A program made the translations under genes and the position numbers. A DNA stretch of 64,000 bases from Candidatus Eiseniibacteriota bacterium (lineage in GTDB: Bacteria; Eisenbacteria; RBG-16-71-46). The notes below the pieces were generated by a model. It was given only the letters and a program-made list of their open reading frames with translations. It made no database searches and was not told the DNA's origin. This document shows, piece by piece, positions 1 through 64,000 of this stretch (position 1 is the stretch's first letter; every line of letters begins with the position of its first letter). The DNA is taken from contig CAVQXP010000002.1 in assembly GCA_963717935.1 (NCBI GenBank), positions 224,001 to 288,000 on the forward strand, written 5' to 3'.

Positions 1-839
1 TCGATCCAGCCCAGCAGGCGCAGGTTCACGAGCAACTGGTCCAGCGGCGTGTTGCCCGCGCGCTCGCCGAGGCCGAGCGCGCAGCCGTGCGCCCGGCTCA
101 CGCCGGCCCGGATGGCGCTCAACGTGTTCGCGACGCCGAGCCCGCGATCCGAGTGGCCGTGCCAGTCGAGTCCCACTTCGGTGCCGCTCTCGCGCACCAC
201 CTCGCGCGCGAAGCGCACCAGGCTCGCCGCGCCCGCCGGTGTGGCGTGTCCCACCGTGTCCGACAAGCAGAGCCGCTGGGCACCGCTGCGGATGGCGGCG
301 AGGAACAACCGGCGCAGCGTGTCGGGCTCCGCGCGTACCGTGTCCTCGGTCACGCAGGACACAGGCAGACCGCTGGCGGCCGCGTAGCTCACCGCCTCTT
401 CGGTGTGGCGCTGCATCAGGTCCACGGTCCAGCCCTCGGCGTACTGGCGAATGGGGGAGGAGCCGATGAAGACGCACACCTCGATCGGGATGCCCACCTT
501 CTGCGAGATCTCGAGGATGGCCGCGATGTCCGGCCGCAGGGGCCGCGCCGCGCAGTTCGGGCGCAGGGCGAGCCGCGCGTCGCGGATCTCCTCGGCGAGC
601 CGCGTCACTTCGCGCACCGCGTGGGGCCCGGCACCCGGCAGCCCGAGGTCGGCGGTGTCCACGCCGAGCCGGTCCATCAGGTGCAGGATCGCGAGCTTCC
701 TCTCGATGGACGGGCTGTGTACCGCGGGTGCCTGCAGTCCGTCGCGCAGCGTCTGGTCGTCGAGCTGGATGCGGAACGCGGGCTTCTCCCAGCGCTCGCC
801 GGCTTCGTTCCAGTCGTACATCGGCTCGTGCTCATCCAT
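1..839 (-). CDS. LeuA-like DRE-TIM metallolyase (2-isopropylmalate/citramalate/homocitrate synthase family); runs off the left edge
   Basis: Manual translation from ATG at 839: MDEHEPMYDWN...DDQTLRDGLQ...LSDTVG...WHGHSDRGLGVAN...GLGERAGN. These are the family motifs. Not in the ORF track because no stop falls in the window. Confidence 0.85.
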   Translation of the reverse strand, partial: MDEHEPMYDWNEAGERWEKPAFRIQLDDQTLRDGLQAPAVHSPSIERKLAILHLMDRLGVDTADLGLPGAGPHAVREVTRLAEEIRDARLALRPNCAARPLRPDIAAILEISQKVGIPIEVCVFIGSSPIRQYAEGWTVDLMQRHTEEAVSYAAASGLPVSCVTEDTVRAEPDTLRRLFLAAIRSGAQRLCLSDTVGHATPAGAASLVRFAREVVRESGTEVGLDWHGHSDRGLGVANTLSAIRAGVSRAHGCALGLGERAGNTPLDQLLVNLRLLGWI

Positions 840-1323
840 GGGACGCCGAGACTCCAGGGTGGAAGGTCGCAGGGCAGGATCGCAGAGTAGCCCGCCGGTC
901 ACGCGCCCACAACACGGGCAAGGCCATGCTTCGCGGCGTCGCCGCGGCGGCTGCCGGACGGGTTGGGCGTGGGCCGGAGTTCTTTGCGCGGCAGGGGATT
1001 GCCCCGCGCGCCTCAGAAGATGGATCATGGGATGCCCGCGCGCGTTGACGTCGAACACCGCGACCGCCTCCCGCAGCCGCTTCGCGCCCGGCAGACTGCG
1101 GTCGTTCACCTGACTTTCGGGGTCGTCGCGTGGACGTGCGTGGGGTCCGCGATCCACGCGTCGTACCGGGCGGGCAGCGCCCGGAGGCCTGCCCCCCGGT
1201 CTGTGCGAATATCCAGCCATCCGCCGGCTCCGGGCCGGCGGATGGGAACGCGCTTGGATGCCACGGTTGGCGTGTGCGTCCGGAGCGCAGCGAGATCCAC
1301 GGGCGGCGAAGGGCGATGACACG

Positions 1324-1743
1324 ATGCGATCGAAGACCGAGTACCTGACGATGGAACTGCCGACCCGGCGTGGGTTCGTGAACATCACGTCCGAGGTGGA
1401 GCGCGTGGTGCGCGAGAGTGGCGTGCGCGAGGGGCTCGTGCTGGTGAATCCCATGCACATCACGGCCAGCGTCTTCATCAACGACGACGAGGGCGGGCTG
1501 CACTCCGACTACGAGCGCTGGCTCGAGCGGTTGGCGCCGCACGCGCCGGTGGACCAGTACCGGCACAACGACACGGGCGAGGACAACGCCGACGCGCACC
1601 TGAAGCGGCAGGTCATGGGGCGCGAGGTGGTCGTCGCGATCACCGGTGGCCGGCTCGACTTCGGCCGCTGGGAGCAGATCTTCTACGGCGAGTTCGACGG
1701 CCGCCGCAGGAAGCGCGTCCTCGTGAAGGTGATCGGGGAGTGA
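1324..1743 (+). CDS. yjbQ: YjbQ/UPF0047 family protein (secondary thiamine-phosphate synthase)
   Basis: Motifs [23 protein letters not shown] and [14 protein letters not shown]. Confidence 0.9.
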
Positions 1744-2003
1744 GCGATGCCCTCGGGCGGGGCTTCACGGAGCGCTTGAAGTGGGCCCGTCGCCGCCACG
1801 TGCCCGGTCGGCGGCTCGGAGCGCCCGGGACAGGCTTCGGGCCCCGGCCGCACCCGGGTCGCGCCCCGCTTCTCGCGCGGCCGGCTTTTCGCTAGAGTCC
1901 GTCCGAACGGTCCTGCCGAGGGAGCCTGCCACGGGGCCTCCTCCGTCCGCAGGCCCGGACCCGGGCCCGCGACCCTCCCCGTCATTCCGAAGGAGCACCT
2001 TCC

Positions 2004-3221
2004 GTGACCCCATCCCTCGTCGAATCGCTCGCCCTCGAGAACACGACGCGGATCGTGCTGCTCGTCCTCGACGGGCTCGGCGACCTGCCGAACCCCGACC
2101 GTGAATGGCTCACCCCGCTCGAGGCGGCGCGCACGCCCAACTTCGACGCCCTCGCTCCGCGTTGCGCGCTCGGGCGGATCCTGCCAGTGGCCCCGGGCAT
2201 CACGCCCGGCAGCGGCCCCGGGCATCTCGCGCTCTTCGGCTACGACCCGGTCGAGACCGTGGTGGGTCGCGGCGTGCTGGAGGCGATCGGCGCCGGCTTC
2301 GAGCTCCAGCCGGGTGACGTCGCGGCGCGCGCGAACTTCTGCGCCGTGGACGGCGCCGGGGTGATCACCGATCGGCGGGCGGGCCGCATCCCCAGCGAGG
2401 AGTGTGCGCGCCTGGTGGGACGGCTGCAGGCGGAGATCCAGCGCATCGAGGACGTCGAGATCCTGCTCCGGGCGGGCAAGGGTCACCGCTTCGTGGTGGT
2501 GTTGCGGGGTCCGGGACTGGCGGGCGAGGTGAGTGACGCCGACCCTCACAAGGAGGGGAGGACGACGCCGCCCGCGGTACCGCTCGCAGCGGAGGCCGGC
2601 GCGGCGAAGACGGCGCGCGTCGTCAACGCGCTGATCGCGCGGGCCGCGAAGGTTCTGGAGGAGGAGCGCCCGGCGAACGCGGTGCTGATGCGCGGGCTCT
2701 CGGCTCGTCCGCACTTCCCGGGCTTCCGGGAGCGCTTCAAGCTGCGCGCCGCGGCGCTGGCCGCCTACCCGATGTATCGCGGCGTGGCGCAACTCGCCGG
2801 CATGGCGGTGCTGCCCGTGGGCGACACGCCCGGCGACGCCTTCGCGGCGGCCGGGCGCGCGTGGAACGATCACGACTTCTTCTTCATCCACATCAAGGGC
2901 ACCGACCAGGCGGGGGAGGACGGCAACTTCGACGCCAAGGTCGCGACCATCGAGGCCGTGGACCAGGCTTTGCCCGCGCTGCTCGCGCTCAAGCCCGATG
3001 TGCTGTGCGTGAGTGGCGACCACTCGACGCCGGTGCCGGTGAAGCAGCATTCCTGGCACCCGGTGCCGACGCTGGTACACGCGCCCTTCTGCGGCGCGGA
3101 CCGGCTGCCCCGCTTCCACGAGCGGAACGCGCGTGCCGGCAGCCTCGGCGTGTTCCCGAGCAGGGACCTGATGGCCGTGCTGATGGCGAATGCCGGCCGC
3201 CTCGACAAGTACGGAGCGTGA
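2004..3221 (+). CDS. apgM: 2,3-bisphosphoglycerate-independent phosphoglycerate mutase (ApgM type)
   Basis: Motifs LDGLGD, TPLEAA.TPN.D, PGSGPGHLALFGYDP, HIKGTDQAGEDG, GDHSTP and HSWHPVP; AAGGAG RBS before the GTG start. Confidence 0.92.
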   Translation: MTPSLVESLALENTTRIVLLVLDGLGDLPNPDREWLTPLEAARTPNFDALAPRCALGRILPVAPGITPGSGPGHLALFGYDPVETVVGRGVLEAIGAGFELQPGDVAARANFCAVDGAGVITDRRAGRIPSEECARLVGRLQAEIQRIEDVEILLRAGKGHRFVVVLRGPGLAGEVSDADPHKEGRTTPPAVPLAAEAGAAKTARVVNALIARAAKVLEEERPANAVLMRGLSARPHFPGFRERFKLRAAALAAYPMYRGVAQLAGMAVLPVGDTPGDAFAAAGRAWNDHDFFFIHIKGTDQAGEDGNFDAKVATIEAVDQALPALLALKPDVLCVSGDHSTPVPVKQHSWHPVPTLVHAPFCGADRLPRFHERNARAGSLGVFPSRDLMAVLMANAGRLDKYGA

Positions 3222-4351
3222 ACGTGCGGACTTCATGGTCTTGGCTGTGCGCGGCCGTCCTCCTGGTCACGGCGTCCGATGCCGGGGCTCAGCCTCCCGC
3301 TCCGCTCGACGTCGCCAGGTTCTACCCCTTCCCGGGCGCCGTCCCGGGCCCGGCCTCCGCGGTCTCGACGGGGCTCGCGCTCGCCGACCGCTGGCTCGGC
3401 GACGAGCCCTTCGAGAACCCCGCAGCCTCGCCGGCGCGCGGGGTCATGGTGGCCCCGGTGTTCCAGCGCGTGAAGCGGCAGGACCTGCCCGCGGACTACC
3501 GCGACTACGACGAGATCGCGGGCTACCTGGACCTGGCTGGGGGCTGGCTCTCGCTGCCGGTGCGAGGGCTCGGCGTCACGCTCTACGCGTTCGAGCCCGT
3601 GCTGCGGCTCGAGGACGCGGCCTTCACCGCGAAGCCGGACGAGGTGCCCGGCACCTTCGCCGCCACGAGCAGTGCGCGCGAGTTGCGCGCCGGCCTCGCG
3701 CTCTCGCGTGCGTGGTTCGGCGCGCGGTTCGGCGCGGCGGTCGAGTGGACCCGCCGGGAGGACTTCTACGACTTCACCGAGTTCTCGGGCAGCCCGCTCG
3801 CGGGACTGCGCCACGTGGACTTCTCGGGCGACGGCATCGGCTTCCAGGCCGGCGCGAGCGTCCCGGTCGCTTCCGTCGTCGCGCTCGGCGGCGCGCTGCG
3901 CTACGTGCCGTCGCTCGACCTTTGCGGCCGGCAGACGATCGAGGCCGAGGGCCTGGTGCAGGACGTCTTGGTCACGCGCGAGGCGGGCTGGGACGGGGGC
4001 GTCTCGGCGCGCTGGACGGTGAGCGACGCGTTCCGCGTGCTCGCCTCGCTGGGGGGCCGCACGGCGCAGGCGTGGGACGGCTTCGGCGTCTCGGCCGGCC
4101 GCGCCGTGAGCTGGAGTGCGGGCTTCGAATACGAGGAGCCCGAGCAACCCTGGACGTTCCGCTTCGGCCTGGGCCAGGAGCAGCAGGACGGCACGCCCGA
4201 ACCCCGCGCCGGCGTGTACGCGCTGGGAGTGGGCTGGAAGGCCGAAGCGCTGTGGCTGGACCTGGGCGTGTTGCGGCGCTCGTTCGAGCGCGTGGGGAGG
4301 GCCACGTCGTACGACGACCGGGTCGTCGCCGGCCTGACGGTCGGGCTCTGA
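3218..4351 (+). CDS. Secreted or outer-membrane beta-barrel protein of unknown function
   Basis: GTGA overlap with the apgM stop; signal-peptide-like N-terminus; amphipathic aromatic-rich strands ending VAGLTVGL. Confidence 0.6.
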   Translation: MNVRTSWSWLCAAVLLVTASDAGAQPPAPLDVARFYPFPGAVPGPASAVSTGLALADRWLGDEPFENPAASPARGVMVAPVFQRVKRQDLPADYRDYDEIAGYLDLAGGWLSLPVRGLGVTLYAFEPVLRLEDAAFTAKPDEVPGTFAATSSARELRAGLALSRAWFGARFGAAVEWTRREDFYDFTEFSGSPLAGLRHVDFSGDGIGFQAGASVPVASVVALGGALRYVPSLDLCGRQTIEAEGLVQDVLVTREAGWDGGVSARWTVSDAFRVLASLGGRTAQAWDGFGVSAGRAVSWSAGFEYEEPEQPWTFRFGLGQEQQDGTPEPRAGVYALGVGWKAEALWLDLGVLRRSFERVGRATSYDDRVVAGLTVGL

Positions 4352-4388
4352 CGGGATTCCCGGCTGCAGGTCCGCACCCGCTCCCTTG

Positions 4389-4397
4389 TGCTAGACT
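4389..4397 (+). promoter_or_regulatory. Putative extended -10 element (TGcTAGACT) upstream of tRNA-Leu/tig
   Basis: TGnTAnnnT match about 80 nt before the tRNA. Confidence 0.45.
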
Positions 4398-4478
4398 GCG
4401 GCCGCTTCCGGCCCGGTTGCCCCGGCCCGGGACGGACTTCCGGATTCCGGGGCCCGCGGTTCTCCCTGGAATTCCTGT

Positions 4479-4560
4479 GCGAGAGTGGCGGAACTGGCAG
4501 ACGCGCCGGATTTAGGATCCGGTGGGGAAACTCGTGGGGGTTCAAATCCCCCCTCTCGCA
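4479..4560 (+). tRNA. tRNA-Leu (anticodon TAG); CCA not encoded
   Basis: Acceptor stem GCGAGAG/CTCTCGC, anticodon arm CCGGA-TTTAGGA-TCCGG, long variable arm, T-loop GTTCAAATC; the usual position upstream of tig. Confidence 0.95.
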
Positions 4561-4608
4561 GAATCCCCAGCCCGACGTTCCAACACGTCACGGAGTGAGA
4601 CTCGACGC

Positions 4609-5904
4609 ATGAACCTATCGGTACGTTCGACGGGAAACTGGCAGCACACGCTGGACATCGAGATCCCGGTGGAGGAGGTGGACGGCCGGCTGGAGGAGGT
4701 CGCGCGCCAGCTGCAGCGCCGCGCGAGCCTGCCCGGCTTCCGCAAGGGACGGGTCCCGCTGGACATGGTGCGCCAGCATTACGCGGAGGCGGTGGAGCAG
4801 GAGTTCCTCGAGACCTTCGTGCCACGCTTCGCCACCGAGGCCATCGATGAGGCGAAACTCGCGCCGGTCGTCACCCCGATCGTCCGCAATCTGAGCTTCG
4901 GGCCCGGCAAGCCGCTGCGCTTCGAGGCGGTGGTCGAGGTCCGGCCCGAGGTGGAGGCGAAGGACTACAAGGGCATCAAGGTGCAGCGGCACACGAGCCC
5001 CGTGGACGACACGGCGGTGGCCGCGGTCCTGCAGCAGCTCCGGGAGGACTCGGCCGTCTTCGCGGACCTGGCCCGGCCGGCCGAGCGCGGGGACGTCGTG
5101 CTGCTCGACTCGGTCCGGGTGGACGCCAACGGCCGGCGCATGTCCGGCACCCGGGCGAAGAACCGGCGCATCGAGCTGGGGGCCGCCGGCGTGGCGCCCG
5201 AGCTCGAGAGCGGGTTGCTGGGGGCCGAGCCCGGCCAGGAGCGCACCATCGAGATCCAGTACCCGGCCGACTACCCGGCCGAGGAACTGGCCGGGAAGAG
5301 CGCCCGGTACCTGGTTTCGGTGCGGAAAATCCAGGAGAAGAAGTTGCGTGACCTGGACGATAACCTTGCCAAGGAGGTCTTCGGGCTGCAGTCGTTCGAA
5401 GAACTGCGCTCGCGTGTGCGCCTGAACCTCGAAGGGGAGGAGCGCGTGCGGGTCCGACGCGAACTGGACTCGGCGGTCTCCGCCGAGCTCATCCGACGCA
5501 GTCCCTTCGACCTGCCCGGCGGGCTGACGCAGCGCACGCTCGAGCGGGTGATCGAGGAGGCGGTCCAGGGGCGGACGGTCCCCGAGGACCTGCGCAAGCA
5601 ACTCGAGGAGCGCTACCGTCCGGGCGTGGAACAGTCGCTGAAGCGCGAGGTCCTGCTGGACGCGGTGGCGCGCCAGGAGAAGCTCGAGGTCAGCGACGAG
5701 GAGGTGGCCGGGGAGATCCAGCGCATGGCGCAGTCGGACCCGCGGCAGGCGGCCCGGGTGCGGGCGCGCTACCAGTCGGCCGAGCGCCGCGAGGCGCTGC
5801 GCGATTCGCTGCTGGAGCGCAAGGCGCTGGACTGGTTGATCGACGCGGCCGAGATCGTGGACGAGGCGGCGGCATCGCCGCTCATCATGCCGGCCGGCCG
5901 CTGA
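4609..5904 (+). CDS. tig: Trigger factor
   Basis: Ribosome-binding motif PGFRKGRVP; tig-clpP-clpX synteny. Confidence 0.93.
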   Translation: MNLSVRSTGNWQHTLDIEIPVEEVDGRLEEVARQLQRRASLPGFRKGRVPLDMVRQHYAEAVEQEFLETFVPRFATEAIDEAKLAPVVTPIVRNLSFGPGKPLRFEAVVEVRPEVEAKDYKGIKVQRHTSPVDDTAVAAVLQQLREDSAVFADLARPAERGDVVLLDSVRVDANGRRMSGTRAKNRRIELGAAGVAPELESGLLGAEPGQERTIEIQYPADYPAEELAGKSARYLVSVRKIQEKKLRDLDDNLAKEVFGLQSFEELRSRVRLNLEGEERVRVRRELDSAVSAELIRRSPFDLPGGLTQRTLERVIEEAVQGRTVPEDLRKQLEERYRPGVEQSLKREVLLDAVARQEKLEVSDEEVAGEIQRMAQSDPRQAARVRARYQSAERREALRDSLLERKALDWLIDAAEIVDEAAASPLIMPAGR

Positions 5905-5933
5905 GTCGGGACGGACGAGGGAGGTAGCGGGGT

Positions 5934-6518
5934 ATGGGACTGGTTCCCATCGTGGTGGAACAGACGGGCCGCGGCGAGCGCGCCTACGACATCTACTCGC
6001 GGCTGCTCAAGGACCGCATCATCTTCATCGGCACGCCCATCGACGACACGATCGCCAACCTGGTGATCGCGCAGATGATCTTCCTCGAGGGCGAGGATCC
6101 CGATCGCGACATCAACCTGTACATCCACAGCCCGGGCGGCTACGTGACCGCCGGGCTCGCCATCTACGACACCATGCAGTTCGTGAAGCCCCCCGTGGCC
6201 ACGCTCTGCATGGGGCAGGCGGCCAGCATGGCCGCGGTGCTGCTGGCGGCGGGGGCGAAGGGCAAGCGCTCGGCCCTGCCCAACTCGCGCATCATGATCC
6301 ACCAGCCCTCGGGTGGCACGCAGGGACAGACCACCGACATCGAGATCTACACCAGGGAGATGGTCAAGATGCGCGACCAACTCAACGGCATCATGGCCAA
6401 GCACACCGGCAAGTCCGTGGAGCAGATTTCGAAGGACATGGACCGCAACTACTTCATGTCGGTCGAGGAGTCCAAGGAGTACGGTCTCATCGACGAGATC
6501 ATCGAGAAACGCCGTTAG
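5934..6518 (+). CDS. clpP: ATP-dependent Clp protease proteolytic subunit
   Basis: Motifs [27 protein letters not shown] and MIHQP. Confidence 0.97.
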
Positions 6519-6533
6519 GAAGACGGGACCCCG

Positions 6534-7793
<1,260 letters not shown>

Positions 7794-8043
7794 GCCCGGT
7801 TCCGCGCGGCCGGGCTTCAGCCCGGCTGCGCGCCGCCCGCCCCGGGCGGGCCGCCAGCGCCCCACTCGCATCCCATCGACTCAGGCTGTAGTCTGACGCG
7901 CGCGTGAGCCCTGCGCGGGGGACCGGTCCCGGCCGGCCCGCGTGCGACGATGCGCCCCGGCGCGACCCGCGCGGCGCCCACCCGGGAGGCGGGGCCGGGG
8001 TCCCGCGAGCACGGTCCGCACGAACCCGCACCAAGGAGCCCCT

Positions 8044-10575
8044 GTGTCGCCCAGCAGCCCCCGCACGAAGCGCCGCCCGCCCGCGAAGCCGGAGTCCGCC
8101 CCGGCCGGGGCTCCCGCGAAGAAGAAGCCCGGGCCGGGCCCGGCGCTCGTGGTCACCCGCGGGGAGGAGACCTTCCAGGTTCGCGACCGCCTGCCGCTGC
8201 TGCCGCTGCGCGACGTCGTCGTGTTCCCCTCGATGACCATCCCGCTGCTGGTGGGGCGGCTGCCTTCCATCAGCGCGCTCGAGAAGGCCGTGGCGCGTGA
8301 CCGGTTGCTGTTCGTCACGGCGCAGACGCGCAGCGAGGTGGCCGATCCGACTCACGAGGAGCTCTACCCGGTGGGCACGCTGGCGCGCGTGCTCCAGCTC
8401 TTTCGTCTGCCCGACGGCACCATGCGGGTGCTGGTCGAGGGCCTGGTCCGCTGCCGTGCCCGGCGCTTCCTCTGGTCGAACGACTACTTCACGGTGAAGC
8501 TCGCGCTCGTGCCCGAGGCTCCGCCGGCTGGCGGGCCGGAACTGGAGGCGGCCCAGCGGCACGTATTGGGGCAGTTCAACGACTACGTGCACCTGAACCG
8601 GCGCATCCCTGACGAGGTCCTCACCACCGCCAGCGCCCTGACCGACCCGATGGCCCTGAGCTACACGCTCGCGGCGCACCTGCTGGTCAAGGTCTCGCAG
8701 AAGCAGCGGCTGCTCGAGGCTGCGGGCCCGGCCGAGCGGCTGCGCCTGCTGGGCGAGATGCTGGGAGCGGAGCTGGAGATCCTCAAGCTCGAGCGCAAGA
8801 TCGAGGGGCAGGTCCGCTCGCAGGTACACCGCAATCAGAAGGAGTTCTATCTCAACGAGCAGCTCAAGGCGATCCGCAAGGAGCTCGGCCACCAGAACGA
8901 GTTCGCCAGCGAGATCGACGATCTGAGCGTGGCCATCCGCAAGGCCCGCCTGCCGCGCGAGGTGCTGGCGAAGGCGATGAAGGAGCTGGACCGCCTCTCC
9001 AAGATGAGCTTCATGTCGCCCGAGGCGACGGTGGTGCGCAACTACCTGGACTGGCTGGTGTCGCTGCCCTGGGCCAGGGCCTCCCGCGACCAGAGCGACA
9101 TGGCGAAGGTCGAGAGCATCCTCGACGAAGACCACTTCGGACTGCAGAAGGTGAAGGAGCGCATCGTCGAGTATCTGGCGGTGCTCAAGCTGACGAAGAA
9201 GAACAAGGGCCCCATCCTGTGTCTGGTGGGGCCGCCGGGGGTGGGCAAGACCTCGCTTGGCCGCTCGATCGCACGGGCGCTCTCGCGCCGTTTCGTGCGC
9301 GTCGCGCTCGGTGGCGTGCGCGACGAGGCCGAGATCCGGGGGCACCGGCGCACCTACATCGGCTCGCTGCCGGGACGCGTCATCCAGAGCATCCGCCGGG
9401 CGGGCACGCGGAACCCGGTATTCCTGCTCGACGAGATCGACAAGCTCGGCGCCGATTTCCGCGGCGACCCCGCCTCGGCGCTGCTCGAGGTGCTGGATCC
9501 CGAGCAGAACCACACCTTCAACGACCACTACCTCGAAGTGGACTTCGACCTCTCGCAGGTGATGTTCATCTGCACGGCCAACTCCCAGCACTCGATCCCG
9601 CCGGCGCTCGTGGACCGCATGGAAACCCTCCGGCTGCCGTCCTATCACGAGAGCGAGAAGGTGCAGATCGCGCGGCGCTTCCTCATTCCCAAGCAGATCA
9701 AGGCGGCCGGACTCGAGCCCGCCAACCTGCAGATCGCCGCGCCGGCGCTGGCCGCGCTCATCCGCAGCTACACGCGCGAGGCCGGTGTGCGGAATCTGGA
9801 GCGCGAGATCGCCGGGCTGTGCCGCAAGGCGGCCAGGCGCAAGGCGGCGGGCCAGCTGGAGGGGGCGATGAACGTCACGCTCTCCAACCTGCACCGCTTC
9901 CTGGGGCCGCCCAAGTACATCGACCTGGCGGTGGAGCGCGTGGACCGGGTGGGCCTCGCGAACGGCCTGGCCTGGACCGAGGCGGGGGGCGACGTGCTCA
10001 CGATCGAGGTCAGCATCCTGCCCGGCAAGGGCGAGCTGCAGCTCACCGGGAAGCTGGGCGAGGTGATGCGCGAGTCCGCGCACGCGGCGCTCACCTGGAT
10101 CCGCTCCCGCGCCGAGCGCCTGGGACTCGACAAGCACTTCCACCGCGAGGTCGACGTGCACGTGCACGTGCCCGAGGGAGCCACGCCCAAGGACGGCCCT
10201 TCCGCCGGCATCTCGATCGCCCTGGCGATGGTGAGCGCGCTCACCGGCATCCCGACGCGGCACGAGGTCGCCATGACCGGCGAGATCACGCTGCGCGGGA
10301 ACGTCATCGCCGTGGGCGGCCTCACCGAGAAATCGCTGGCCGCCCGGCGCGCCGGTCTCGAGGTGATGCTGCTGCCCCGGTCGAACGAGAAGGACATCGC
10401 GGAGATGCCCGAGGAGGTGCGGGAGGGGCTCGAGCTCGTGCTGGTCGAGAGCATGGACCAGGTCCTCGATCGGGCGCTCGAACGCAAGGTCGAGCCGCGC
10501 ACCGCCGCGCCGCCGCCGCCGGCCGCGCCCGTCGTGAAACCACAGGAGGAGGGGCCGGCGGAGTACGCGCACTGA
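8044..10575 (+). CDS. lon: Lon (La) protease
   Basis: LPLLPLRD N-domain, GPPGVGKTS, RGHRRTYIG and catalytic PKDGPSAG; AAGGAG before the GTG at 8044. Confidence 0.96.
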   Translation: MSPSSPRTKRRPPAKPESAPAGAPAKKKPGPGPALVVTRGEETFQVRDRLPLLPLRDVVVFPSMTIPLLVGRLPSISALEKAVARDRLLFVTAQTRSEVADPTHEELYPVGTLARVLQLFRLPDGTMRVLVEGLVRCRARRFLWSNDYFTVKLALVPEAPPAGGPELEAAQRHVLGQFNDYVHLNRRIPDEVLTTASALTDPMALSYTLAAHLLVKVSQKQRLLEAAGPAERLRLLGEMLGAELEILKLERKIEGQVRSQVHRNQKEFYLNEQLKAIRKELGHQNEFASEIDDLSVAIRKARLPREVLAKAMKELDRLSKMSFMSPEATVVRNYLDWLVSLPWARASRDQSDMAKVESILDEDHFGLQKVKERIVEYLAVLKLTKKNKGPILCLVGPPGVGKTSLGRSIARALSRRFVRVALGGVRDEAEIRGHRRTYIGSLPGRVIQSIRRAGTRNPVFLLDEIDKLGADFRGDPASALLEVLDPEQNHTFNDHYLEVDFDLSQVMFICTANSQHSIPPALVDRMETLRLPSYHESEKVQIARRFLIPKQIKAAGLEPANLQIAAPALAALIRSYTREAGVRNLEREIAGLCRKAARRKAAGQLEGAMNVTLSNLHRFLGPPKYIDLAVERVDRVGLANGLAWTEAGGDVLTIEVSILPGKGELQLTGKLGEVMRESAHAALTWIRSRAERLGLDKHFHREVDVHVHVPEGATPKDGPSAGISIALAMVSALTGIPTRHEVAMTGEITLRGNVIAVGGLTEKSLAARRAGLEVMLLPRSNEKDIAEMPEEVREGLELVLVESMDQVLDRALERKVEPRTAAPPPPAAPVVKPQEEGPAEYAH

Positions 10576-10603
10576 GATACCGTCTGGTTCATCAAGCGGT
10601 TTT

Positions 10604-11788
10604 TCATGCCGTCGCCTCCGCAGGATGGAGGATGGGGACAAACGGCTGCCGGCGCCGGGCCACGCTGTGGACGGCGCCGAGCAGCTTGTGCATGCAGGCG
10701 ACGAGCGCGACCTTGGGCAGCTTGCCGCGAGCGCGCAGGCGTTCGTAGTAGGCCTTGAGCCACGGGTTCTTCTGCACTGCGGTCAGGGTCGGCATCCAGA
10801 GGGCCTTGCGCAGCCGGGCGTTGCCGATCGAGGAGCAGCCTGCGCGTCGCGGCTGGTGTTTGCCCGACTGTTTGAGGGCAGGCACGACACCGACGTAGGC
10901 CGCCAGCGTTGCGGGCGAGTGGAAGTCGGCCGGGTTGCCGACCTCGGCGATGATGCGGGCGGCCGTGGTCGGGCCGATGCCATCGATGGTCGTGAGCAGC
11001 GTCCCGACCTCGTGCTCTGCGAGCGTGCACTCGATGTCGCCATCGATCTCGCGCAGGCGGCGGCGCAGCAGGTCCATGTCCTCGCAGCAGTGGTGAACCT
11101 GCAGGCGGTACGGAGGGCCGTGGAAGTGCCCGACCGAGACCCGCGCGGCCTCAATCAGGACCTTCGCGAGTTCGGGGCCCACGACGTGATGCCCGTCGTA
11201 ACGCAGGCGCGCGAGCCGCCCTGGCGCGAGGCCGTGGAACGCCTCGGCCGTGGGGTACTCATGCAGGATCGTGGTTGCCAACGCGCTGTCGAGGCTGTGC
11301 ACGTGACGGGTGAACTCGGGGAACCCCAGGTCCACCAGCCGGTGCAACTGGCGGGTGCGATCGCCGAAGTCCTGTACCAGCCGGTCACGGTGGCGCACGA
11401 GCTCGCGCAGTTCGTCCGTCGCGCGGTCGGGCAGCCGCGTCGCCGCCGGGTGCTTCTGTGACGCAAAGCGGGCGATATTCAGCGCGTCGACCGCGTCGGT
11501 CTTGGTGCGCTCGAGTTCCTCCTGCGCGAACCGGCTCGTCCGCCGCGGGTTCAGCAACGCAATCGCGAAGCCCTCACCGGCGAGCATCGCAAACAGGTTC
11601 TTCCAGTAGTGCCCGGTTGCCTCCATCGCCACCAGCGTGTCGGTGCTGGCCCCCAGCAACTCGCGCATCCGCGCGTAGCCCGCGGCGTCCTCGGCACACT
11701 TCGCGGCGCTCCGCAGCACCGCGCCGGCCTCATCCACGATGGCCACCACGTGCTGCTCCGAGCCGATGTCGATCCCCACGTAACGCAT
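10604..11788 (-). CDS. IS110-family DEDD recombinase/transposase
   Basis: Motifs YVGIDIG, MEATG, KTDAVDA, LTTIDGIG, AYVGVVP..KQSG (catalytic Ser) and GNARLR; TAAGGAG RBS. Confidence 0.95.
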   Translation of the reverse strand: MRYVGIDIGSEQHVVAIVDEAGAVLRSAAKCAEDAAGYARMRELLGASTDTLVAMEATGHYWKNLFAMLAGEGFAIALLNPRRTSRFAQEELERTKTDAVDALNIARFASQKHPAATRLPDRATDELRELVRHRDRLVQDFGDRTRQLHRLVDLGFPEFTRHVHSLDSALATTILHEYPTAEAFHGLAPGRLARLRYDGHHVVGPELAKVLIEAARVSVGHFHGPPYRLQVHHCCEDMDLLRRRLREIDGDIECTLAEHEVGTLLTTIDGIGPTTAARIIAEVGNPADFHSPATLAAYVGVVPALKQSGKHQPRRAGCSSIGNARLRKALWMPTLTAVQKNPWLKAYYERLRARGKLPKVALVACMHKLLGAVHSVARRRQPFVPILHPAEATA

Positions 11789-11825
11789 GCCCGTACTCCT
11801 TACCGACGGGAGTCCCCGGGAGCCT

Positions 11826-12008
11826 CGGAGCCGATGGCCCTGCTCGCGCTTGTGCATGCGAGGACCAGGCCTCTCGATACCGTTCGAGCCCTGACCATCG
11901 GTCGAGGGCGCCGATCTCAGTGACGAGGACAGAGCCTCAGCCCGCGCGGCCCGGCGCCCCTCTCCCGAACCCCGTCCCCGGGAGCCTACCCCCGCCCGAG
12001 GAGCCCGT
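11826..12008 (-). ncRNA. Putative IS110 bridge RNA (5' hairpin, target-binding loop, donor-binding loop); ends approximate
   Basis: Stems at 11962-67/11979-84, 11906-13/11952-59 and 11831-39/11893-901. Each large loop holds a GAGG-N6-CCTC hairpin. Loop segments match the donor (11876-83, 11849-53) and the right target flank (11916-22). Confidence 0.78.
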
Positions 12009-12027
12009 GTGGAGGTGATACAAGCGA

Positions 12028-12096
12028 CGGGCCCTCTCGGGGCAGCAGGGCGAGCAGAGGCACCGTGCGCTCGCCCTGCTGCCCCGAGAGGGCCCG
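12028..12096. repeat. Perfect 28-bp inverted repeat with a 13-nt loop (REP-like element or original lon terminator)
   Basis: 12028-12055 is the exact reverse complement of 12069-12096. Confidence 0.85.
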
Positions 12097-12129
12097 CGGA
12101 CAGTGATGAGCGCCGGAGGCCGGTCCGTC

Positions 12130-12368
12130 ATGAAAGTCCTCGTCGCCGAGTCGCTCGACCCCGCCGGCCTCGCGCGCCTGCGCGACGCGGGGCACGAGGT
12201 CGTGGAACGCGCGGGCCTCGCGGGCCGCGCGCTCGCCGAGGCGCTGCGCGACATGCAGGCGCTGGTCGTGCGGGGCGACACGCGGGTGACCGAGGAGGCG
12301 CTGCGCGGCGCGCCGCGCTCGAAGCCGCGGCGATCGTGGTCGAGACGCTGGCGCGGCCGCGAGGCTGA
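12130..12368 (+). pseudogene. Internally deleted, frameshifted D-2-hydroxyacid (SerA-like) dehydrogenase remnant
   Basis: MKVLVAESLDPAG...ALVVRGDTRVTEEALRGAPR, then in another frame LEAAAIVVETLARPRG-stop; no NAD-binding domain. Confidence 0.7.
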
Positions 12369-12464
12369 ACGCGGTCCGGGCCGCCTGCGCGCCCACGCCG
12401 CGGTTTGTCGCCTTCACGACCGTCTGCTAGCGTGCCGCGCGGTCCGATCGCAAGGAGGCTCGGG

Positions 12465-13739
12465 ATGCCGTGCACCGTGGTCGTCGGCGCTCAGTGGGGC
12501 GACGAGGGCAAAGGCAAGATCGTCGACGCGTTGAGCGCCGCCGCCGACATCGTCGCTCGCTACCAGGGTGGCCCCAACGCCGGGCACAGCGTCGTCCGGG
12601 CGGGGCGGACCCTCGTGCTTCACCTGGTGCCCTCCGGCGTCATGCACGACGGCCGGCGCTGCCTCATCGGCAACGGCGTGGTCGTGGACCTCCAGAGCCT
12701 GCGCGAGGAGGTCGAGCGGCTCGAGGCCCTCGGCCTCGACGTGAGCCCCCGGCTCGGCGTGAGCACCGCCGCCCATCTCATCCTGCCGCAGCACCGCGCG
12801 GTCGAAGCCTTCGCCGAGGCCGGTGCCGGCGCGATCGGTACGACCGGGCGCGGCATCGGCTTCGCCTACCGCGACAAGGCCGCGCGCACCGGGCTGCGGG
12901 TCGGCGACCTGTTCGAGCCGGCCCGCTTCGTCGCCGCGGTGGACCGCAACCTGGAGCGCCTGCGCCTGGAGTTCCCCGCGGTCGGAGCGCTCGCCTCGAT
13001 GAGCGGCGCGGGGCTGCTGGCCGAGTGGCGCGAAGTCGCCGCCTGGCTCGAACCCCTGGTGTGCGACGTCTCCGCCGAGTTGCACGCCGCCCTCAAGGCC
13101 GGCAGGCATGTCCTGCTCGAGGGCGCGCAGGGCACGCTCCTCGACCTGGACCACGGCACCTATCCCTACGTGACCTCCTCGCCCGCGAGCGCGGCCGGCG
13201 CGCCGCTGGGCGTGGGGCTGGGACCCCGCGTCGTGGACCGCGTGATCGGCGTGACCAAGGCGTACACCACGCGCGTGGGGCACGGGCCGTTCCCCAGCGA
13301 GATGCCCGAGGCGGAGGCCGGGCGGTTGCGCGAGGCGGGGGAGGAGTATGGCGCGACCACCGGGCGGCCACGGCGCTGCGGCTGGCTCGACCTGCCGGCG
13401 CTGCGCTACGCGGCGCGCGTGAACGGGCTCGACGCGCTGGTGGTCACGAAGCTCGACGTGCTGGACGGCTTCGAGGAGATCCGCGTCGTCGTCGGCTACG
13501 AGCGCGACGGACGCCCGGTGGAGGGTTTCCCGGCCGGGGCGGGCGCGCTCGAGCGCTGCCGGCCGGTGTGGCGCGGTTTCCCGGGCTGGCGGGCACCCAC
13601 GACCGCGGCCCGGCGCTGGGCGGACCTGCCGGCCCGCGCCCACGAGTACCTGGAGTGGATCGAGCGCGAGAGCGGCGTGCCCATCGCCTCCGTCTCGGTC
13701 GGGCCGGAGCGCGAGGCCGAGGTCCAACGGGTGCGTTGA
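12465..13739 (+). CDS. purA: Adenylosuccinate synthetase
   Basis: Motifs GAQWGDEGKGK, GGPNAGH, IGTTGRGIG, EGAQGTLLD.DHGTYPYVTSS, TTGRPRRCGW and TKLD. Confidence 0.97.
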   Translation: MPCTVVVGAQWGDEGKGKIVDALSAAADIVARYQGGPNAGHSVVRAGRTLVLHLVPSGVMHDGRRCLIGNGVVVDLQSLREEVERLEALGLDVSPRLGVSTAAHLILPQHRAVEAFAEAGAGAIGTTGRGIGFAYRDKAARTGLRVGDLFEPARFVAAVDRNLERLRLEFPAVGALASMSGAGLLAEWREVAAWLEPLVCDVSAELHAALKAGRHVLLEGAQGTLLDLDHGTYPYVTSSPASAAGAPLGVGLGPRVVDRVIGVTKAYTTRVGHGPFPSEMPEAEAGRLREAGEEYGATTGRPRRCGWLDLPALRYAARVNGLDALVVTKLDVLDGFEEIRVVVGYERDGRPVEGFPAGAGALERCRPVWRGFPGWRAPTTAARRWADLPARAHEYLEWIERESGVPIASVSVGPEREAEVQRVR

Positions 13740-13796
13740 CCCATTCGTCTTCGGGGCAGGCAGGCCCGGACGGGCACCTGTCTCCGTAACATGACG

Positions 13797-13825
13797 TTGA
13801 CACTTCCGATCGTGGATCCTACCTT
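13797..13825 (+). promoter_or_regulatory. Sigma70-type promoter for the secreted-protein cluster
   Basis: TTGACA-17 bp-TACCTT. Confidence 0.6.
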
Positions 13826-14004
13826 CGTTTCGTTCGTCCCCCGGTTCCGCGCGACGTAGGTTCTCTCACGCAGCGTCTGCGGATTCGACATCCAGGTCGA
13901 GGGAACCAGCCGCGATTCGGGCCGCTTGAGCGGTGCCGCTGACGCGGCTGCCGATTTGGCTCCGGCCGGTGGGCGCGGCACATCGCGTCGCCAGCGAGAC
14001 GACG

Positions 14005-14859
14005 ATGAAGCGCACGAACGGCTCCGGCGTGCGGATCGCCAGTCGCAACGGTCTTGTCGCATGCGTCTGGTTGCTCGCGATCTCTCTCCTGTGGATGGCC
14101 ACGTCACCCGCGCGGGCCGACGGCGTGCATGTCGCGCTCGTGCCCGACACGGTGGCCGCGGCCGCGGGCGACACCGTCTACCTCGAGCTCGACGTGACCG
14201 AGGCAGGGGCGCCGTTCAACGCCTTCGACGCCGTCATCGGCTTCGAGCCCTCGGCGCTCACCTTCCTGCCGACCTCCCCGCTCACGCTGCAGGAAGGCTC
14301 GCTCATGACGGGTGCCTGTGCGACCAGCCCCTTCCAGTATTTCGTGGCAGCGGCCGACTCGCTGCTGATCTCGATCGCCATCCAGTGCGCGGGGGTGTCG
14401 CTGACCGGGCCGGGGCAGCTCTACAAGTTGCGCTTCCGCGCCCAGGACGTGCAGCAGGGGACCTGGGTCCACATCCGCCACATCCAGTTCTACGACGCCG
14501 GGATCTACGTGAACCCCGCGTACGCCACGGATGCCTACGTCGTCATCGGCGCGCCCACCGGCGTGGCGGCGCCCGCGGTGCCCGCGGGGCTGAGCCTCGG
14601 CGCCGCGCCGAACCCGTGCCGTTCGGGCACCGTGTTTTCCGTGGGCTCGGACAACGGGGGCGAGCAGTCGTTGTCCGTCTACGACATCACCGGGCGCATG
14701 GTGCGGAGCCTGGAGCGCGGCAGCTTCGCGCCGGGCGCCCGCCGCGTGGCCTGGGACGCCAGGGACAACGCGGGCGGCAGGGTGTCGCCCGGTGTCTATC
14801 AGGTCGTCTTTCGGGCGCCCGGGTGCCAGAGGTGCATCCGGGTCGCCGTCATCCCCTGA
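14005..14859 (+). CDS. Secreted protein: cohesin-like domain plus C-terminal FlgD-Ig (T9SS-like sorting) domain
   Basis: Signal peptide ending SPARA; GDTVYLELDV...FD..IGF.P..L...GPGQLYKLRF; tail APNP...VYDITGRMVRSL...WDARD. Confidence 0.75.
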   Translation: MKRTNGSGVRIASRNGLVACVWLLAISLLWMATSPARADGVHVALVPDTVAAAAGDTVYLELDVTEAGAPFNAFDAVIGFEPSALTFLPTSPLTLQEGSLMTGACATSPFQYFVAAADSLLISIAIQCAGVSLTGPGQLYKLRFRAQDVQQGTWVHIRHIQFYDAGIYVNPAYATDAYVVIGAPTGVAAPAVPAGLSLGAAPNPCRSGTVFSVGSDNGGEQSLSVYDITGRMVRSLERGSFAPGARRVAWDARDNAGGRVSPGVYQVVFRAPGCQRCIRVAVIP

Positions 14860-15248
14860 GGCCCGGGAAGGTCGGAGAGAGGGAAGGAACCCCGCAGGGA
14901 GCAGCGTGCTGGCACTGCACCAGGGAAGGCATCGCAGGCTCGTGCAACGGAGGTAGGATTTCGTGGTTCCCCCCCTCGGAGCATCCCGGGACACCGCGCC
15001 GGTGAGGCCGTGCGCGGTGGCGGAGCGCGCCCCGCCCTGACCGCGGCCCACGGCCGCCGAACGCGTTTCCGCACTCGCTTCCCTCCTCCAGCCCACGATC
15101 CGGCCTCCGCCGATGGCCGCCGGGCCGGACGGGACCCCCCGGTGCCGCGGAACGTGATCCAGATCCTCGACCCAGGTCCAAAGGGGCCGCCCCGCGGGTT
15201 CCAGGCAGGCATCTCGCGGGCGCCTCGGAGAGGAAAGGAGCACGTTTC

Positions 15249-17432
15249 ATGAGACGTCACCCTCTTCTGCTGGTCATCGCCGTCGTGATCCTGGCGCTGG
15301 GCGCCACTCCCGCGCTGGCCGCTCTCGCTCCGCTCGGCGGACCGCTGGCCAGCCACAGCTGGAGCCAGCGCTTCGAAGAATCGGGCGTCGGCGACTACGA
15401 CCACGTCCAGCTCCACATGATCTCGGGGCCGTCATTCGCCCTGCCCACGGCCCAGAGCGGCTTCAGCGTGAGTGGCTGGGCTCAGGGCTCCGACGACGGC
15501 AGCAACACCACCGCCGACGGTCCGGCCACGGCCTTGATGCAGTGGGACGTCACGTTCTCGGGGACGCAGGCCACGCCCTTCAGCTTCCTGTTCCAGGCCT
15601 GGGACGGAGCGGTGCTCAAGGAGAGCATCATCGCCACCTGGAACGGCTCGGCCTGGAGCTTCGCGGCCGCGCCGTCGGGCGCCTGGCCGGGCGGCGACTT
15701 GCCCTTCTTCGGCGCCGACGAGGTCGTGTCCGTCACGGGCGGGCTGTGCCTGTCGAGCGTGCACACCTGCGTGACGGTGCCGATGATGTTCAACCGCGTG
15801 GACGCGACTCCCGCGCGCGGCATCAGCGTGACCTTCCAGCTGAGCGGCGACCTGGCCCTGTGCGGCGCGGGCATCGTGCAGGGCAGCTGGCTCACAGGCT
15901 ACAGCACCGACTTTCGGGTGGTGGACAACGGGGCCGGCTCCTACACCGTGGACCAGGTCATTCTCGGCCTGCCGTGCGGCGCCATCGCCGGCGGGCAGTT
16001 GTTCACCCTGGACGTCGGCCGGGCGCCACTGGCCGTGGACGGCACCGGGACGATCACGGTGACGGCGGTGGACCTGCGTGACTGCGACAACGCGCCGCTG
16101 CCGGGCGTCGCGGGCGCCCCGGGCCTGATCCCGATCGACTTCACGGCGCCGATCGCCCTGACGGCGCTGGGGGCGTCGCAGGTGAAGACGGGCAACGACA
16201 CCGACGGCACGACCAAGATCACGGTCTCGTGGCCGGCGGTGGAGAGCGGGGCCACGGTGCACGTCTACCGGGCGGGCTTCGGCGGCTATCCCGAGTACGA
16301 CGACGCGGGCGGCGTGGTGCCGTCGTACCCGGGGGTCGGCACCTGGGTGCTGGCCGGGAACGTGACCAGCGGGACCACGCTGGTGGACGAGCCGGCGACG
16401 CGGGACTTCTGGTACTACGTGGCGCTGGTGGAGGACGCCTGCGGGAACGTGGGACCGGTCTCGAACCAGACCGGCGGGACGCTGAACTACCACCTCGGTG
16501 ACGTGGCCGACGGCGTGACGGACTGTGCCGGGAACAACGCGGTGTGGACCGAGGACATCAGCCTCCTGGGTGGCAACTACGGCGTGACGCTGGGGTACCC
16601 GGATGCGCTGGCCTGCCTGGACGTGGGGCCGACGACCAACTACTCGGTGAACGCGCGGCCGTTGACGGACAACAAGGTCAACTTCGAAGACCTGATGATG
16701 TTCGCGATCAACTACAACCTGGTGTCGGGACCGCAGGACGCGCCGCTGCCGGTGGCGGTGGCGACGTCGAACCGGCTGTGGCTGGAGGGCCCGGCGGAGG
16801 TGAGCGCGGGCGCGACGTTCACGGTGCAGGTGCAGGCGGCGTGCGCGGGGGATCTGCAGGGTCTGTCGCTGCAGCTGGCGTGGAACCACGCGGTGGCCGA
16901 GCCGGTTTCGGTGGAGGCCGGCGGGCTGGCGACGCTGCAGAACGGGGTGGTGTTCAGCAGCGGGGCGGGGAACGTGGACGCGGCCCTGCTGGGTGCGAAC
17001 CGCGGGCTGGCGGGCGAAGGGGTGCTGGCGACGGTGACGTTCCGGGCGCTGGCGAGTGGCGCGCCGAACGTGACGCTGGCGAAGGTGGACGCGCGGGACG
17101 CGACGAACCAGCCGGTCGAGCTGGCGGGGGTGAAGCCGGCGGGCCCGGTGACGACGGAGACGGCGCTGATGCCCGCCGCGCCGAATCCGTTCTCGCACAG
17201 CACGACCCTGGGCTTCCGCCTCGCGAAGCCGGGGCCGGTCATGCTGGCGATCTACTCCGTGGACGGGCGGTGCCTGAGGACGCTCGTGGACGAGATGCGC
17301 GCCGCCGGTCCCTGCCGCGTCGCCTGGGACGGGACGGACGAACACGGGAACCCGCTGCGACCCGGGATGTTCTTCGCTCGGCTGGTCACCGGGCAGGAGC
17401 GCCTGAGCCGCACCGTGCTGCTCGTGAGATGA
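15249..17432 (+). CDS. Secreted modular protein: N-terminal unknown domain, cohesin-like, Fn3/Ig-like, dockerin-like, cohesin-like, FlgD-Ig
   Basis: Signal peptide ending PALA; GDV...GNNAV..EDISLL and DV...DNKVNFEDLMMF repeats; tail PNPF...IYSVDGR...WDGTD. Confidence 0.75.
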   Translation: MRRHPLLLVIAVVILALGATPALAALAPLGGPLASHSWSQRFEESGVGDYDHVQLHMISGPSFALPTAQSGFSVSGWAQGSDDGSNTTADGPATALMQWDVTFSGTQATPFSFLFQAWDGAVLKESIIATWNGSAWSFAAAPSGAWPGGDLPFFGADEVVSVTGGLCLSSVHTCVTVPMMFNRVDATPARGISVTFQLSGDLALCGAGIVQGSWLTGYSTDFRVVDNGAGSYTVDQVILGLPCGAIAGGQLFTLDVGRAPLAVDGTGTITVTAVDLRDCDNAPLPGVAGAPGLIPIDFTAPIALTALGASQVKTGNDTDGTTKITVSWPAVESGATVHVYRAGFGGYPEYDDAGGVVPSYPGVGTWVLAGNVTSGTTLVDEPATRDFWYYVALVEDACGNVGPVSNQTGGTLNYHLGDVADGVTDCAGNNAVWTEDISLLGGNYGVTLGYPDALACLDVGPTTNYSVNARPLTDNKVNFEDLMMFAINYNLVSGPQDAPLPVAVATSNRLWLEGPAEVSAGATFTVQVQAACAGDLQGLSLQLAWNHAVAEPVSVEAGGLATLQNGVVFSSGAGNVDAALLGANRGLAGEGVLATVTFRALASGAPNVTLAKVDARDATNQPVELAGVKPAGPVTTETALMPAAPNPFSHSTTLGFRLAKPGPVMLAIYSVDGRCLRTLVDEMRAAGPCRVAWDGTDEHGNPLRPGMFFARLVTGQERLSRTVLLVR
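16164..17155 (+). repeat. About 992-bp near-identical direct repeat, copy 1 (copy 2 at 22618-23609)
   Basis: Collinear at a constant offset of 6454 bp; translations almost identical. Confidence 0.92.
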
Positions 17433-17445
17433 GATTGGAGATCGT

Positions 17446-17478
17446 GGCCGGGGGGCCCGCAACGGCGGGTCCCCGGCC
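17446..17478 (+). terminator. GC-rich hairpin after the stop codon (no U tract)
   Basis: GGCCGGGG.GCCCGC-AACG-GCGGGT.CCCCGGCC. Confidence 0.45.
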
Positions 17479-17532
17479 GAGGGAAGCGACAGGCTTCGGA
17501 GTCCGTTCCAGACCGCAACCGGAGGTTGGCCC

Positions 17533-19779
17533 ATGAAAACCCCTTGGCATGGCATGAAGAACCGCTGGAGCCGCGGGCTCCCGGCGTCCGTCGTGATCCT
17601 CGGCGTGGCGGCCCTCGTGATCCTGGGCGCGGGCAGTGCGCTCGCGTCCATCCAGCCGGTCGGGGATCCGTACGTCTCGGAGAGCTGGACACAGCGCTTC
17701 CAGGAGGACGGTGTCGGCCCGTTCGATCACGTCCAGATCCTGATGGCGACCGGTGGCCCGTTCGAGCAGCCTGCGACGCAGAGCGGCTTCAACGTGGCTG
17801 GCTGGGCGCAGGGCTGCACGAACACGATCGAGAGCAGCGCCGCGGGCCCCGCGACGAGCCTGATGCAGTGGGACATCAGCTTCCAGGGCACGTCGGGGAC
17901 GCCGCTGAACTTCTTCTTCCAGTGCTTCAACGGTGCCACGCTGCTGCAGACCGCGTACGCGCATTGGAGCGGCAGCGGCTGGCTGATCGACAACTTCGTG
18001 CCGGGCACGGCCTCGTGGCCGGGCGGGGAGGTCTGCGGCTTCGTCAACTCCGTCTCGGCGCTCGATCCGCAGACCTGCCTGACCTCGCCCACGCAGTGCC
18101 TGACCGTCCCGGTGGTCGTCATCCGCAACGACGCCACCGCGATCCGGGGCTACAGCGTGACCTTCACGCTCTCGCCCGAGCTGGCGCTGTGCGGTCTCCC
18201 GGGGCTCGCCATCACCCGGGGCGCCTACCTCAGCTCGTACTCGGAGACGGACTACCGCGTGGTCTCCAACCCGGACGGCTCGTACACCGCGGACTGCGTG
18301 ATCCTCGGCGATCCCTGCGGCCAGACGGCTCCGGCCGGGAACCTCTTCAACGTCATCGTGAAGGGCGCCCTCGAGGGCATCGGCAAGCTCACGGTCACCA
18401 ACGTGCTCCTGCGTGACTGCATGAACGAGCCGATCGCTTGCACCTGGGGGCCGCCGATCCCGATCACCGTGGACTTCACCGCCCCGGGCGCCATCGGCGA
18501 CCTGGCGGCGGCGCGTCTGCTGGCGACGGGCCAGGGGACCGGATCGACGCACCGGATCCGCCTCACCTGGAGCGGCGCCGCGGGCACGGTGAGCCTCTAC
18601 CGCGCGCCCTTCGGCAACTACCCCGAATACGACGACGACACGCCCGGCATGCTGCCGCCCGACGCGTCGCTCGCGCCCGGGAGCCCCTGGCAACTGGTGG
18701 CCGGCAACGTCACCTCGCCGTACGACGACCTGCCGCCGGCGCGGGACTACTGGTACTACGTCGCCTTCGTGACCGACGCCTGCGGGAACCGCTCGGCGAT
18801 GTCGAACCGCACCGGCGGCACGCTGGACTACCTGCTGGGCGACGTCAGCGACGGCGTCACGCCCGGGCTGGGCAACAACCGGGTGTTCACCGAGGACATC
18901 TCGCTGCTCGGCACCTACTACGGGCTGCTCGGCGATCCGCAGGTGGACGCGGTCGCGTACCTCGACGTCGGCCCGACCACGAACCACTACATCGACGGCC
19001 GGCCGAAGCCCGACGACATCATCGGCTTCGAGGACCTGATCATCTTTGCCATCAATTACGGCTCCACCCTGCAGGTGCCCATGATGGCCGCCACGCCCGT
19101 CCCGGCCGACCGCGACGAGTTGACGCTCGACGCGCCAGGCGCGGTGCACGCGGGCGAGGTGTTCACGGTACGGCTGCTGATGAAGGGCGCCGGCGACATC
19201 CAGGCGCTCTCGGCGCAGTTGGGCTGGGATGGGGCGATCGCCGAGCCGCTGGGCGTCGAGGCCGGGGACTGGCTCGCGGGCCAGAACGGCGTGGCGCTCT
19301 CCAGCGGTCCGGGCAACGTGGACGCGGCGCTGCTCGGCCTGCGCGGCCTGGCGCTGAGCGGTCAGGGCACGCTCGCGGTCGTGACGTTCCGCGCGCGCAC
19401 CGACGGGGACCCGAAGATCGGGCTCGCGCGGCTCGTGGCGCGTGACGCGCAGAACCAACTGCTGGCGCTGGCCGCGCCGGTGGCGAACGCCGGGGCGGGC
19501 TTCACGACCGGGCTGATGCCGGCCGCGCCCAATCCGTTCCAGAACACCACGGCACTGGGCATCAGCCTGGCCAGGGCCGGACCGGTCGAGGTGTCCATCT
19601 ACTCGGTGGACGGCCGCCGGGTGAAGACGCTGTTCAAGGGGACGCGAGAAGCCGGCTCGTTCCGCATCGCGTGGGACGGTACCGACGAGAGTGGGAACCG
19701 GATGCAACCAGGCGTGTTCTTCGCGCGCCTGGTGACCGCGTCCGGCCAGTTCAAGCGGACGGTGTCCTACCTGCGGTAG
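17533..19779 (+). CDS. Secreted modular protein, diverged paralog of 15249-17432 (alternative start 17554)
   Basis: Shares SW.QRF.E.GVG..DHVQ, LMQWD, D.WYYVA.V.DACGN, TEDISLLG, LDVGPTTN, GNVDAALLG and a FlgD-Ig tail. Confidence 0.78.
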   Translation: MKTPWHGMKNRWSRGLPASVVILGVAALVILGAGSALASIQPVGDPYVSESWTQRFQEDGVGPFDHVQILMATGGPFEQPATQSGFNVAGWAQGCTNTIESSAAGPATSLMQWDISFQGTSGTPLNFFFQCFNGATLLQTAYAHWSGSGWLIDNFVPGTASWPGGEVCGFVNSVSALDPQTCLTSPTQCLTVPVVVIRNDATAIRGYSVTFTLSPELALCGLPGLAITRGAYLSSYSETDYRVVSNPDGSYTADCVILGDPCGQTAPAGNLFNVIVKGALEGIGKLTVTNVLLRDCMNEPIACTWGPPIPITVDFTAPGAIGDLAAARLLATGQGTGSTHRIRLTWSGAAGTVSLYRAPFGNYPEYDDDTPGMLPPDASLAPGSPWQLVAGNVTSPYDDLPPARDYWYYVAFVTDACGNRSAMSNRTGGTLDYLLGDVSDGVTPGLGNNRVFTEDISLLGTYYGLLGDPQVDAVAYLDVGPTTNHYIDGRPKPDDIIGFEDLIIFAINYGSTLQVPMMAATPVPADRDELTLDAPGAVHAGEVFTVRLLMKGAGDIQALSAQLGWDGAIAEPLGVEAGDWLAGQNGVALSSGPGNVDAALLGLRGLALSGQGTLAVVTFRARTDGDPKIGLARLVARDAQNQLLALAAPVANAGAGFTTGLMPAAPNPFQNTTALGISLARAGPVEVSIYSVDGRRVKTLFKGTREAGSFRIAWDGTDESGNRMQPGVFFARLVTASGQFKRTVSYLR

Positions 19780-19792
19780 GCGGCCGCGGTCG

Positions 19793-19820
19793 GCGGGGCC
19801 CGGAGCGCTCCGGGCCCCGC
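19793..19820. repeat. Perfect 28-bp palindrome between genes (terminator or mRNA-stabilising hairpin)
   Basis: GCGGGGCCCGGAGC|GCTCCGGGCCCCGC. Confidence 0.75.
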
Positions 19821-19858
19821 GCAGACCCCTGCAGCCGCTCCGACGAGAGGAGGCACAC

Positions 19859-20407
19859 ATGACGCGCTTGCCACGACCCGCTGTCCTTGCTGCCGTGTTC
19901 GCCCTGGCCGTCCTGGCAGCGACGGGGGGGGCCGCGGCCGGGGTCACCGTCTCCGTCGCTCCGCCGGAGACGACCGTCACGGTCGGCACCGATTTCGTGC
20001 TGCGCGTCGTGACGGCCGCCTTCCCGGACCTGAAGGCCTATCACCTCGTCCACTCGTTCGGCAGCGCGATCACCGCCAGCCTGGGCGTGGACCCCGGGGA
20101 CGTGCTCACGTCCACCGGACTCCCGTTCACGTCCTACGCGGTCGCGGACAACTCGCTGCCCACGGGGACCATCACTTACGACGCGGCCATGCTGACCGGC
20201 AGCACGCAGGGGCCCGGCATCCTGGGTTTCTACCGCTTCCACGCCGTCGCGGAGGGCGACACCCCCGTGCAGTGCGAGGCCGTGGACTTCCGCGATTCGC
20301 TCAACACCCAGACGCTGCCGACCTGTGTGAGCGGCCTGGTGCACGTCCTGGGCCCGGTCCCGGCGGGCCCATCGACGTGGGGGAGGATCAAGACGCTCTA
20401 CCGCTGA
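19859..20407 (+). CDS. Small secreted cohesin-like protein with a C-terminal TWGRIKTLYR motif
   Basis: Signal peptide; VTVGTDFVLRV...V.PGDVL...GPGILGFYRFHAVAEG...VDFRD; AGGAGG RBS. Confidence 0.75.
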   Translation: MTRLPRPAVLAAVFALAVLAATGGAAAGVTVSVAPPETTVTVGTDFVLRVVTAAFPDLKAYHLVHSFGSAITASLGVDPGDVLTSTGLPFTSYAVADNSLPTGTITYDAAMLTGSTQGPGILGFYRFHAVAEGDTPVQCEAVDFRDSLNTQTLPTCVSGLVHVLGPVPAGPSTWGRIKTLYR

Positions 20408-20562
20408 CGCCGAAGCACCAGTCGTTCCGAGTCGTCGTCCGTTTCGTCGCAGGGAGGAGGGCACCATCGCCCCATGAGATCGAGTGATTCCATCCAGACC
20501 ACGCCGAGGTCACCGCCCCGGCGGAAGTGATCGAGGTTTCAGAAGCAGCACTCCGCGATCGT

Positions 20563-20648
20563 CCGCAGCCTGGTGCAGACGAAGTAGCAGGTCGGTTTTG
20601 AACGAGAGACGCGCGGAAGGCGGGCCGCGGGGATCCCGGGGTCCGCCG
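20563..20648 (+). repeat. 86-bp direct repeat of the 3' end and hairpin of gene 20968-23865 (other copy 23841-23926)
   Basis: About 7 mismatches in 86 nt by manual alignment; includes the stop codon context ACGAAGTAG. Confidence 0.85.
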
Positions 20649-20967
20649 GAGAAGGAACCCGGTCCGGCTCTGCATGCGCAGCAGGCAGAGCCGCGACCCG
20701 CACGACCACGGCCGTCTGAGGAGGGCTTGCCCATCGAAAACGCCAGCCATGCTGATGCAGGACCGAGGTCACCGCTGAAGGAGTGCGGATCCTGCGGTCC
20801 CTGTCGCTCCGCGATCGTCCCGCAGGTCCGGCCCTGCCTGTCGACCCCCGATCGCAGATGTACCGGCAACTCCCGATGCCGCGGAGCGTCGTTCCACCCC
20901 TCCAACGCGAGGCCGCCCGCCCAGGGCCGCATGCCCTGCGGCACGACCGCGTGAAAGGACACGTTCC

Positions 20968-23865
20968 ATGTCTCGTATCGGTGTGTTCCTGATCCTCTGC
21001 GTATTCCTCACCTGCGCGTTCGGCGTGGTCGCCCAGGCCGCCGCCCCGCGCGCCGTGCCCTACCCGGGCATCCCGGTTGCCCCAAGCGTCACCGCGAATG
21101 CGCTGCTGAAGATGGCGCCGCAGGATGTGGTGAGCACGACCGGTGTCTTCATCGACCCGGTCGCGGCAGCACTGGCGATCGGCAATCGTCTGGTGGATCT
21201 GCAGTCCGACGTGACCGAGGACAACGCCGGCAATGGCGATCCCGACGTCCCGCTCGACGGGAACGACGGCGGCTGGGGCTGGAACGTCACCGGCCTGGCC
21301 CACCACAGCAGCATTGCCTCCTCCAAGAACCTCTACGGTCCCATCACCCGCGGTCTGGCCGAGGCGGCCATCTTCACGGGCGCCGCGCGGCTCGGCGTCG
21401 GGGTCGGGGATGTCTTCCCCGGGATCTCCCAGCTGGGGTACACGGGGATCTACGACGCCGACATCGTGTTCGGCCTCCTCCGCTGGGGCGCGTACACGGG
21501 GAATGCGGCGCTGCGGGACTCCGTGAAGAACCGGCACGACGTCACCATGGCGGACTTCGTCACGGCGAACCCGGGCATGAACGGCGCGGCGGTGCGGGCC
21601 CGCATCGTTCGCAACGGCCGCGCCAGTCAGGGGCTGGTGGGGATGTGGCCGTGGGACATCCACTTGCTCGCCAACGACTGTGACGCTCTGGCGGCGGGGT
21701 ATCCCGGCAGCGCGGCGGTCTACGGGACGGAGATGGACTCCATCTCCCAGGTCATCATGGACGACATGGGCGGGCTGCTCGGCACGCCGTACTTCGATCC
21801 CACGGACTTCGGCCAGCGCTACCACCAACTCGGCATCGCCGGAGCGCTGCGGGTCTTCGATGCCTCGCAGCGCACGGACGACAACACGCTGGCCGTGGCG
21901 ATGAAGGACTCGTTGCTGGGCGGCCAGCAGCCGGACGGCTCGTGGGGCGTCTCCTACGACGGCGTCTTCTACCCGCAGGACTACCAGTCCACGGCCTACG
22001 CCGTGCTCGCGCTCAACGAGTATGCGGAGCGGCACGGTGACGCGACCGCGCAGCTGGCGGCGTGGAAGGGGCAGCAGTACCTGCTCGCACTCGTCCCCAC
22101 GACGGGCGTGCTGGACGACGGCTACGGTGAGTACGCCGAGCTCGACGCGGAGATCCTGCAGGCCCTGCTGACCGGCGACGACGTCACGCCCGTGGCGCCC
22201 GCGACCTGCATCACGCCGACGTACGCCTGCGTGCAGGTTCCGGTGAACTTCAACCGCACCGACGCCACTCCGGTGCGCGGCTACAGCGTGACCCTGACGC
22301 TGTCGGCGAACCTGGCACTGTGCGGCGCTGGCATCGTGGAGGGCGGCTACCTGAGCAGCGTCGGCGGGACCACCTATCAGGTGCTCAACCCGAGTCCCGG
22401 GGTCTACACGGTGGACTGCGCCATTCTGGGCGTGAGCACCGGGGCGACCGGTTCGGGGACGCTGTTCACGCTCAACCTCGCCGGCGCAGTGACCGGCACG
22501 GGCACGGTGACCGTGAACTCGGTGATCGTGCGCGACCTGCTCAACGCGCCGGTTTCGGCCATCCCCGGTCCGCCGGCGTCGATCACCATCGACAACACGG
22601 CGCCGGTGGCGATTGCCGCGCTGGGGGCGTCGCAGGTGAGGACGGGCAACGACACCGACGGCACGACCAAGGTCACGGTGTCGTGGCCGGCGGTGGAGAG
22701 CGGGGCCACGGTGCACGTCTACCGGGCGGGCTTCGGCAGCTATCCCGAGTACGACGACGCGGGCGGTGCCGTGCCATCGTACCCGGCGGTCGGCAGCTGG
22801 GTGCTGGCCGGGAACGTGACCAGCGGGACCACGCTGGTGGACGAGCCAGCGGCGCGGGACTTCTGGTACTACGTGGCGCTGGTGGAAGACGCCTGCGGGA
22901 ACGTGGGACCGGTTTCGAACCAGACCGGCGGGACGCTGAACTACCACCTCGGTGACGTGGCCGACGGCGTGACGGACTGTGCCGGGAACAACGCGGTGTG
23001 GACCGAGGACATCAGCCTCCTGGGTGGCAACTACGGCGTGACGCTGGGGTACCCGGATGCGCTGGCCTGCCTGGACGTGGGGCCGACGACCAACTACTCG
23101 GTGAACGCGCGGCCGTTGACGGACAACAAGGTCAACTTCGAAGACCTGATGATGTTCGCGATCAACTACAACCTGGTGTCGGGACCGCAGGACGCGCCGC
23201 TGCCGGTGGCGGTGGCGACGTCGAACCGGCTGTGGCTGGAGGGCCCGGCGGAGGTGAGCGCGGGCGCGACGTTCACGGTGCAGGTGCAGGCGGCGTGCGC
23301 GGGGGATCTGCAGGGTCTGTCGCTGCAGCTGGCGTGGAACCACGCGGTGGCCGAGCCGGTTTCGGTGGAGGCCGGCGGGCTGGCGACGCTGCAGAACGGG
23401 GTGGTGTTCAGCAGCGGTGCGGGGAACGTGGACGCGGCCCTGCTGGGCGCGAACCGCGGGCTGGCGGGCGAAGGGGTGCTGGCGACGGTGACGTTCCGGG
23501 CGCTGGCGAGTGGCGCGCCGAACGTGACGCTGGCGAAGGTGGACGCGCGGGACGCGACGAACCAGCCGGTCGAACTGGCGGGGGTGAAGCCGGCGGGCCC
23601 GGTGACGACCTCGTTCGCGCGGCCGATGCCGAACCCGTTCCATGGGACGACGGTGCTGAGCTATGCGCTGGCGAAGGGCGGGGCGGTGGAGCTGGCGGTG
23701 TACGGGGTGGACGGGCGGAAGGTGGCGGTGCTGGCGAGCGGGGTGCAGGAGGCCGGGAGCTACCGGCTGACCTGGGACGGCGCGGGAGCGCGGCCCGGGC
23801 TGTACTACGCGCGTCTGACCACGCCGGAAGGCAGGTTCACCCGCAGCCTGGTGCTGACGAAGTAG
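20968..23865 (+). CDS. Secreted modular protein: alpha-helical (prenyltransferase-repeat-like) N-domain, shared cohesin/dockerin-like cassette, FlgD-Ig tail
   Basis: Signal peptide; LVDLQ...DGGWGW and QQPDGSW...STAYAVLAL motifs; C-terminal part shared with 15249-17432. Confidence 0.75.
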   Translation: MSRIGVFLILCVFLTCAFGVVAQAAAPRAVPYPGIPVAPSVTANALLKMAPQDVVSTTGVFIDPVAAALAIGNRLVDLQSDVTEDNAGNGDPDVPLDGNDGGWGWNVTGLAHHSSIASSKNLYGPITRGLAEAAIFTGAARLGVGVGDVFPGISQLGYTGIYDADIVFGLLRWGAYTGNAALRDSVKNRHDVTMADFVTANPGMNGAAVRARIVRNGRASQGLVGMWPWDIHLLANDCDALAAGYPGSAAVYGTEMDSISQVIMDDMGGLLGTPYFDPTDFGQRYHQLGIAGALRVFDASQRTDDNTLAVAMKDSLLGGQQPDGSWGVSYDGVFYPQDYQSTAYAVLALNEYAERHGDATAQLAAWKGQQYLLALVPTTGVLDDGYGEYAELDAEILQALLTGDDVTPVAPATCITPTYACVQVPVNFNRTDATPVRGYSVTLTLSANLALCGAGIVEGGYLSSVGGTTYQVLNPSPGVYTVDCAILGVSTGATGSGTLFTLNLAGAVTGTGTVTVNSVIVRDLLNAPVSAIPGPPASITIDNTAPVAIAALGASQVRTGNDTDGTTKVTVSWPAVESGATVHVYRAGFGSYPEYDDAGGAVPSYPAVGSWVLAGNVTSGTTLVDEPAARDFWYYVALVEDACGNVGPVSNQTGGTLNYHLGDVADGVTDCAGNNAVWTEDISLLGGNYGVTLGYPDALACLDVGPTTNYSVNARPLTDNKVNFEDLMMFAINYNLVSGPQDAPLPVAVATSNRLWLEGPAEVSAGATFTVQVQAACAGDLQGLSLQLAWNHAVAEPVSVEAGGLATLQNGVVFSSGAGNVDAALLGANRGLAGEGVLATVTFRALASGAPNVTLAKVDARDATNQPVELAGVKPAGPVTTSFARPMPNPFHGTTVLSYALAKGGAVELAVYGVDGRKVAVLASGVQEAGSYRLTWDGAGARPGLYYARLTTPEGRFTRSLVLTK
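22618..23609 (+). repeat. About 992-bp near-identical direct repeat, copy 2
   Basis: Matches 16164-17155. Confidence 0.92.
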
Positions 23866-24039
23866 CAGGTCGGTTTCGAACGAGAGACGCGCGGCGGGCG
23901 GGCCCCGGGAATCCCGGGGCCCGCCGCCGCTGACGTCTCCGCCGCCGGCAACGCGGGGCGGCCCCGCAGGCGCATCAGCCCCGCGCCGGCGTGCAGCATC
24001 CGCACTTCCTGCCCGGGAATCGGGGTCCGCCCCGTGGAC

Positions 24040-24068
24040 TTGTCATCCCCCGTCGTACTCAGTAAATT
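24040..24068 (+). promoter_or_regulatory. Sigma70-type promoter for serA-like/serC
   Basis: TTGTCA-17 bp-TAAATT. Confidence 0.55.
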
Positions 24069-24115
24069 GAGCCCGGTCAAACGTGGGGAAGATGCCGCCC
24101 AGGGAGGAGAGAACC

Positions 24116-24988
24116 ATGAAGATCCTGATCGCTGACGCCTTCGACAAGGGCCTGCCCAAGCGCCTCGAGAAGTTCGGCGAGGTGTTCGACGACGCCGGAC
24201 GGGTCGCCGAAGCGGACGTGATCCTCGTCCGCTCCAAGACCAAGGCCGACCGCGCCTACATCGACCGGGCCACGAACGTGAAGCTCTTCATCCGCGGTGG
24301 CGTCGGCATGGACAACATCGACCAGCCCTACTGCAAGGAGAAGGGCATCCAGGCGATGAACACGCCCGCGGCCTCCTCGGTGGCGGTGGCCGAGCTGGCC
24401 ATGGCGCTGATGATCGCCATCCCGAGCCGCCTCATCGAGGGGCACAACGGCATCGTCGCCGGCAAGTTCCTCAAGAGCGAGCTCAAGCGCACGGAGCTCT
24501 ACCAGAAGACGCTCGGCCTGATCGGCGTCGGCCGCATCGGCACCGAGGTGGCGAAGCGCGCGCAGGCCTTCGGCATGAAGGTCGTGGCCTGCGACAAGGT
24601 CATCGACCGGCACCCGATCGCGGAGCTCAAGTCCCTCGACGCCGTGCTCGCCGAGTCCGACTACGTCTCGCTGCACACGCCGCTCACCGACGAGACGAAG
24701 GGCATGATCAACAAGCAGACGATCGCGAAGATGAAGAAGGGCGCGATCCTGATCAACACCGGCCGCGGCAAGTGCGTCGTCGAGGAGGACATCGTCGAGG
24801 CCCTGAAGTCGGGCCAGCTCGGTGGCTACGGCACGGACGTCTGGTACAAGGACGAGATCTACGGCAGCCCGATCGTGGGCGCCCCGAACACGGTGGTGAT
24901 GCCGCACCTCGGCGCCTCGAGCAAGGAGAACCTCCTGCGCATCGGCGACATCGTGGTGGACATCCTGGAGAAGTGGGCGAGCAAGTGA
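24116..24988 (+). CDS. serA: D-3-phosphoglycerate dehydrogenase-like protein (short form, no ACT domain)
   Basis: Motifs RGGVGMDNID, VAE, GVGRIG, LHTPLTDET, INTGRG and PHLGAS; adjacent to serC. Confidence 0.8.
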   Translation: MKILIADAFDKGLPKRLEKFGEVFDDAGRVAEADVILVRSKTKADRAYIDRATNVKLFIRGGVGMDNIDQPYCKEKGIQAMNTPAASSVAVAELAMALMIAIPSRLIEGHNGIVAGKFLKSELKRTELYQKTLGLIGVGRIGTEVAKRAQAFGMKVVACDKVIDRHPIAELKSLDAVLAESDYVSLHTPLTDETKGMINKQTIAKMKKGAILINTGRGKCVVEEDIVEALKSGQLGGYGTDVWYKDEIYGSPIVGAPNTVVMPHLGASSKENLLRIGDIVVDILEKWASK

Positions 24989-24998
24989 GGAGAGGACG

Positions 24999-26087
24999 AT
25001 GACGAAGAGGATCTACAATTTCGCTGCCGGTCCCTGCACCCTGCCCCTCCCCGCACTGGAGAAGGCCGCCGCGGAGTTCGTCGAGTACGGTGGCTCCGGC
25101 ATGTCGCTCATCGAGATGAGCCATCGCGGCAAGCAGTACGACGCGGTGCACAACCAGGCGCTCGAGTCGCTGCGCGAGGTCTTCGGCGTGCCGCAGGACT
25201 TCGAGATCCTCTTCCTGCAGGGCGGCGCCACGCTGCAGTTCGGGATGGTGCCGATGAACCTGCGCGCCGAAGGCAGGACGTTCGAGTACGTCAACACCGG
25301 CGCCTGGGCCAAGAAGGCCATCTCGGACGCGAAGAAGGTCGGCCCGACGCGGGTGGTCTGGACCGACGAGGCGAACAAGTTCACGCGCATGCCGAAGGCG
25401 GCCGAGCTCAAGGCCGGCGCGGACGCCGCCTATCTGCACGTCACCAGCAACGAGACCATCGGCGGCATCGAGTTCAGCGAGTTCCCGGACAGCGGGAGCG
25501 TGCCGCTGGTCGCCGACATGAGCTCGGACATCCTGTCGCGGCCGGTCCCCTTCGCGCGCTTCGCCCTGATCTACGCCGGGGCGCAGAAGAACCTCGGGCC
25601 CGCGGGCAACACGATCGTCATCGTCCGCAAGGACGTGCTCGAGAAGTGCCGCGAGGACATGCCGGCCTACCTCGGCTACAAGAGCCACGTGCCCGACAAA
25701 TCGATGTACAACACGCCGGCCGTGTTCGCGATCTACATGATGAAGCTCAACCTGGACTGGGTGAAGTCCGTGGGCGGCCTGGCCGAGATGGACAAGCGCG
25801 CGGGCCAGCGCGCGGGCATCCTCTACACGGCCATCGACGGCTCCGGCGGCTGGTTCCGCTCCCCGGTGGACAAGGCATCCCGCTCGCGGATGAACGTCGT
25901 CTTCCGCCTGCCGACCGAGGAGCTCGAGGAGAAGTTCCTCGCCGAGGCGGGCAAGGCGGAGATGTCGGGCCTCAAGGGCCACCGCTCGGTCGGTGGCTGC
26001 CGCGCGTCGATGTACAACGCCATGCCGGTCGAGGGCGCCGAGCGCCTCGCCCAGTTCATGGCCGACTTCAAGAAGCGGAACGCGTAG
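24999..26087 (+). CDS. serC: Phosphoserine aminotransferase
   Basis: Motifs YNFAAGP, EMSHR, LQGGA, NETIGG, DMSS, YAGAQKNLGPAG and KGHRSVGG.RAS.YNA. Confidence 0.96.
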   Translation: MTKRIYNFAAGPCTLPLPALEKAAAEFVEYGGSGMSLIEMSHRGKQYDAVHNQALESLREVFGVPQDFEILFLQGGATLQFGMVPMNLRAEGRTFEYVNTGAWAKKAISDAKKVGPTRVVWTDEANKFTRMPKAAELKAGADAAYLHVTSNETIGGIEFSEFPDSGSVPLVADMSSDILSRPVPFARFALIYAGAQKNLGPAGNTIVIVRKDVLEKCREDMPAYLGYKSHVPDKSMYNTPAVFAIYMMKLNLDWVKSVGGLAEMDKRAGQRAGILYTAIDGSGGWFRSPVDKASRSRMNVVFRLPTEELEEKFLAEAGKAEMSGLKGHRSVGGCRASMYNAMPVEGAERLAQFMADFKKRNA

Positions 26088-26268
26088 CGAACGGGAAGGA
26101 ACGGTGCCGTGACCGGCGCAAGGACCCCGTCCCGCGGTACCGGGGCGGGGTCCGATGCTTGGGCCCGGCATCGCGGTGAGCACCGCGCCCCGGTCGTGGA
26201 GCGTGCAGGAACGGCTTCGGCCTGCCGATAACCAGGGGCACAGATCCCTCAGGGAGGAGATCCTCACC

Positions 26269-27453
26269 ATGGGCGGAGCCGAAGCAGCTTCGACGCCCGG
26301 TAGCGACTTCGCGCCGGCTGAACGGTGCGACCCGGACACGGTCTGGCAGCAGCGCCAGGCCTTCGTCGCCAATCCACTCGCGCTGGCCATGCTCGATTCC
26401 ATGCTCGGGCCGGCCGTCGTCCTCAACGCCCGTCGTCAGATCGTCGTCGCAAACCGGCAGTTCCTCGACGTGATCGGAGCGGGCGACGTGGGCGCTGTCC
26501 TGGCGCAGCGTCCGGGTGAGGTGCTGGGCTGCGTCCACGCGGCCGAGCGGCCGGGTGGCTGCGGCACGAGCGAGCACTGCGCCACGTGCGGCGTGGTCGG
26601 TGCCGTTCTTTCCGCCTGGAAGACGCACGCCGAGGCCACGGCCGAATGCCGGGTCCGCACCCACGCCAGTGCCGGCGGGGGCGCGCTCGATTTCCGCGCC
26701 AGGGCGTCCTTCCTCTCGGTGGACGGTGCGGACTTCGTGGTCCTCGCCCTGCAGGACATCAGCTCCGAGAAGCGCCGCCACGTCCTGGAGCGGGTCTTCT
26801 TCCACGACGTGCTCAACGTCTGCGGTGGGGTGCACGGCCTCGCGGAACTGCTGCTGACGGATGGGCTCGACGCGGAGATGGAGCAGAGGTTCAAGCATGA
26901 CGTCTACCGGCTGTCGAGCGCCGTGATCGACGAGATCACGGGGCACCGGCAGATGCTGGCCGCCGAGCGGGGCGAATTGAACGTGGACCTCGACGATGTG
27001 TCGATCCGGGACGTCCTCGACGAGGTCATCGCGATCTACCGGCACCACCACGTGGCCGAGGGGCGCGGGCTGGAGTGCGGCTCGTGCGATCCGCTGCGGC
27101 TGCGCACCGACGCGACGCTCCTGCGCCGCGTGCTCGGAAACCTGGTCAAGAATGCCCTGGAGGCCACCCCGCCGGGCGGGACCGTGCTCGTCTCGGCCAC
27201 CGGGGAACCGGAGAGGGTCCGCATCTCCGTGCAGAATCCCGGCGTCATGCCGGAGCGCACCCGGCTGCAGATGTTCCAGCGCTCCTTCAGCACCAAGGGC
27301 GGTGAGGGACGCGGCATCGGCACGTACAGCGTCAAGCTGTTCGGCGAGCGCTACCTCGGAGGCCGCGTGGCCTTCACGAGCGACGGGGACGCCGGCACCT
27401 GCTTCACCATCACCCTGCCGCTCGCCGGTCCACCACAGGTCCTGGCCGCCTGA
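26269..27453 (+). CDS. Cytoplasmic sensor histidine kinase with a Cys-rich PAS-like input domain
   Basis: H box FFHDVLN, N box NLVKNALEA, FSTKG..GRGIG; input GEVLGCVHA...GCGTSEHCATC. Confidence 0.88.
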   Translation: MGGAEAASTPGSDFAPAERCDPDTVWQQRQAFVANPLALAMLDSMLGPAVVLNARRQIVVANRQFLDVIGAGDVGAVLAQRPGEVLGCVHAAERPGGCGTSEHCATCGVVGAVLSAWKTHAEATAECRVRTHASAGGGALDFRARASFLSVDGADFVVLALQDISSEKRRHVLERVFFHDVLNVCGGVHGLAELLLTDGLDAEMEQRFKHDVYRLSSAVIDEITGHRQMLAAERGELNVDLDDVSIRDVLDEVIAIYRHHHVAEGRGLECGSCDPLRLRTDATLLRRVLGNLVKNALEATPPGGTVLVSATGEPERVRISVQNPGVMPERTRLQMFQRSFSTKGGEGRGIGTYSVKLFGERYLGGRVAFTSDGDAGTCFTITLPLAGPPQVLAA

Positions 27454-27509
27454 GCGCGCCGCACCACGCGTGAGGGGTGGTTGTCACGCCCCGGTCTTCG
27501 CGTCGCGGG

Positions 27510-28262
27510 TCAGTGTCCCACGCTACGGCCGGTCAGGACCATCCGGGCGGTGCCGAACAGCAACCGGAAGTCCAGGGCCAGCGAGCGCTCGCGGAGGTAG
27601 CGCCGGTCGAGCGCGAGCGTCTCCTCGAAGGTGAGGTCGTCCCGTCCGACCAGCTTGGCGAGCGAGGTGATGCCGGGCCGCACGCTGAGGATCTCCGCCG
27701 CCGCGTCCCCGTAGTAGGGCAGCAGCTCGGGGATCTCCGGCCGCGGGCCCACCAGGCTCATGTCGCCGAGCACCACGTTGATCAGGTTGGGCAGCTCGTC
27801 CAGGCTCGTGCGCCGCACGAACCGCCCGACCCGGGTGACGCGCGGGTCCTGGTCCGGGTGGAAGCGCAGCTCCTGGATCTCCGTCTGCGAGTACGAGTAG
27901 TCGTAGAGCTCCGGGAAGCGTGCGCGGGCGTCCACGTACATGCCGCGGAACTTCCAGAAGGTGAACCGCCGGCCGCCGCGGCCGACCCGGGGCTGGCGGA
28001 ACAGGGCGGGCCCCGGCGAGTCGAGCCGGACCGCCAGGGCGAGCAGGGCGAGCAGCGGACTGATGAGGACCAGCCCGAGCGCCGCCAGCACGCGATCGCT
28101 CACGGCCTTCACGAGCTCGCCGAGCGGCGTGTAGCGGCCCACGGTCGCGCGTCCGGGCGCCAGCGCCGGCGCCCGCGGAAGCGGGGCGACGTCCACGCCC
28201 GCGACGCGGCCGAGGGCGTCCTCGGCCACGGCCTCGCACGCGCCGGCCCGGTCCGGACTCAT
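27510..28262 (-). CDS. Bacterial sugar transferase (initiating phosphoglycosyl transferase)
   Basis: Motifs [23 protein letters not shown] and [15 protein letters not shown]-coupled to the upstream aminotransferase. Confidence 0.92.
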
Positions 28263-29512
28263 GCGGCCTCGCGCAGCTCCTCGGCTGCCTCCCAGGTGAC
28301 CGCGTGCACGGCCGGGCGGACGTAGTGGCGCGCCACCTTGGTGACCGCGGCGATCACGTCCCGCGCGTCGTCCTCGCTCATCGCCGCCGAGAGCGGGAGC
28401 GAGAGCGTGGCGTCGCCGATGCGCTCGGCCTGGGGGTGGTCGCCGCGCCGGGTGCCGTAGGTGTCGCGGTAGTGCTGATGCAGGTGCACGGGCACGAAGT
28501 GGATGCCGCTGCCGATGTTCTCGGCGGACAGGGCGCTCATGAAGCGGCCCCGGTCGCACTCGAGGTTCGGCAGGTCGAGCTCGAGCGTGTAGAGATGCCG
28601 GGCGTGGCGGCTGCCCAGGGTCTCCAGCCGGGGACGGACCCGCACCCCGGGGACCTCGGCGAAGGCCTGGTCGTAGATCGCCCAGAGCCGCTCCCGGGCC
28701 GCCAGCGAGTGTTCGAGCCGCGCGAGCTGGTGCAGCCCGAGGGAGGCCTGCATGTCGGTCATGTTGTACTTGTAGCCGGGCTCGAGCGCCTGGTAGGGCA
28801 TGAACCCGCCCGGGGAATAGCGTTTCCACGCGTCCTTGTCGAGACCGTGGAGCCGGAGCGCGCGCAGCCGCTCGATGACGGTCGCGTCATCGGTGGTGAG
28901 CATCCCGCCCTCGCCGGTGGTGAGGTTCTTCGTGGCGTAGAAGCTGAAGGCCGTGAAACGGCTGATCGAGCCGACCTTGCTGCCGCGGTACCAGGTCTCC
29001 GCCGCGTGCGCGGCGTCCTCGATCACGGTCAGCCCGTGGCGCGCGGCGAGGGCGCCGAGCGCGTCCATCTCGCAGGGCCAGCCCGCCATGTGCACCGGCA
29101 TCAGGGCCCGGGTGCGGCGCGTGACCGCTCGTTCGACCAGGTCCGGAGCGAGGTTCTGGGTGTCGGGGTCGACGTCCACGAAGACCGGGATCGCGCCCAC
29201 GTGGGTGATGACGTTCGCCGTGGCGACGAACGTCAGCGGGGTCGTGATCACCTCGTCGCCGGGGCCGATGCCGGCCGCGAGCAGGGCGAGGTGCAGGGCC
29301 GCCGTGGCCGAGTTCACCGACACCGCGTAGTCCGCGTCCACGTAGCGCGCGAAGGCCTCCTCGAAACGCAGGCACTTGGGGCCGAACCCGATCCAGCCCG
29401 AGCGCAGCGTGTCCACCATCTCGGCGATCTCTTCCTCGCCGATCAATGGCCGGCCGAAGACGAGGTAGTCCGGGCGGACCGGCTGGCCTCCTTCACAGGC
29501 GAGACTTGACAT
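28259..29512 (-). CDS. DegT/DnrJ/EryC1/StrS sugar aminotransferase
   Basis: Motifs NSATAALH, GDEVIT, IEDAAHA, FSFYATKNLTTGEGG and GYKYNM.D. Confidence 0.93.
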   Translation of the reverse strand: MSSLACEGGQPVRPDYLVFGRPLIGEEEIAEMVDTLRSGWIGFGPKCLRFEEAFARYVDADYAVSVNSATAALHLALLAAGIGPGDEVITTPLTFVATANVITHVGAIPVFVDVDPDTQNLAPDLVERAVTRRTRALMPVHMAGWPCEMDALGALAARHGLTVIEDAAHAAETWYRGSKVGSISRFTAFSFYATKNLTTGEGGMLTTDDATVIERLRALRLHGLDKDAWKRYSPGGFMPYQALEPGYKYNMTDMQASLGLHQLARLEHSLAARERLWAIYDQAFAEVPGVRVRPRLETLGSRHARHLYTLELDLPNLECDRGRFMSALSAENIGSGIHFVPVHLHQHYRDTYGTRRGDHPQAERIGDATLSLPLSAAMSEDDARDVIAAVTKVARHYVRPAVHAVTWEAAEELREAA

Positions 29513-30144
29513 GACGACCTCCTTCCTTCGACGGACGGATCCTGGTTCCCGGCGCTCCGCTGCTGCGCGCGTCGACGCGAGCGGGGTCGGGCCGCCCCCG
29601 CGACTCCGGGAGCCGAATCACGAGCCGCAATCCAGGCCGCATCGCGGCAGGTATGCGGGCTGGCTGGACGTTCCGCTGTATCCCCGATGACTCGATCATT
29701 CCGTGCTTCATTCCTGGGGGTGAAGGTGGACGCTGGGGAGATGTCGAATCTTCGGACGGGCGGGCTGATCCGGTGTCCACCGGTGGGTCGGTGCTCAACC
29801 GTTCATTCGGCCCGGATGCGGGCAAACCGCATAAGTAGGCTTACGGGTTCTCGAAGGTGGCTGGCCGAACTTCAGGAGGCTCGACCGGGTGACACGGTCG
29901 AGCACGGTTGCCGCGTCCCATGAGGCACCGCGGACGAAATCGGTCGTGGGGCGGTGACTCCAGATGGCCGGACGGACCGAAGGGACAGCGCGGGTCACAC
30001 ACGGATGCTGCTCGAGCGCCGGGTGGCCGAGGTCGCTTGTGCGGTGGTCGAGCTCGCTCGCGAGGTGTGCGAATGATTTGCCTTGCGGCTGTCGGGGATG
30101 GTCGCATACGTTACAAAGGGCGATTTGCAGGACGGAGGCACTCC

Positions 30145-30831
30145 ATGGTCGCACCCGAGCCAGGCTCCGCATCGACGCGGATTCTCGTGGCCGCACAGAT
30201 CCAGATCTACTCCGAAGCGATCGAGCGGATTCTCACGTCAGTCCCGGGTTTCGAGTTCGTCGGGTCGCTTGCCACGGACGCCGAGATTCTCGACGCGGTT
30301 CAGCGTATGGCGCCGCGCGTCCTGATCCTGGATCTCACTGCGCACCTGATTCCCCGGTTGGAGATCGCCGCAACGGTGTCGAAGACCCAGTGCGGGGTGA
30401 GCGTGGTCGGCCTGCTTCCGGTGCTCCGCGCACGTCACGTGGAGTTGTTCCGGCGCAGCGGCATCTCGGGGCTCGTGGACAGGAACGCCACCACAAGCGA
30501 ATTCGTACACGCCATCGTGGAGGTGGCTGCGGGGCGCTGCTATCTGAGCCGTGGCTATGCGGGGCCCCTGCGTGCCCTGTACGCCGGCCGGGGGCCAGAA
30601 GCCATCGCGAACACGTGCGAGAGCCTGAGCGTGCGCGAGGAAGAAGTGTTGCGCCTCGTCATCCGGGGGTTTACGAGCCGCCAGATGGGGGATCGTCTCT
30701 TCATCAGCCCGCGTACCGTCGAGAATCACCTGGCCGAGCTCTATCGCAAGCTGAACCTGCACGACAGTCTTCAACTGTCGTGTGAGGCCTACCAGGATGA
30801 AGAGGCTGAGCTGCCGTTCGGCGAAGAGTAG
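30145..30831 (+). CDS. NarL/LuxR-type response regulator with an atypical receiver domain
   Basis: HTH LSVREEEVLRL...LFISPRTVENH...KL; receiver-like N-terminus; GGAGG RBS. Confidence 0.82.
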   Translation: MVAPEPGSASTRILVAAQIQIYSEAIERILTSVPGFEFVGSLATDAEILDAVQRMAPRVLILDLTAHLIPRLEIAATVSKTQCGVSVVGLLPVLRARHVELFRRSGISGLVDRNATTSEFVHAIVEVAAGRCYLSRGYAGPLRALYAGRGPEAIANTCESLSVREEEVLRLVIRGFTSRQMGDRLFISPRTVENHLAELYRKLNLHDSLQLSCEAYQDEEAELPFGEE

Positions 30832-31273
30832 CCCCGGCGCCGGCGTTGGAAGGGACCACGGACAGGCACGAGGCGGCCAGGATGATCTCAGAGGTTGAAG
30901 AGGGGTCGCCCTGCCCGGGATGCCGGGGCCGAGAGCACAACATCGTTCTGCTGCGGGTCGGCGCGGTGACGTGGTCGTGCCCGGCCCGCCATCGGGCGGC
31001 ACGAGCGCCCGACTTCTAGGAGTCGCCGGTCGCCCGGCCGGCCCTGCCGAACTGCCTCCGGCGCCGAAGCGCCCTGCCGGAACCTGGCGCTCCGCCGGTA
31101 CCTAGCGCCCCCGCCGGGAAAACCCGTAGGCCTACTCATCAAGCCGGCCACCTCCCGGCCGATAGAACCACTGGGCGACCGCTGCTTGGTGGACCTGCCG
31201 GTCGAACCGGACCCTCAACGTCTCCGCCTCCACCTCCACGTCGTCCACCGTACCCTCTGGGTGGATCAAAGCC

Positions 31274-33610
31274 ATGGGCAGCCTGTCGAAGACGGAACAG
31301 AGGCGGCGCCGGCTGTGGGCGCTCGCCGCCACACTGCTGGTCGGCCTGGTGGCCGAGGTGGCGATCATCGGTTCCTTCGGGACCGAGCAGACCGCGTTCG
31401 TGTTCCTTCCGCACGCGACCTACGGGGCCATCCTGGCCGGTCTCATGGCGCTGATTCTCCTCTTCGTGTTCTACGCCTCCCAGAGCCTGCGCGCGCTCGC
31501 GGCTGAGGAAAGTGAGAGCCAGCGCCTGGCGATGCGCGAAGCGGTGATCCACGAGAGACTGACCGGGGTCTCCGACCTGCTCGACACGATGGGCATGCTC
31601 GCGCAGAAGCCGGACCTCCATAGCGCGCTCAGTCTGGCCGTGAATCGAGCGCTTCCCTGTTTCGAGGCGGACTACTCGTCGGTCCTGCTGTTCATCCCGG
31701 GCACCGGGCAGCTCGAGACCCTCGTCTCGGTGGGGAGCGAGTCCGGGTCCCGGACCGCCCAGCTGCCCCGACCCGGTGAGGGGATGGTCGGGAGCGTGCA
31801 CGCCACCGGCGAGGCTCTGACCGCGAACACGCCACAGGCCTGTGCCTGCCTTGCCGACGAGCTGGGGCTGGAGTCGCCTCCGTGCTCTGCTCTGTGTGTG
31901 CCGCTCAGCTTCGACGGAGCCCGCCTCGGCGTGTTCTGCGTCGCCCGCATGACGCTCGACGAGCCCTTCACGCCCATGCACGCTCACGCGCTCGAGGTGC
32001 TGGCCTCGCACTGCGGGGCGACGGTCTTCAGGAGCCTCCACGATCGGCGCATCCACACCGAGCGGGCGGAGGCCCAGGCGGCGCTTCTCGACAGCGAGAG
32101 GCGCTACCGTCAGTTCTTCGAGCACGACATCGCCGGCGCCTACATCTCGAAGCCCGACGGGCAGATGCTGGACTGCAACTCGGCCTTCGCGCGCATACTG
32201 GGGTTCTCGACCGCCGCCGAGGCGCTCGCGAGCGACGTCGTCTCGCACTACCTGGCTGCCGACGCGCGTCGAGCGTTCCTGGACCGGCTTCGCACGCAGC
32301 GCAGCGTGGACCGGAGCGAGAACGTCCTGGGTCGCGCCGACGGGGAATCGGTCCACGTGATCGAGACGGCTGTCGGTGTCTTCGACCCGCAGGGCGAGCT
32401 GCTGGAGATCCATGGCTACGTGATCGACGACACGGAACGTCGCAGAGCCAACGAGCACCTCCAGCTCGCGCAGAGGATGGAGGTCTTCGGAAGGCTGACG
32501 GGGGGGCTCGCGCACGGCTTCAACAACATGCTCGCCGCCATCATGGGCAGCGCGCAGATGATCCAGATCCAGGCGCCGGCGGACCATCCGGCTCACGCGA
32601 AGGCCGCGAACATCCTGAAGGCCGCGACCCGGGCCGCGGCCTTGACGCGGCAGTTGCTGGTCTTCAGCCGCCAGCAAGCGCTTGGGCTCAAGCTGCTCGA
32701 CCTGAGCGCAATCGTGGCCGACATGGAGGACATGCTGGGGCAGGTGCTGGGCGCGAGCATCGAGGTCGTCGCCAAGCGGGGAGCCTCGCTGGATTCGGTG
32801 AAGGCCGACCCCGGACAGGTCCAGCAGGTTCTCCTCAACCTGGCCCTCAACGCGCGGGACGCCATGCCCAATGGCGGCACGCTCACGATCGAGACCGCCA
32901 ACGTGGAGCTGGACGACGCGTTCGCGGCCGGCGAGGGCCGGAGCATCGCGCCGGGCCCTTACGTCCTCCTCGCGGTGAGCGACACCGGCTGTGGCATGGA
33001 TGCGGAGACGCAGGCGCGGGCCTTCGAGCCCTTCTTCACCACCAAGGCCCCCGGCAAGGCCACGGGGCTCGGACTCTGGGCCGTCCATGGGATCGTCAGG
33101 CAGAGCGGCGGACACGTCGACATCCACAGCAAGCCCGGCCAGGGATCCACGATCAAGATCTACCTGCCCTGCGTGGAAGAGGTCAGCGTCACCGTCGAAG
33201 AAGACCCGCCTCGCCCGGGACGCGGCGGGGAGACCGTGCTCGTCGCCGAAGACGAGGAGCTGGTGCGCATGGTCGTTCGAGATGCCCTGACCTCGGGCGG
33301 GTACACGGTTCTCGAGGCGAAGAGCGCCGGCGAGGCGGTCGTGCTCTCCACGGGGCACGTGGGGCCGATCGACCTGCTCGTGACGGATGTGGTGATGCCC
33401 GGCAAGGGCGGGCACGACCTGGCGGCCCGGCTGACGAGATTGTTCCCGGACATGGCGGTGCTCTGCATCTCGGGCTACGCGGACCCGGGAGCCCTCTCCA
33501 ACGGAAGGCCAGGTCCCGAGACCGCGTTCCTCCAGAAACCCTTCACCTCCGAGGTCCTCCTGCGCAAGGTGCGCGAGACACTCGACGGACCTCGTCGCAA
33601 GGCCGCGTGA
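31274..33610 (+). CDS. Membrane hybrid histidine kinase (2 TM, GAF, PAS, HisKA, HATPase, REC)
   Basis: Motifs GGLAHGFNN, NLALNARDAM, DTGCGM, FEPFFTTK and REC VLVAEDE...TDVVMP...KPF. Confidence 0.9.
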   Translation: MGSLSKTEQRRRRLWALAATLLVGLVAEVAIIGSFGTEQTAFVFLPHATYGAILAGLMALILLFVFYASQSLRALAAEESESQRLAMREAVIHERLTGVSDLLDTMGMLAQKPDLHSALSLAVNRALPCFEADYSSVLLFIPGTGQLETLVSVGSESGSRTAQLPRPGEGMVGSVHATGEALTANTPQACACLADELGLESPPCSALCVPLSFDGARLGVFCVARMTLDEPFTPMHAHALEVLASHCGATVFRSLHDRRIHTERAEAQAALLDSERRYRQFFEHDIAGAYISKPDGQMLDCNSAFARILGFSTAAEALASDVVSHYLAADARRAFLDRLRTQRSVDRSENVLGRADGESVHVIETAVGVFDPQGELLEIHGYVIDDTERRRANEHLQLAQRMEVFGRLTGGLAHGFNNMLAAIMGSAQMIQIQAPADHPAHAKAANILKAATRAAALTRQLLVFSRQQALGLKLLDLSAIVADMEDMLGQVLGASIEVVAKRGASLDSVKADPGQVQQVLLNLALNARDAMPNGGTLTIETANVELDDAFAAGEGRSIAPGPYVLLAVSDTGCGMDAETQARAFEPFFTTKAPGKATGLGLWAVHGIVRQSGGHVDIHSKPGQGSTIKIYLPCVEEVSVTVEEDPPRPGRGGETVLVAEDEELVRMVVRDALTSGGYTVLEAKSAGEAVVLSTGHVGPIDLLVTDVVMPGKGGHDLAARLTRLFPDMAVLCISGYADPGALSNGRPGPETAFLQKPFTSEVLLRKVRETLDGPRRKAA

Positions 33611-33761
33611 GCCACTCCCATGCTCCATGACGAGTCCGGGCCTGAAACCGCGGCCGCTGCACCTCTGCCCCGGGCAGGGGAGCGGGAGATCGCGCCGGAG
33701 GTCCGGCTGGAAGGTCGGTACCTCCGACCCCGGGTCTCCCACCATGCCGGGGGGGGGCTCG

Positions 33762-36700
33762 ATGAATTCGATCCGGGGAGAGCCTCCGCGGCTCCGGGAC
33801 ACCGAGGCGGGAGGGCCTTGCGTGGACCACGTGCTGGTGGCCCAGGCGGAGGCCTCGATCGACGGGATCCTCATCGTCGACGGGCAGGGCGAGATCGTCT
33901 ACGCCAATCGGCGCTTCGCCGGCCTGTGGGGCTTCCCTGAAGCCGCGGCACTGACCGGGCCCGATGCGCCCCTTCTGCAGATGGCCCTCGAGAAGCTGGT
34001 GGACCCCGAGGGGTTCATCGCGAAGGTCGAACATCTTTACCGGCACCCCGAGGAGACGAGCCAGGACGAGGTCGCGCTGAAGGACGGCAGGGTCTTCGAC
34101 CGCTACTCCGCGCCGATCTCCCGTCCGGACGGGGTGCACGTGGGGCGGGTCTGGTTCTTCCACGACATCACCCGCCGTGCCCGGGCCGAGGAGGCGCTCC
34201 GGGAATCCCGGCAGTCCCTGGAGGCGATCATCAACAGCATCGCCGACCCTGTCTTCGTCAAGGATGCGGAACATCGGTTCACCCTCGTCAATGACGCCTT
34301 CTGCGCCATGCTCGGCGCTCCACGGGAGGCGATCCTGGGGAAGCGCGATGCCGACCTCTTCCCGCCGGAGCAGGTGAGCGTGTTCCTGCGGCAGGACGAC
34401 CTCGTCTTCGCGACCGGCATCCCCGACGTCAACGAGGAGATGATCACCGGCGCGGACGGCGCGGTCCGCACGATCGTCACCAAGAAGACCCTTCACACCG
34501 ACTCCGCGGGCCAGACGTTCATCGTGGGCGTGATTCGCGACATCACCGAGCAGATGCAGGCCGAGCGTTCCCGGCGCATGGCCCAACGGCGGGCCCAGGC
34601 GCTGCTGGAGCTTTTCCGGCTCCCACGGACCTCGGATGCGGCGCTCGTCGCCTTCGCCCTCGATCAACTGGTCTCCCTGACCGGGAGCAAGCTGGGCTTC
34701 ATCGGCTTCGTGGACGCGGCCGAAACCACGATGTCGGCGCATCTGTGGTCCGCCAAGGCGATGCAGGAATGCGCCATGGACAACATCCCCACCCAGTTCG
34801 ACGTCCGGGGCGGGGGGCTCTGGGCTGCCCCCGTCAGGGAGCACCAGGCCATCATCGTCAACGACTATGCCGCGCCCAGTCCGCTGAAGACGGGCTGCCC
34901 GGCGGGCCACGTCAAGCTCACCCGGTTCCTCGGCGTTCCGTTGATTCGAGACGGTCGCACGTGTCCTGGTCGCCGGCCTGGGCAACAAGGCCGCGGACTA
35001 CGACAAGTCAGACGAGGTCGATGCGACGCTGTTCCTCGAAGGCATCTGGGAACTCATCAACCGCAATCGCGCCGAGCGGGGGCTGATCCAGAGCCGGGCC
35101 CAGCTTGACGATGTCGGCGCGATGGGCCGTGTGGGTGGATGGGAACTCGACGTCGAGACGAAGGCGCTGCGCTGGACGAGCGAGACGTACCGGATCCACG
35201 AGGTCCCCGAAACGGAGAGTCCCGACCTGGCGCGGGCGGTCCTCTTCTACGACATGCCGGGGCGATCCACCCTGGAAGCCGCAGTGCAGCGCTGCATGGA
35301 GGCCGGGGAGTTGTTCGACCTCGTGCTTCCGTTCACCAGCGCGAAAGGCAGACAGCACTGGACGCGCGCGATGGGGTATCCGGTGAAGGCCGACGGCAAG
35401 GTGGTGAGGCTGGCGGGAACCTTCCAGGACATCACCGCGCGCAAGCAGGCGGAGGAGCGCATCGCCAGCCTGGTGGCCGCGGTCGAGCAAACGACCGATG
35501 ACAGCATCCTGCTGGACCTCGAGGGCCGCATCCAGTACGTGAACCCGGCTTTCGAGCGGACCACCGGCTACTCGTCGGAAGAAGCCGTGGGCCGGGATGT
35601 CAATGACCTTCTGTGCCGTGGCCTGGATGAAGCCCTGCTCCCGGAGATCTGGGAGAGCATCCGCAAGGGGCACCCGTGGAGGGGCCGCTTCAGCAATTGG
35701 ACGAAGGACGGACGCTTGATCCTCCTGGACGGCGCCGTTTCGGCCATCCGGGACCCGTCGGGGGCCATCATCGGCTATGTCTCGGCGCGTCGCGACGTCA
35801 CGAAGCAGGTGGAGATCGAGGCCCACCTCGCCCAGGCCGTCAAGCTCGAGGCGATCGGGACGCTCGCGGGCGGCATCGCCCACGACTTCAACAACATCCT
35901 GAGCGCCATCGTCGGCAACACGCAGCTGGCCCTGATGAGGTGCGCCGACGACCCGGCGGTCCAGCACGACCTGGAGGTCGTTCTCCAGGGGGCTCGACGC
36001 GCGACCGACCTCGTCAAGCAGATCCTCACGTTCAGCCGCCATGCCCTGCACGAGGAGGGCCCCGTCCAGGTGGGCCTCATCGTGAAGGAGGCCTCGAAGT
36101 TCCTGCGCGCAACGGTCCCATCGACGATCGAGATCCGCATGGACGTGCAGTCCACTTCCGTGGTCCTGGCCGATCCGACCGAGATCCACCGGATCATCGT
36201 CAACCTCTGCACGAACGCGGCTCTGGCCATGCACGAGCAGGGAGGGGTGCTGGAGATCGGGCTCGCGGACGTGGACGTGGACTCCTCGCTCGCGCAGCAG
36301 TTCCCCGGTGTGGCCGCCGGGAGATTCCTCCGGTTGCGCGTGCGCGACACCGGCCACGGCATGAGCCGCGAAGTGGTCGAGCACGTCTTCGAGCCCTTCT
36401 TCACGACGAGAGATGTGGGAAAGGGCGTGGGGCTGGGGCTTGCAGTCGTGCACGGAATCGTCACGAGCCTGCACGGTGCGATCACCGTGCAGAGCGCGCC
36501 GGGCAAGGGCACGACCTTCGAGGTCTACCTCCCCGTTGCCGAGATCGCCGTCCCGGACGAGGTGCCCCCTCTGGAGGGGGTCTGCCGTGGCACGGAGCGC
36601 GTGCTCGTGGTGGATGACGACCCGCTCGTCCTGGAGGTGGCGACGGACATGCTGCAGGAACTGGGCTTCGCGGTCCGGTCGGAGACGAGAGCCGCAGCAG

Positions 36701-37047
36701 CCCTGGCCGTGTTCGAGGCGGACCCACAGGCGTTCGATCTCGTGCTCACCGACATGACCATGCCGGGCATGACGGGGGACGTCCTGGCGGAGCGGCTGAA
36801 GCGCTGCCGGCCGGACATCCCGGTCATCCTCTGCTCGGGCTACACCGAAGAACAGATCCCGGAACGCACCAGGATGCAGGGGATCGATGAGTTCCTGATG
36901 AAACCGCTCTTCATGGGGCCGCTCTCGCAGCTCGTGCGCAAGGTGCTCGACGCGTCCCGCGACCGCACACACTCGGCAGGGGGGAGCGGCGCGCCGGCCA
37001 CGGGCCCGTCTACCGGAGGGGCATCCCCCAGGTCAGCCCGAACGTGA
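33762..37047 (+). pseudogene. Multi-PAS/GAF hybrid histidine kinase interrupted by a +1 frameshift near 34962 (pseudogene or sequencing error)
   Basis: The GAF domain ...FLGVPLIRDGRT continues as VLVAGLGNKAADYD... in the frame of ORF 35122-37047, which holds AHDFNN, HATPase and REC. Confidence 0.82.
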
Positions 37048-37780
37048 AGTCCGGCGCCCCATCCGTCAGGCCCACGGTGGCGGAAGCGCCCGCGGTGCCG
37101 CCCCACAGATCGCGCGATACGAGTGCGCCCACGCTCACCGGCGCAGCGATCCCATCCACGGCAGCGGTCGCGGCCGAACAGGTGATCGAAGCCGCCTTGC
37201 GGTCCCCGATCCGCGTGAGCATCAGCGTGCCCATGAACGGATCACGCAGGTCGAGATCCGCGGGATCGCCAAGCTTCCACCAGGCTGCGCCAGCGCCCAG
37301 GAACCACGAACCACCCACACCGCGCGTCGCGTCGAGCGTGGCGCCGAAGTCCCATTCACCGGTGCCGAGATCACCGGCCTCCGCCACCGGCGCCTTCACG
37401 GCGAGCCCCGCGCTGAGCGAGCCGCGGGAGGTCTGCGCGAGCCGTGCCGTGAAGCTCATCAGCGGGTCACCGATCCCCACGCGGATCCCCTCCACAGCCT
37501 CGGAATCGCGCACCCCGCGGCCACTGGCCGTGCTGTCGCCTTCCGCGTCACGGCCGGGCACGTAGCCACCGGGGGTGAGCAGCGCCGTTCCGTTCGCCGC
37601 GATCACGGGAATCGAAAGCCGCAAAGTGGCGTGGCCCAGGTCAAACGCGAGGCCATGGTTCCACGTCAGCGTGGTGCTGGTCTCGCCGCTCGCATAGTCA
37701 CCCGACACCGCATTCAGGCCGGCGTCATAGCGGACGTCCTGTGCCGCGGCGTGCGGCACAGGAAGCGTCCACAGCATCAT
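37010..37780 (-). CDS. Putative outer-membrane beta-barrel/transporter-like protein (start uncertain)
   Basis: Signal-like ...PHAAA, GIGDP, VKAPVA....LGTGEWDFG and terminal GLTDGAPDFTFGLTW. Confidence 0.62.
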   Translation of the reverse strand: MMLWTLPVPHAAAQDVRYDAGLNAVSGDYASGETSTTLTWNHGLAFDLGHATLRLSIPVIAANGTALLTPGGYVPGRDAEGDSTASGRGVRDSEAVEGIRVGIGDPLMSFTARLAQTSRGSLSAGLAVKAPVAEAGDLGTGEWDFGATLDATRGVGGSWFLGAGAAWWKLGDPADLDLRDPFMGTLMLTRIGDRKAASITCSAATAAVDGIAAPVSVGALVSRDLWGGTAGASATVGLTDGAPDFTFGLTWGMPLR

Positions 37781-37797
37781 CGCGACCGCCAGCGCCG

Positions 37798-38355
37798 TCA
37801 GGCGCCGACGATCTGCTTGAGCATCAGGTGCGCCTCGTCCATCTCGCGAACCATGGTGCGCAAGCGGTCCTGAAGCCGGTCCATGTCGCGGATCCTGTCG
37901 CGATCCTGCTGCATGACCGGATCCTGGCACACCTGATCCATCTTGCGGAGCATCAGCTGCACGCGTTCTCCGGCCTGGGTCATGTGCTGTCCCATCTCGC
38001 GGAACGCCGGGTCGGTGCCCTGCTTCTCCATCCACTGATTCAGCTCGCGCATGCGGGTCATCACGCCGTCCATCTCCTTCAACGAAACCCGCATCCGCTC
38101 CTGGCGCATCTGCTGATTCTGCTCCATGCGCTGGGTCTGCTTGCCCTGCTGCATCTGCTGCATCTGCTGGGTCTGCTGCATCTGCTGAGTCTGCTGGGCC
38201 TGCTGGGCCTTCTGCTGCGCCTGCTGCTGTGCCTGCTGCGCCTGCTGCTGCGCCTGCTGGGCCTGCTGCTGCGCCTGCTGCTGGGCGGACTGCGCCAGCG
38301 CGATCACAGCCAGGAGCATGCCCATGGCCACCACCACTGCCACCGCACGTTTCAT
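37798..38355 (-). CDS. Secreted Gln/Met-rich helical protein
   Basis: AAGGAGGAG RBS; signal peptide MKRAVAVV...ALA; QQQA/QQMQ repeats; QDRDRIRD. Confidence 0.78.
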   Translation of the reverse strand: MKRAVAVVVAMGMLLAVIALAQSAQQQAQQQAQQAQQQAQQAQQQAQQKAQQAQQTQQMQQTQQMQQMQQGKQTQRMEQNQQMRQERMRVSLKEMDGVMTRMRELNQWMEKQGTDPAFREMGQHMTQAGERVQLMLRKMDQVCQDPVMQQDRDRIRDMDRLQDRLRTMVREMDEAHLMLKQIVGA

Positions 38356-38772
38356 CTTGGTCCCTCCTCCTTGATTCGTGGACGGGTCGCGCGCCGACGT
38401 GAGCGTCGGCCCGGACGCAAGCGGCATCCCAGGTCGTGGTCGGCCACGGGTGCGGGGTGACCTCCATCCTCCGCGCCGCAGTCTCGATGCTCTCGCGCTC
38501 TGGGCGCCCTTCCTCGCCAGCCCTGGCGGTCGCGACCATGCGGCGCAAGGTACACCGCGCCCGAGCCAGACCACAAGAGGTGCCGGATCACGTCGAGACA
38601 CGGGTTGCCGGGGAGGTTGTCGCATGCGAAACGGGCTTCAAGTGGTCTTCTCCCCGATTCTTGATCCGGCGCGACTCTTGTTCAGGGACAGAGCTCCACT
38701 CGGGCGTGCGCGACTGGCCCCCCGTAGCACTCACTGCCCCGCTGCGCTAACCTGCCCTTCGGCCGCCCCCGT

Positions 38773-38848
38773 GACCCGTTAGCTCAGTCGGTAGAGCACC
38801 TGCCTTTTAAGCAGGGAGTCGCTGGTTCGATCCCAGCACGGGTCACCA
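38773..38848 (+). tRNA. tRNA-Lys (anticodon TTT), CCA encoded
   Basis: 76 nt; acceptor GACCCGT/ACGGGTC, anticodon arm CCTGC-CTTTTAA-GCAGG, T-loop GGTTCGATCCC. Confidence 0.96.
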
Positions 38849-39135
38849 CTTCGGGCCGCGGGCTCACCGGAGGCGCGTTCCCGTGACGCCGGCAGCCCCG
38901 CGCGCTCCGTGCGCGCCGCCGGCAGGTCGTGCCCGCTTCCTGGGCCCGCACCGGAGTCCGAAGGTCCGGGGTCGCCTGACGCACCTGTGTTTCAGTGTGA
39001 TAGCGTCAACTTTCTGCAAACCTCAAGGCCACCTTCGCGCATCTAGTAGAATCGACAGGATCGGTCCCCCGCGACGGGACCGGTCGCCAGGGCCGAGATT
39101 GCCAGGACCCCCGGGCCAGCCTCTGGAGAAGCATC

Positions 39136-39396
39136 GTGGATTGTACCGAGGTGATGGAGCAACTGTCCGACTACCTGGACGAGGACGTCCGGGTGGAACT
39201 GAAGAAGGCGGTGGACGAGCACCTGCACGCCTGCCACGATTGCAGCTACTACGTGGACTCGGTGCGCAAGACGGTCGTGCTCTACCAGGCCGAGCGGCGG
39301 ATCGAGGTGCCGATGAAGGCGACCGCTCGACTGCACGCAGCCCTGGCGGCTGAGTACGCCATGGAGTCCAGGAAGCGCCCCGGCCAGTCCGATTGA
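39136..39396 (+). CDS. zf-HC2 (ZAS) anti-sigma-factor-like protein
   Basis: MDC..V...LSDYLD and HLHACHDC (HxxxCxxC). Confidence 0.85.
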   Translation: MDCTEVMEQLSDYLDEDVRVELKKAVDEHLHACHDCSYYVDSVRKTVVLYQAERRIEVPMKATARLHAALAAEYAMESRKRPGQSD

Positions 39397-39497
39397 CACG
39401 CTTCCGCGCCGGACCCTAGACTGCCGCGCCTCATGAGCTCCTGACGGCCTGCGGGGCACCCCCGCGGGCCGTCTCGTTCCATCCGGCGGGAGACCCC

Positions 39498-40562
39498 ATG
39501 CAGCGCATCGGCATCCTCGGCCTGCCACGCTCCGGCAAGAGCACCCTCTTCGAGGTCCTGATGCAGGGCGCCGGGGCGCACGCCGCCCAGGCGGGGCGCG
39601 AGCAGTTGGGCGTGGTCCGCGTGCCCGACGAGCGGGTGGACCGGCTCGCCGCGATCTTTCAGCCGAAGAAGACCACGCACGCGCAGATCGAGTTCGTGGA
39701 CAGCGGTGCCGCCCGGGGCAGCCGCGAGGCCATCTCGGCCCGCGCCGCCGCCAAGGCGGACCTGTTCTCGGGCGTGCGCAACTGCGACGCGCTCCTGGCC
39801 GTGGTGCGCGACTTCGAGAGCGACCTGGAGCCCGCCCCCGACGGCGTGGACCCCGCCCGCGACCTGCGCAACCTCGAGGCCGAGTTCATCCTCAACGACC
39901 TCGCCATCGTCGAGAATCGCATGGAGCGGCTCGGCAAGGAGCTGCGCGTCGGCAAGAAGGAAGGCGAGCGCGAGCACGCCCTCCTGGAGAAGATCAAGGG
40001 CCTGCTCGAGGGCGAGCGCCCGCTGCGGGGCGAGCGCTTCGGGTCCGAGGAGGCGAAGGTCATCAAGGGCTTCCAGTTCCTTTCGCAGAAGCCGCTGCTG
40101 GTGGTGTACAACCAGGACGACGCCGCGACGCGCGTCCCGCCCCCGGCGGGTCCGGGCGCCCTGGCGGTGGCTCTCAAGGCACACCTCGAGCGCGAGATCG
40201 TCTCGCTGCCCCCGGAGGAGCGCCCGGCGTTCCGCTCGGAGATGGGGCTCGCTGAAGACGGTCTCTCGCTGGTCATCCGGGTCAGCTACGAGCTGCTCGG
40301 GCTGGTCTCGTTCTTCACGGTCGGACCCGACGAGGTGAAGGCGTGGACGATCCACCGCGGCGAGACGACGCTGGACGCGGCGGGGGCGATCCACACCGAT
40401 CTGGCGAAGGGCTTCATCCGGGCCGAGGTGGTCCACTGGGAGCACATGGTCGAGGCCGGGGGACACACGCCGACGACGCGCGAGAAGGGCTGGCTGAGCC
40501 TCGAGGGGCGCGACTACGTGGTGCAGGACGGCCAGTGCCTGGTCATCCGGTTCAACAAGTGA
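39498..40562 (+). CDS. ychF: YchF/Obg-like ribosome-binding ATPase
   Basis: Motifs GLPRSGKST, VPDERVD.L, FFTVGPDEVKAWT, AGAIHTDL.KGFIRAEV and EGRDYVVQDG. Confidence 0.93.
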   Translation: MQRIGILGLPRSGKSTLFEVLMQGAGAHAAQAGREQLGVVRVPDERVDRLAAIFQPKKTTHAQIEFVDSGAARGSREAISARAAAKADLFSGVRNCDALLAVVRDFESDLEPAPDGVDPARDLRNLEAEFILNDLAIVENRMERLGKELRVGKKEGEREHALLEKIKGLLEGERPLRGERFGSEEAKVIKGFQFLSQKPLLVVYNQDDAATRVPPPAGPGALAVALKAHLEREIVSLPPEERPAFRSEMGLAEDGLSLVIRVSYELLGLVSFFTVGPDEVKAWTIHRGETTLDAAGAIHTDLAKGFIRAEVVHWEHMVEAGGHTPTTREKGWLSLEGRDYVVQDGQCLVIRFNK

Positions 40563-40624
40563 AGCCGGGGTGCGGTCCCGCGCGCGGGCGTGGCCACCGC
40601 CGGGGAGTCCCGAGGGAGGCAACG

Positions 40625-41197
40625 ATGAGTCGAGTCCTGTGGCGGGCGCTGGTCCTGTTCGCGCTGCTCCTGGTCCACGCGCCGGCCTTCGCCGCGGCGC
40701 GGTTCGGCGAGGTGGGCGGGCACCTCTCGATCGGCTACGCGAAGCTGGTCACGACGGACGCTCCCGGCGGCTCGATCTCCATGGGCGCGGGCCTGGACTA
40801 CCCGCTGGCACGCACGCTGCGGGCCGGGCTCGACCTGGGCTACGATCTGCTCGGCAGCCGCACGGTCCAGCGCGGCAGCCTGTTCGGCTCGGTGGACTAC
40901 AGCGCCTTCGAGGCCACCGCGTTCCTGCACTGGCTCCCGCAGCGGGGGCTGGTGCGCCGCGTCTCGCTGGGCCCGGCCCTGGTCAACGCGCACGGGGATC
41001 TCTCGGTGACGGGGGGGGGCGCGGGCTTCAGCGATCTGGCGGTGCAGGAGTCGGCGGCCGCGGTCGCAGCGCAGGTCACGCTGATGCCGGCCAGGCCGGC
41101 TCCCGTGAGGCTGGGCCTCGAGCTGGGCGGCCGCCTGGCCTTCCTGGCGGGCGACGACTGGACGCTGCTGAGCTTGCGCGCGACCGTGCATTACTAG
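40625..41197 (+). CDS. Small secreted/outer-membrane beta-barrel protein
   Basis: Signal peptide ending PAFA; amphipathic strands; terminal aromatic residue (RATVHY). Confidence 0.65.
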   Translation: MSRVLWRALVLFALLLVHAPAFAAARFGEVGGHLSIGYAKLVTTDAPGGSISMGAGLDYPLARTLRAGLDLGYDLLGSRTVQRGSLFGSVDYSAFEATAFLHWLPQRGLVRRVSLGPALVNAHGDLSVTGGGAGFSDLAVQESAAAVAAQVTLMPARPAPVRLGLELGGRLAFLAGDDWTLLSLRATVHY

Positions 41198-41230
41198 CGG
41201 TGCGCCCGGCGTTTGCGTCCGCCCGCGCTT

Positions 41231-41259
41231 TTGACACCCTCTGGGGCCCCGGCTAGACT
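41231..41259 (+). promoter_or_regulatory. Sigma70 promoter of the rib operon
   Basis: TTGACA-17 bp-TAGACT immediately before the riboswitch. Confidence 0.8.
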
Positions 41260-41274
41260 CCGTCGCCTTAGAGC

Positions 41275-41418
41275 TCCTTCGGGGCGGGGTGCGAGTCCCC
41301 ACCGGCGGTAGAGCCCGCGAGCGGGCGTGTGCGGCGCAGCAGTCCAGGGCGAACCGGACGCGACCGCAGACCCGGCGAGATTCCGGGGCCGACCGTGAAA
41401 GTCGGGATGGAAGAAGGA
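41275..41418 (+). ncRNA. FMN riboswitch (RFN element)
   Basis: TCCTTCGGGGCGGGGTGCGAGTCCCCACCGGCGGTA.AGCCCGCGAGC...GACCCGGCGAGATTCCGGGGCCGACCGTGAAAGTCGGGATGGAAGAAGGA, upstream of ribD. Confidence 0.95.
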
Positions 41419-41511
41419 GGAGGGCCGAGGACTGCCCGTGTCCCGGCCGCTGCTCCGTGATTCCGCCCCGTGGTGCCGAACGCCACGGGGTCTTCTCATT
41501 CTTGGAGGGTC

Positions 41512-42639
41512 ATGGCCCGCTCATCGCGACCGGACGAGGCGCGCTTCATGGCGCGCGCCCTGGCCCTGGCCGAACGGGGGCGGGGTCGCACGAGCCCCAA
41601 TCCCATCGTCGGAGCGGTGGTCGTGCGCGCGGGCCGCGTGGTCGGGAGTGGCTGGCACGAGCGGGCGGGCGCCGACCACGCCGAGGTGGTGGCCCTGCGG
41701 CAGGCGGGCCCGAAGGCCCGCGGCGCCACGCTCTACTGCACGCTCGAGCCCTGCGCGCACCACGGGCGCACGCCGCCCTGCGTGGACGCCATCATCCAGG
41801 CGGGAGTGCGGCGCTGCGTCGTGGCACTGCGCGACCCGCACGACATCGTGGACGGCCGCGGCCTGCGCCGGTTGCGCCGGGCCGGGATCGAGGTCGCGGT
41901 CGGCCTGCTCGAGCGCGAGGCCCGCGAGGCGCTCAGCGGCTACTGGCGGGCCCACCGCACGGGCCTGCCGCGCGTGACCTGGAAGCTGGCGGTGACCCTG
42001 GACGGCAAGGTGGCCGACCGCGCCGGGTGCTCGAAATGGATCACCGGGCCCGCGGCCCGGCAGCTGGTCCACCGGTTGCGCGCGGGGGCGGACGCCGTGG
42101 TCATCGGCGCGGGCACGGCGCGGGCCGACGACCCGCGGCTCACCGCGCGCCTCGCGGGCGGGCGGGACGCCGTGTGCCAGCCACTGCGCGTGGTCTGCGA
42201 CACGCGCCTGCGGCTGCCGCTCACGCTGAGGCTCTTCGGGCCGGCGCTGGCGAAGGGCACGGTCGTGGCCTGCGGTCCGGCGGCGCCGGCCGCGCGCGCA
42301 CGGGCGCTGGAGCGGCGCGGGATCGCGGTCTGGCGCCTGCCGCTGGCATCGGGGCGGGTCTCGCCGCGGGCTCTGGCGAAGCGGCTCGCCCGTGGGGGCC
42401 GCCACGAGGTGCTGCTCGAGAGCGGGCCCACGCTGGGCACGGCCTGGCTCGAGGCGGGGTTGGTGGGCCGCATCGCGTTGTTCACCGCGCCGCGGGTGCT
42501 CGGGGCCGCAGGGCTCGCCTGGTGCGGGCCGCTCGGGAGCGGCCTGCTGGCGCGTGCCCTGCCGGGGCGGATCAGCGCCTGCGGCGGCGCGGGCGGGGAC
42601 TTGTTCGTGATGGTCGAGCTGGAAGGAAGGGGACGCTGA
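41512..42639 (+). CDS. ribD: Bifunctional riboflavin deaminase/reductase
   Basis: Motifs PNPIVGAV, HAE, TLEPCAHHGRTPPC, SKWIT and DDPRLT.R. Confidence 0.95.
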   Translation: MARSSRPDEARFMARALALAERGRGRTSPNPIVGAVVVRAGRVVGSGWHERAGADHAEVVALRQAGPKARGATLYCTLEPCAHHGRTPPCVDAIIQAGVRRCVVALRDPHDIVDGRGLRRLRRAGIEVAVGLLEREAREALSGYWRAHRTGLPRVTWKLAVTLDGKVADRAGCSKWITGPAARQLVHRLRAGADAVVIGAGTARADDPRLTARLAGGRDAVCQPLRVVCDTRLRLPLTLRLFGPALAKGTVVACGPAAPAARARALERRGIAVWRLPLASGRVSPRALAKRLARGGRHEVLLESGPTLGTAWLEAGLVGRIALFTAPRVLGAAGLAWCGPLGSGLLARALPGRISACGGAGGDLFVMVELEGRGR

Positions 42640-43271
42640 TGTTCACCGGAATCGTCGAGGAGATGGGCCGGGTCCACCGCATCGAGGAGCGGCCGGGGCA
42701 CCCGCGCGAAGCGCGGGTCGGCCGCAGGTTCTGGTTCGCGGCGGAGAAGGTGCTCGCGGACGCGGAGGTCGGCAGCAGCATCGCCGTGAGCGGCGTCTGC
42801 CTGACGGTGGTCGCGCTGGAGCCGGGCCGCTTCAGCGTGGACGCCGTGCCCGAGACGCTGAGCCGGACGATCCTCGGGGGCCTGCGCGTGGGAGATGCCG
42901 TGAACCTGGAGCGGCCGCTCACGCTCGAGCAGCGTCTGGGCGGGCATCTGGTGCAGGGCCACGTGGACGGCGTCGGGGAGGTGCTGGCGGTGCTGCCCGA
43001 GGGTGACGGCGTGCGCGTGACCATCGCCATCCCGCCGCCGCTGCGGCGCTACGTGGCCGAGAAGGGCTCGCTCGCCGTGGACGGCGTGAGCCTCACGATC
43101 GCGCGCGCGGAAGACGACCGCTGCGACGTGGCGCTCATCCCGCATACGCTCAAGGTCACGACCTCGGGCGGTTACGCGAGCGGCACGCGTGTGAACCTCG
43201 AGGTGGATCTGCTGGCGCGTTATCTCGCGCGGCTGCTCGACGAGTCCGGGACCGGGGGAGGTGCGTCATGA
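42639..43271 (+). CDS. ribE: Riboflavin synthase (alpha chain)
   Basis: Motifs [40 protein letters not shown] and VNLEVD. Confidence 0.95.
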
Positions 43272-44617
43272 AGCGCGCGACGAGCGGGCGCAAGCCGGCG
43301 AAGCGCCCTGTGCGGAAGCCCGCGCGCGCCGCGGTGAAGCGGACGTCGCCATGCAAGCCGGCGCCCGCGTCGAGCCCCGCCCCGGCCGTGGGCGTGAGCG
43401 CGGAGGTCCGCCTCACGGTCGAGCAGGCCGTGGCCCGCATCAAGGCGGGCCGGATGATCATCGTGGTGGATGACGCCCACCGCGAGAACGAGGGCGACAT
43501 CATCTTCGCCGCCGAGAAGGCGACGCCGGAGATGGTCAATTTCGCGCTCAAGCACGGCCGCGGCATCCTCTGCGCGCCGATGGATCCGGAAGAGGCGGAG
43601 CGCGCCGGTCTCGAACTCATGGTGGAGCACAACACCGCCAAGTTCGGCACGCCCTTCACCGAGTCGGTGGACGCGCGGCGCGGCACCACGACCGGCACCT
43701 CGGCCTTCGACCGCGCGCGCACGCTGCGCGTGCTGGCGGACCGGCGCTCGGGCTCCGAGGACCTGATGCGCCCCGGGCACGTCTTCCCGCTGCGCGCGGT
43801 GCCGGGCGGGGTGCTGCGCCGTGCCGGGCACACCGAGGCGGTCACCGACCTCTGCCGGCTCGCCGGGCTGCGGGCCGTCGGCGCGCTGTGCGAGATCCTC
43901 ACCGACGACGGTCACATGATGCGGCTGGCGGGGCTCCAGCGCTACGCCCTCCGGCACGGTCTCGGGATCCTCACGATCCAGCAGTTGATCGAGCACCGGC
44001 GCCGCAAGGAGAAGCTGGTGCGGCGCGTGGTCTCGGTGCCGCTGCCGACGCCCGAGGGTGACTTCATGCTCCACCTCTTCGAGAGCACGCTCGAGGGCGA
44101 CCACCACGTGGCGCTGGTCAAGGGCCGCATCTCGAAGAGCCGGCCGGTGCTGGTGCGCGTGCACTCGCAGTGCCTCACAGGCGACGTCTTCGGCTCCCAG
44201 CGCTGCGACTGCGGCTCGCAGATGCACGCGGCGTTGAAGGCCATCACGAAGAGGGGCTCGGGGGTGTTCCTCTACCTGCGGCAGGAGGGGCGCGGCATCG
44301 GGCTGGCGAACAAGCTGCGCGCCTACGCGTTGCAGGACCAGGGGCTCGACACGGTCGAGGCCAACGTGAAGCTGGGCTTCGCGGCCGACCTGCGCGACTA
44401 CGGCATCGGCGCGCAGATCCTGGCCGACCTGGGCGTCTGCGAGATCGAGTTGCTCACGAACAACCCGCGCAAGGTGGTGGGCCTCGAGGCCTACGGCCTG
44501 CGCATCGTCGAGCGCGTGCCGATCCGGATCCGGCCGACACGGCACAACCGGCGCTACCTCACGACCAAGCGCGACAAGCTCGGGCACCTGCTGGGGCTGC
44601 ACCTGGGGGAGACGTGA
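43268..44617 (+). CDS. ribBA: Bifunctional DHBP synthase / GTP cyclohydrolase II
   Basis: Motifs [46 protein letters not shown] and LLTNNPRK. Confidence 0.96.
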
Positions 44618-45105
44618 GCCCGCGCGAGCCCCGTCCCGAACCCGATGTCGCCGGACTGCGCTTCGGCGTGGTGGCGGCGCGTTTCAACGAGAAGCACGTG
44701 CAGCGCCTGCTGGACGGCGCGCTCGAGACGCTGCGCCGGCAGGGCGTGGCGGAGGACGCGATGGAGGTCCTGTGGGTGCCGGGCTCGCTCGAACTGCCGC
44801 TCGCGGCGAAGTGGCTGGCGTCCCGGCGGCCGGCCGACGGGCGGGGGCCGGGATGCCACGCGATCCTCGCCTTCGGCGTCATCATCCAGGGCGAGACCGA
44901 GCACTTCCGCCTGGTGGCGGACCAGTGCGCGCGCGGACTGCTCGACGTCTCGCTCGAGACCGGGGTGCCGGTGCTGAACGGCGTGCTCGCCTGCTACGAC
45001 GCGGGGCAGGTCGAGGCGCGCCTGGGTGGGGCGATGGGGCACACGGGGGTCACGACCGCGCTGGCCGCCGTCCGGATGGCGCGCCTGCGTCTGGAGCAGC
45101 CGTGA
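44614..45105 (+). CDS. ribH: 6,7-dimethyl-8-ribityllumazine synthase
   Basis: Motifs [21 protein letters not shown] and PVLNGVL. Confidence 0.92.
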
Positions 45106-45551
45106 GCGAGCGGGAGGGAAAGCCGCGTGGTGGCACGACCGCGCGCCGGCGGGCCCGCGAACTGGCGTTCCGGGTCGTCTACCAGGGCGCCCTCACGGGC
45201 GATGGCTACGCGGCCACCTGGGCGGCGGTCGGCGCGGACGCGTCGCTCAGCGACGACCAGCGCGAGCTGGTGGATGACGTGGTGAGGCTGCTCGAGGCCC
45301 GCGTGGCCGAAGTGGACACCGCGCTGGTCGCGGCATGCGCGCACTGGCCGCTCGAGCGGCTGGCCGCCACGGACCGCTCGGTCCTGCGCGCCGCGGTGGC
45401 GGAGTTGATGGCGCGCCCGGGCACGCCCGCGCGGGTGGTCTTGGACGAGGCCATCGAGCTGGCCCGGCGCTACGGCTCGGCGGAGTCGGGCGGTTTCGTC
45501 AACGGGGTGCTGGACCAGGTGGTGCGGCGCCTGCGCCCGGAAGAGCTGTGA
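45102..45551 (+). CDS. nusB: Transcription antitermination factor NusB
   Basis: Motifs RRRARELA, W.LERL...DR.VLR and DEAIELA..Y....GFVNGVLD. Confidence 0.93.
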   Translation: MSEREGKPRGGTTARRRARELAFRVVYQGALTGDGYAATWAAVGADASLSDDQRELVDDVVRLLEARVAEVDTALVAACAHWPLERLAATDRSVLRAAVAELMARPGTPARVVLDEAIELARRYGSAESGGFVNGVLDQVVRRLRPEEL

Positions 45552-46282
45552 TGCTGCGCGCCGTCCTCTCGGACATCCACAGCAACCTCGAGGCGCTCGA
45601 GGCCGTGCTCGCCGGCGTGGAGCGGGCCGGCGCGAGCGAGATCCTCTGCCTCGGCGACTTCGTGGGCTACGGAGCCTCGCCCAACGAGTGCATCGAACGC
45701 CTGCGCCCGATCGTCACCGCGGCGGTGGCGGGGAACCACGACGTGGCGGTGTGCGGCCGGGCCCGGATCGGGAGCTTCGGCTCGAATGCGGCGCTGGCCG
45801 CGCGCTGGACCGCGACGGCCCTCACGCCGCGGAGCCTGGCGTACCTGGAGTCGCTGCCCATCACGGTGCGCCATGCGGGCGCGCTGCTGGTGCACTCCTC
45901 GCCGTCGGAGCCGCAGACGTGGCGCTACGTGCAGGAGGTCGAGGAGGCGCGCGCCGAGTTCGACGCCTTCATGGAATCCCTGTGCCTGATTGGGCACCTG
46001 CACAGGCCGGGCACCTACCGGCTCGACGGCCGCACGAACCAGGTCGGCTACAGCCGCGAGCCGGAGGTCCCGCTCGATCCGCTGGGGCGCTTCCTGGTGA
46101 GCGTGCCGAGCGTGGGCCAGCCGCGCGACGGCGACGCGCGCGCGGGCTATCTGCTGTGGGACGACGGGCGCGGCTGGGTGCGGCAGGTGCGCGTGGACTA
46201 CGATGTGGCGGCGGCGCGGCAGCGCATCCTGGACGCGGGGCTGCCGCCCTTCCTGGGCGACCGGCTGCAGTGGGGGGAGTGA
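45551..46282 (+). CDS. Calcineurin-like metallophosphoesterase
   Basis: Motifs SDIHSN, LGDFVGYG, GNHD, GHLH and SVGQPRDG. Confidence 0.9.
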   Translation: MLRAVLSDIHSNLEALEAVLAGVERAGASEILCLGDFVGYGASPNECIERLRPIVTAAVAGNHDVAVCGRARIGSFGSNAALAARWTATALTPRSLAYLESLPITVRHAGALLVHSSPSEPQTWRYVQEVEEARAEFDAFMESLCLIGHLHRPGTYRLDGRTNQVGYSREPEVPLDPLGRFLVSVPSVGQPRDGDARAGYLLWDDGRGWVRQVRVDYDVAAARQRILDAGLPPFLGDRLQWGE

Positions 46283-47073
46283 TGACGGGCGAGCAGGGCG
46301 CGCGGCGGGCCTCGACCCTCGATCACTGGGAGTCCTACTGGAGGGGACACGCCGACCTCGACCGGACCTACTCGACCGGCGGGCGGCTGGCCCGCGAGGT
46401 GTTGACGGGGGGGCCGATCGCGGGCCGGCTCGTGATGGAGGTGGGCGCCGGCTCGGGGCGCGACCTGCTGGCGCTGGCGCGCGCGGGCGCGGTGGGGGTG
46501 GTGCTCGACTACTCGCCGGCCTCGCTCGGACTGGTGCGGCGCCAGGCCCGCGAGCAGGGCGTGCCGGTGCTGCTGGTGCAGGCCGACGCGCTGCGCATGC
46601 CGTTCCGCGACGGCGCCTTCGACGTGGTCTTCCACCAGGGTCTGCTCGAGCACTTCCGCGACCCCCTGCCGCTGCTGCGCGAGAACGCGCGCATCACGGC
46701 GCGGGGCGGGCGCGTGATCGTGGACGTGCCGCAGACCTTCCACCCCTACACGCTGATGAAGCAGGTCCTCATCGCCCTGAACCGCTGGTTCGCGGGCTGG
46801 GAGACGCAGTTCACGCCCGCCGGGCTCGAGCGCCTGCTCGTGGCGAGCGGGCTCGTCGTGCGGCGCAGTTACGGCGAGTGGATGGTGCCCGGGCTCTGCT
46901 ACCGCGTGCTGCGCGAAGGGCTCAAGCGGACGCTGCGGGTCTCGCTGCCGCTCGATCCGGCCGGACCGCGTTTCTGGCGCGAGGGCTGGGAGGGCCTGCG
47001 CGCGCGGCTCGCCCGCCGGCGCTGGGCGCTCTACACCTGCCACGTCATCGGCACGGTGGCCGAGAAGCCATGA
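46282..47073 (+). CDS. Class I SAM-dependent methyltransferase
   Basis: Motifs EVGAGSG, DA..MPFRDGAFD and GLLEHF. Confidence 0.88.
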   Translation: MTGEQGARRASTLDHWESYWRGHADLDRTYSTGGRLAREVLTGGPIAGRLVMEVGAGSGRDLLALARAGAVGVVLDYSPASLGLVRRQAREQGVPVLLVQADALRMPFRDGAFDVVFHQGLLEHFRDPLPLLRENARITARGGRVIVDVPQTFHPYTLMKQVLIALNRWFAGWETQFTPAGLERLLVASGLVVRRSYGEWMVPGLCYRVLREGLKRTLRVSLPLDPAGPRFWREGWEGLRARLARRRWALYTCHVIGTVAEKP

Positions 47074-48200
47074 GCCCGGCGCGCCGCCTGCTGGCCATCA
47101 ACTTCCGCGACCCGGGGCACCCCGAGGCGGGCGGAGCCGAGCTGCACCTCGAGGAGATCCTGCTCGAGGCGGTGCGTCGCGGCTGGCGCGTGACCTGGCT
47201 GGCCTGCGGCTTCCCGGGCGGCGCGCCCGAGTCCGAGCACCGGGGGATGCGCATCCTGCGCCGGGGCAACTGGTGGGACTTCAACCTGAGGGTGCCGGGC
47301 GTGCTGCGGCGGGAGTTCTCGGACCCCGCACCCGACCTCGTGGTCGAGGACGTCAACAAGGTCCCGTGCTTCGCGCCCTGGTGGACGCGGGCCCCGGTGG
47401 CGGTGATCGTGCCGCACCTGTTCGGCGCCACCGCCTTCGTCGAGGCCTCGATCCCGGTCGCGACCTACGTCGTGCTGCTCGAGTGGCTCATCCCGTTCGC
47501 GTACCGCCGCTCGGCCTTTCTCGCCATCTCGGAGAGCACGCGCGACGACCTGGTGCGCCGCGGGATCGCCCCGGAGCGCGTCAGCGTGGTGCACTGCGGC
47601 ATGGACCACGGGACCTACCGCTACGACCCGACCGTCACGAAGAGCGCCGAGCCCACGATCGTCTTCCTCGGGCGGCTGCGCCGCTACAAGGGCGTGGACT
47701 GGGTGATGCGCGCGATGCCGCAGGTGCGCGAGCGCGTGCCCGGCGCCCGGCTGGTCGTGGTGGGGGACGGTCCGTTCCGCGCGGAGCTGGAGCAGACCGC
47801 GCGCCGCCTGGGCGTGGGGGGGGCCGTCGAGTTCCGCGGTTTCCTGCCGCGCGCGGAGAAGGTGCGCGCTCTGCAGCAGGCGTGGGCGCTGGTGCAGCCC
47901 TCGCCCAAGGAGGGCTGGGGTCTCACGGTGGTGGAGGCGGGCGCCTGTGGGACCGCGGTGGTGGCCGCCGACAGCCCGGGCCTGCGCGACTCGGTGCGCC
48001 GCGACACGACCGGCCTGCTCGTGCCCTACGGGGATACGCCGCGCCTGGCCGCCGCACTGGCCCGGATGCTCGAGGATGGCGCGTCACGCACGCGCTTCGA
48101 GGCCGAGGGCCGTGCCTGGGCGGCGCGCTTCACCTGGGCGGACTGCGCGCGCCGCTCGCTCGACGCCCTGCTCGGGGCGCGTGGCAGGGGATGCGCATGA
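47070..48200 (+). CDS. Glycosyltransferase family 4
   Basis: Motifs HPEAGGAE, GRL..YKG, EGWGLTVVEA (EX7E) and D.PGLRDSV. Confidence 0.9.
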   Translation: MSPARRLLAINFRDPGHPEAGGAELHLEEILLEAVRRGWRVTWLACGFPGGAPESEHRGMRILRRGNWWDFNLRVPGVLRREFSDPAPDLVVEDVNKVPCFAPWWTRAPVAVIVPHLFGATAFVEASIPVATYVVLLEWLIPFAYRRSAFLAISESTRDDLVRRGIAPERVSVVHCGMDHGTYRYDPTVTKSAEPTIVFLGRLRRYKGVDWVMRAMPQVRERVPGARLVVVGDGPFRAELEQTARRLGVGGAVEFRGFLPRAEKVRALQQAWALVQPSPKEGWGLTVVEAGACGTAVVAADSPGLRDSVRRDTTGLLVPYGDTPRLAAALARMLEDGASRTRFEAEGRAWAARFTWADCARRSLDALLGARGRGCA

Positions 48201-49216
48201 CGCCCGCGGGGGGCCGGCCGGGCTGGCGCGGGACGCTGCTGCTCGCCGCCAAGGTGATCTTCAGCCTCGGGCTGATGGCCTTCCTGTTCGTCCGCATCCC
48301 CATCGCCGAACTGGGCGCGACCCTGCATGGCGTGAGCCCGGGCTGGCTCGCCGCTTCGGCCGGGCTGTTGCTCGCGAGCAACGTGCTGGGGGCCTGGCAG
48401 TGGCAGCGGCTGCTGCGGGCCGTCGAGATCCGCATCCCGTTCTGGAAGGTGCTGTCCTACTACCACGTCGGGCTCTTCTTCAACAACTTCCTGCCCGCCA
48501 ATGTCGGTGGGGACTTCGCCCGCGTGCTGGACGCCGCGCGTTACGGGCCGAGCCGCACCGCGGCCTTCTCGTCCGTGCTCATGGACCGTCTCATCGGCAC
48601 GCTGGCCCTGGCCGGGCTCGCGCTCGTCACCACGCTGCCGGCGTTCCGCGATTTCCACGAGGTGGGCGGGCTGCCGATCTCCGCCGTCTATCTCGCGCTC
48701 GTCGGCTTCTTCGCGCTCAGCGTCGTCATGACCTGGGTCATCTTCCACCCCGCGTTGCTTCCTGCGGTGCAGCGCCTGCTGGTCCGCGTGGGTCTGGGCG
48801 GCTTCCAGCCGGCGCTGGACGACCTGGCCGGGCGACTGCAGGGCTTCCGCGACCAGCGCGGCCTGTTCATGCGGCTGCTGGCGGTGGCCCTGGTGGTGCA
48901 GGTCGCGCGCATCGGCGTGCACGTGCTGGTGGCCCGGGCGCTGGGGCTCGACCTCCGGACGCAGTACTTCTTCCTGTTCGTGCCGCTGCTCGCCGTCGCG
49001 GTCTCGCTGCCCGTCTCGTTGAACGGGATCGGCGTGCGGGAGGGGGCGGGCATCGTGCTGTTCGGCCTGGTGGGTGTGGGCCGCGCGGACGCTTTCACGC
49101 TACAATTCACCACCTACCTCGTGGCGGTCGCGGTGAGCCTGCTGGGAGGCCTGGTGTTCCTGGCCCGCGCGCCACGGCGCCGCGCGGCCGCTCGACAGAT
49201 CCGGAGGATCTCGTGA
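48197..49216 (+). CDS. Lysylphosphatidylglycerol-synthase-TM (UPF0104) flippase-like membrane protein
   Basis: Motifs GLFFNNFLPANVGGD..R, DRL.G and LP.S.NGIGVRE. Confidence 0.85.
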   Translation: MTPAGGRPGWRGTLLLAAKVIFSLGLMAFLFVRIPIAELGATLHGVSPGWLAASAGLLLASNVLGAWQWQRLLRAVEIRIPFWKVLSYYHVGLFFNNFLPANVGGDFARVLDAARYGPSRTAAFSSVLMDRLIGTLALAGLALVTTLPAFRDFHEVGGLPISAVYLALVGFFALSVVMTWVIFHPALLPAVQRLLVRVGLGGFQPALDDLAGRLQGFRDQRGLFMRLLAVALVVQVARIGVHVLVARALGLDLRTQYFFLFVPLLAVAVSLPVSLNGIGVREGAGIVLFGLVGVGRADAFTLQFTTYLVAVAVSLLGGLVFLARAPRRRAAARQIRRIS

Positions 49217-51937
49217 CGGACATGACCTCTTCGATCGCCCCCGGCGTGCCCGGCACGGACCGGGGCCCGGGCCGCCTGACCTTCGTCGCCGGGCTGCTCG
49301 TCTTCCTCGCGGCCCTGGGCGTGTACCTGCGCACGCTCGCGCCGACGGTCCCGTTCTGGGACGCGGGCGAGTTCATCACCGTCTCGAAGATCCTGGGCAT
49401 CCCGCACCCGCCGGGCACGCCCTTCTACGTCATCCTCGGGCGGTTCGCGACGCTGGTGCCGATCGGCAACATCGCCCAGCGCGTGAACGGGCTCTCGGCG
49501 CTGTCCTCGGCGCTGGCGGTGCTGCTGACCTACCTGACCACGCTGCGGCTGATCCGCATCGCGCAGCGCGGAGGCGTGGCGCGGCCCCGCCCCCGTGGCG
49601 GTCCCGGACGCGCTGGCGAAGTCGCCGGGCCTGCTGGCCACGCTGGGCGCGGAGTGGCTGGCCCAGCTGGGGGCCGTCACGGCGGCCTTCATGCTCGCCT
49701 TCTCGAGCAACTTCTGGGACAACGCCGTCGCGGCCGAGACCTACTCGGAGATGGCGATGGCCCAGGTGCTGATCCTGTGGCTGGCGCTGCGCTGGTGGGA
49801 GGCGCACGAGCGGCGGCCGACGGTGGGGCCGCTGCTCGTGGCCGTCTACGTGATGTGGTTGTCGGTGGGGCTGATGCTGGGCGTGGGGATGATGGGGCTG
49901 CCGCTCCTGGTGCTGCTGCTGCTGGTGGACCGGAAGGTGTTCGTGCTGTTCGCCATGCCGATGGCCTCGGTGCTGGGCGTGACCTACGGTCTCGAGAAGA
50001 TGGCGGGCATCGTCCTGACGCTCTCGATCCTGGGCTTCTGGTACTACGTCGGGCAACGCAAGTTGCAGGCCTGGCTGGCGCTGGCGGCGACGGGCGGGGC
50101 GCTCTACGGCGCCTACTACGGCTTCGGGCCGGCCGCGTTCACGCCGCTGGCGGTGCTGGTCTCGGTGGCGACGGTGGTGGTGCCGGTGGTGGCGCTGGCG
50201 CGGAGGCACCGCGAGGGGCGCATCCTGGCGCTGGCGCTGTTCCTGATGCTGGCGGGCTACTCGACCCACCTGTACCTGCCCATCCGCGCCGCGCAACAGC
50301 CGGCCGTCAACATGGGCACTCCCTCCGACTGGCCGGCGCTGAAGCGCCTGCTCGAGCGCGAGCAGTACGGGCACAGCAGCATGTTCGTGCGGCGGGGCTC
50401 GCTGAGTTCGCAGCTGGACAAGGAGTTCTGGCGGTACTGGAAGCGGCAGTGGCCGCTGTCCAGCAACCTGAGGGTCGAGGGCGGGATCCCGGTGGAGGGC
50501 GAGCCGCGGCTCTGGCACGTGCTGCTGCCGCTGATGCTCGGCGGGTTGGGGGGCTTCTGGCAGGCGCGGCGGGAGCGGGTCACGTTCCTGACCATGCTGA
50601 CGCTGTTCCTGTTCGCGACCGTGGGGATGATCCTGTTCCTGAACTTCAGCGATCACGAGGTGCGCGACCGCGATTACTTCTTCACGACCGGCTACCTCAC
50701 GTACGCGATCTGGATGGGGCTGGGGCTGGTGGGGCTGGTGGGCTGGATCCGGGAGTCGTTCGAGCCGGGCAGGGGGCGGCGGGCGGCGACGGCGGTGGCG
50801 GCGGTGCTGCTGGCCGCGCAGCCGTTCGTGGTGATGCGCAACCTCTGGTTCAGCTCGGACAACAGCCGGAACACCGTGGCGCGGGACTACGCCTGGAACA
50901 TCCTGGCGCCGCTGGCGCCGAACTCCTTCGTATTCACGAACGGCGACAACGACACCTACCCGCTCTGGTACATCCAGCAGGTGGAGGGTTTCCGCAAGGA
51001 CGTCCGCGTGGTCTGTCTCGCCCTGCTCCAGACCGACTGGTACATCTTCCAGTTGCGCGACCGGGAGCCGAAGGTGCCGATCGATCTGTCCGACGAGGTG
51101 ATCCGGGCGATCGGGGGCGGGGCCTTCGAGGACGGCTCGGGCCGCCTCATCTACACGAACGACTTCATGGTGGGGCACATCATCGAGCAGTCGCGGCGCG
51201 ACGGGGGCTGGATCAAGCAGCCGTACTTCGCGGTGACGGCGCCGGATCACCGGGGCTACGACCCCTACCTCTCGCTCGAGGGGCTGGTCTACCGGGTGAA
51301 CCCGGACACGCTGCAGGGTGAGATCGACGTGCCGGCGACCGAGCGCAACCTGTACCACCGGTTCCGCTACGGCGGGTTGTTCAACCCCGACGGCTCGATG
51401 GATTGCACGGTCTACAAGGACGAGAGTGCCGTGACGCTTTCGCGCAACTACGCGGCGGCGCATCTGCAACTCGCCTACCACTACCACCAGCGCCGCGAAC
51501 TCGGTCGCGCCATCATGGAGATGGAGCGGGTGCAGCGCATGTTCCCGGACTACGTCGACGTGCTGATCCCGCTGGGGGGCTTCTACATGGAGGAGCGCGA
51601 CACGGCGAAGGCGCTCGAACTCTTCCGTTCGCTGGCGCGGCGGCAACCCGGCAACCCCGAGGTGCACTACTACTACGGCATCACGCTGGCCTTCCAGCGC
51701 GACGCGGCGGGGGCGTTGCGCGAGTTCGACACGGCGATCCAGCTGGACCCGGCCTACGCGCGGCCGTACTACGGCGCCTACTACACGCTGGGTCAGGCGG
51801 GGCAGGTCGAGCGGGCGCTGGGCTACCTGCAGCGGCTGGTGGAGGTGAACCCGGCGGAGCAGCAGGCGCAGGGCATCCTGCAGATGATGCGGCCCCAGGG
51901 CTCGCCGACGCTGGTCCCGCCGCTCGGCCAACCCTGA
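49213..51937 (+). pseudogene. DUF2723/TMEM260-like GT-C glycosyltransferase with C-terminal TPRs, copy 1; +1 frameshift at about 49582
   Basis: APTVPFWDAGEFI and HPPGTP lie in one frame; REQYG, VRDRDYFF and NGDNDTYPLWY lie in the next. There is an extra C relative to copy 2. Confidence 0.82.
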
Positions 51938-52088
51938 GGCGATCGGGAAGCGGCAGGGTCCCCGGGGCCCGGCACCACGCTCCCCGGGGACCACGCTTTC
52001 GTGCCGCCGCCCGCGGTGGTAGGCTCGCTGCCCAACTCGTTGAACAGCACCGAGGTGAGCGCAGAGGCCGGTGGCCACGGAGGCATTC

Positions 52089-54810
52089 TTGACGGACACG
52101 ACCACGCCCGCGACGCCCGCCCCCAGGGCGGGCCACCCGACCCCCTTGATCGGGTCTGCTCGTCTTCCTCGCGGCCCTGGGCGTGTACCTGCGCACGCTC
52201 GCGCCGACGGTCCCGTTCTGGGACGCCGGCGAGTTCATCACCGTTTCGAAGATCCTGGGCGTCCCGCACCCGCCGGGCACGCCCCTCTACGTCCTCCTTG
52301 GGCGCATCGCGACGCTGGTGCCGATCGGCAACATCGCCCAGCGCGTGAACGGGCTCTCGGCGCTGTCCTCGGCGCTGGCGGTGCTGCTGACCTACCTGAC
52401 CACGCTGCGGCTGATCCGCATCGCGCAGCGCGGAGGCGTGGCGGGCCCCGCCCCCGTGGCGGTCCCGGACGCGCTGGCGAAGTCGCCGGGCCTGCTGGCC
52501 ACGCTGGGCGCGGAGTGGCTGGCCCAGCTGGGGGCCGTCACGGCGGCCTTCATGCTCGCCTTCTCGAGCAACTTCTGGGACAACGCCACCGGGGCCGAGG
52601 TCTACTCGATGATGAGCCTGGCGCAGGTGCTGGTGCTCTGGCTGGCGCTGCGCTGGTGGGAGGCGCACGAGCGGCGGCCGACGGTGGGGCCGCTGCTCGT
52701 GGCCGTCTACGTGATGTGGCTGTCGGTGGGGTTGCACCTGGGTGTGGGGATGATGGGGCTGCCGCTGATCGTCCTGCTGCTGCTGGTGGACCGGAAGGTG
52801 TTCGTGCTGTTCGCCATGCCGATGGCCTCGGTGCTGGGCGTGACCTACGGTCTCGAGAAGATGGCGGGCATCGTCCTGACGCTCTCGATCCTGGTCTTCT
52901 GGTACTACGTCGGGCAGCGCAAGTTGCAGGCCTGGCTGGCGCTGGCGGCGACGGGCGGGGCGCTCTACGGCGCCTACTACGGCTTCGGGTCGGCCGCGTT
53001 CACGCCGCTGGCGATGCTGGTCTCGGTGGCGACGGTGGTGGTGCCGGTGGCGGCGCTGGCGCGGAGGCACCGCGAGGGGCGCATCCTGGCGCTGGCGCTG
53101 TTCCTGATGCTGGCGGGCTACTCGACCCACCTGTACCTGCCCATCCGCGCCGCGCAACAGCCGGCCATCAACATGGGCACTCCCTCCGACTGGCCGGCGC
53201 TGAAGCGCCTGCTCGAGCGCGAGCAGTACGGGCACAGCAGCATGTTCGTGCGGCGGGGCTCGCTGAGTTCGCAGCTGGACAAGGAGTTCTGGCGGTACTG
53301 GAAGCGGCAGTGGCCGCTGTCCAGCAACCTGAGGGTCGAGGGCGGGATCCCGGTGGAGGGCGAGCCGCGGCTCTGGCACGTGCTGCTGCCGCTGATGCTC
53401 GGCGGGTTGGGGGGCTTCTGGCAGGCGCGGCGGGAGCGGGTCACGTTCCTGACCATGCTGACGCTGTTCCTGTTCGCGACCGTGGGGATGATCCTGTTCC
53501 TGAACTTCAGCGATCACGAGGTGCGCGACCGCGATTACTTCTTCACGACCGGCTACCTCACGTACGCGATCTGGATGGGGCTGGGGCTGGTGGGGCTGGT
53601 GGGCTGGATCCGGGAGTCGTTCGAGCCGGGCAGGGGGCGGCGGGCGGCGACGGCGGTGGCGGCGGTGCTGCTGGCCGCGCAGCCGTTCGTGGTGATGCGC
53701 AACCTCTGGTTCAGCTCGGACAACAGCCGGAACACCGTGGCGCGGGACTACGCCTGGAACATCCTGGCGCCGCTGGCGCCGAACTCCTTCGTATTCACGA
53801 ACGGCGACAACGACACCTACCCGCTCTGGTACATCCAGCAGGTGGAGGGCTTCCGCAAGGACGTCCGGGTCGTGAACCTGAGCCTGCTCCAGACCGACTG
53901 GTACATCTTCCAGTTGCGCGATGACGAGCCGAAGGTGCCGGTGAACCTGCCCGACGACGTCATCCGCGTGCTCGGAGGCGGGGCGTTCCGGGACAGCTCG
54001 GGCCGCCTCATCTACACGAACGAGTTCATGGTGGGACACATCATCGAGCAGTCGCGGCGCGACGGGGGCTGGATCAAGCAGCCGTACTTCGCGGTGACGG
54101 CGCCCGAGCACTACGGCCTCGACCCCTATTTCTCGCTCGAGGGGCTGGTCTACCGGGTGAACCCGGACACGCTGCAGGGTGCGATCGACGTGCCGGCGAC
54201 CGAGCGCAACCTGTACCACCGGTTCCGCTACGACGGGCTGTTCAACCCCGACGGCTCCTGGGACCGCACCGCCTTCAAGGACGATAACGCTTCGACGCTC
54301 ACGCGCAACTACGCCTCGGCGCACATGCAGCTCGCGTTCCACTACCGGCGACAGGGCCAGCTCGATCGCGCCATCGTGGAGATGGAGCGGGTGCAGCGCA
54401 TGTTCCCGGATTACACCGACGTGCTGATTTGGCTGGGCGGCTTCTACATGGAGAAGGGCGACACGGCCGGGGCGGCGACGCTCTTCCGCTCCCTCGTGCA
54501 GCAGCAGCCCGACGATCCCGAGGTCCACTACTTCTACGGGGTCACGCTGGCCTTCCAGCGCGACGCGGCGGGGGCGTTGCGCGAGTTCGACACGGCGATC
54601 CAGCTGGACCCGGCCTACGCGCGGCCGTACTACGGCGCCTACTACACGCTGGGCCAGGCGGGGCAGGTCGAGCGGGCGCTGGGCTACCTGCAGCGGCTGG
54701 TGGAGGTGGACCCGGCGGAGCAGCAGGCGCAGGGTATCCTGCAGATGATGCGGCCCCAGGCGGTGCGGGACGCACCCATCCCGTCCCCGCAGTTCTCGGA
54801 GCAGCCCTGA
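52089..54810 (+). CDS. DUF2723/TMEM260-like GT-C glycosyltransferase with TPRs, copy 2; apparent +1 frameshift at about 52155 (open frame from 52156/52183)
   Basis: Motifs WDAGEF, HPPG, AEVY, NGDNDTYP and a TPR tail. GGAGG-TTG start at 52089 matches the copy 1 start but is out of frame by one base. Confidence 0.82.
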
Positions 54811-54817
54811 GAGGAGG

Positions 54818-55783
54818 ATGCCCATGGCCGAGTCGCACGCGTTGGTGACCGGAGCCGCAGGGTTCATCGGCTCCCACCTGGTCGAGCGCCTGCTCGCGAG
54901 CGGGACGCGGGTGACCGGCGTGGACGGCTTCACCGACTACTACGACCCGGCACTCAAGCGCGCGAACCTCGCCGGGCCGCTGGCGGATGGCCGCTTCCGC
55001 TTGCTCGAGCTGGACCTGGGCGAGGCCGACCTGGCCACACTGCCCGAGGTCGACGTCGTCTTCCACCTGGCCGCCCAGCCCGGTGTGCGCGCCTCGTGGG
55101 GAGCCGAGTTCGCCACCTACACTCACCACAACGTGCTCGCCACCCAGCGGGTGCTCGAGCGCTACCGCGGGAGCCGTCTCGAGCGCTTCGTCTACGCCTC
55201 GTCGTCGTCGGTCTACGGGGACGCCGAGCGCTATCCGACGCCCGAGGACCTGCTGCCGCGGCCGTTCTCGCCCTACGGCGTCACCAAGCTCGCGGGCGAG
55301 CACCTGGTGCTGCTCTACGGCCGCAACTTCGGTCTGCCGGGGGTGGCGCTGCGCTACTTCACGGTCTACGGTCCGCGCCAGCGCCCCGACATGGCCTTCC
55401 ATCGGTTCTGCCGCGCGATGCTGCGCGGCGAGCCCATCACGGTCTACGGCGACGGCTCGCAGTCCCGCGACTTCACCTTCGTCGCCGACGCCGTGGAGGC
55501 CACCTTCCTCGCCTGGGAGCGCGGCGGTGGCCCGGCGTCCTATAACGTCGGCGGGGGCTCCCAGGTCGAGGTCCGCGAGGCCGTCGCCCTGCTCGAGCGG
55601 CAGCTCGGGGTGAAGGCGCTCGTGCGCCACGAACCGACGCCTCCGGGCGATCCTCTCCGCACGCGCGCAGACTCGACCCGGCTGCAGGCGGCGCTGGGGA
55701 TGGTTCCCTCGGTCGGCATCGAACAGGGGCTCGCCGCCGAGGCCGAGTGGGCGCGCAGGCTCTACGGGGAGGGCCGTCGATGA
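54818..55783 (+). CDS. NAD-dependent nucleotide-sugar epimerase/dehydratase
   Basis: Motifs TGAAGFIG, HLAAQPGVR, SSSSVYG, YGVTK and RYFTVYGPRQRPDMA. Confidence 0.92.
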   Translation: MPMAESHALVTGAAGFIGSHLVERLLASGTRVTGVDGFTDYYDPALKRANLAGPLADGRFRLLELDLGEADLATLPEVDVVFHLAAQPGVRASWGAEFATYTHHNVLATQRVLERYRGSRLERFVYASSSSVYGDAERYPTPEDLLPRPFSPYGVTKLAGEHLVLLYGRNFGLPGVALRYFTVYGPRQRPDMAFHRFCRAMLRGEPITVYGDGSQSRDFTFVADAVEATFLAWERGGGPASYNVGGGSQVEVREAVALLERQLGVKALVRHEPTPPGDPLRTRADSTRLQAALGMVPSVGIEQGLAAEAEWARRLYGEGRR

Positions 55784-56769
55784 GCCCGGTGGCGCCGATG
55801 ATGGCGGGCGGCGGCGACCCTGACGCGCGGGGGGGCCTCATCACGGTGGTGATCCCGGCCTGGAACGAGGCCGAGAGCCTGCCCGAGCTGCAGCGGGAGC
55901 TGGCCGCGGTCCTCGACGGCCTGGGCCGGCCCTGGGAGGTGCTCTACATCGACGACGGCTCGCGCGATGGCACGGACCAGGTCATCGAGCGGCTCGCCGC
56001 CGCCGACCCGCGGGTGCGTGGCGTCTCGTTCCGCGGCAACTACGGCAAGGCCGCCGCGCTGGCGACCGGTTTCCGGCTGGCCCGTGGCGAGTGGGTCGTG
56101 ACGCTGGACGCGGACCTGCAGGACGACCCGGTCGAGCTGCCGAAGCTGATCGAGGCGCTCGAGGGCGGGCTCGACCTGGTCTCGGGCTGGAAGCAGAAGC
56201 GGCAGGACCCGTTCACCAAGCGCTTTCCCTCGAAGGTCTACAACCTCGTGACCTCCTGGGTCGTGGGCCTGCGCCTGCACGACTTCAACTGCGGCTTCAA
56301 GCTCTACCGCCGCGAGGTGACCGAGGCGATCCAGGTCTACGGCGAGTTGCACCGCGTGCTGCCGGCGCTCGCGCACTGGCAGGGCTTCCGGGTGGGCGAG
56401 GTGCCGGTGCGGCACCGCGCGCGCCGGCACGGCCGCAGCAAGTTCGGGGTGGCGCGCTTCGCGAACGGCTTCCTCGACCTGACCTCGGCGGCCTTCATCT
56501 CGACCAGCGCGCTCAAGCCTCTGCACGTCTTCGGCCGCATCGGCGGACTGTTCCTGATCATCGGCAGCGGAATCTCGCTGTGGTTCCTGGGACAGTGGGC
56601 CGCCGGCACGCCGATGCGCACGCGCCCGCTCATGCTGTTTGCCGGCTGGTGCCTGCTCAGCGGCATCCAGTTCATCTTGATGGGCCTGCTGGGCGAGATG
56701 ATCGCCCACATGCGGTCGCACTCCGAGTATCCGGTGCGGCGGCGCTACAACCTGGACGATCCTGCATGA
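55780..56769 (+). CDS. GT2 polyprenol-phosphate glycosyltransferase (ArnC/GtrB/DPM1-like, two C-terminal TM helices)
   Basis: Motifs DDGS.D, N.GKAAAL, DADLQDDP, DFNCGFK.YR, GELHR and SKFG. Confidence 0.9.
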   Translation: MSPVAPMMAGGGDPDARGGLITVVIPAWNEAESLPELQRELAAVLDGLGRPWEVLYIDDGSRDGTDQVIERLAAADPRVRGVSFRGNYGKAAALATGFRLARGEWVVTLDADLQDDPVELPKLIEALEGGLDLVSGWKQKRQDPFTKRFPSKVYNLVTSWVVGLRLHDFNCGFKLYRREVTEAIQVYGELHRVLPALAHWQGFRVGEVPVRHRARRHGRSKFGVARFANGFLDLTSAAFISTSALKPLHVFGRIGGLFLIIGSGISLWFLGQWAAGTPMRTRPLMLFAGWCLLSGIQFILMGLLGEMIAHMRSHSEYPVRRRYNLDDPA

Positions 56770-57479
56770 GGGTCTTCATCCTCGCGGGCGGTCTCGGGAC
56801 CCGGCTCAAGCCGCGCTTCGGCGAACTGCCCAAGCCGCTGGCGCCCCTGGGTGGCAGGCCGTTCCTGGCACGCCAGCTCGAGTGGCTGGCCGCCGCGGGG
56901 GTGCGCGACGCCGTGCTGTGCACGGGCCATGGCGCGGAGGCGGTGCGCTCGGCGCTCGGCGACGGCGCGGCACTGGGCGTCGCGCTCCGGCACTCGGTGG
57001 AGGAGGAGCCGCTCGGCACGGGGGGGGCGCTGCAGCTGGCGGCGCGTTTCGTCACGGGGCCCTGCCTGGTGGCGAACGGCGACACGCTGGCCCCCTGCGA
57101 CCCCTGGGCGCTCGAGCGCGCGCGCTGGGAGAGCGGGGCGCTGGGCGCGGTGGCGCTCTTCCGCGTGGCGGACGCCGCGGGTCGCGGGCGCGTCGAGCTG
57201 GGGCCCGGCGGCGGGATCGCGCGCTTCGTCGAGAAGGACCCGGCGCACGCCGGGGCGGCGTGGGTCAACGGCGGGCTCTACGCCTTCGCGCCCGAGATGT
57301 GGCGGCGCATGCCCCGCCCGCCGGGCGGACGGACGGTCACGGCGTTCTCGCTCGAGCGCGAGGTGCTGCCGGCACTCGCCGCCGAGGGGCGGCTGGCGGC
57401 GCTCCCGGTCGAGGGGGAGTTCTTCGACATCGGCACGCCCGAGGGCTGGGAGCGGGCGGAGCGGAGGTTCGGCTCGTGA
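56766..57479 (+). CDS. Sugar-1-phosphate nucleotidyltransferase, HddC-like
   Basis: Motifs LAGGLGTRL, PKPLA, EPLGTGGAL, NGDT, FVEK and FFDIGTPE; adjacent to the hddA-like gene. Confidence 0.85.
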   Translation: MRVFILAGGLGTRLKPRFGELPKPLAPLGGRPFLARQLEWLAAAGVRDAVLCTGHGAEAVRSALGDGAALGVALRHSVEEEPLGTGGALQLAARFVTGPCLVANGDTLAPCDPWALERARWESGALGAVALFRVADAAGRGRVELGPGGGIARFVEKDPAHAGAAWVNGGLYAFAPEMWRRMPRPPGGRTVTAFSLEREVLPALAAEGRLAALPVEGEFFDIGTPEGWERAERRFGS

Positions 57480-58501
57480 GGACCGCTTCCTATTTCCGCG
57501 CGCGTGCGCCGCTCCGGATCTCGTTGTGCGGCGGTGGCACCGACGTCTCGCCCTATCCCGAGGAGCACGGTGGCATGGTGCTCTCGGCCACCATCAACCA
57601 GTACGCCTACGCCTCGTTGCGCCCGCGGCGGGACTCGCGGCTGACGCTCGCGAGCCTCGACTACGACGTGGTGGCCCGCTACGACCACCCGCGCCGCATG
57701 AAGCTCGACGGCAACCTGGACCTCATCAAGGCGGTGGTGCGCGCCTTCAAAGTGCGCCGGGGCGCCGGCCTCTGGGTCCACTCGGACGCGCCTCCCGGCT
57801 CGGGGCTGGGCTCCTCCTCGACGCTGGTGGTGGCCCTGATCGGCGTGATGAGCGAGTGGCTCGGGCGGCCCATGCCCGGCTACGAGGTGGCCGAGCTGGC
57901 GTACCGCATCGAGCGCGTGGATCTGGGGCTCGCGGGCGGGCGGCAGGACCAGTACGCATCGGCCTTCGGAGGTTTCAACTTCATCGAGTTCAACGCCGAC
58001 GGCACGGTGGTGAACCCGCTGCGCATCCGCACCGACGTCCTGAACGAGCTCGAGTACCGCCTTCTGCTCTGCTACATGGGGCAGACCCGCCAGTCGGCGA
58101 AGATCATCGAGCGCCAGACCGCGGCCTACCGCGCGGGCCAGGCGTCCGTGGTGGAGGCGCTGCACCGGCTCAAGAGCGAGACGCTCGAGATGAAGAAGGC
58201 CCTGCTGCTCGGCAAGGTGGACGCGCTGGGCGAGCTGCTCCACCAGGCGTGGGAGTCCAAGAAGCGGCTGGACGAGGGCATCTCGAACGACCATGTGGAC
58301 GAACTCTACCGGCTCGCGCGTCGCGAGGGCGCCATCGGCGGCAAGATGCCGGGTGCGGGTGGCGGTGGCTACTTCCTGCTGCTCACGCGCTTCGACCGCA
58401 AGCACCGCGTGGCGGCGGTGCTGGAGAAGCACGGCGGCCAGGTGGTGCCCTTCCAGTTCGAGCGCCGCGGCCTCGTGACCTGGGCCTCGGGCGCGCGCTG
58501 A
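57476..58501 (+). CDS. hddA: GHMP sugar kinase, D-glycero-alpha-D-manno-heptose-7-phosphate kinase-like
   Basis: Motifs RAPLRIS..GGGTD, PPGSGLGSSS, GG.QDQY...FGGFN and GGK..GAGGGG. Confidence 0.8.
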   Translation: MRTASYFRARAPLRISLCGGGTDVSPYPEEHGGMVLSATINQYAYASLRPRRDSRLTLASLDYDVVARYDHPRRMKLDGNLDLIKAVVRAFKVRRGAGLWVHSDAPPGSGLGSSSTLVVALIGVMSEWLGRPMPGYEVAELAYRIERVDLGLAGGRQDQYASAFGGFNFIEFNADGTVVNPLRIRTDVLNELEYRLLLCYMGQTRQSAKIIERQTAAYRAGQASVVEALHRLKSETLEMKKALLLGKVDALGELLHQAWESKKRLDEGISNDHVDELYRLARREGAIGGKMPGAGGGGYFLLLTRFDRKHRVAAVLEKHGGQVVPFQFERRGLVTWASGAR

Positions 58502-58522
58502 GCGGGCCCCGGGCGACCGCTC

Positions 58523-59689
58523 ATGACCAGGGAGACGACGCCCATGCGCATCGCGCTGGTGGGACCGCTGGCACCCTGGCGCGGGGGGCTGGCGCAATAC
58601 CTCGCTCTGCTGGGCGAGGCGCTGGCGAAGAGCGCCGAGGTGCGCGGCGTGACCTTCACCCGCCAGTACCCGGGCCTGCTCTTCCCCGGCGGTTCCCAGC
58701 TCGACCCCGCGGCGGAGCGCCCCGGTTTCCCGGTCGAGTCCCTGCTCGACTCGATCGGGCCGCTCTCCTGGCGCCGCACCGCGGCGCACCTGGAGCGTTT
58801 CGCCCCCGGGGCCGTCATCCTCAAGTGGTGGATGCCCTTCTTCGCCCCGGCCTTCGCCTCGGCCGTGGGGTCTTTGCGCAGACGTGGCACGCGCGTGGTG
58901 CTGGTGTGCGACAATCTGGTCCCGCACGAGCACCGGCCCTTCGATCGGGAGCTGACCCGCTGGATGCTGCGCAACTCGGACGGGTACCTCGTCATGTCGG
59001 AGAGCGTGGAGCGTGACCTCTCCTCGCTCAAGCCCGGCGCGCCCCTGCGCCGCGTGCCGCACCCGCTCTACGCCCAGTTCGACCGTGGGCGCTTCACCCG
59101 CGCGAGTGCGCGTGCCCGGCTCGGCCTGGACGCGGACGGCGAGATCGCGCTGTTCTTCGGCTACGTGCGCCGCTACAAGGGGCTCGACACCCTGCTCGAG
59201 GCGTGGCCGCGGGTGCGTGCGCGCCGGCCCGTCACTCTGGTCGTGGCCGGTGATTTCTACGAGGACGCCGCGCCCTACCGTGCGCAGGTCGCGATGGCGG
59301 GGGAGGGCGTGGTGCGCCTGAGGGAAGGCTACCAGTCCGACGAAGACGTCGAGGCGCTGTTCAAGGCCGCCGACGTGGTGGTGCTGCCCTACCGCACGGC
59401 CACGCAGAGTGGCGTGACCCACGTGGCGTACGCGATGGGCGTGCCGGTGATCACCACCGACGTGGGCGGCCTGGCCGAGACCGTGCGCCCCGGCGAGACC
59501 GGGCTCGTGGTGCCGCCCGCGGACCCGGTCGCGCTCGCCGCGGCGATCGTGCGCTTCTTCGAGGAGGGACTGGCCCCGCGGATGCGCGAGGGCGTGCGCG
59601 CGCTGCGGGCGGCGCACTCGTGGGACGTGCTGGCGGAGCATGCGATCGAGCTGGTGGACGGGCTCGCGCCCACGCGGGGCTGGCGGTGA
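58523..59689 (+). CDS. Glycosyltransferase family 4
   Basis: Motifs P.RGG.AQY, FFGYVRRYKGLD, LPY..ATQSGV and TDVGGL.E. Confidence 0.9.
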   Translation: MTRETTPMRIALVGPLAPWRGGLAQYLALLGEALAKSAEVRGVTFTRQYPGLLFPGGSQLDPAAERPGFPVESLLDSIGPLSWRRTAAHLERFAPGAVILKWWMPFFAPAFASAVGSLRRRGTRVVLVCDNLVPHEHRPFDRELTRWMLRNSDGYLVMSESVERDLSSLKPGAPLRRVPHPLYAQFDRGRFTRASARARLGLDADGEIALFFGYVRRYKGLDTLLEAWPRVRARRPVTLVVAGDFYEDAAPYRAQVAMAGEGVVRLREGYQSDEDVEALFKAADVVVLPYRTATQSGVTHVAYAMGVPVITTDVGGLAETVRPGETGLVVPPADPVALAAAIVRFFEEGLAPRMREGVRALRAAHSWDVLAEHAIELVDGLAPTRGWR

Positions 59690-61290
59690 GGCCGGCGCCC
59701 TCGGCCCGCCGGGGCTCGGCCGGCCGCACCGCCCTGGCGCTCGCGGTCACCGCGTTCCTGGTCTACGCCCTGACGGGAGGTGGGCGCGTAGTGGGCAGCG
59801 ACGAGGTCACCATGCTCGAGCTCTCTCGCGCCATGCTGCGCGGCGGCATCGTGGTGCCCGAGGGCTCGACCATCCCGGGGCCGGACGGGCGTCTCTACAC
59901 CAAGAACACCGCCGGCCAGGCGGTGCTCGCGCTGCCGCTGGTCGCGCTCTCCGAGACCGGGGCCGCCGCACTCGGGCTCGACCCCGCGAAGCGGGCGCTG
60001 GCCGTGCGCTTCGGCGCATCCTTCTTCGACGCCCTCGTGACCGCCCTGCTGCTCGGCGTGTTCTACGCGGGGGCGCGCGCCCTCGGCGCCGGGGGGGGCG
60101 CCGCGCTCGCGGGCGCGGCGCTGCTCGGCTTCACCACGCCCACGTGGATCTATGCCAAGAGTTTCATGGCCGAGCCCCTCCAGTCGCTCGGCCTGCTGCT
60201 CGTGCTGGTCGCCGCGGCGCTCCTGCCGGCGGCGCGGCCGCAGGCGCGCGGCCGGCTCGGATTCGTGGCCGGGCTCGGGGCGCTGATCGCGGTCTCGGCC
60301 AAGGTCACCATGCTGCCGCTGGCGCTGGCCTGCCTGGTGCCGCTGATCGGCGCGCCGCCCGGGACGTGGGTGGGGCCCGCGCTGGGGCTGGCGCTCGCGC
60401 TCGCCGGGCACGCGGCCTACGGCTGGGCGCGCTTCGGCACGCCCTTCGAGACCGGCTACGGCGCGCAGGCCTCACCCGCCGCCTTCAGCACGCCCGCGCT
60501 GGTCGGGCTCTACGGCCTGCTGCTCTCCTCGGGCAAGGGCGTGGCCTGGTTCGCCCCGGCGGTCTGGCTCGCCCCGGCCGGCTGGTGGACCGCGACGCGG
60601 CGGACCACCGCGCTGCGCGCAGCGGTGCCCGGCGGCAACCGGGCGCGCTGGAGCGAGCTGACTCCCGCCGGGCGGGCCGCGTGGGGCACGCTCGCGCTCT
60701 GGGCGGTCGGGCTGGCGATGTACTGCCGTTTCCAGCACTGGGCCGGCGACGGCTCCTTCGGGCCGCGCTACCTGGTGCCACTGCTGCCGCCGGCGTTCCT
60801 GCTGGTGGCCTTCGCGCTGCACCGCGCCTCGCGCGCACTGCGCCGCACCGCGCTCGCGCTCGGGATCCTCGGCCTGCTCGTCACGCTGGGGGGCGTGGGC
60901 GTCTACTTCGGCGCCCAGATGCGCGAGGCCGGCGACTACCCCTACACGCTGCCGCTCGAGGACCCGCGTTTCATGAGCGAGAGCCACTTCAATCCGCGCT
61001 ACAGCCCCATCGCGGGGCACTGGGCGATGCTGGCGCGCAACCTGGGCGAGCACCTCCGGGGCGCGATGCCGCGCATCTCGGGCACGGTCGCTCCCGACGC
61101 GCGGCTCGGCCTGAGCCCGGCGGACCAGGCCGCGCTGCTGCATGGGCTCGACTTCTGGTGGCTCTATGCGCTCTACGCCGGCACCCCCGCGCGGCCCGTG
61201 CTGGCGGGACTGCTGCTGCTGCTCGCGCTGACCGGGCTCACGCTGGCCTGGCTGCTCGCGGCCTGGCGCGCAGAGGCGCGCGCCGGATGA
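59686..61290 (+). CDS. Polytopic membrane protein, GT-C/ArnT-like phospholipid-carrier-dependent glycosyltransferase candidate
   Basis: Many TM segments; first-loop SDE, F.AEP, P..TGY and W.G..SFGPRYL.P. Confidence 0.68.
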   Translation: MRPAPSARRGSAGRTALALAVTAFLVYALTGGGRVVGSDEVTMLELSRAMLRGGIVVPEGSTIPGPDGRLYTKNTAGQAVLALPLVALSETGAAALGLDPAKRALAVRFGASFFDALVTALLLGVFYAGARALGAGGGAALAGAALLGFTTPTWIYAKSFMAEPLQSLGLLLVLVAAALLPAARPQARGRLGFVAGLGALIAVSAKVTMLPLALACLVPLIGAPPGTWVGPALGLALALAGHAAYGWARFGTPFETGYGAQASPAAFSTPALVGLYGLLLSSGKGVAWFAPAVWLAPAGWWTATRRTTALRAAVPGGNRARWSELTPAGRAAWGTLALWAVGLAMYCRFQHWAGDGSFGPRYLVPLLPPAFLLVAFALHRASRALRRTALALGILGLLVTLGGVGVYFGAQMREAGDYPYTLPLEDPRFMSESHFNPRYSPIAGHWAMLARNLGEHLRGAMPRISGTVAPDARLGLSPADQAALLHGLDFWWLYALYAGTPARPVLAGLLLLLALTGLTLAWLLAAWRAEARAG

Positions 61291-62195
61291 GGACGCTGGC
61301 GGTCGTGGTGCCCAACTGGAACGGACTCGAGGACACCCGCGCGCTGCTCCCCACGCTGGCGCACTGTCGCCTGCCCGACGGCTGGCGCCTGCACGTGCTC
61401 GTCGTGGACAACGGCTCGAGTGATGGCTCCGCGGCGGCGATCGGGCGCGAGTTCCCCGGCGTCGAGGTGCTGGCGCTGCCCGGGAACCGGCGCTTCGCCG
61501 GGGGCTGCAACGCCGGGCTCGAGCGCGCGCTCGGGCAGGGGGCCGACGCGGTGATGCTGCTCAACAACGACACCGAGGCGGAGCCGGGACTCTGTGAACG
61601 ACTGCTGCTCGCGCTCGAGCAGGACCCGCGCGCCGGCGCCGCGGCGCCGCTGATCTGCTTCCAGCAGCCGCCCGACGTGATCTGGTACGCGGGGGGACGC
61701 TGCGCGCCGGCGCTCGGGCTCGCGGCACACCGGGGGCTGAGGCAGCGCGACCGCGGGCAGTATCGCGCGGTCGAGCCGACCGGCTACCTCACCGGTTGCT
61801 GCCTGCTCGCCACGCGCGCGGCCTGGGAGCGGGTGGGGCTCCTGGACGAGCGCTACTTCATCTACGCCGAGGACGCGGACTGGTGCCTGCGGGCACGGGC
61901 GGCCGGCTTCCGCCTGCTCTTCGTCCCGGCCGCGCGGCTCCGGCACAAGGTCTCGGCCAGCTCCGGGGCGGCGAGCCCCTGGAAGATCTACCAGCGCCTG
62001 CGCGCGAATCTGACGCTGTTCGCGCGCCACGCGCGGGGCGTGGGCCGCGTGACCTGGTTGCCCTGCTTCCTGGTGCAGCAGGGCGCGCTGTGGCTGTGGC
62101 TGCTGATGCGTGGGCGGAGCGCGGCCGCCGCCGCGGTGCCGCGCGCGTTGTGGGACGCGATGCGCGGCCGGCCGCCCGAGGAGTGGGAGCCATGA
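61287..62195 (+). CDS. Glycosyltransferase family 2 (rhamnosyltransferase-like)
   Basis: Motifs PNWNG, VDNGSSD, FAGGCN, LLNND, GCCLL, YFIYAED.D and H..SAS. Confidence 0.9.
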   Translation: MRTLAVVVPNWNGLEDTRALLPTLAHCRLPDGWRLHVLVVDNGSSDGSAAAIGREFPGVEVLALPGNRRFAGGCNAGLERALGQGADAVMLLNNDTEAEPGLCERLLLALEQDPRAGAAAPLICFQQPPDVIWYAGGRCAPALGLAAHRGLRQRDRGQYRAVEPTGYLTGCCLLATRAAWERVGLLDERYFIYAEDADWCLRARAAGFRLLFVPAARLRHKVSASSGAASPWKIYQRLRANLTLFARHARGVGRVTWLPCFLVQQGALWLWLLMRGRSAAAAAVPRALWDAMRGRPPEEWEP

Positions 62196-62235
62196 GGACC
62201 TGGACGATCCGGCGCGTGCCGTGGCGGGGGGGCGG

Positions 62236-63102
62236 TTGAGCGGGACGCTGCAGGCCGTCCGGCCCGTCCGCGCCCCGGGCGAGCCGCCGCTCTTCCTGCG
62301 CGAGTTGATCGACGCGGCTCCGCGGGGCGCGCGCGTCCTGGATGCCGGCTGCGGTCCGGGGTCGTGGCCGTACGGGGACAGGCCGGACCTCCGTATCACG
62401 GCCTTCGACATCAAGTTCCCGCCTGGACCTCCGGCGAGACGTGAAGGGCTGGACGTGCTGCGGGCCGGCCTCGAGCACCTGCCGCTGCGGGCCGGGCTGT
62501 TCGATCTCGTGGTCTGCCACTACGTGCTCGAACACGTCAGCGGCCTCGACGCCTGCTGCGACGAGCTCGCGCGCGTGACGAGGCCCGGGGGCACGCTCTA
62601 CGTCTCGGTGCCGCGCGCCGCGGCCTTCGACGACCGGCTCTACCGCTTCGCCGGGATCTTCGCCAAGTACGCGCTCCTGAAGTTCCACAAGCGTCTCGAG
62701 CACCAGCAGCGCTTCGACCTGCCCGGGCTGCTCGAGCTCTTCTGCAGGCGGGGCTTCGCCGTCACCGCACACGCGTCCGTGCCCGCCGGGTTCTCGTGGA
62801 TGAACGACCCCCGCACGAAGGGGCTGCAGGGCCCGTTCACCGACGCGCTCGCGTGGCTGCACCGCGTCCTCGGGATCGACCTCGCGCGCGACGCGAACTT
62901 CGTGCTCGCCTTCCGTCGGGACGCGGCGGCGGCCGCCGTTCCCGTCCCGCCCGGGGGTGGGGAGCTGTCGGGACGGCGCCGCGTGACGCACGTCTGCCGC
63001 GAGTGCGGCGAGCACGCGCTGATCGCCGCGCGCCCGCCGTGGCCGCCGCGCTGGGACTGCCCGTGGTGCGGCAGGCCCAATCCGTTCGGGCGGCCGCGGT
63101 GA
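62236..63102 (+). CDS. SAM-dependent methyltransferase with a C-terminal CxxC...CxxC zinc ribbon (start uncertain)
   Basis: Motifs VLDAGCGPG, FDLV...VLEHV and RPGG; tail CRECGE...WDCPWCG. Confidence 0.8.
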   Translation: MSGTLQAVRPVRAPGEPPLFLRELIDAAPRGARVLDAGCGPGSWPYGDRPDLRITAFDIKFPPGPPARREGLDVLRAGLEHLPLRAGLFDLVVCHYVLEHVSGLDACCDELARVTRPGGTLYVSVPRAAAFDDRLYRFAGIFAKYALLKFHKRLEHQQRFDLPGLLELFCRRGFAVTAHASVPAGFSWMNDPRTKGLQGPFTDALAWLHRVLGIDLARDANFVLAFRRDAAAAAVPVPPGGGELSGRRRVTHVCRECGEHALIAARPPWPPRWDCPWCGRPNPFGRPR

Positions 63103-63107
63103 CGCCC

Positions 63108-64000
63108 ATGCGCGAGGCGCTGAAGAAGCTCTCGGCCGAGTCGCTCATCTACGGGCTCGGCCAGGTGAGCGGGCGCGCGGTGCAGCTGCTGCTCGTGCCG
63201 GTGCTCACGCGCGTGCTGGCGCGCGGCGAGTACGGCGTCTCGGACTTGATCTTCGCCTACCTGCAGACCGCCGTGCTGGTGCTGGTCTTCGGCATGGACG
63301 GCGCGCTCGGGCGCTTCTTCTACCAGGAGCCGGACCGCGCGGCGCGCATCCGCATGGCCTCGACCTCGCTCGCCTTCCGGCTGGTGACCGGCACGCTCGT
63401 GGCGCTGCTGCTCGCGCTGTTCGCCACGCCGCTTTCGCGCGCGCTGGTGGGCTCCGACGTCTACCGCAAGTACCTGCTGCTGGGCGCGGCGACACTGCCC
63501 TTCACGCTGGTCGTGCTGTTCGCCAACGACCTGCTGCGCGTCACGTTCCAGCCGTGGAAGTTCATCGCCCTGAACCTGGCGCAGACCCTCCTCACCACGG
63601 GGCTCTCGCTCTGGCTCGTGCTGGCGAAGCACATGGGGGTCGCGGGCGTGCTCTACGGGCGGCTCGGGGGCGACGCGGCCTGCGCGCTGTTCGCGCTGGT
63701 GCTCGTCCGGCACACGATCGCGCCGCGCTTCAGCGCCGCGACGCTGCGCCGCATGCTCGGCTACGGCGCGCCGCTCGTGCCGGTGGCCATCGCCTACGGG
63801 GCGATCGCCTCCCTGGACCGCTACATGCTGCAGCGCACGAGGAGCCTCGAGGACGTGGCGGTCTACGGCGTGGCGATCAAGTTCTTCGCGCTGGTCACCA
63901 TGGCCGTGTCCGCCTTCCAGCTGGCGTACGGGCCCTTCGCCTTCGCGCGCGCGAGCTCGCCCGACGCCGGCCGGCTCTACGCGCGCGTGCTGGCCGCCTA
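63108..64000 (+). CDS. Wzx-like oligosaccharide flippase; runs off the right edge
   Basis: Manual translation MREALKKLSAESLIYGLGQ...LLLVPVLTR.L...EYG...GMD.AL.RF...LDRY.L; polytopic. Confidence 0.85.
   Translation, partial: MREALKKLSAESLIYGLGQVSGRAVQLLLVPVLTRVLARGEYGVSDLIFAYLQTAVLVLVFGMDGALGRFFYQEPDRAARIRMASTSLAFRLVTGTLVALLLALFATPLSRALVGSDVYRKYLLLGAATLPFTLVVLFANDLLRVTFQPWKFIALNLAQTLLTTGLSLWLVLAKHMGVAGVLYGRLGGDAACALFALVLVRHTIAPRFSAATLRRMLGYGAPLVPVAIAYGAIASLDRYMLQRTRSLEDVAVYGVAIKFFALVTMAVSAFQLAYGPFAFARASSPDAGRLYARVLAA

Follow-up and report, generated by a model that had tools for sequence, protein, structure and literature searches.

An IS621-like IS110-group element beside lon and its probable insertion by a right-half match

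We consider it likely that the DNA at 10575-12024 (minus strand) of the window, that is, the whole 64,000-nt stretch that was analysed, is an intact IS621-like element of the IS110 group that reached its present position, beside a stable REP-like hairpin just past the stop codon of lon, through a natural right-half ("half-match") insertion. The element is 1450 bp long, including a copy of the CT core at each junction, and it combines a full-length recombinase gene with an upstream bridge RNA in which the guides can be matched to the surrounding DNA base by base. An earlier note on this DNA had described an intact, GC-rich IS110 recombinase ortholog at an imperfect target, and our analysis supports that description, the target fitting the guides on its right side only.

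Results

The element, its boundaries and the empty site

Both junctions are legible on the minus strand, the left one as CCCGTCG (12031-12025)-CT (12024-12023)-TGTAT (12022-12018) and the right one as ACGGTAT (10583-10577)-CT (10576-10575)-CAGTG (10574-10570), which are the strings and the CT core that the earlier note had given. The note had also suggested a search for the empty site, and a genome of the same genus, G005, carries it as CCCGCCG-CT-CAGTG, with the flanks joined by a single CT; on contig C49 of that genome 2 nt separate the end of lon (687-1364) from the left flank (396-684). Because G005 carries this empty site, both boundaries and the CT core are confirmed. The host DNA that adjoins the element consists of the left target flank CCCGTCG (12025-12031, minus strand), at which G005 has CCCGCCG, and the right target flank CAGTG (10570-10574, minus strand), which shares bases with the stop codon of lon (TGA, plus-strand positions 10573-10575). 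The stop codon of the Lon protease gene (7942-10575, plus strand; Lon_C 1.7e-84, LON_substr_bdg 3.1e-43, AAA 2.4e-24) lies inside the target. As far as the host is concerned, the event is an ordinary IS insertion, and lon remains intact. A search for terminal inverted repeats returned 34 inverted pairs, and among the 25 longest listed none links the two ends.

Three sediment metagenome runs (X1-X3), which belong to two studies, contain contigs with stretches of 150-245 nt identical to the element. The four DNA runs yielded short contig pieces only, none of which spans either junction, the empty site or the circle junction, and an exact 23-nt left-end pattern had no matches in metagenome contigs. 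We found no second copy of the element in the 3.0-Mb assembly searched, which leaves the comparison of flanks between copies that the note had envisaged without a partner in this genome, and the element was not found in the 7 other same-genus genomes searched. Is it, then, an inactive relic, with a non-coding left end that is conserved but does not function as RNA in this host? The single copy and the negative search of the seven genomes would fit such a view, but there are no signs of decay: the ORF is full-length and has all its catalytic residues, every family-invariant RNA column and every conserved pair is retained, and the donor loop is an exact match to both ends. When the identical pieces in sediment from two studies are also considered, we regard a relic as very improbable.

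The recombinase

The gene at 10604-11788 (minus strand) encodes a protein of 394 aa, beginning MRYVGIDIG, with an N-terminal DEDD RuvC-like domain (PF01548, 5e-38, covering positions 1-155 of 155) and a C-terminal Tnp domain (PF02371, 3.3e-27). Its residues D7, E56, D98 and D101 align with the four acidic residues D11, E60, D102 and D105 of IS621, and S308 aligns with the catalytic serine of that enzyme, S241. Relatives are numerous, with at least 533 and at least 561 confirmed in two scans, and are spread over many bacterial phyla; those of 394 aa cover 99-100% of the protein at identities of 93% or lower. Matches among solved structures were ISCro4 (1.1e-32) and IS621 (7.3e-31). ISAzs32 was considered as a named relative and rejected, its RuvC-domain sequence (Supplementary Table 1, PMC11208160) being unlike this family.

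A two-loop bridge RNA at the left end

The core of the bridge RNA, comprising a closing helix, a target-binding loop and a donor-binding loop, occupies 11821-11966 (minus strand). In an alignment of 78 relatives its 41 base pairs are paired in 97.1% of cases, compared with 41.6-49.4% when the partners are slid, and 23 of the 41 show compensatory changes on both sides; none of 500 shuffles reached any of these measures. The earlier note had proposed a covariance-model check, and a model (R1) trained without this copy does find the left-end RNA, as a full-length match at 11821-11966 (minus strand) with 137.9 bits and an E value of 1.6e-25, the only match both in the window and in the genome. The two loops of the note's fold of the left end, which also includes a putative 5' hairpin, are borne out by comparison with these relatives but not by the energy of the single sequence, which folds no better than shuffles (z 0.05) and for which the minimum-energy structure differs from the two-loop fold. 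Since single-sequence energy gives no support, it is the comparative evidence on which the two-loop structure stands.

Within the loops, the inner hairpins GAGG-CUCUGU-CCUC of the target loop (11925-11938, minus strand; helix 3, with AU/GC exchanges) and GAGG-CCUGGU-CCUC of the donor loop (11860-11873, minus strand; helix 6) are the two GAGG-N6-CCTC hairpins that had been claimed, present at 11938-11925 and 11873-11860. Rfam 15 contains no bridge RNA family, and only sub-threshold miRNA models matched, on the flanking palindrome. A conserved 21-nt string of this RNA family had no occurrences in the readable supplements of PMC11208160.

The guides of this copy and its target

The donor loop fits the element's own ends on both sides. 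Its left guide, ACGGUAUC (11876-11883, minus strand), repeats the right end, ACGGTAT, together with the core C, and in relatives, such as L005, L007 and L011, variants of this guide covary with the element ends. Its right guide, ACAAG (11853-11849), is complementary to the CT+TGT of the left end and is followed by a handshake CG (11848-11847), the whole lying at 11847-11853 (minus strand). Both donor-loop strings had been reported correctly, ACGGTATC at 11883-11876 and ACAAG at 11853-11849.

On the right side the target loop fits equally well. The right target guide CACUGAG (11922-11916), which the note had recognised as CACTGAG, is a 7/7 complement of CT+CAGTG, matching the flank beyond the core at 5/5 positions, and it is followed by a handshake AU (11915-11914; together 11914-11922, minus strand) that fits donor positions 6-7 (AT), as in IS621. 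This match is beyond chance because CTCAGTG is rare, there being 62 such sites among the 317,605 CT sites of the genome.

The left target guide, GCGCGGGCU (GCGCGGG+CU, 11939-11947, minus strand), was placed by the family register in the 5' strand of the target loop (11952-11939), which exceeds the usual length in the family by 3 nt. It agrees with the real flank CCCGTCG at 2/7 positions outside the core, plus 2/2 for CT, which is chance level, and its pairing at this site is limited to the core and the one adjacent base. The poor match of the left guide had thus been seen correctly; GGCCGCGC, however, sits at 11951-11944 instead of 11950-11943, and the agreement is 2/7, not about 4/8. Other registers and a bulged alignment of this guide were considered; a register shifted by one base would give 4/7 and was rejected, as it loses the CT core. 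Left pairing did not select the insertion site, because the left guide has a better fit (at least 3 matches) at 30 of the 62 CTCAGTG sites; one of these, with 6/7, is empty. The perfect predicted target, GCGCGGG-CT-CAGTG, has no exact occurrence in the genome and 7 occurrences within one mismatch.

If left pairing did not select the site, did the structure of the DNA do so? Directly left of the target, in host DNA, is a REP-like palindrome (12033-12091, no strand assigned; weak miRNA-model matches on both strands), with an apex that 26 genomic copies share. For the 75 nt upstream of the core a folding energy of -74.4 kcal/mol was obtained, a more stable fold than at any of the 62 genomic CTCAGTG sites (mean -28.9, minimum -72.9). 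One could argue from this, in a stronger form of the "dual-match" logic of ISPpu10, that the site was chosen by right pairing together with DNA structure, the hairpin substituting for left-guide pairing; IS110 elements favour REP sequences, and in ISPpu10 a 5' stem-loop is reported to raise insertion. The same work reports, however, that the stem-loop could not replace the key pairing, and our stability comparison is a post hoc test of one event. Moreover, a second site that combines a hairpin with CTCAGTG (C1 +102083) is empty, and across the family the 60 nt beside the left target are not clearly more structured, being more stable than the control in 37 of 68 cases (Wilcoxon p 0.095). We therefore think it highly unlikely that the hairpin stood in for the left guide.

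Guide matching across the family

The asymmetry of this copy is echoed in its relatives. At the right flank, the match rates of the right guide from +1 to +5 are 1.0, 1.0, 0.97, 0.90 and 0.93, falling to 0.31 at +6 (n=67; 37 of 141 loci were left out of this count because the loop pattern found no target loop in them), and over +3 to +6 the mean is 3.10 matches compared with 1.23 when permuted. At the left flank, the rate changes from 0.30 at -7 to 0.84 at -1 (n=81 family loci), with a mean of 4.0/7 against 2.42 permuted (maximum 2.83 in 1000), figures to be read with the knowledge that the register rule misplaces a few left guides (e.g., L034, L045 and L170). The family flanks on both sides were taken largely from metagenome bins, in which contig breaks at the ends of IS elements are frequent. 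In addition, the first base of the donor-loop handshake is complementary to the last left-target base (-1) at 70 of the 81 loci (permuted mean 44.3, maximum 57). The subfamily as a whole thus matches weakly on the left, where pairing declines as one moves away from the core. In a multi-copy relative in another genome, G010, 8 left junctions share one identical left guide, TGGCGTG-CT, and 7 of the 8 flanks have in common only GTG before the CT. We read these data as targeting that depends in this subfamily chiefly on the right side and on the left bases nearest the core.

Even by this standard the match of one in three core-proximal left bases in the present copy is unusually poor, because matches are seen at position -2 in 73% and at position -3 in 67% of family loci and multi-position loss of left pairing abolished recombination in ISPpu10. 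Could the insertion have been fully matched originally, with the left target guide changing later by mutation or by loop exchange with another copy? Left guides do turn over fast, since even close relatives carry different ones: L124 (89% aa identity) has UGGCCGG-CU and L126 (84%) has yet another loop. The 3 extra nt of the 5' loop strand could also mark a recent indel. On the other hand, such a change requires 5/7 positions to have been altered while the ORF, the invariant RNA columns and the right guide were left untouched, the genome has no second copy that could have donated a loop, and the donor-loop handshake CG still fits the ..CG of the actual left flank. A single copy makes an insertion with a poor left match and a later guide change inseparable; weighing these points, we consider the later change unlikely.

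Discussion

A proposed route of insertion

The half-match insertion that we favour can be set in a mechanism modelled on IS621. The element would excise as a circle with the junction ACGGTAT-CT-TGTAT, and this junction would assemble a TTGATG-N17-TATCAC promoter from a -35-like hexamer, TTGATG, at the right end (10590-10595, minus strand) and a -10-like hexamer, TATCAC, at the left end (12015-12020, minus strand). Both hexamers are sequence patterns, and a strict form of this type of pattern, as a pattern only, spans the joined ends at 36 of the 62 family loci that have both ends. The junction promoter may then drive a bridge RNA of ~200 nt and the DEDD/Ser recombinase, the donor loop pairing with the element's own ends and the target loop with the host site around the CT core. 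The CT into which this copy inserted lies immediately beyond the stop codon of lon, and there the right guide is fully paired (core plus 5 nt).

A further proposal, which we put forward tentatively and regard as possible but doubtful, is that the subfamily is right-arm-dominant in nature: the 7-nt right guide and the CT core would serve as the address, the left guide would contribute only 1-3 core-proximal pairs, a strong hairpin could replace left pairing, and a natural RT-only half-match insertion would be preserved, as a fossil, in this copy. A natural event of this kind is legible here because the right guide is 7 nt long. If the proposal is true, it describes an RT-only class that IS621, with its short right guide, could not reveal.

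Bridge recombinases are being turned into tools for programmable genome writing, with off-target rules that are still being worked out. The element described here adds a GC-rich orthologue with directly readable guides from a large subfamily. Together with the multi-copy relative in G010 it offers natural data on the minimal left-arm pairing for insertion, and the low left-arm pairing seen in both bears on the half-match off-target model.

Comparison with known systems

The IS1111-group/seekRNA systems likewise use a recombinase of this family and a bispecific guide RNA, but encode that RNA downstream of the recombinase gene, whereas the RNA of the present element is upstream, the arrangement of the IS110 group. 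By sequence the best solved relative is the ISCro4 transposase (PDB 9t56), which has the same two domains; this comparison was of the proteins.

Two preprints bear on the targeting. In ISPpu10 of P. putida (10.64898/2026.03.19.712850), insertion occurs beside a GC-rich REP stem-loop, mismatches in the distal part of the left guide are tolerated and the right guide allows few departures, which is the same left/right asymmetry as we measured in this subfamily. The same source has the core-adjacent left position strictly needed and recombination abolished by multi-position loss of left pairing (10.64898/2026.03.19.712850), and the element here differs in that just 1/3 of its core-proximal left bases pairs. 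The second preprint, on a cell-free system and re-analysed E. coli data, reports that for IS621 the core plus one matching arm suffices in vitro, including a right-target half-site (10.64898/2026.08.31.748434); RT-only events escaped scoring in that work, since the native IS621 right guide has 4 nt.

IS621 itself (E. coli; Durrant et al. 2024, PMC11208160; Hiraizumi et al. 2024, PMC11208158) serves as the model for the system as a whole. The two share a two-domain DEDD/Ser recombinase with aligned catalytic residues, the CT core, an RNA located 5' of the gene with the target loop preceding the donor loop, left guides of top-strand sense and right guides complementary to that strand, and a target-loop handshake AU. 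They differ in that the proteins are distantly related (phmmer E 7e-31), with 394 aa here and a solved chain of 328 residues in IS621, and in that the sequence here is GC-rich, natural insertions are matched only loosely on the left, the right guide has 7 nt as opposed to 4 nt, and the RNA has an extra closing helix and a long helix between the loops. The donors are nonetheless nearly the same: ACGGTATCTTGTAT here differs at 1/14 bases from ACAGTATCTTGTAT of IS621, the form printed in the methods of PMC13396178, with which the IS621 donor given in the earlier note, as one base off the present donor, agrees.

The element and its insertion site

The IS110 element occupies window positions 10575-12024 on the minus strand (1450 bp) and carries a CT at each junction, the left junction reading CCCGTCG-CT-TGTAT and the right ACGGTAT-CT-CAGTG on that strand. 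Only a single copy is present in the source assembly (3.0 Mb, 5 contigs, 93% complete), so we sought an empty site in place of a second copy. Contig C49 of the same-genus genome G005 supplied one: its positions 687-1364 correspond to the final 675 nt of lon (95% identity), positions 396-684 match the left flank of the element at 89% identity, and the two matches are separated by two bases. In the orientation of the element the empty site is ...GGAGGGCCCGCCG-CT-CAGTGGGCG..., which fixes both the element ends and the CT core, as these had been placed from the junction strings, and shows a simple insertion. No terminal inverted repeat joining the element ends was found among the 25 longest of 34 inverted pairs. 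The insertion lies just beyond the stop codon of the Lon protease gene (Lon_C 1.7e-84), whose TGA (10573-10575) is preserved.

On the other side of the element, a short ORF at 12103-12534 (+), between the hairpin at 12033-12091 and purA, has a 2-hydroxyacid dehydrogenase domain match limited to the domain's first 61 positions (1.5e-5) and is possibly a gene remnant; in genome G007 purA directly follows lon. Short, low-depth contigs identical to window 11174-11458 and 11662-11903 turned up in three sediment metagenome runs (X1-X3), which belong to a freshwater study and a marine one.

Recombinase and bridge RNA

The sole gene of the element (11788-10604, minus strand) encodes a recombinase of 394 aa with DEDD_Tnp_IS110 (5e-38) and Transposase_20 (3.3e-27) domains. 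Among solved structures it matches ISCro4 (9t56, 1.1e-32) and IS621 (8wt6, 7.3e-31), and its D7, E56, D98, D101 and S308 align to D11, E60, D102, D105 and S241, named as the catalytic residues of IS621 by Hiraizumi et al. (PMC11208158). A longer ORF starting at 11857 is not the gene; 394-aa relatives, up to 93% identical, cover 99-100% of the protein from MRYVGIDIG. The source genome has a second, unrelated IS110-family DEDD domain (86 bits; C3:120274-120696), truncated where contig C3 stops.

The element's RNA belongs to no family in Rfam 15 and the single-sequence fold is no better than that of shuffles (z 0.05), so that the evidence for the RNA is comparative. In two family scans, at least 533 of 603 and at least 561 of 594 candidates were confirmed to be relatives, 80 loci being kept from each; by record titles these belong to Myxococcota, Binatia, Burkholderiales, Acetobacteraceae, Planctomycetota and others. 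When the element's copy was aligned with 77 non-redundant relatives, 41 consensus pairs emerged, forming six helices. The structure runs from a closing helix through a stem that carries a large internal loop plus an inner GAGG...CCUC hairpin, then a long connecting helix, to a second like stem. Consensus cells are paired in 97.1% of cases versus 41.6-49.4% with partners slid by 1-3 columns, 23 pairs have changed on both sides, and, whichever measure is taken, none of 500 shuffles comes up to the real alignment. A covariance model of 42 relatives, with the element's copy and its two closest relatives left out, has a sole match in the 64-kb window, full length at 11821-11966 (minus strand; 137.9 bits, E 1.6e-25), and the same single match over the whole source genome. 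Across 40 relatives' genomes (including the unpublished G026, on which no claim depends) it matches only G010, of the same bacterial family. Covariation and left-out model together bear out the RNA that had been read from sequence, with two loops and GAGG...CCUC inner hairpins; its expression and the activity of the element are predicted.

Guides and the family-wide code

In the IS621 layout of Durrant et al. (PMC11208160), left guides have the sense of the top strand, right guides are complementary, and both take in the core. The second loop of the element's RNA is the donor loop, holding ACGGUAUC (11883-11876), equal to the right end plus C, and ACAAG (11853-11849), the complement of the left end's CTTGT; its guides read the element's own ends, as proposed earlier. 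The first is the target loop, in which CACUGAG (11922-11916) complements CT plus CAGTG at 7/7, again as proposed. The AU that follows fits donor positions 6-7 (AT), a placing that corresponds to the 'handshake' arrangement described for IS621, and the CG that follows ACAAG in the donor loop would pair with the CG in which the real left target ends. Joining the ends gives ACGGTATCTTGTAT, and the predicted circle junction is spanned by TTGATG-N17-TATCAC, a promoter-like site by sequence pattern; the strict pattern recurs at 36 of 62 family loci having both ends. Separately, 15 nt at the recombinase gene's 3' end (10651-10665) show 93% complementarity to 11944-11958, which lies on the target loop's 5' strand and takes in part of the left guide; this may be chance in DNA of 70% G+C.

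Does the same code hold in relatives? The target loop was located by pattern in 104 of 141 loci, the remaining 37 being left out. With duplicates removed, right guides match right flanks at 1.0, 1.0, 0.97, 0.90 and 0.93 for +1 to +5 and 0.31 at +6 (n=67); the core match was required by the search and is not counted as evidence, and over +3 to +6 the mean is 3.10 matches versus 1.23 permuted (maximum 1.63 in 1000). For left guides the match is 0.30 at -7 and climbs to 0.84 at -1 (n=81, duplicates removed), averaging 4.0/7 versus 2.42 permuted (maximum 2.83 in 1000), with two matches or fewer in 17 loci, a few owing to the register rule. In the donor loop, the first base of the handshake is complementary to left target -1 at 70/81 loci, where permutation gives 44.3 on average (maximum 57 in 2000). 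The subfamily thus follows the IS621 code; its right arm is strong and its left arm graded.

Two family loci, L034 and L045, have GT at the left junction, matching GU at the core position of the left guide, and keep CT at the right, so the two junctions can carry different core dinucleotides. L012 (a Gammaproteobacteria MAG contig) presents the reverse half-match: its left guide fits 7/7 (9/9 with core), but its right guide predicts CACAGC and so does not suit the right flank, CATTGG. The relatives L052 and L024 have this same flank together with guides that do fit it.

The left-guide mismatch

The earlier note had rightly seen a poor left match, which it put at about 4/8 at 11950-11943; the family register instead gives the guide as GCGCGGG-CU (11947-11939), which matches the real left target CCCGTCG at 2/7, through position -1 and a single distal base. 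The G005 version, CCCGCCG, also scores 2/7, the score most frequent under permutation. The right-arm match is far from chance (about 2 in 10,000), since the source genome has 317,605 CT sites and 62 CTCAGTG sites. The left guide fits better (at least 3 matches) at 30 of these 62, and one fits 6/7 yet is empty; the exact predicted target is absent from the source genome, where 7 sites lie within one mismatch.

A 59-nt palindrome lies left of the site (12033-12091). Its apex, GCGAGCAGAGGCACC(A/G)TGCGCTCGC, is common to 26 long hairpins in the source genome (for example C4:207206, C4:648102 and C4:1562689), several directly past gene ends, whose 20-25 bp stems differ among copies and are still self-complementary; copies are present too in same-genus G004 and G005. 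The conserved loop and covarying stems suggest that the hairpin itself is under selection. Over the 75 nt upstream of the core the folding energy is -74.4 kcal/mol, stronger than at all 62 CTCAGTG sites (mean -28.9), and the next strongest (-72.9) is another hairpin-plus-CTCAGTG site, which is empty. IS110 elements favour REP hairpins, and the strong hairpin here fits that taste, as one event tested post hoc. Family-wide there is no clear excess of structure beside the left target (37/68 loci, p 0.095).

Was the left guide altered after insertion? Judged from a single copy, such a history is less likely, because five guide bases would have had to change while everything else stayed intact in an element without decay. 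The absence of decay and the 2/7 left guide support the earlier picture of an intact recombinase at an imperfect target.

G010 holds a multi-copy relative of the element (loci L207-L224), which breaks the assembly at 8 left and 10 right junctions; left and right ones sit on separate contigs, so none can be matched to its partner. The same left guide, TGGCGTG-CU, stands at all eight left junctions; seven of their flanks have only GTG before CT in common and the eighth has GCG, a pattern in favour of the left arm being used loosely in nature. From the right guide CACAG is expected, versus CACCG in 7 of 10 right flanks (the others being CACAG, CACGG and one aberrant), which shows a mismatch at +4, tolerated or unexplained: either it is systematic or an unassembled master copy carries another guide.

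Comparison with known bridge recombinases

Two 2026 preprints bear on insertion with the core and one arm paired. For IS621 in vitro, the core and one matching arm were enough (10.64898/2026.08.31.748434). For ISPpu10, distal left-guide mismatches were tolerated and the right guide was stringent, and losing several left pairs abolished activity (10.64898/2026.03.19.712850). Given these, a half-match of this kind is a plausible reading of the present insertion, and the chief interest of the element would be that targeting by the right arm alone can be read from a natural case. Our results support a GC-rich, newly found bridge recombinase system of the IS621 type, a kind itself already described; as the earlier note had stated, its donor, ACGGTATCTTGTAT, is one base apart from that of IS621, printed as ACAGTATCTTGTAT in the methods of PMC13396178.
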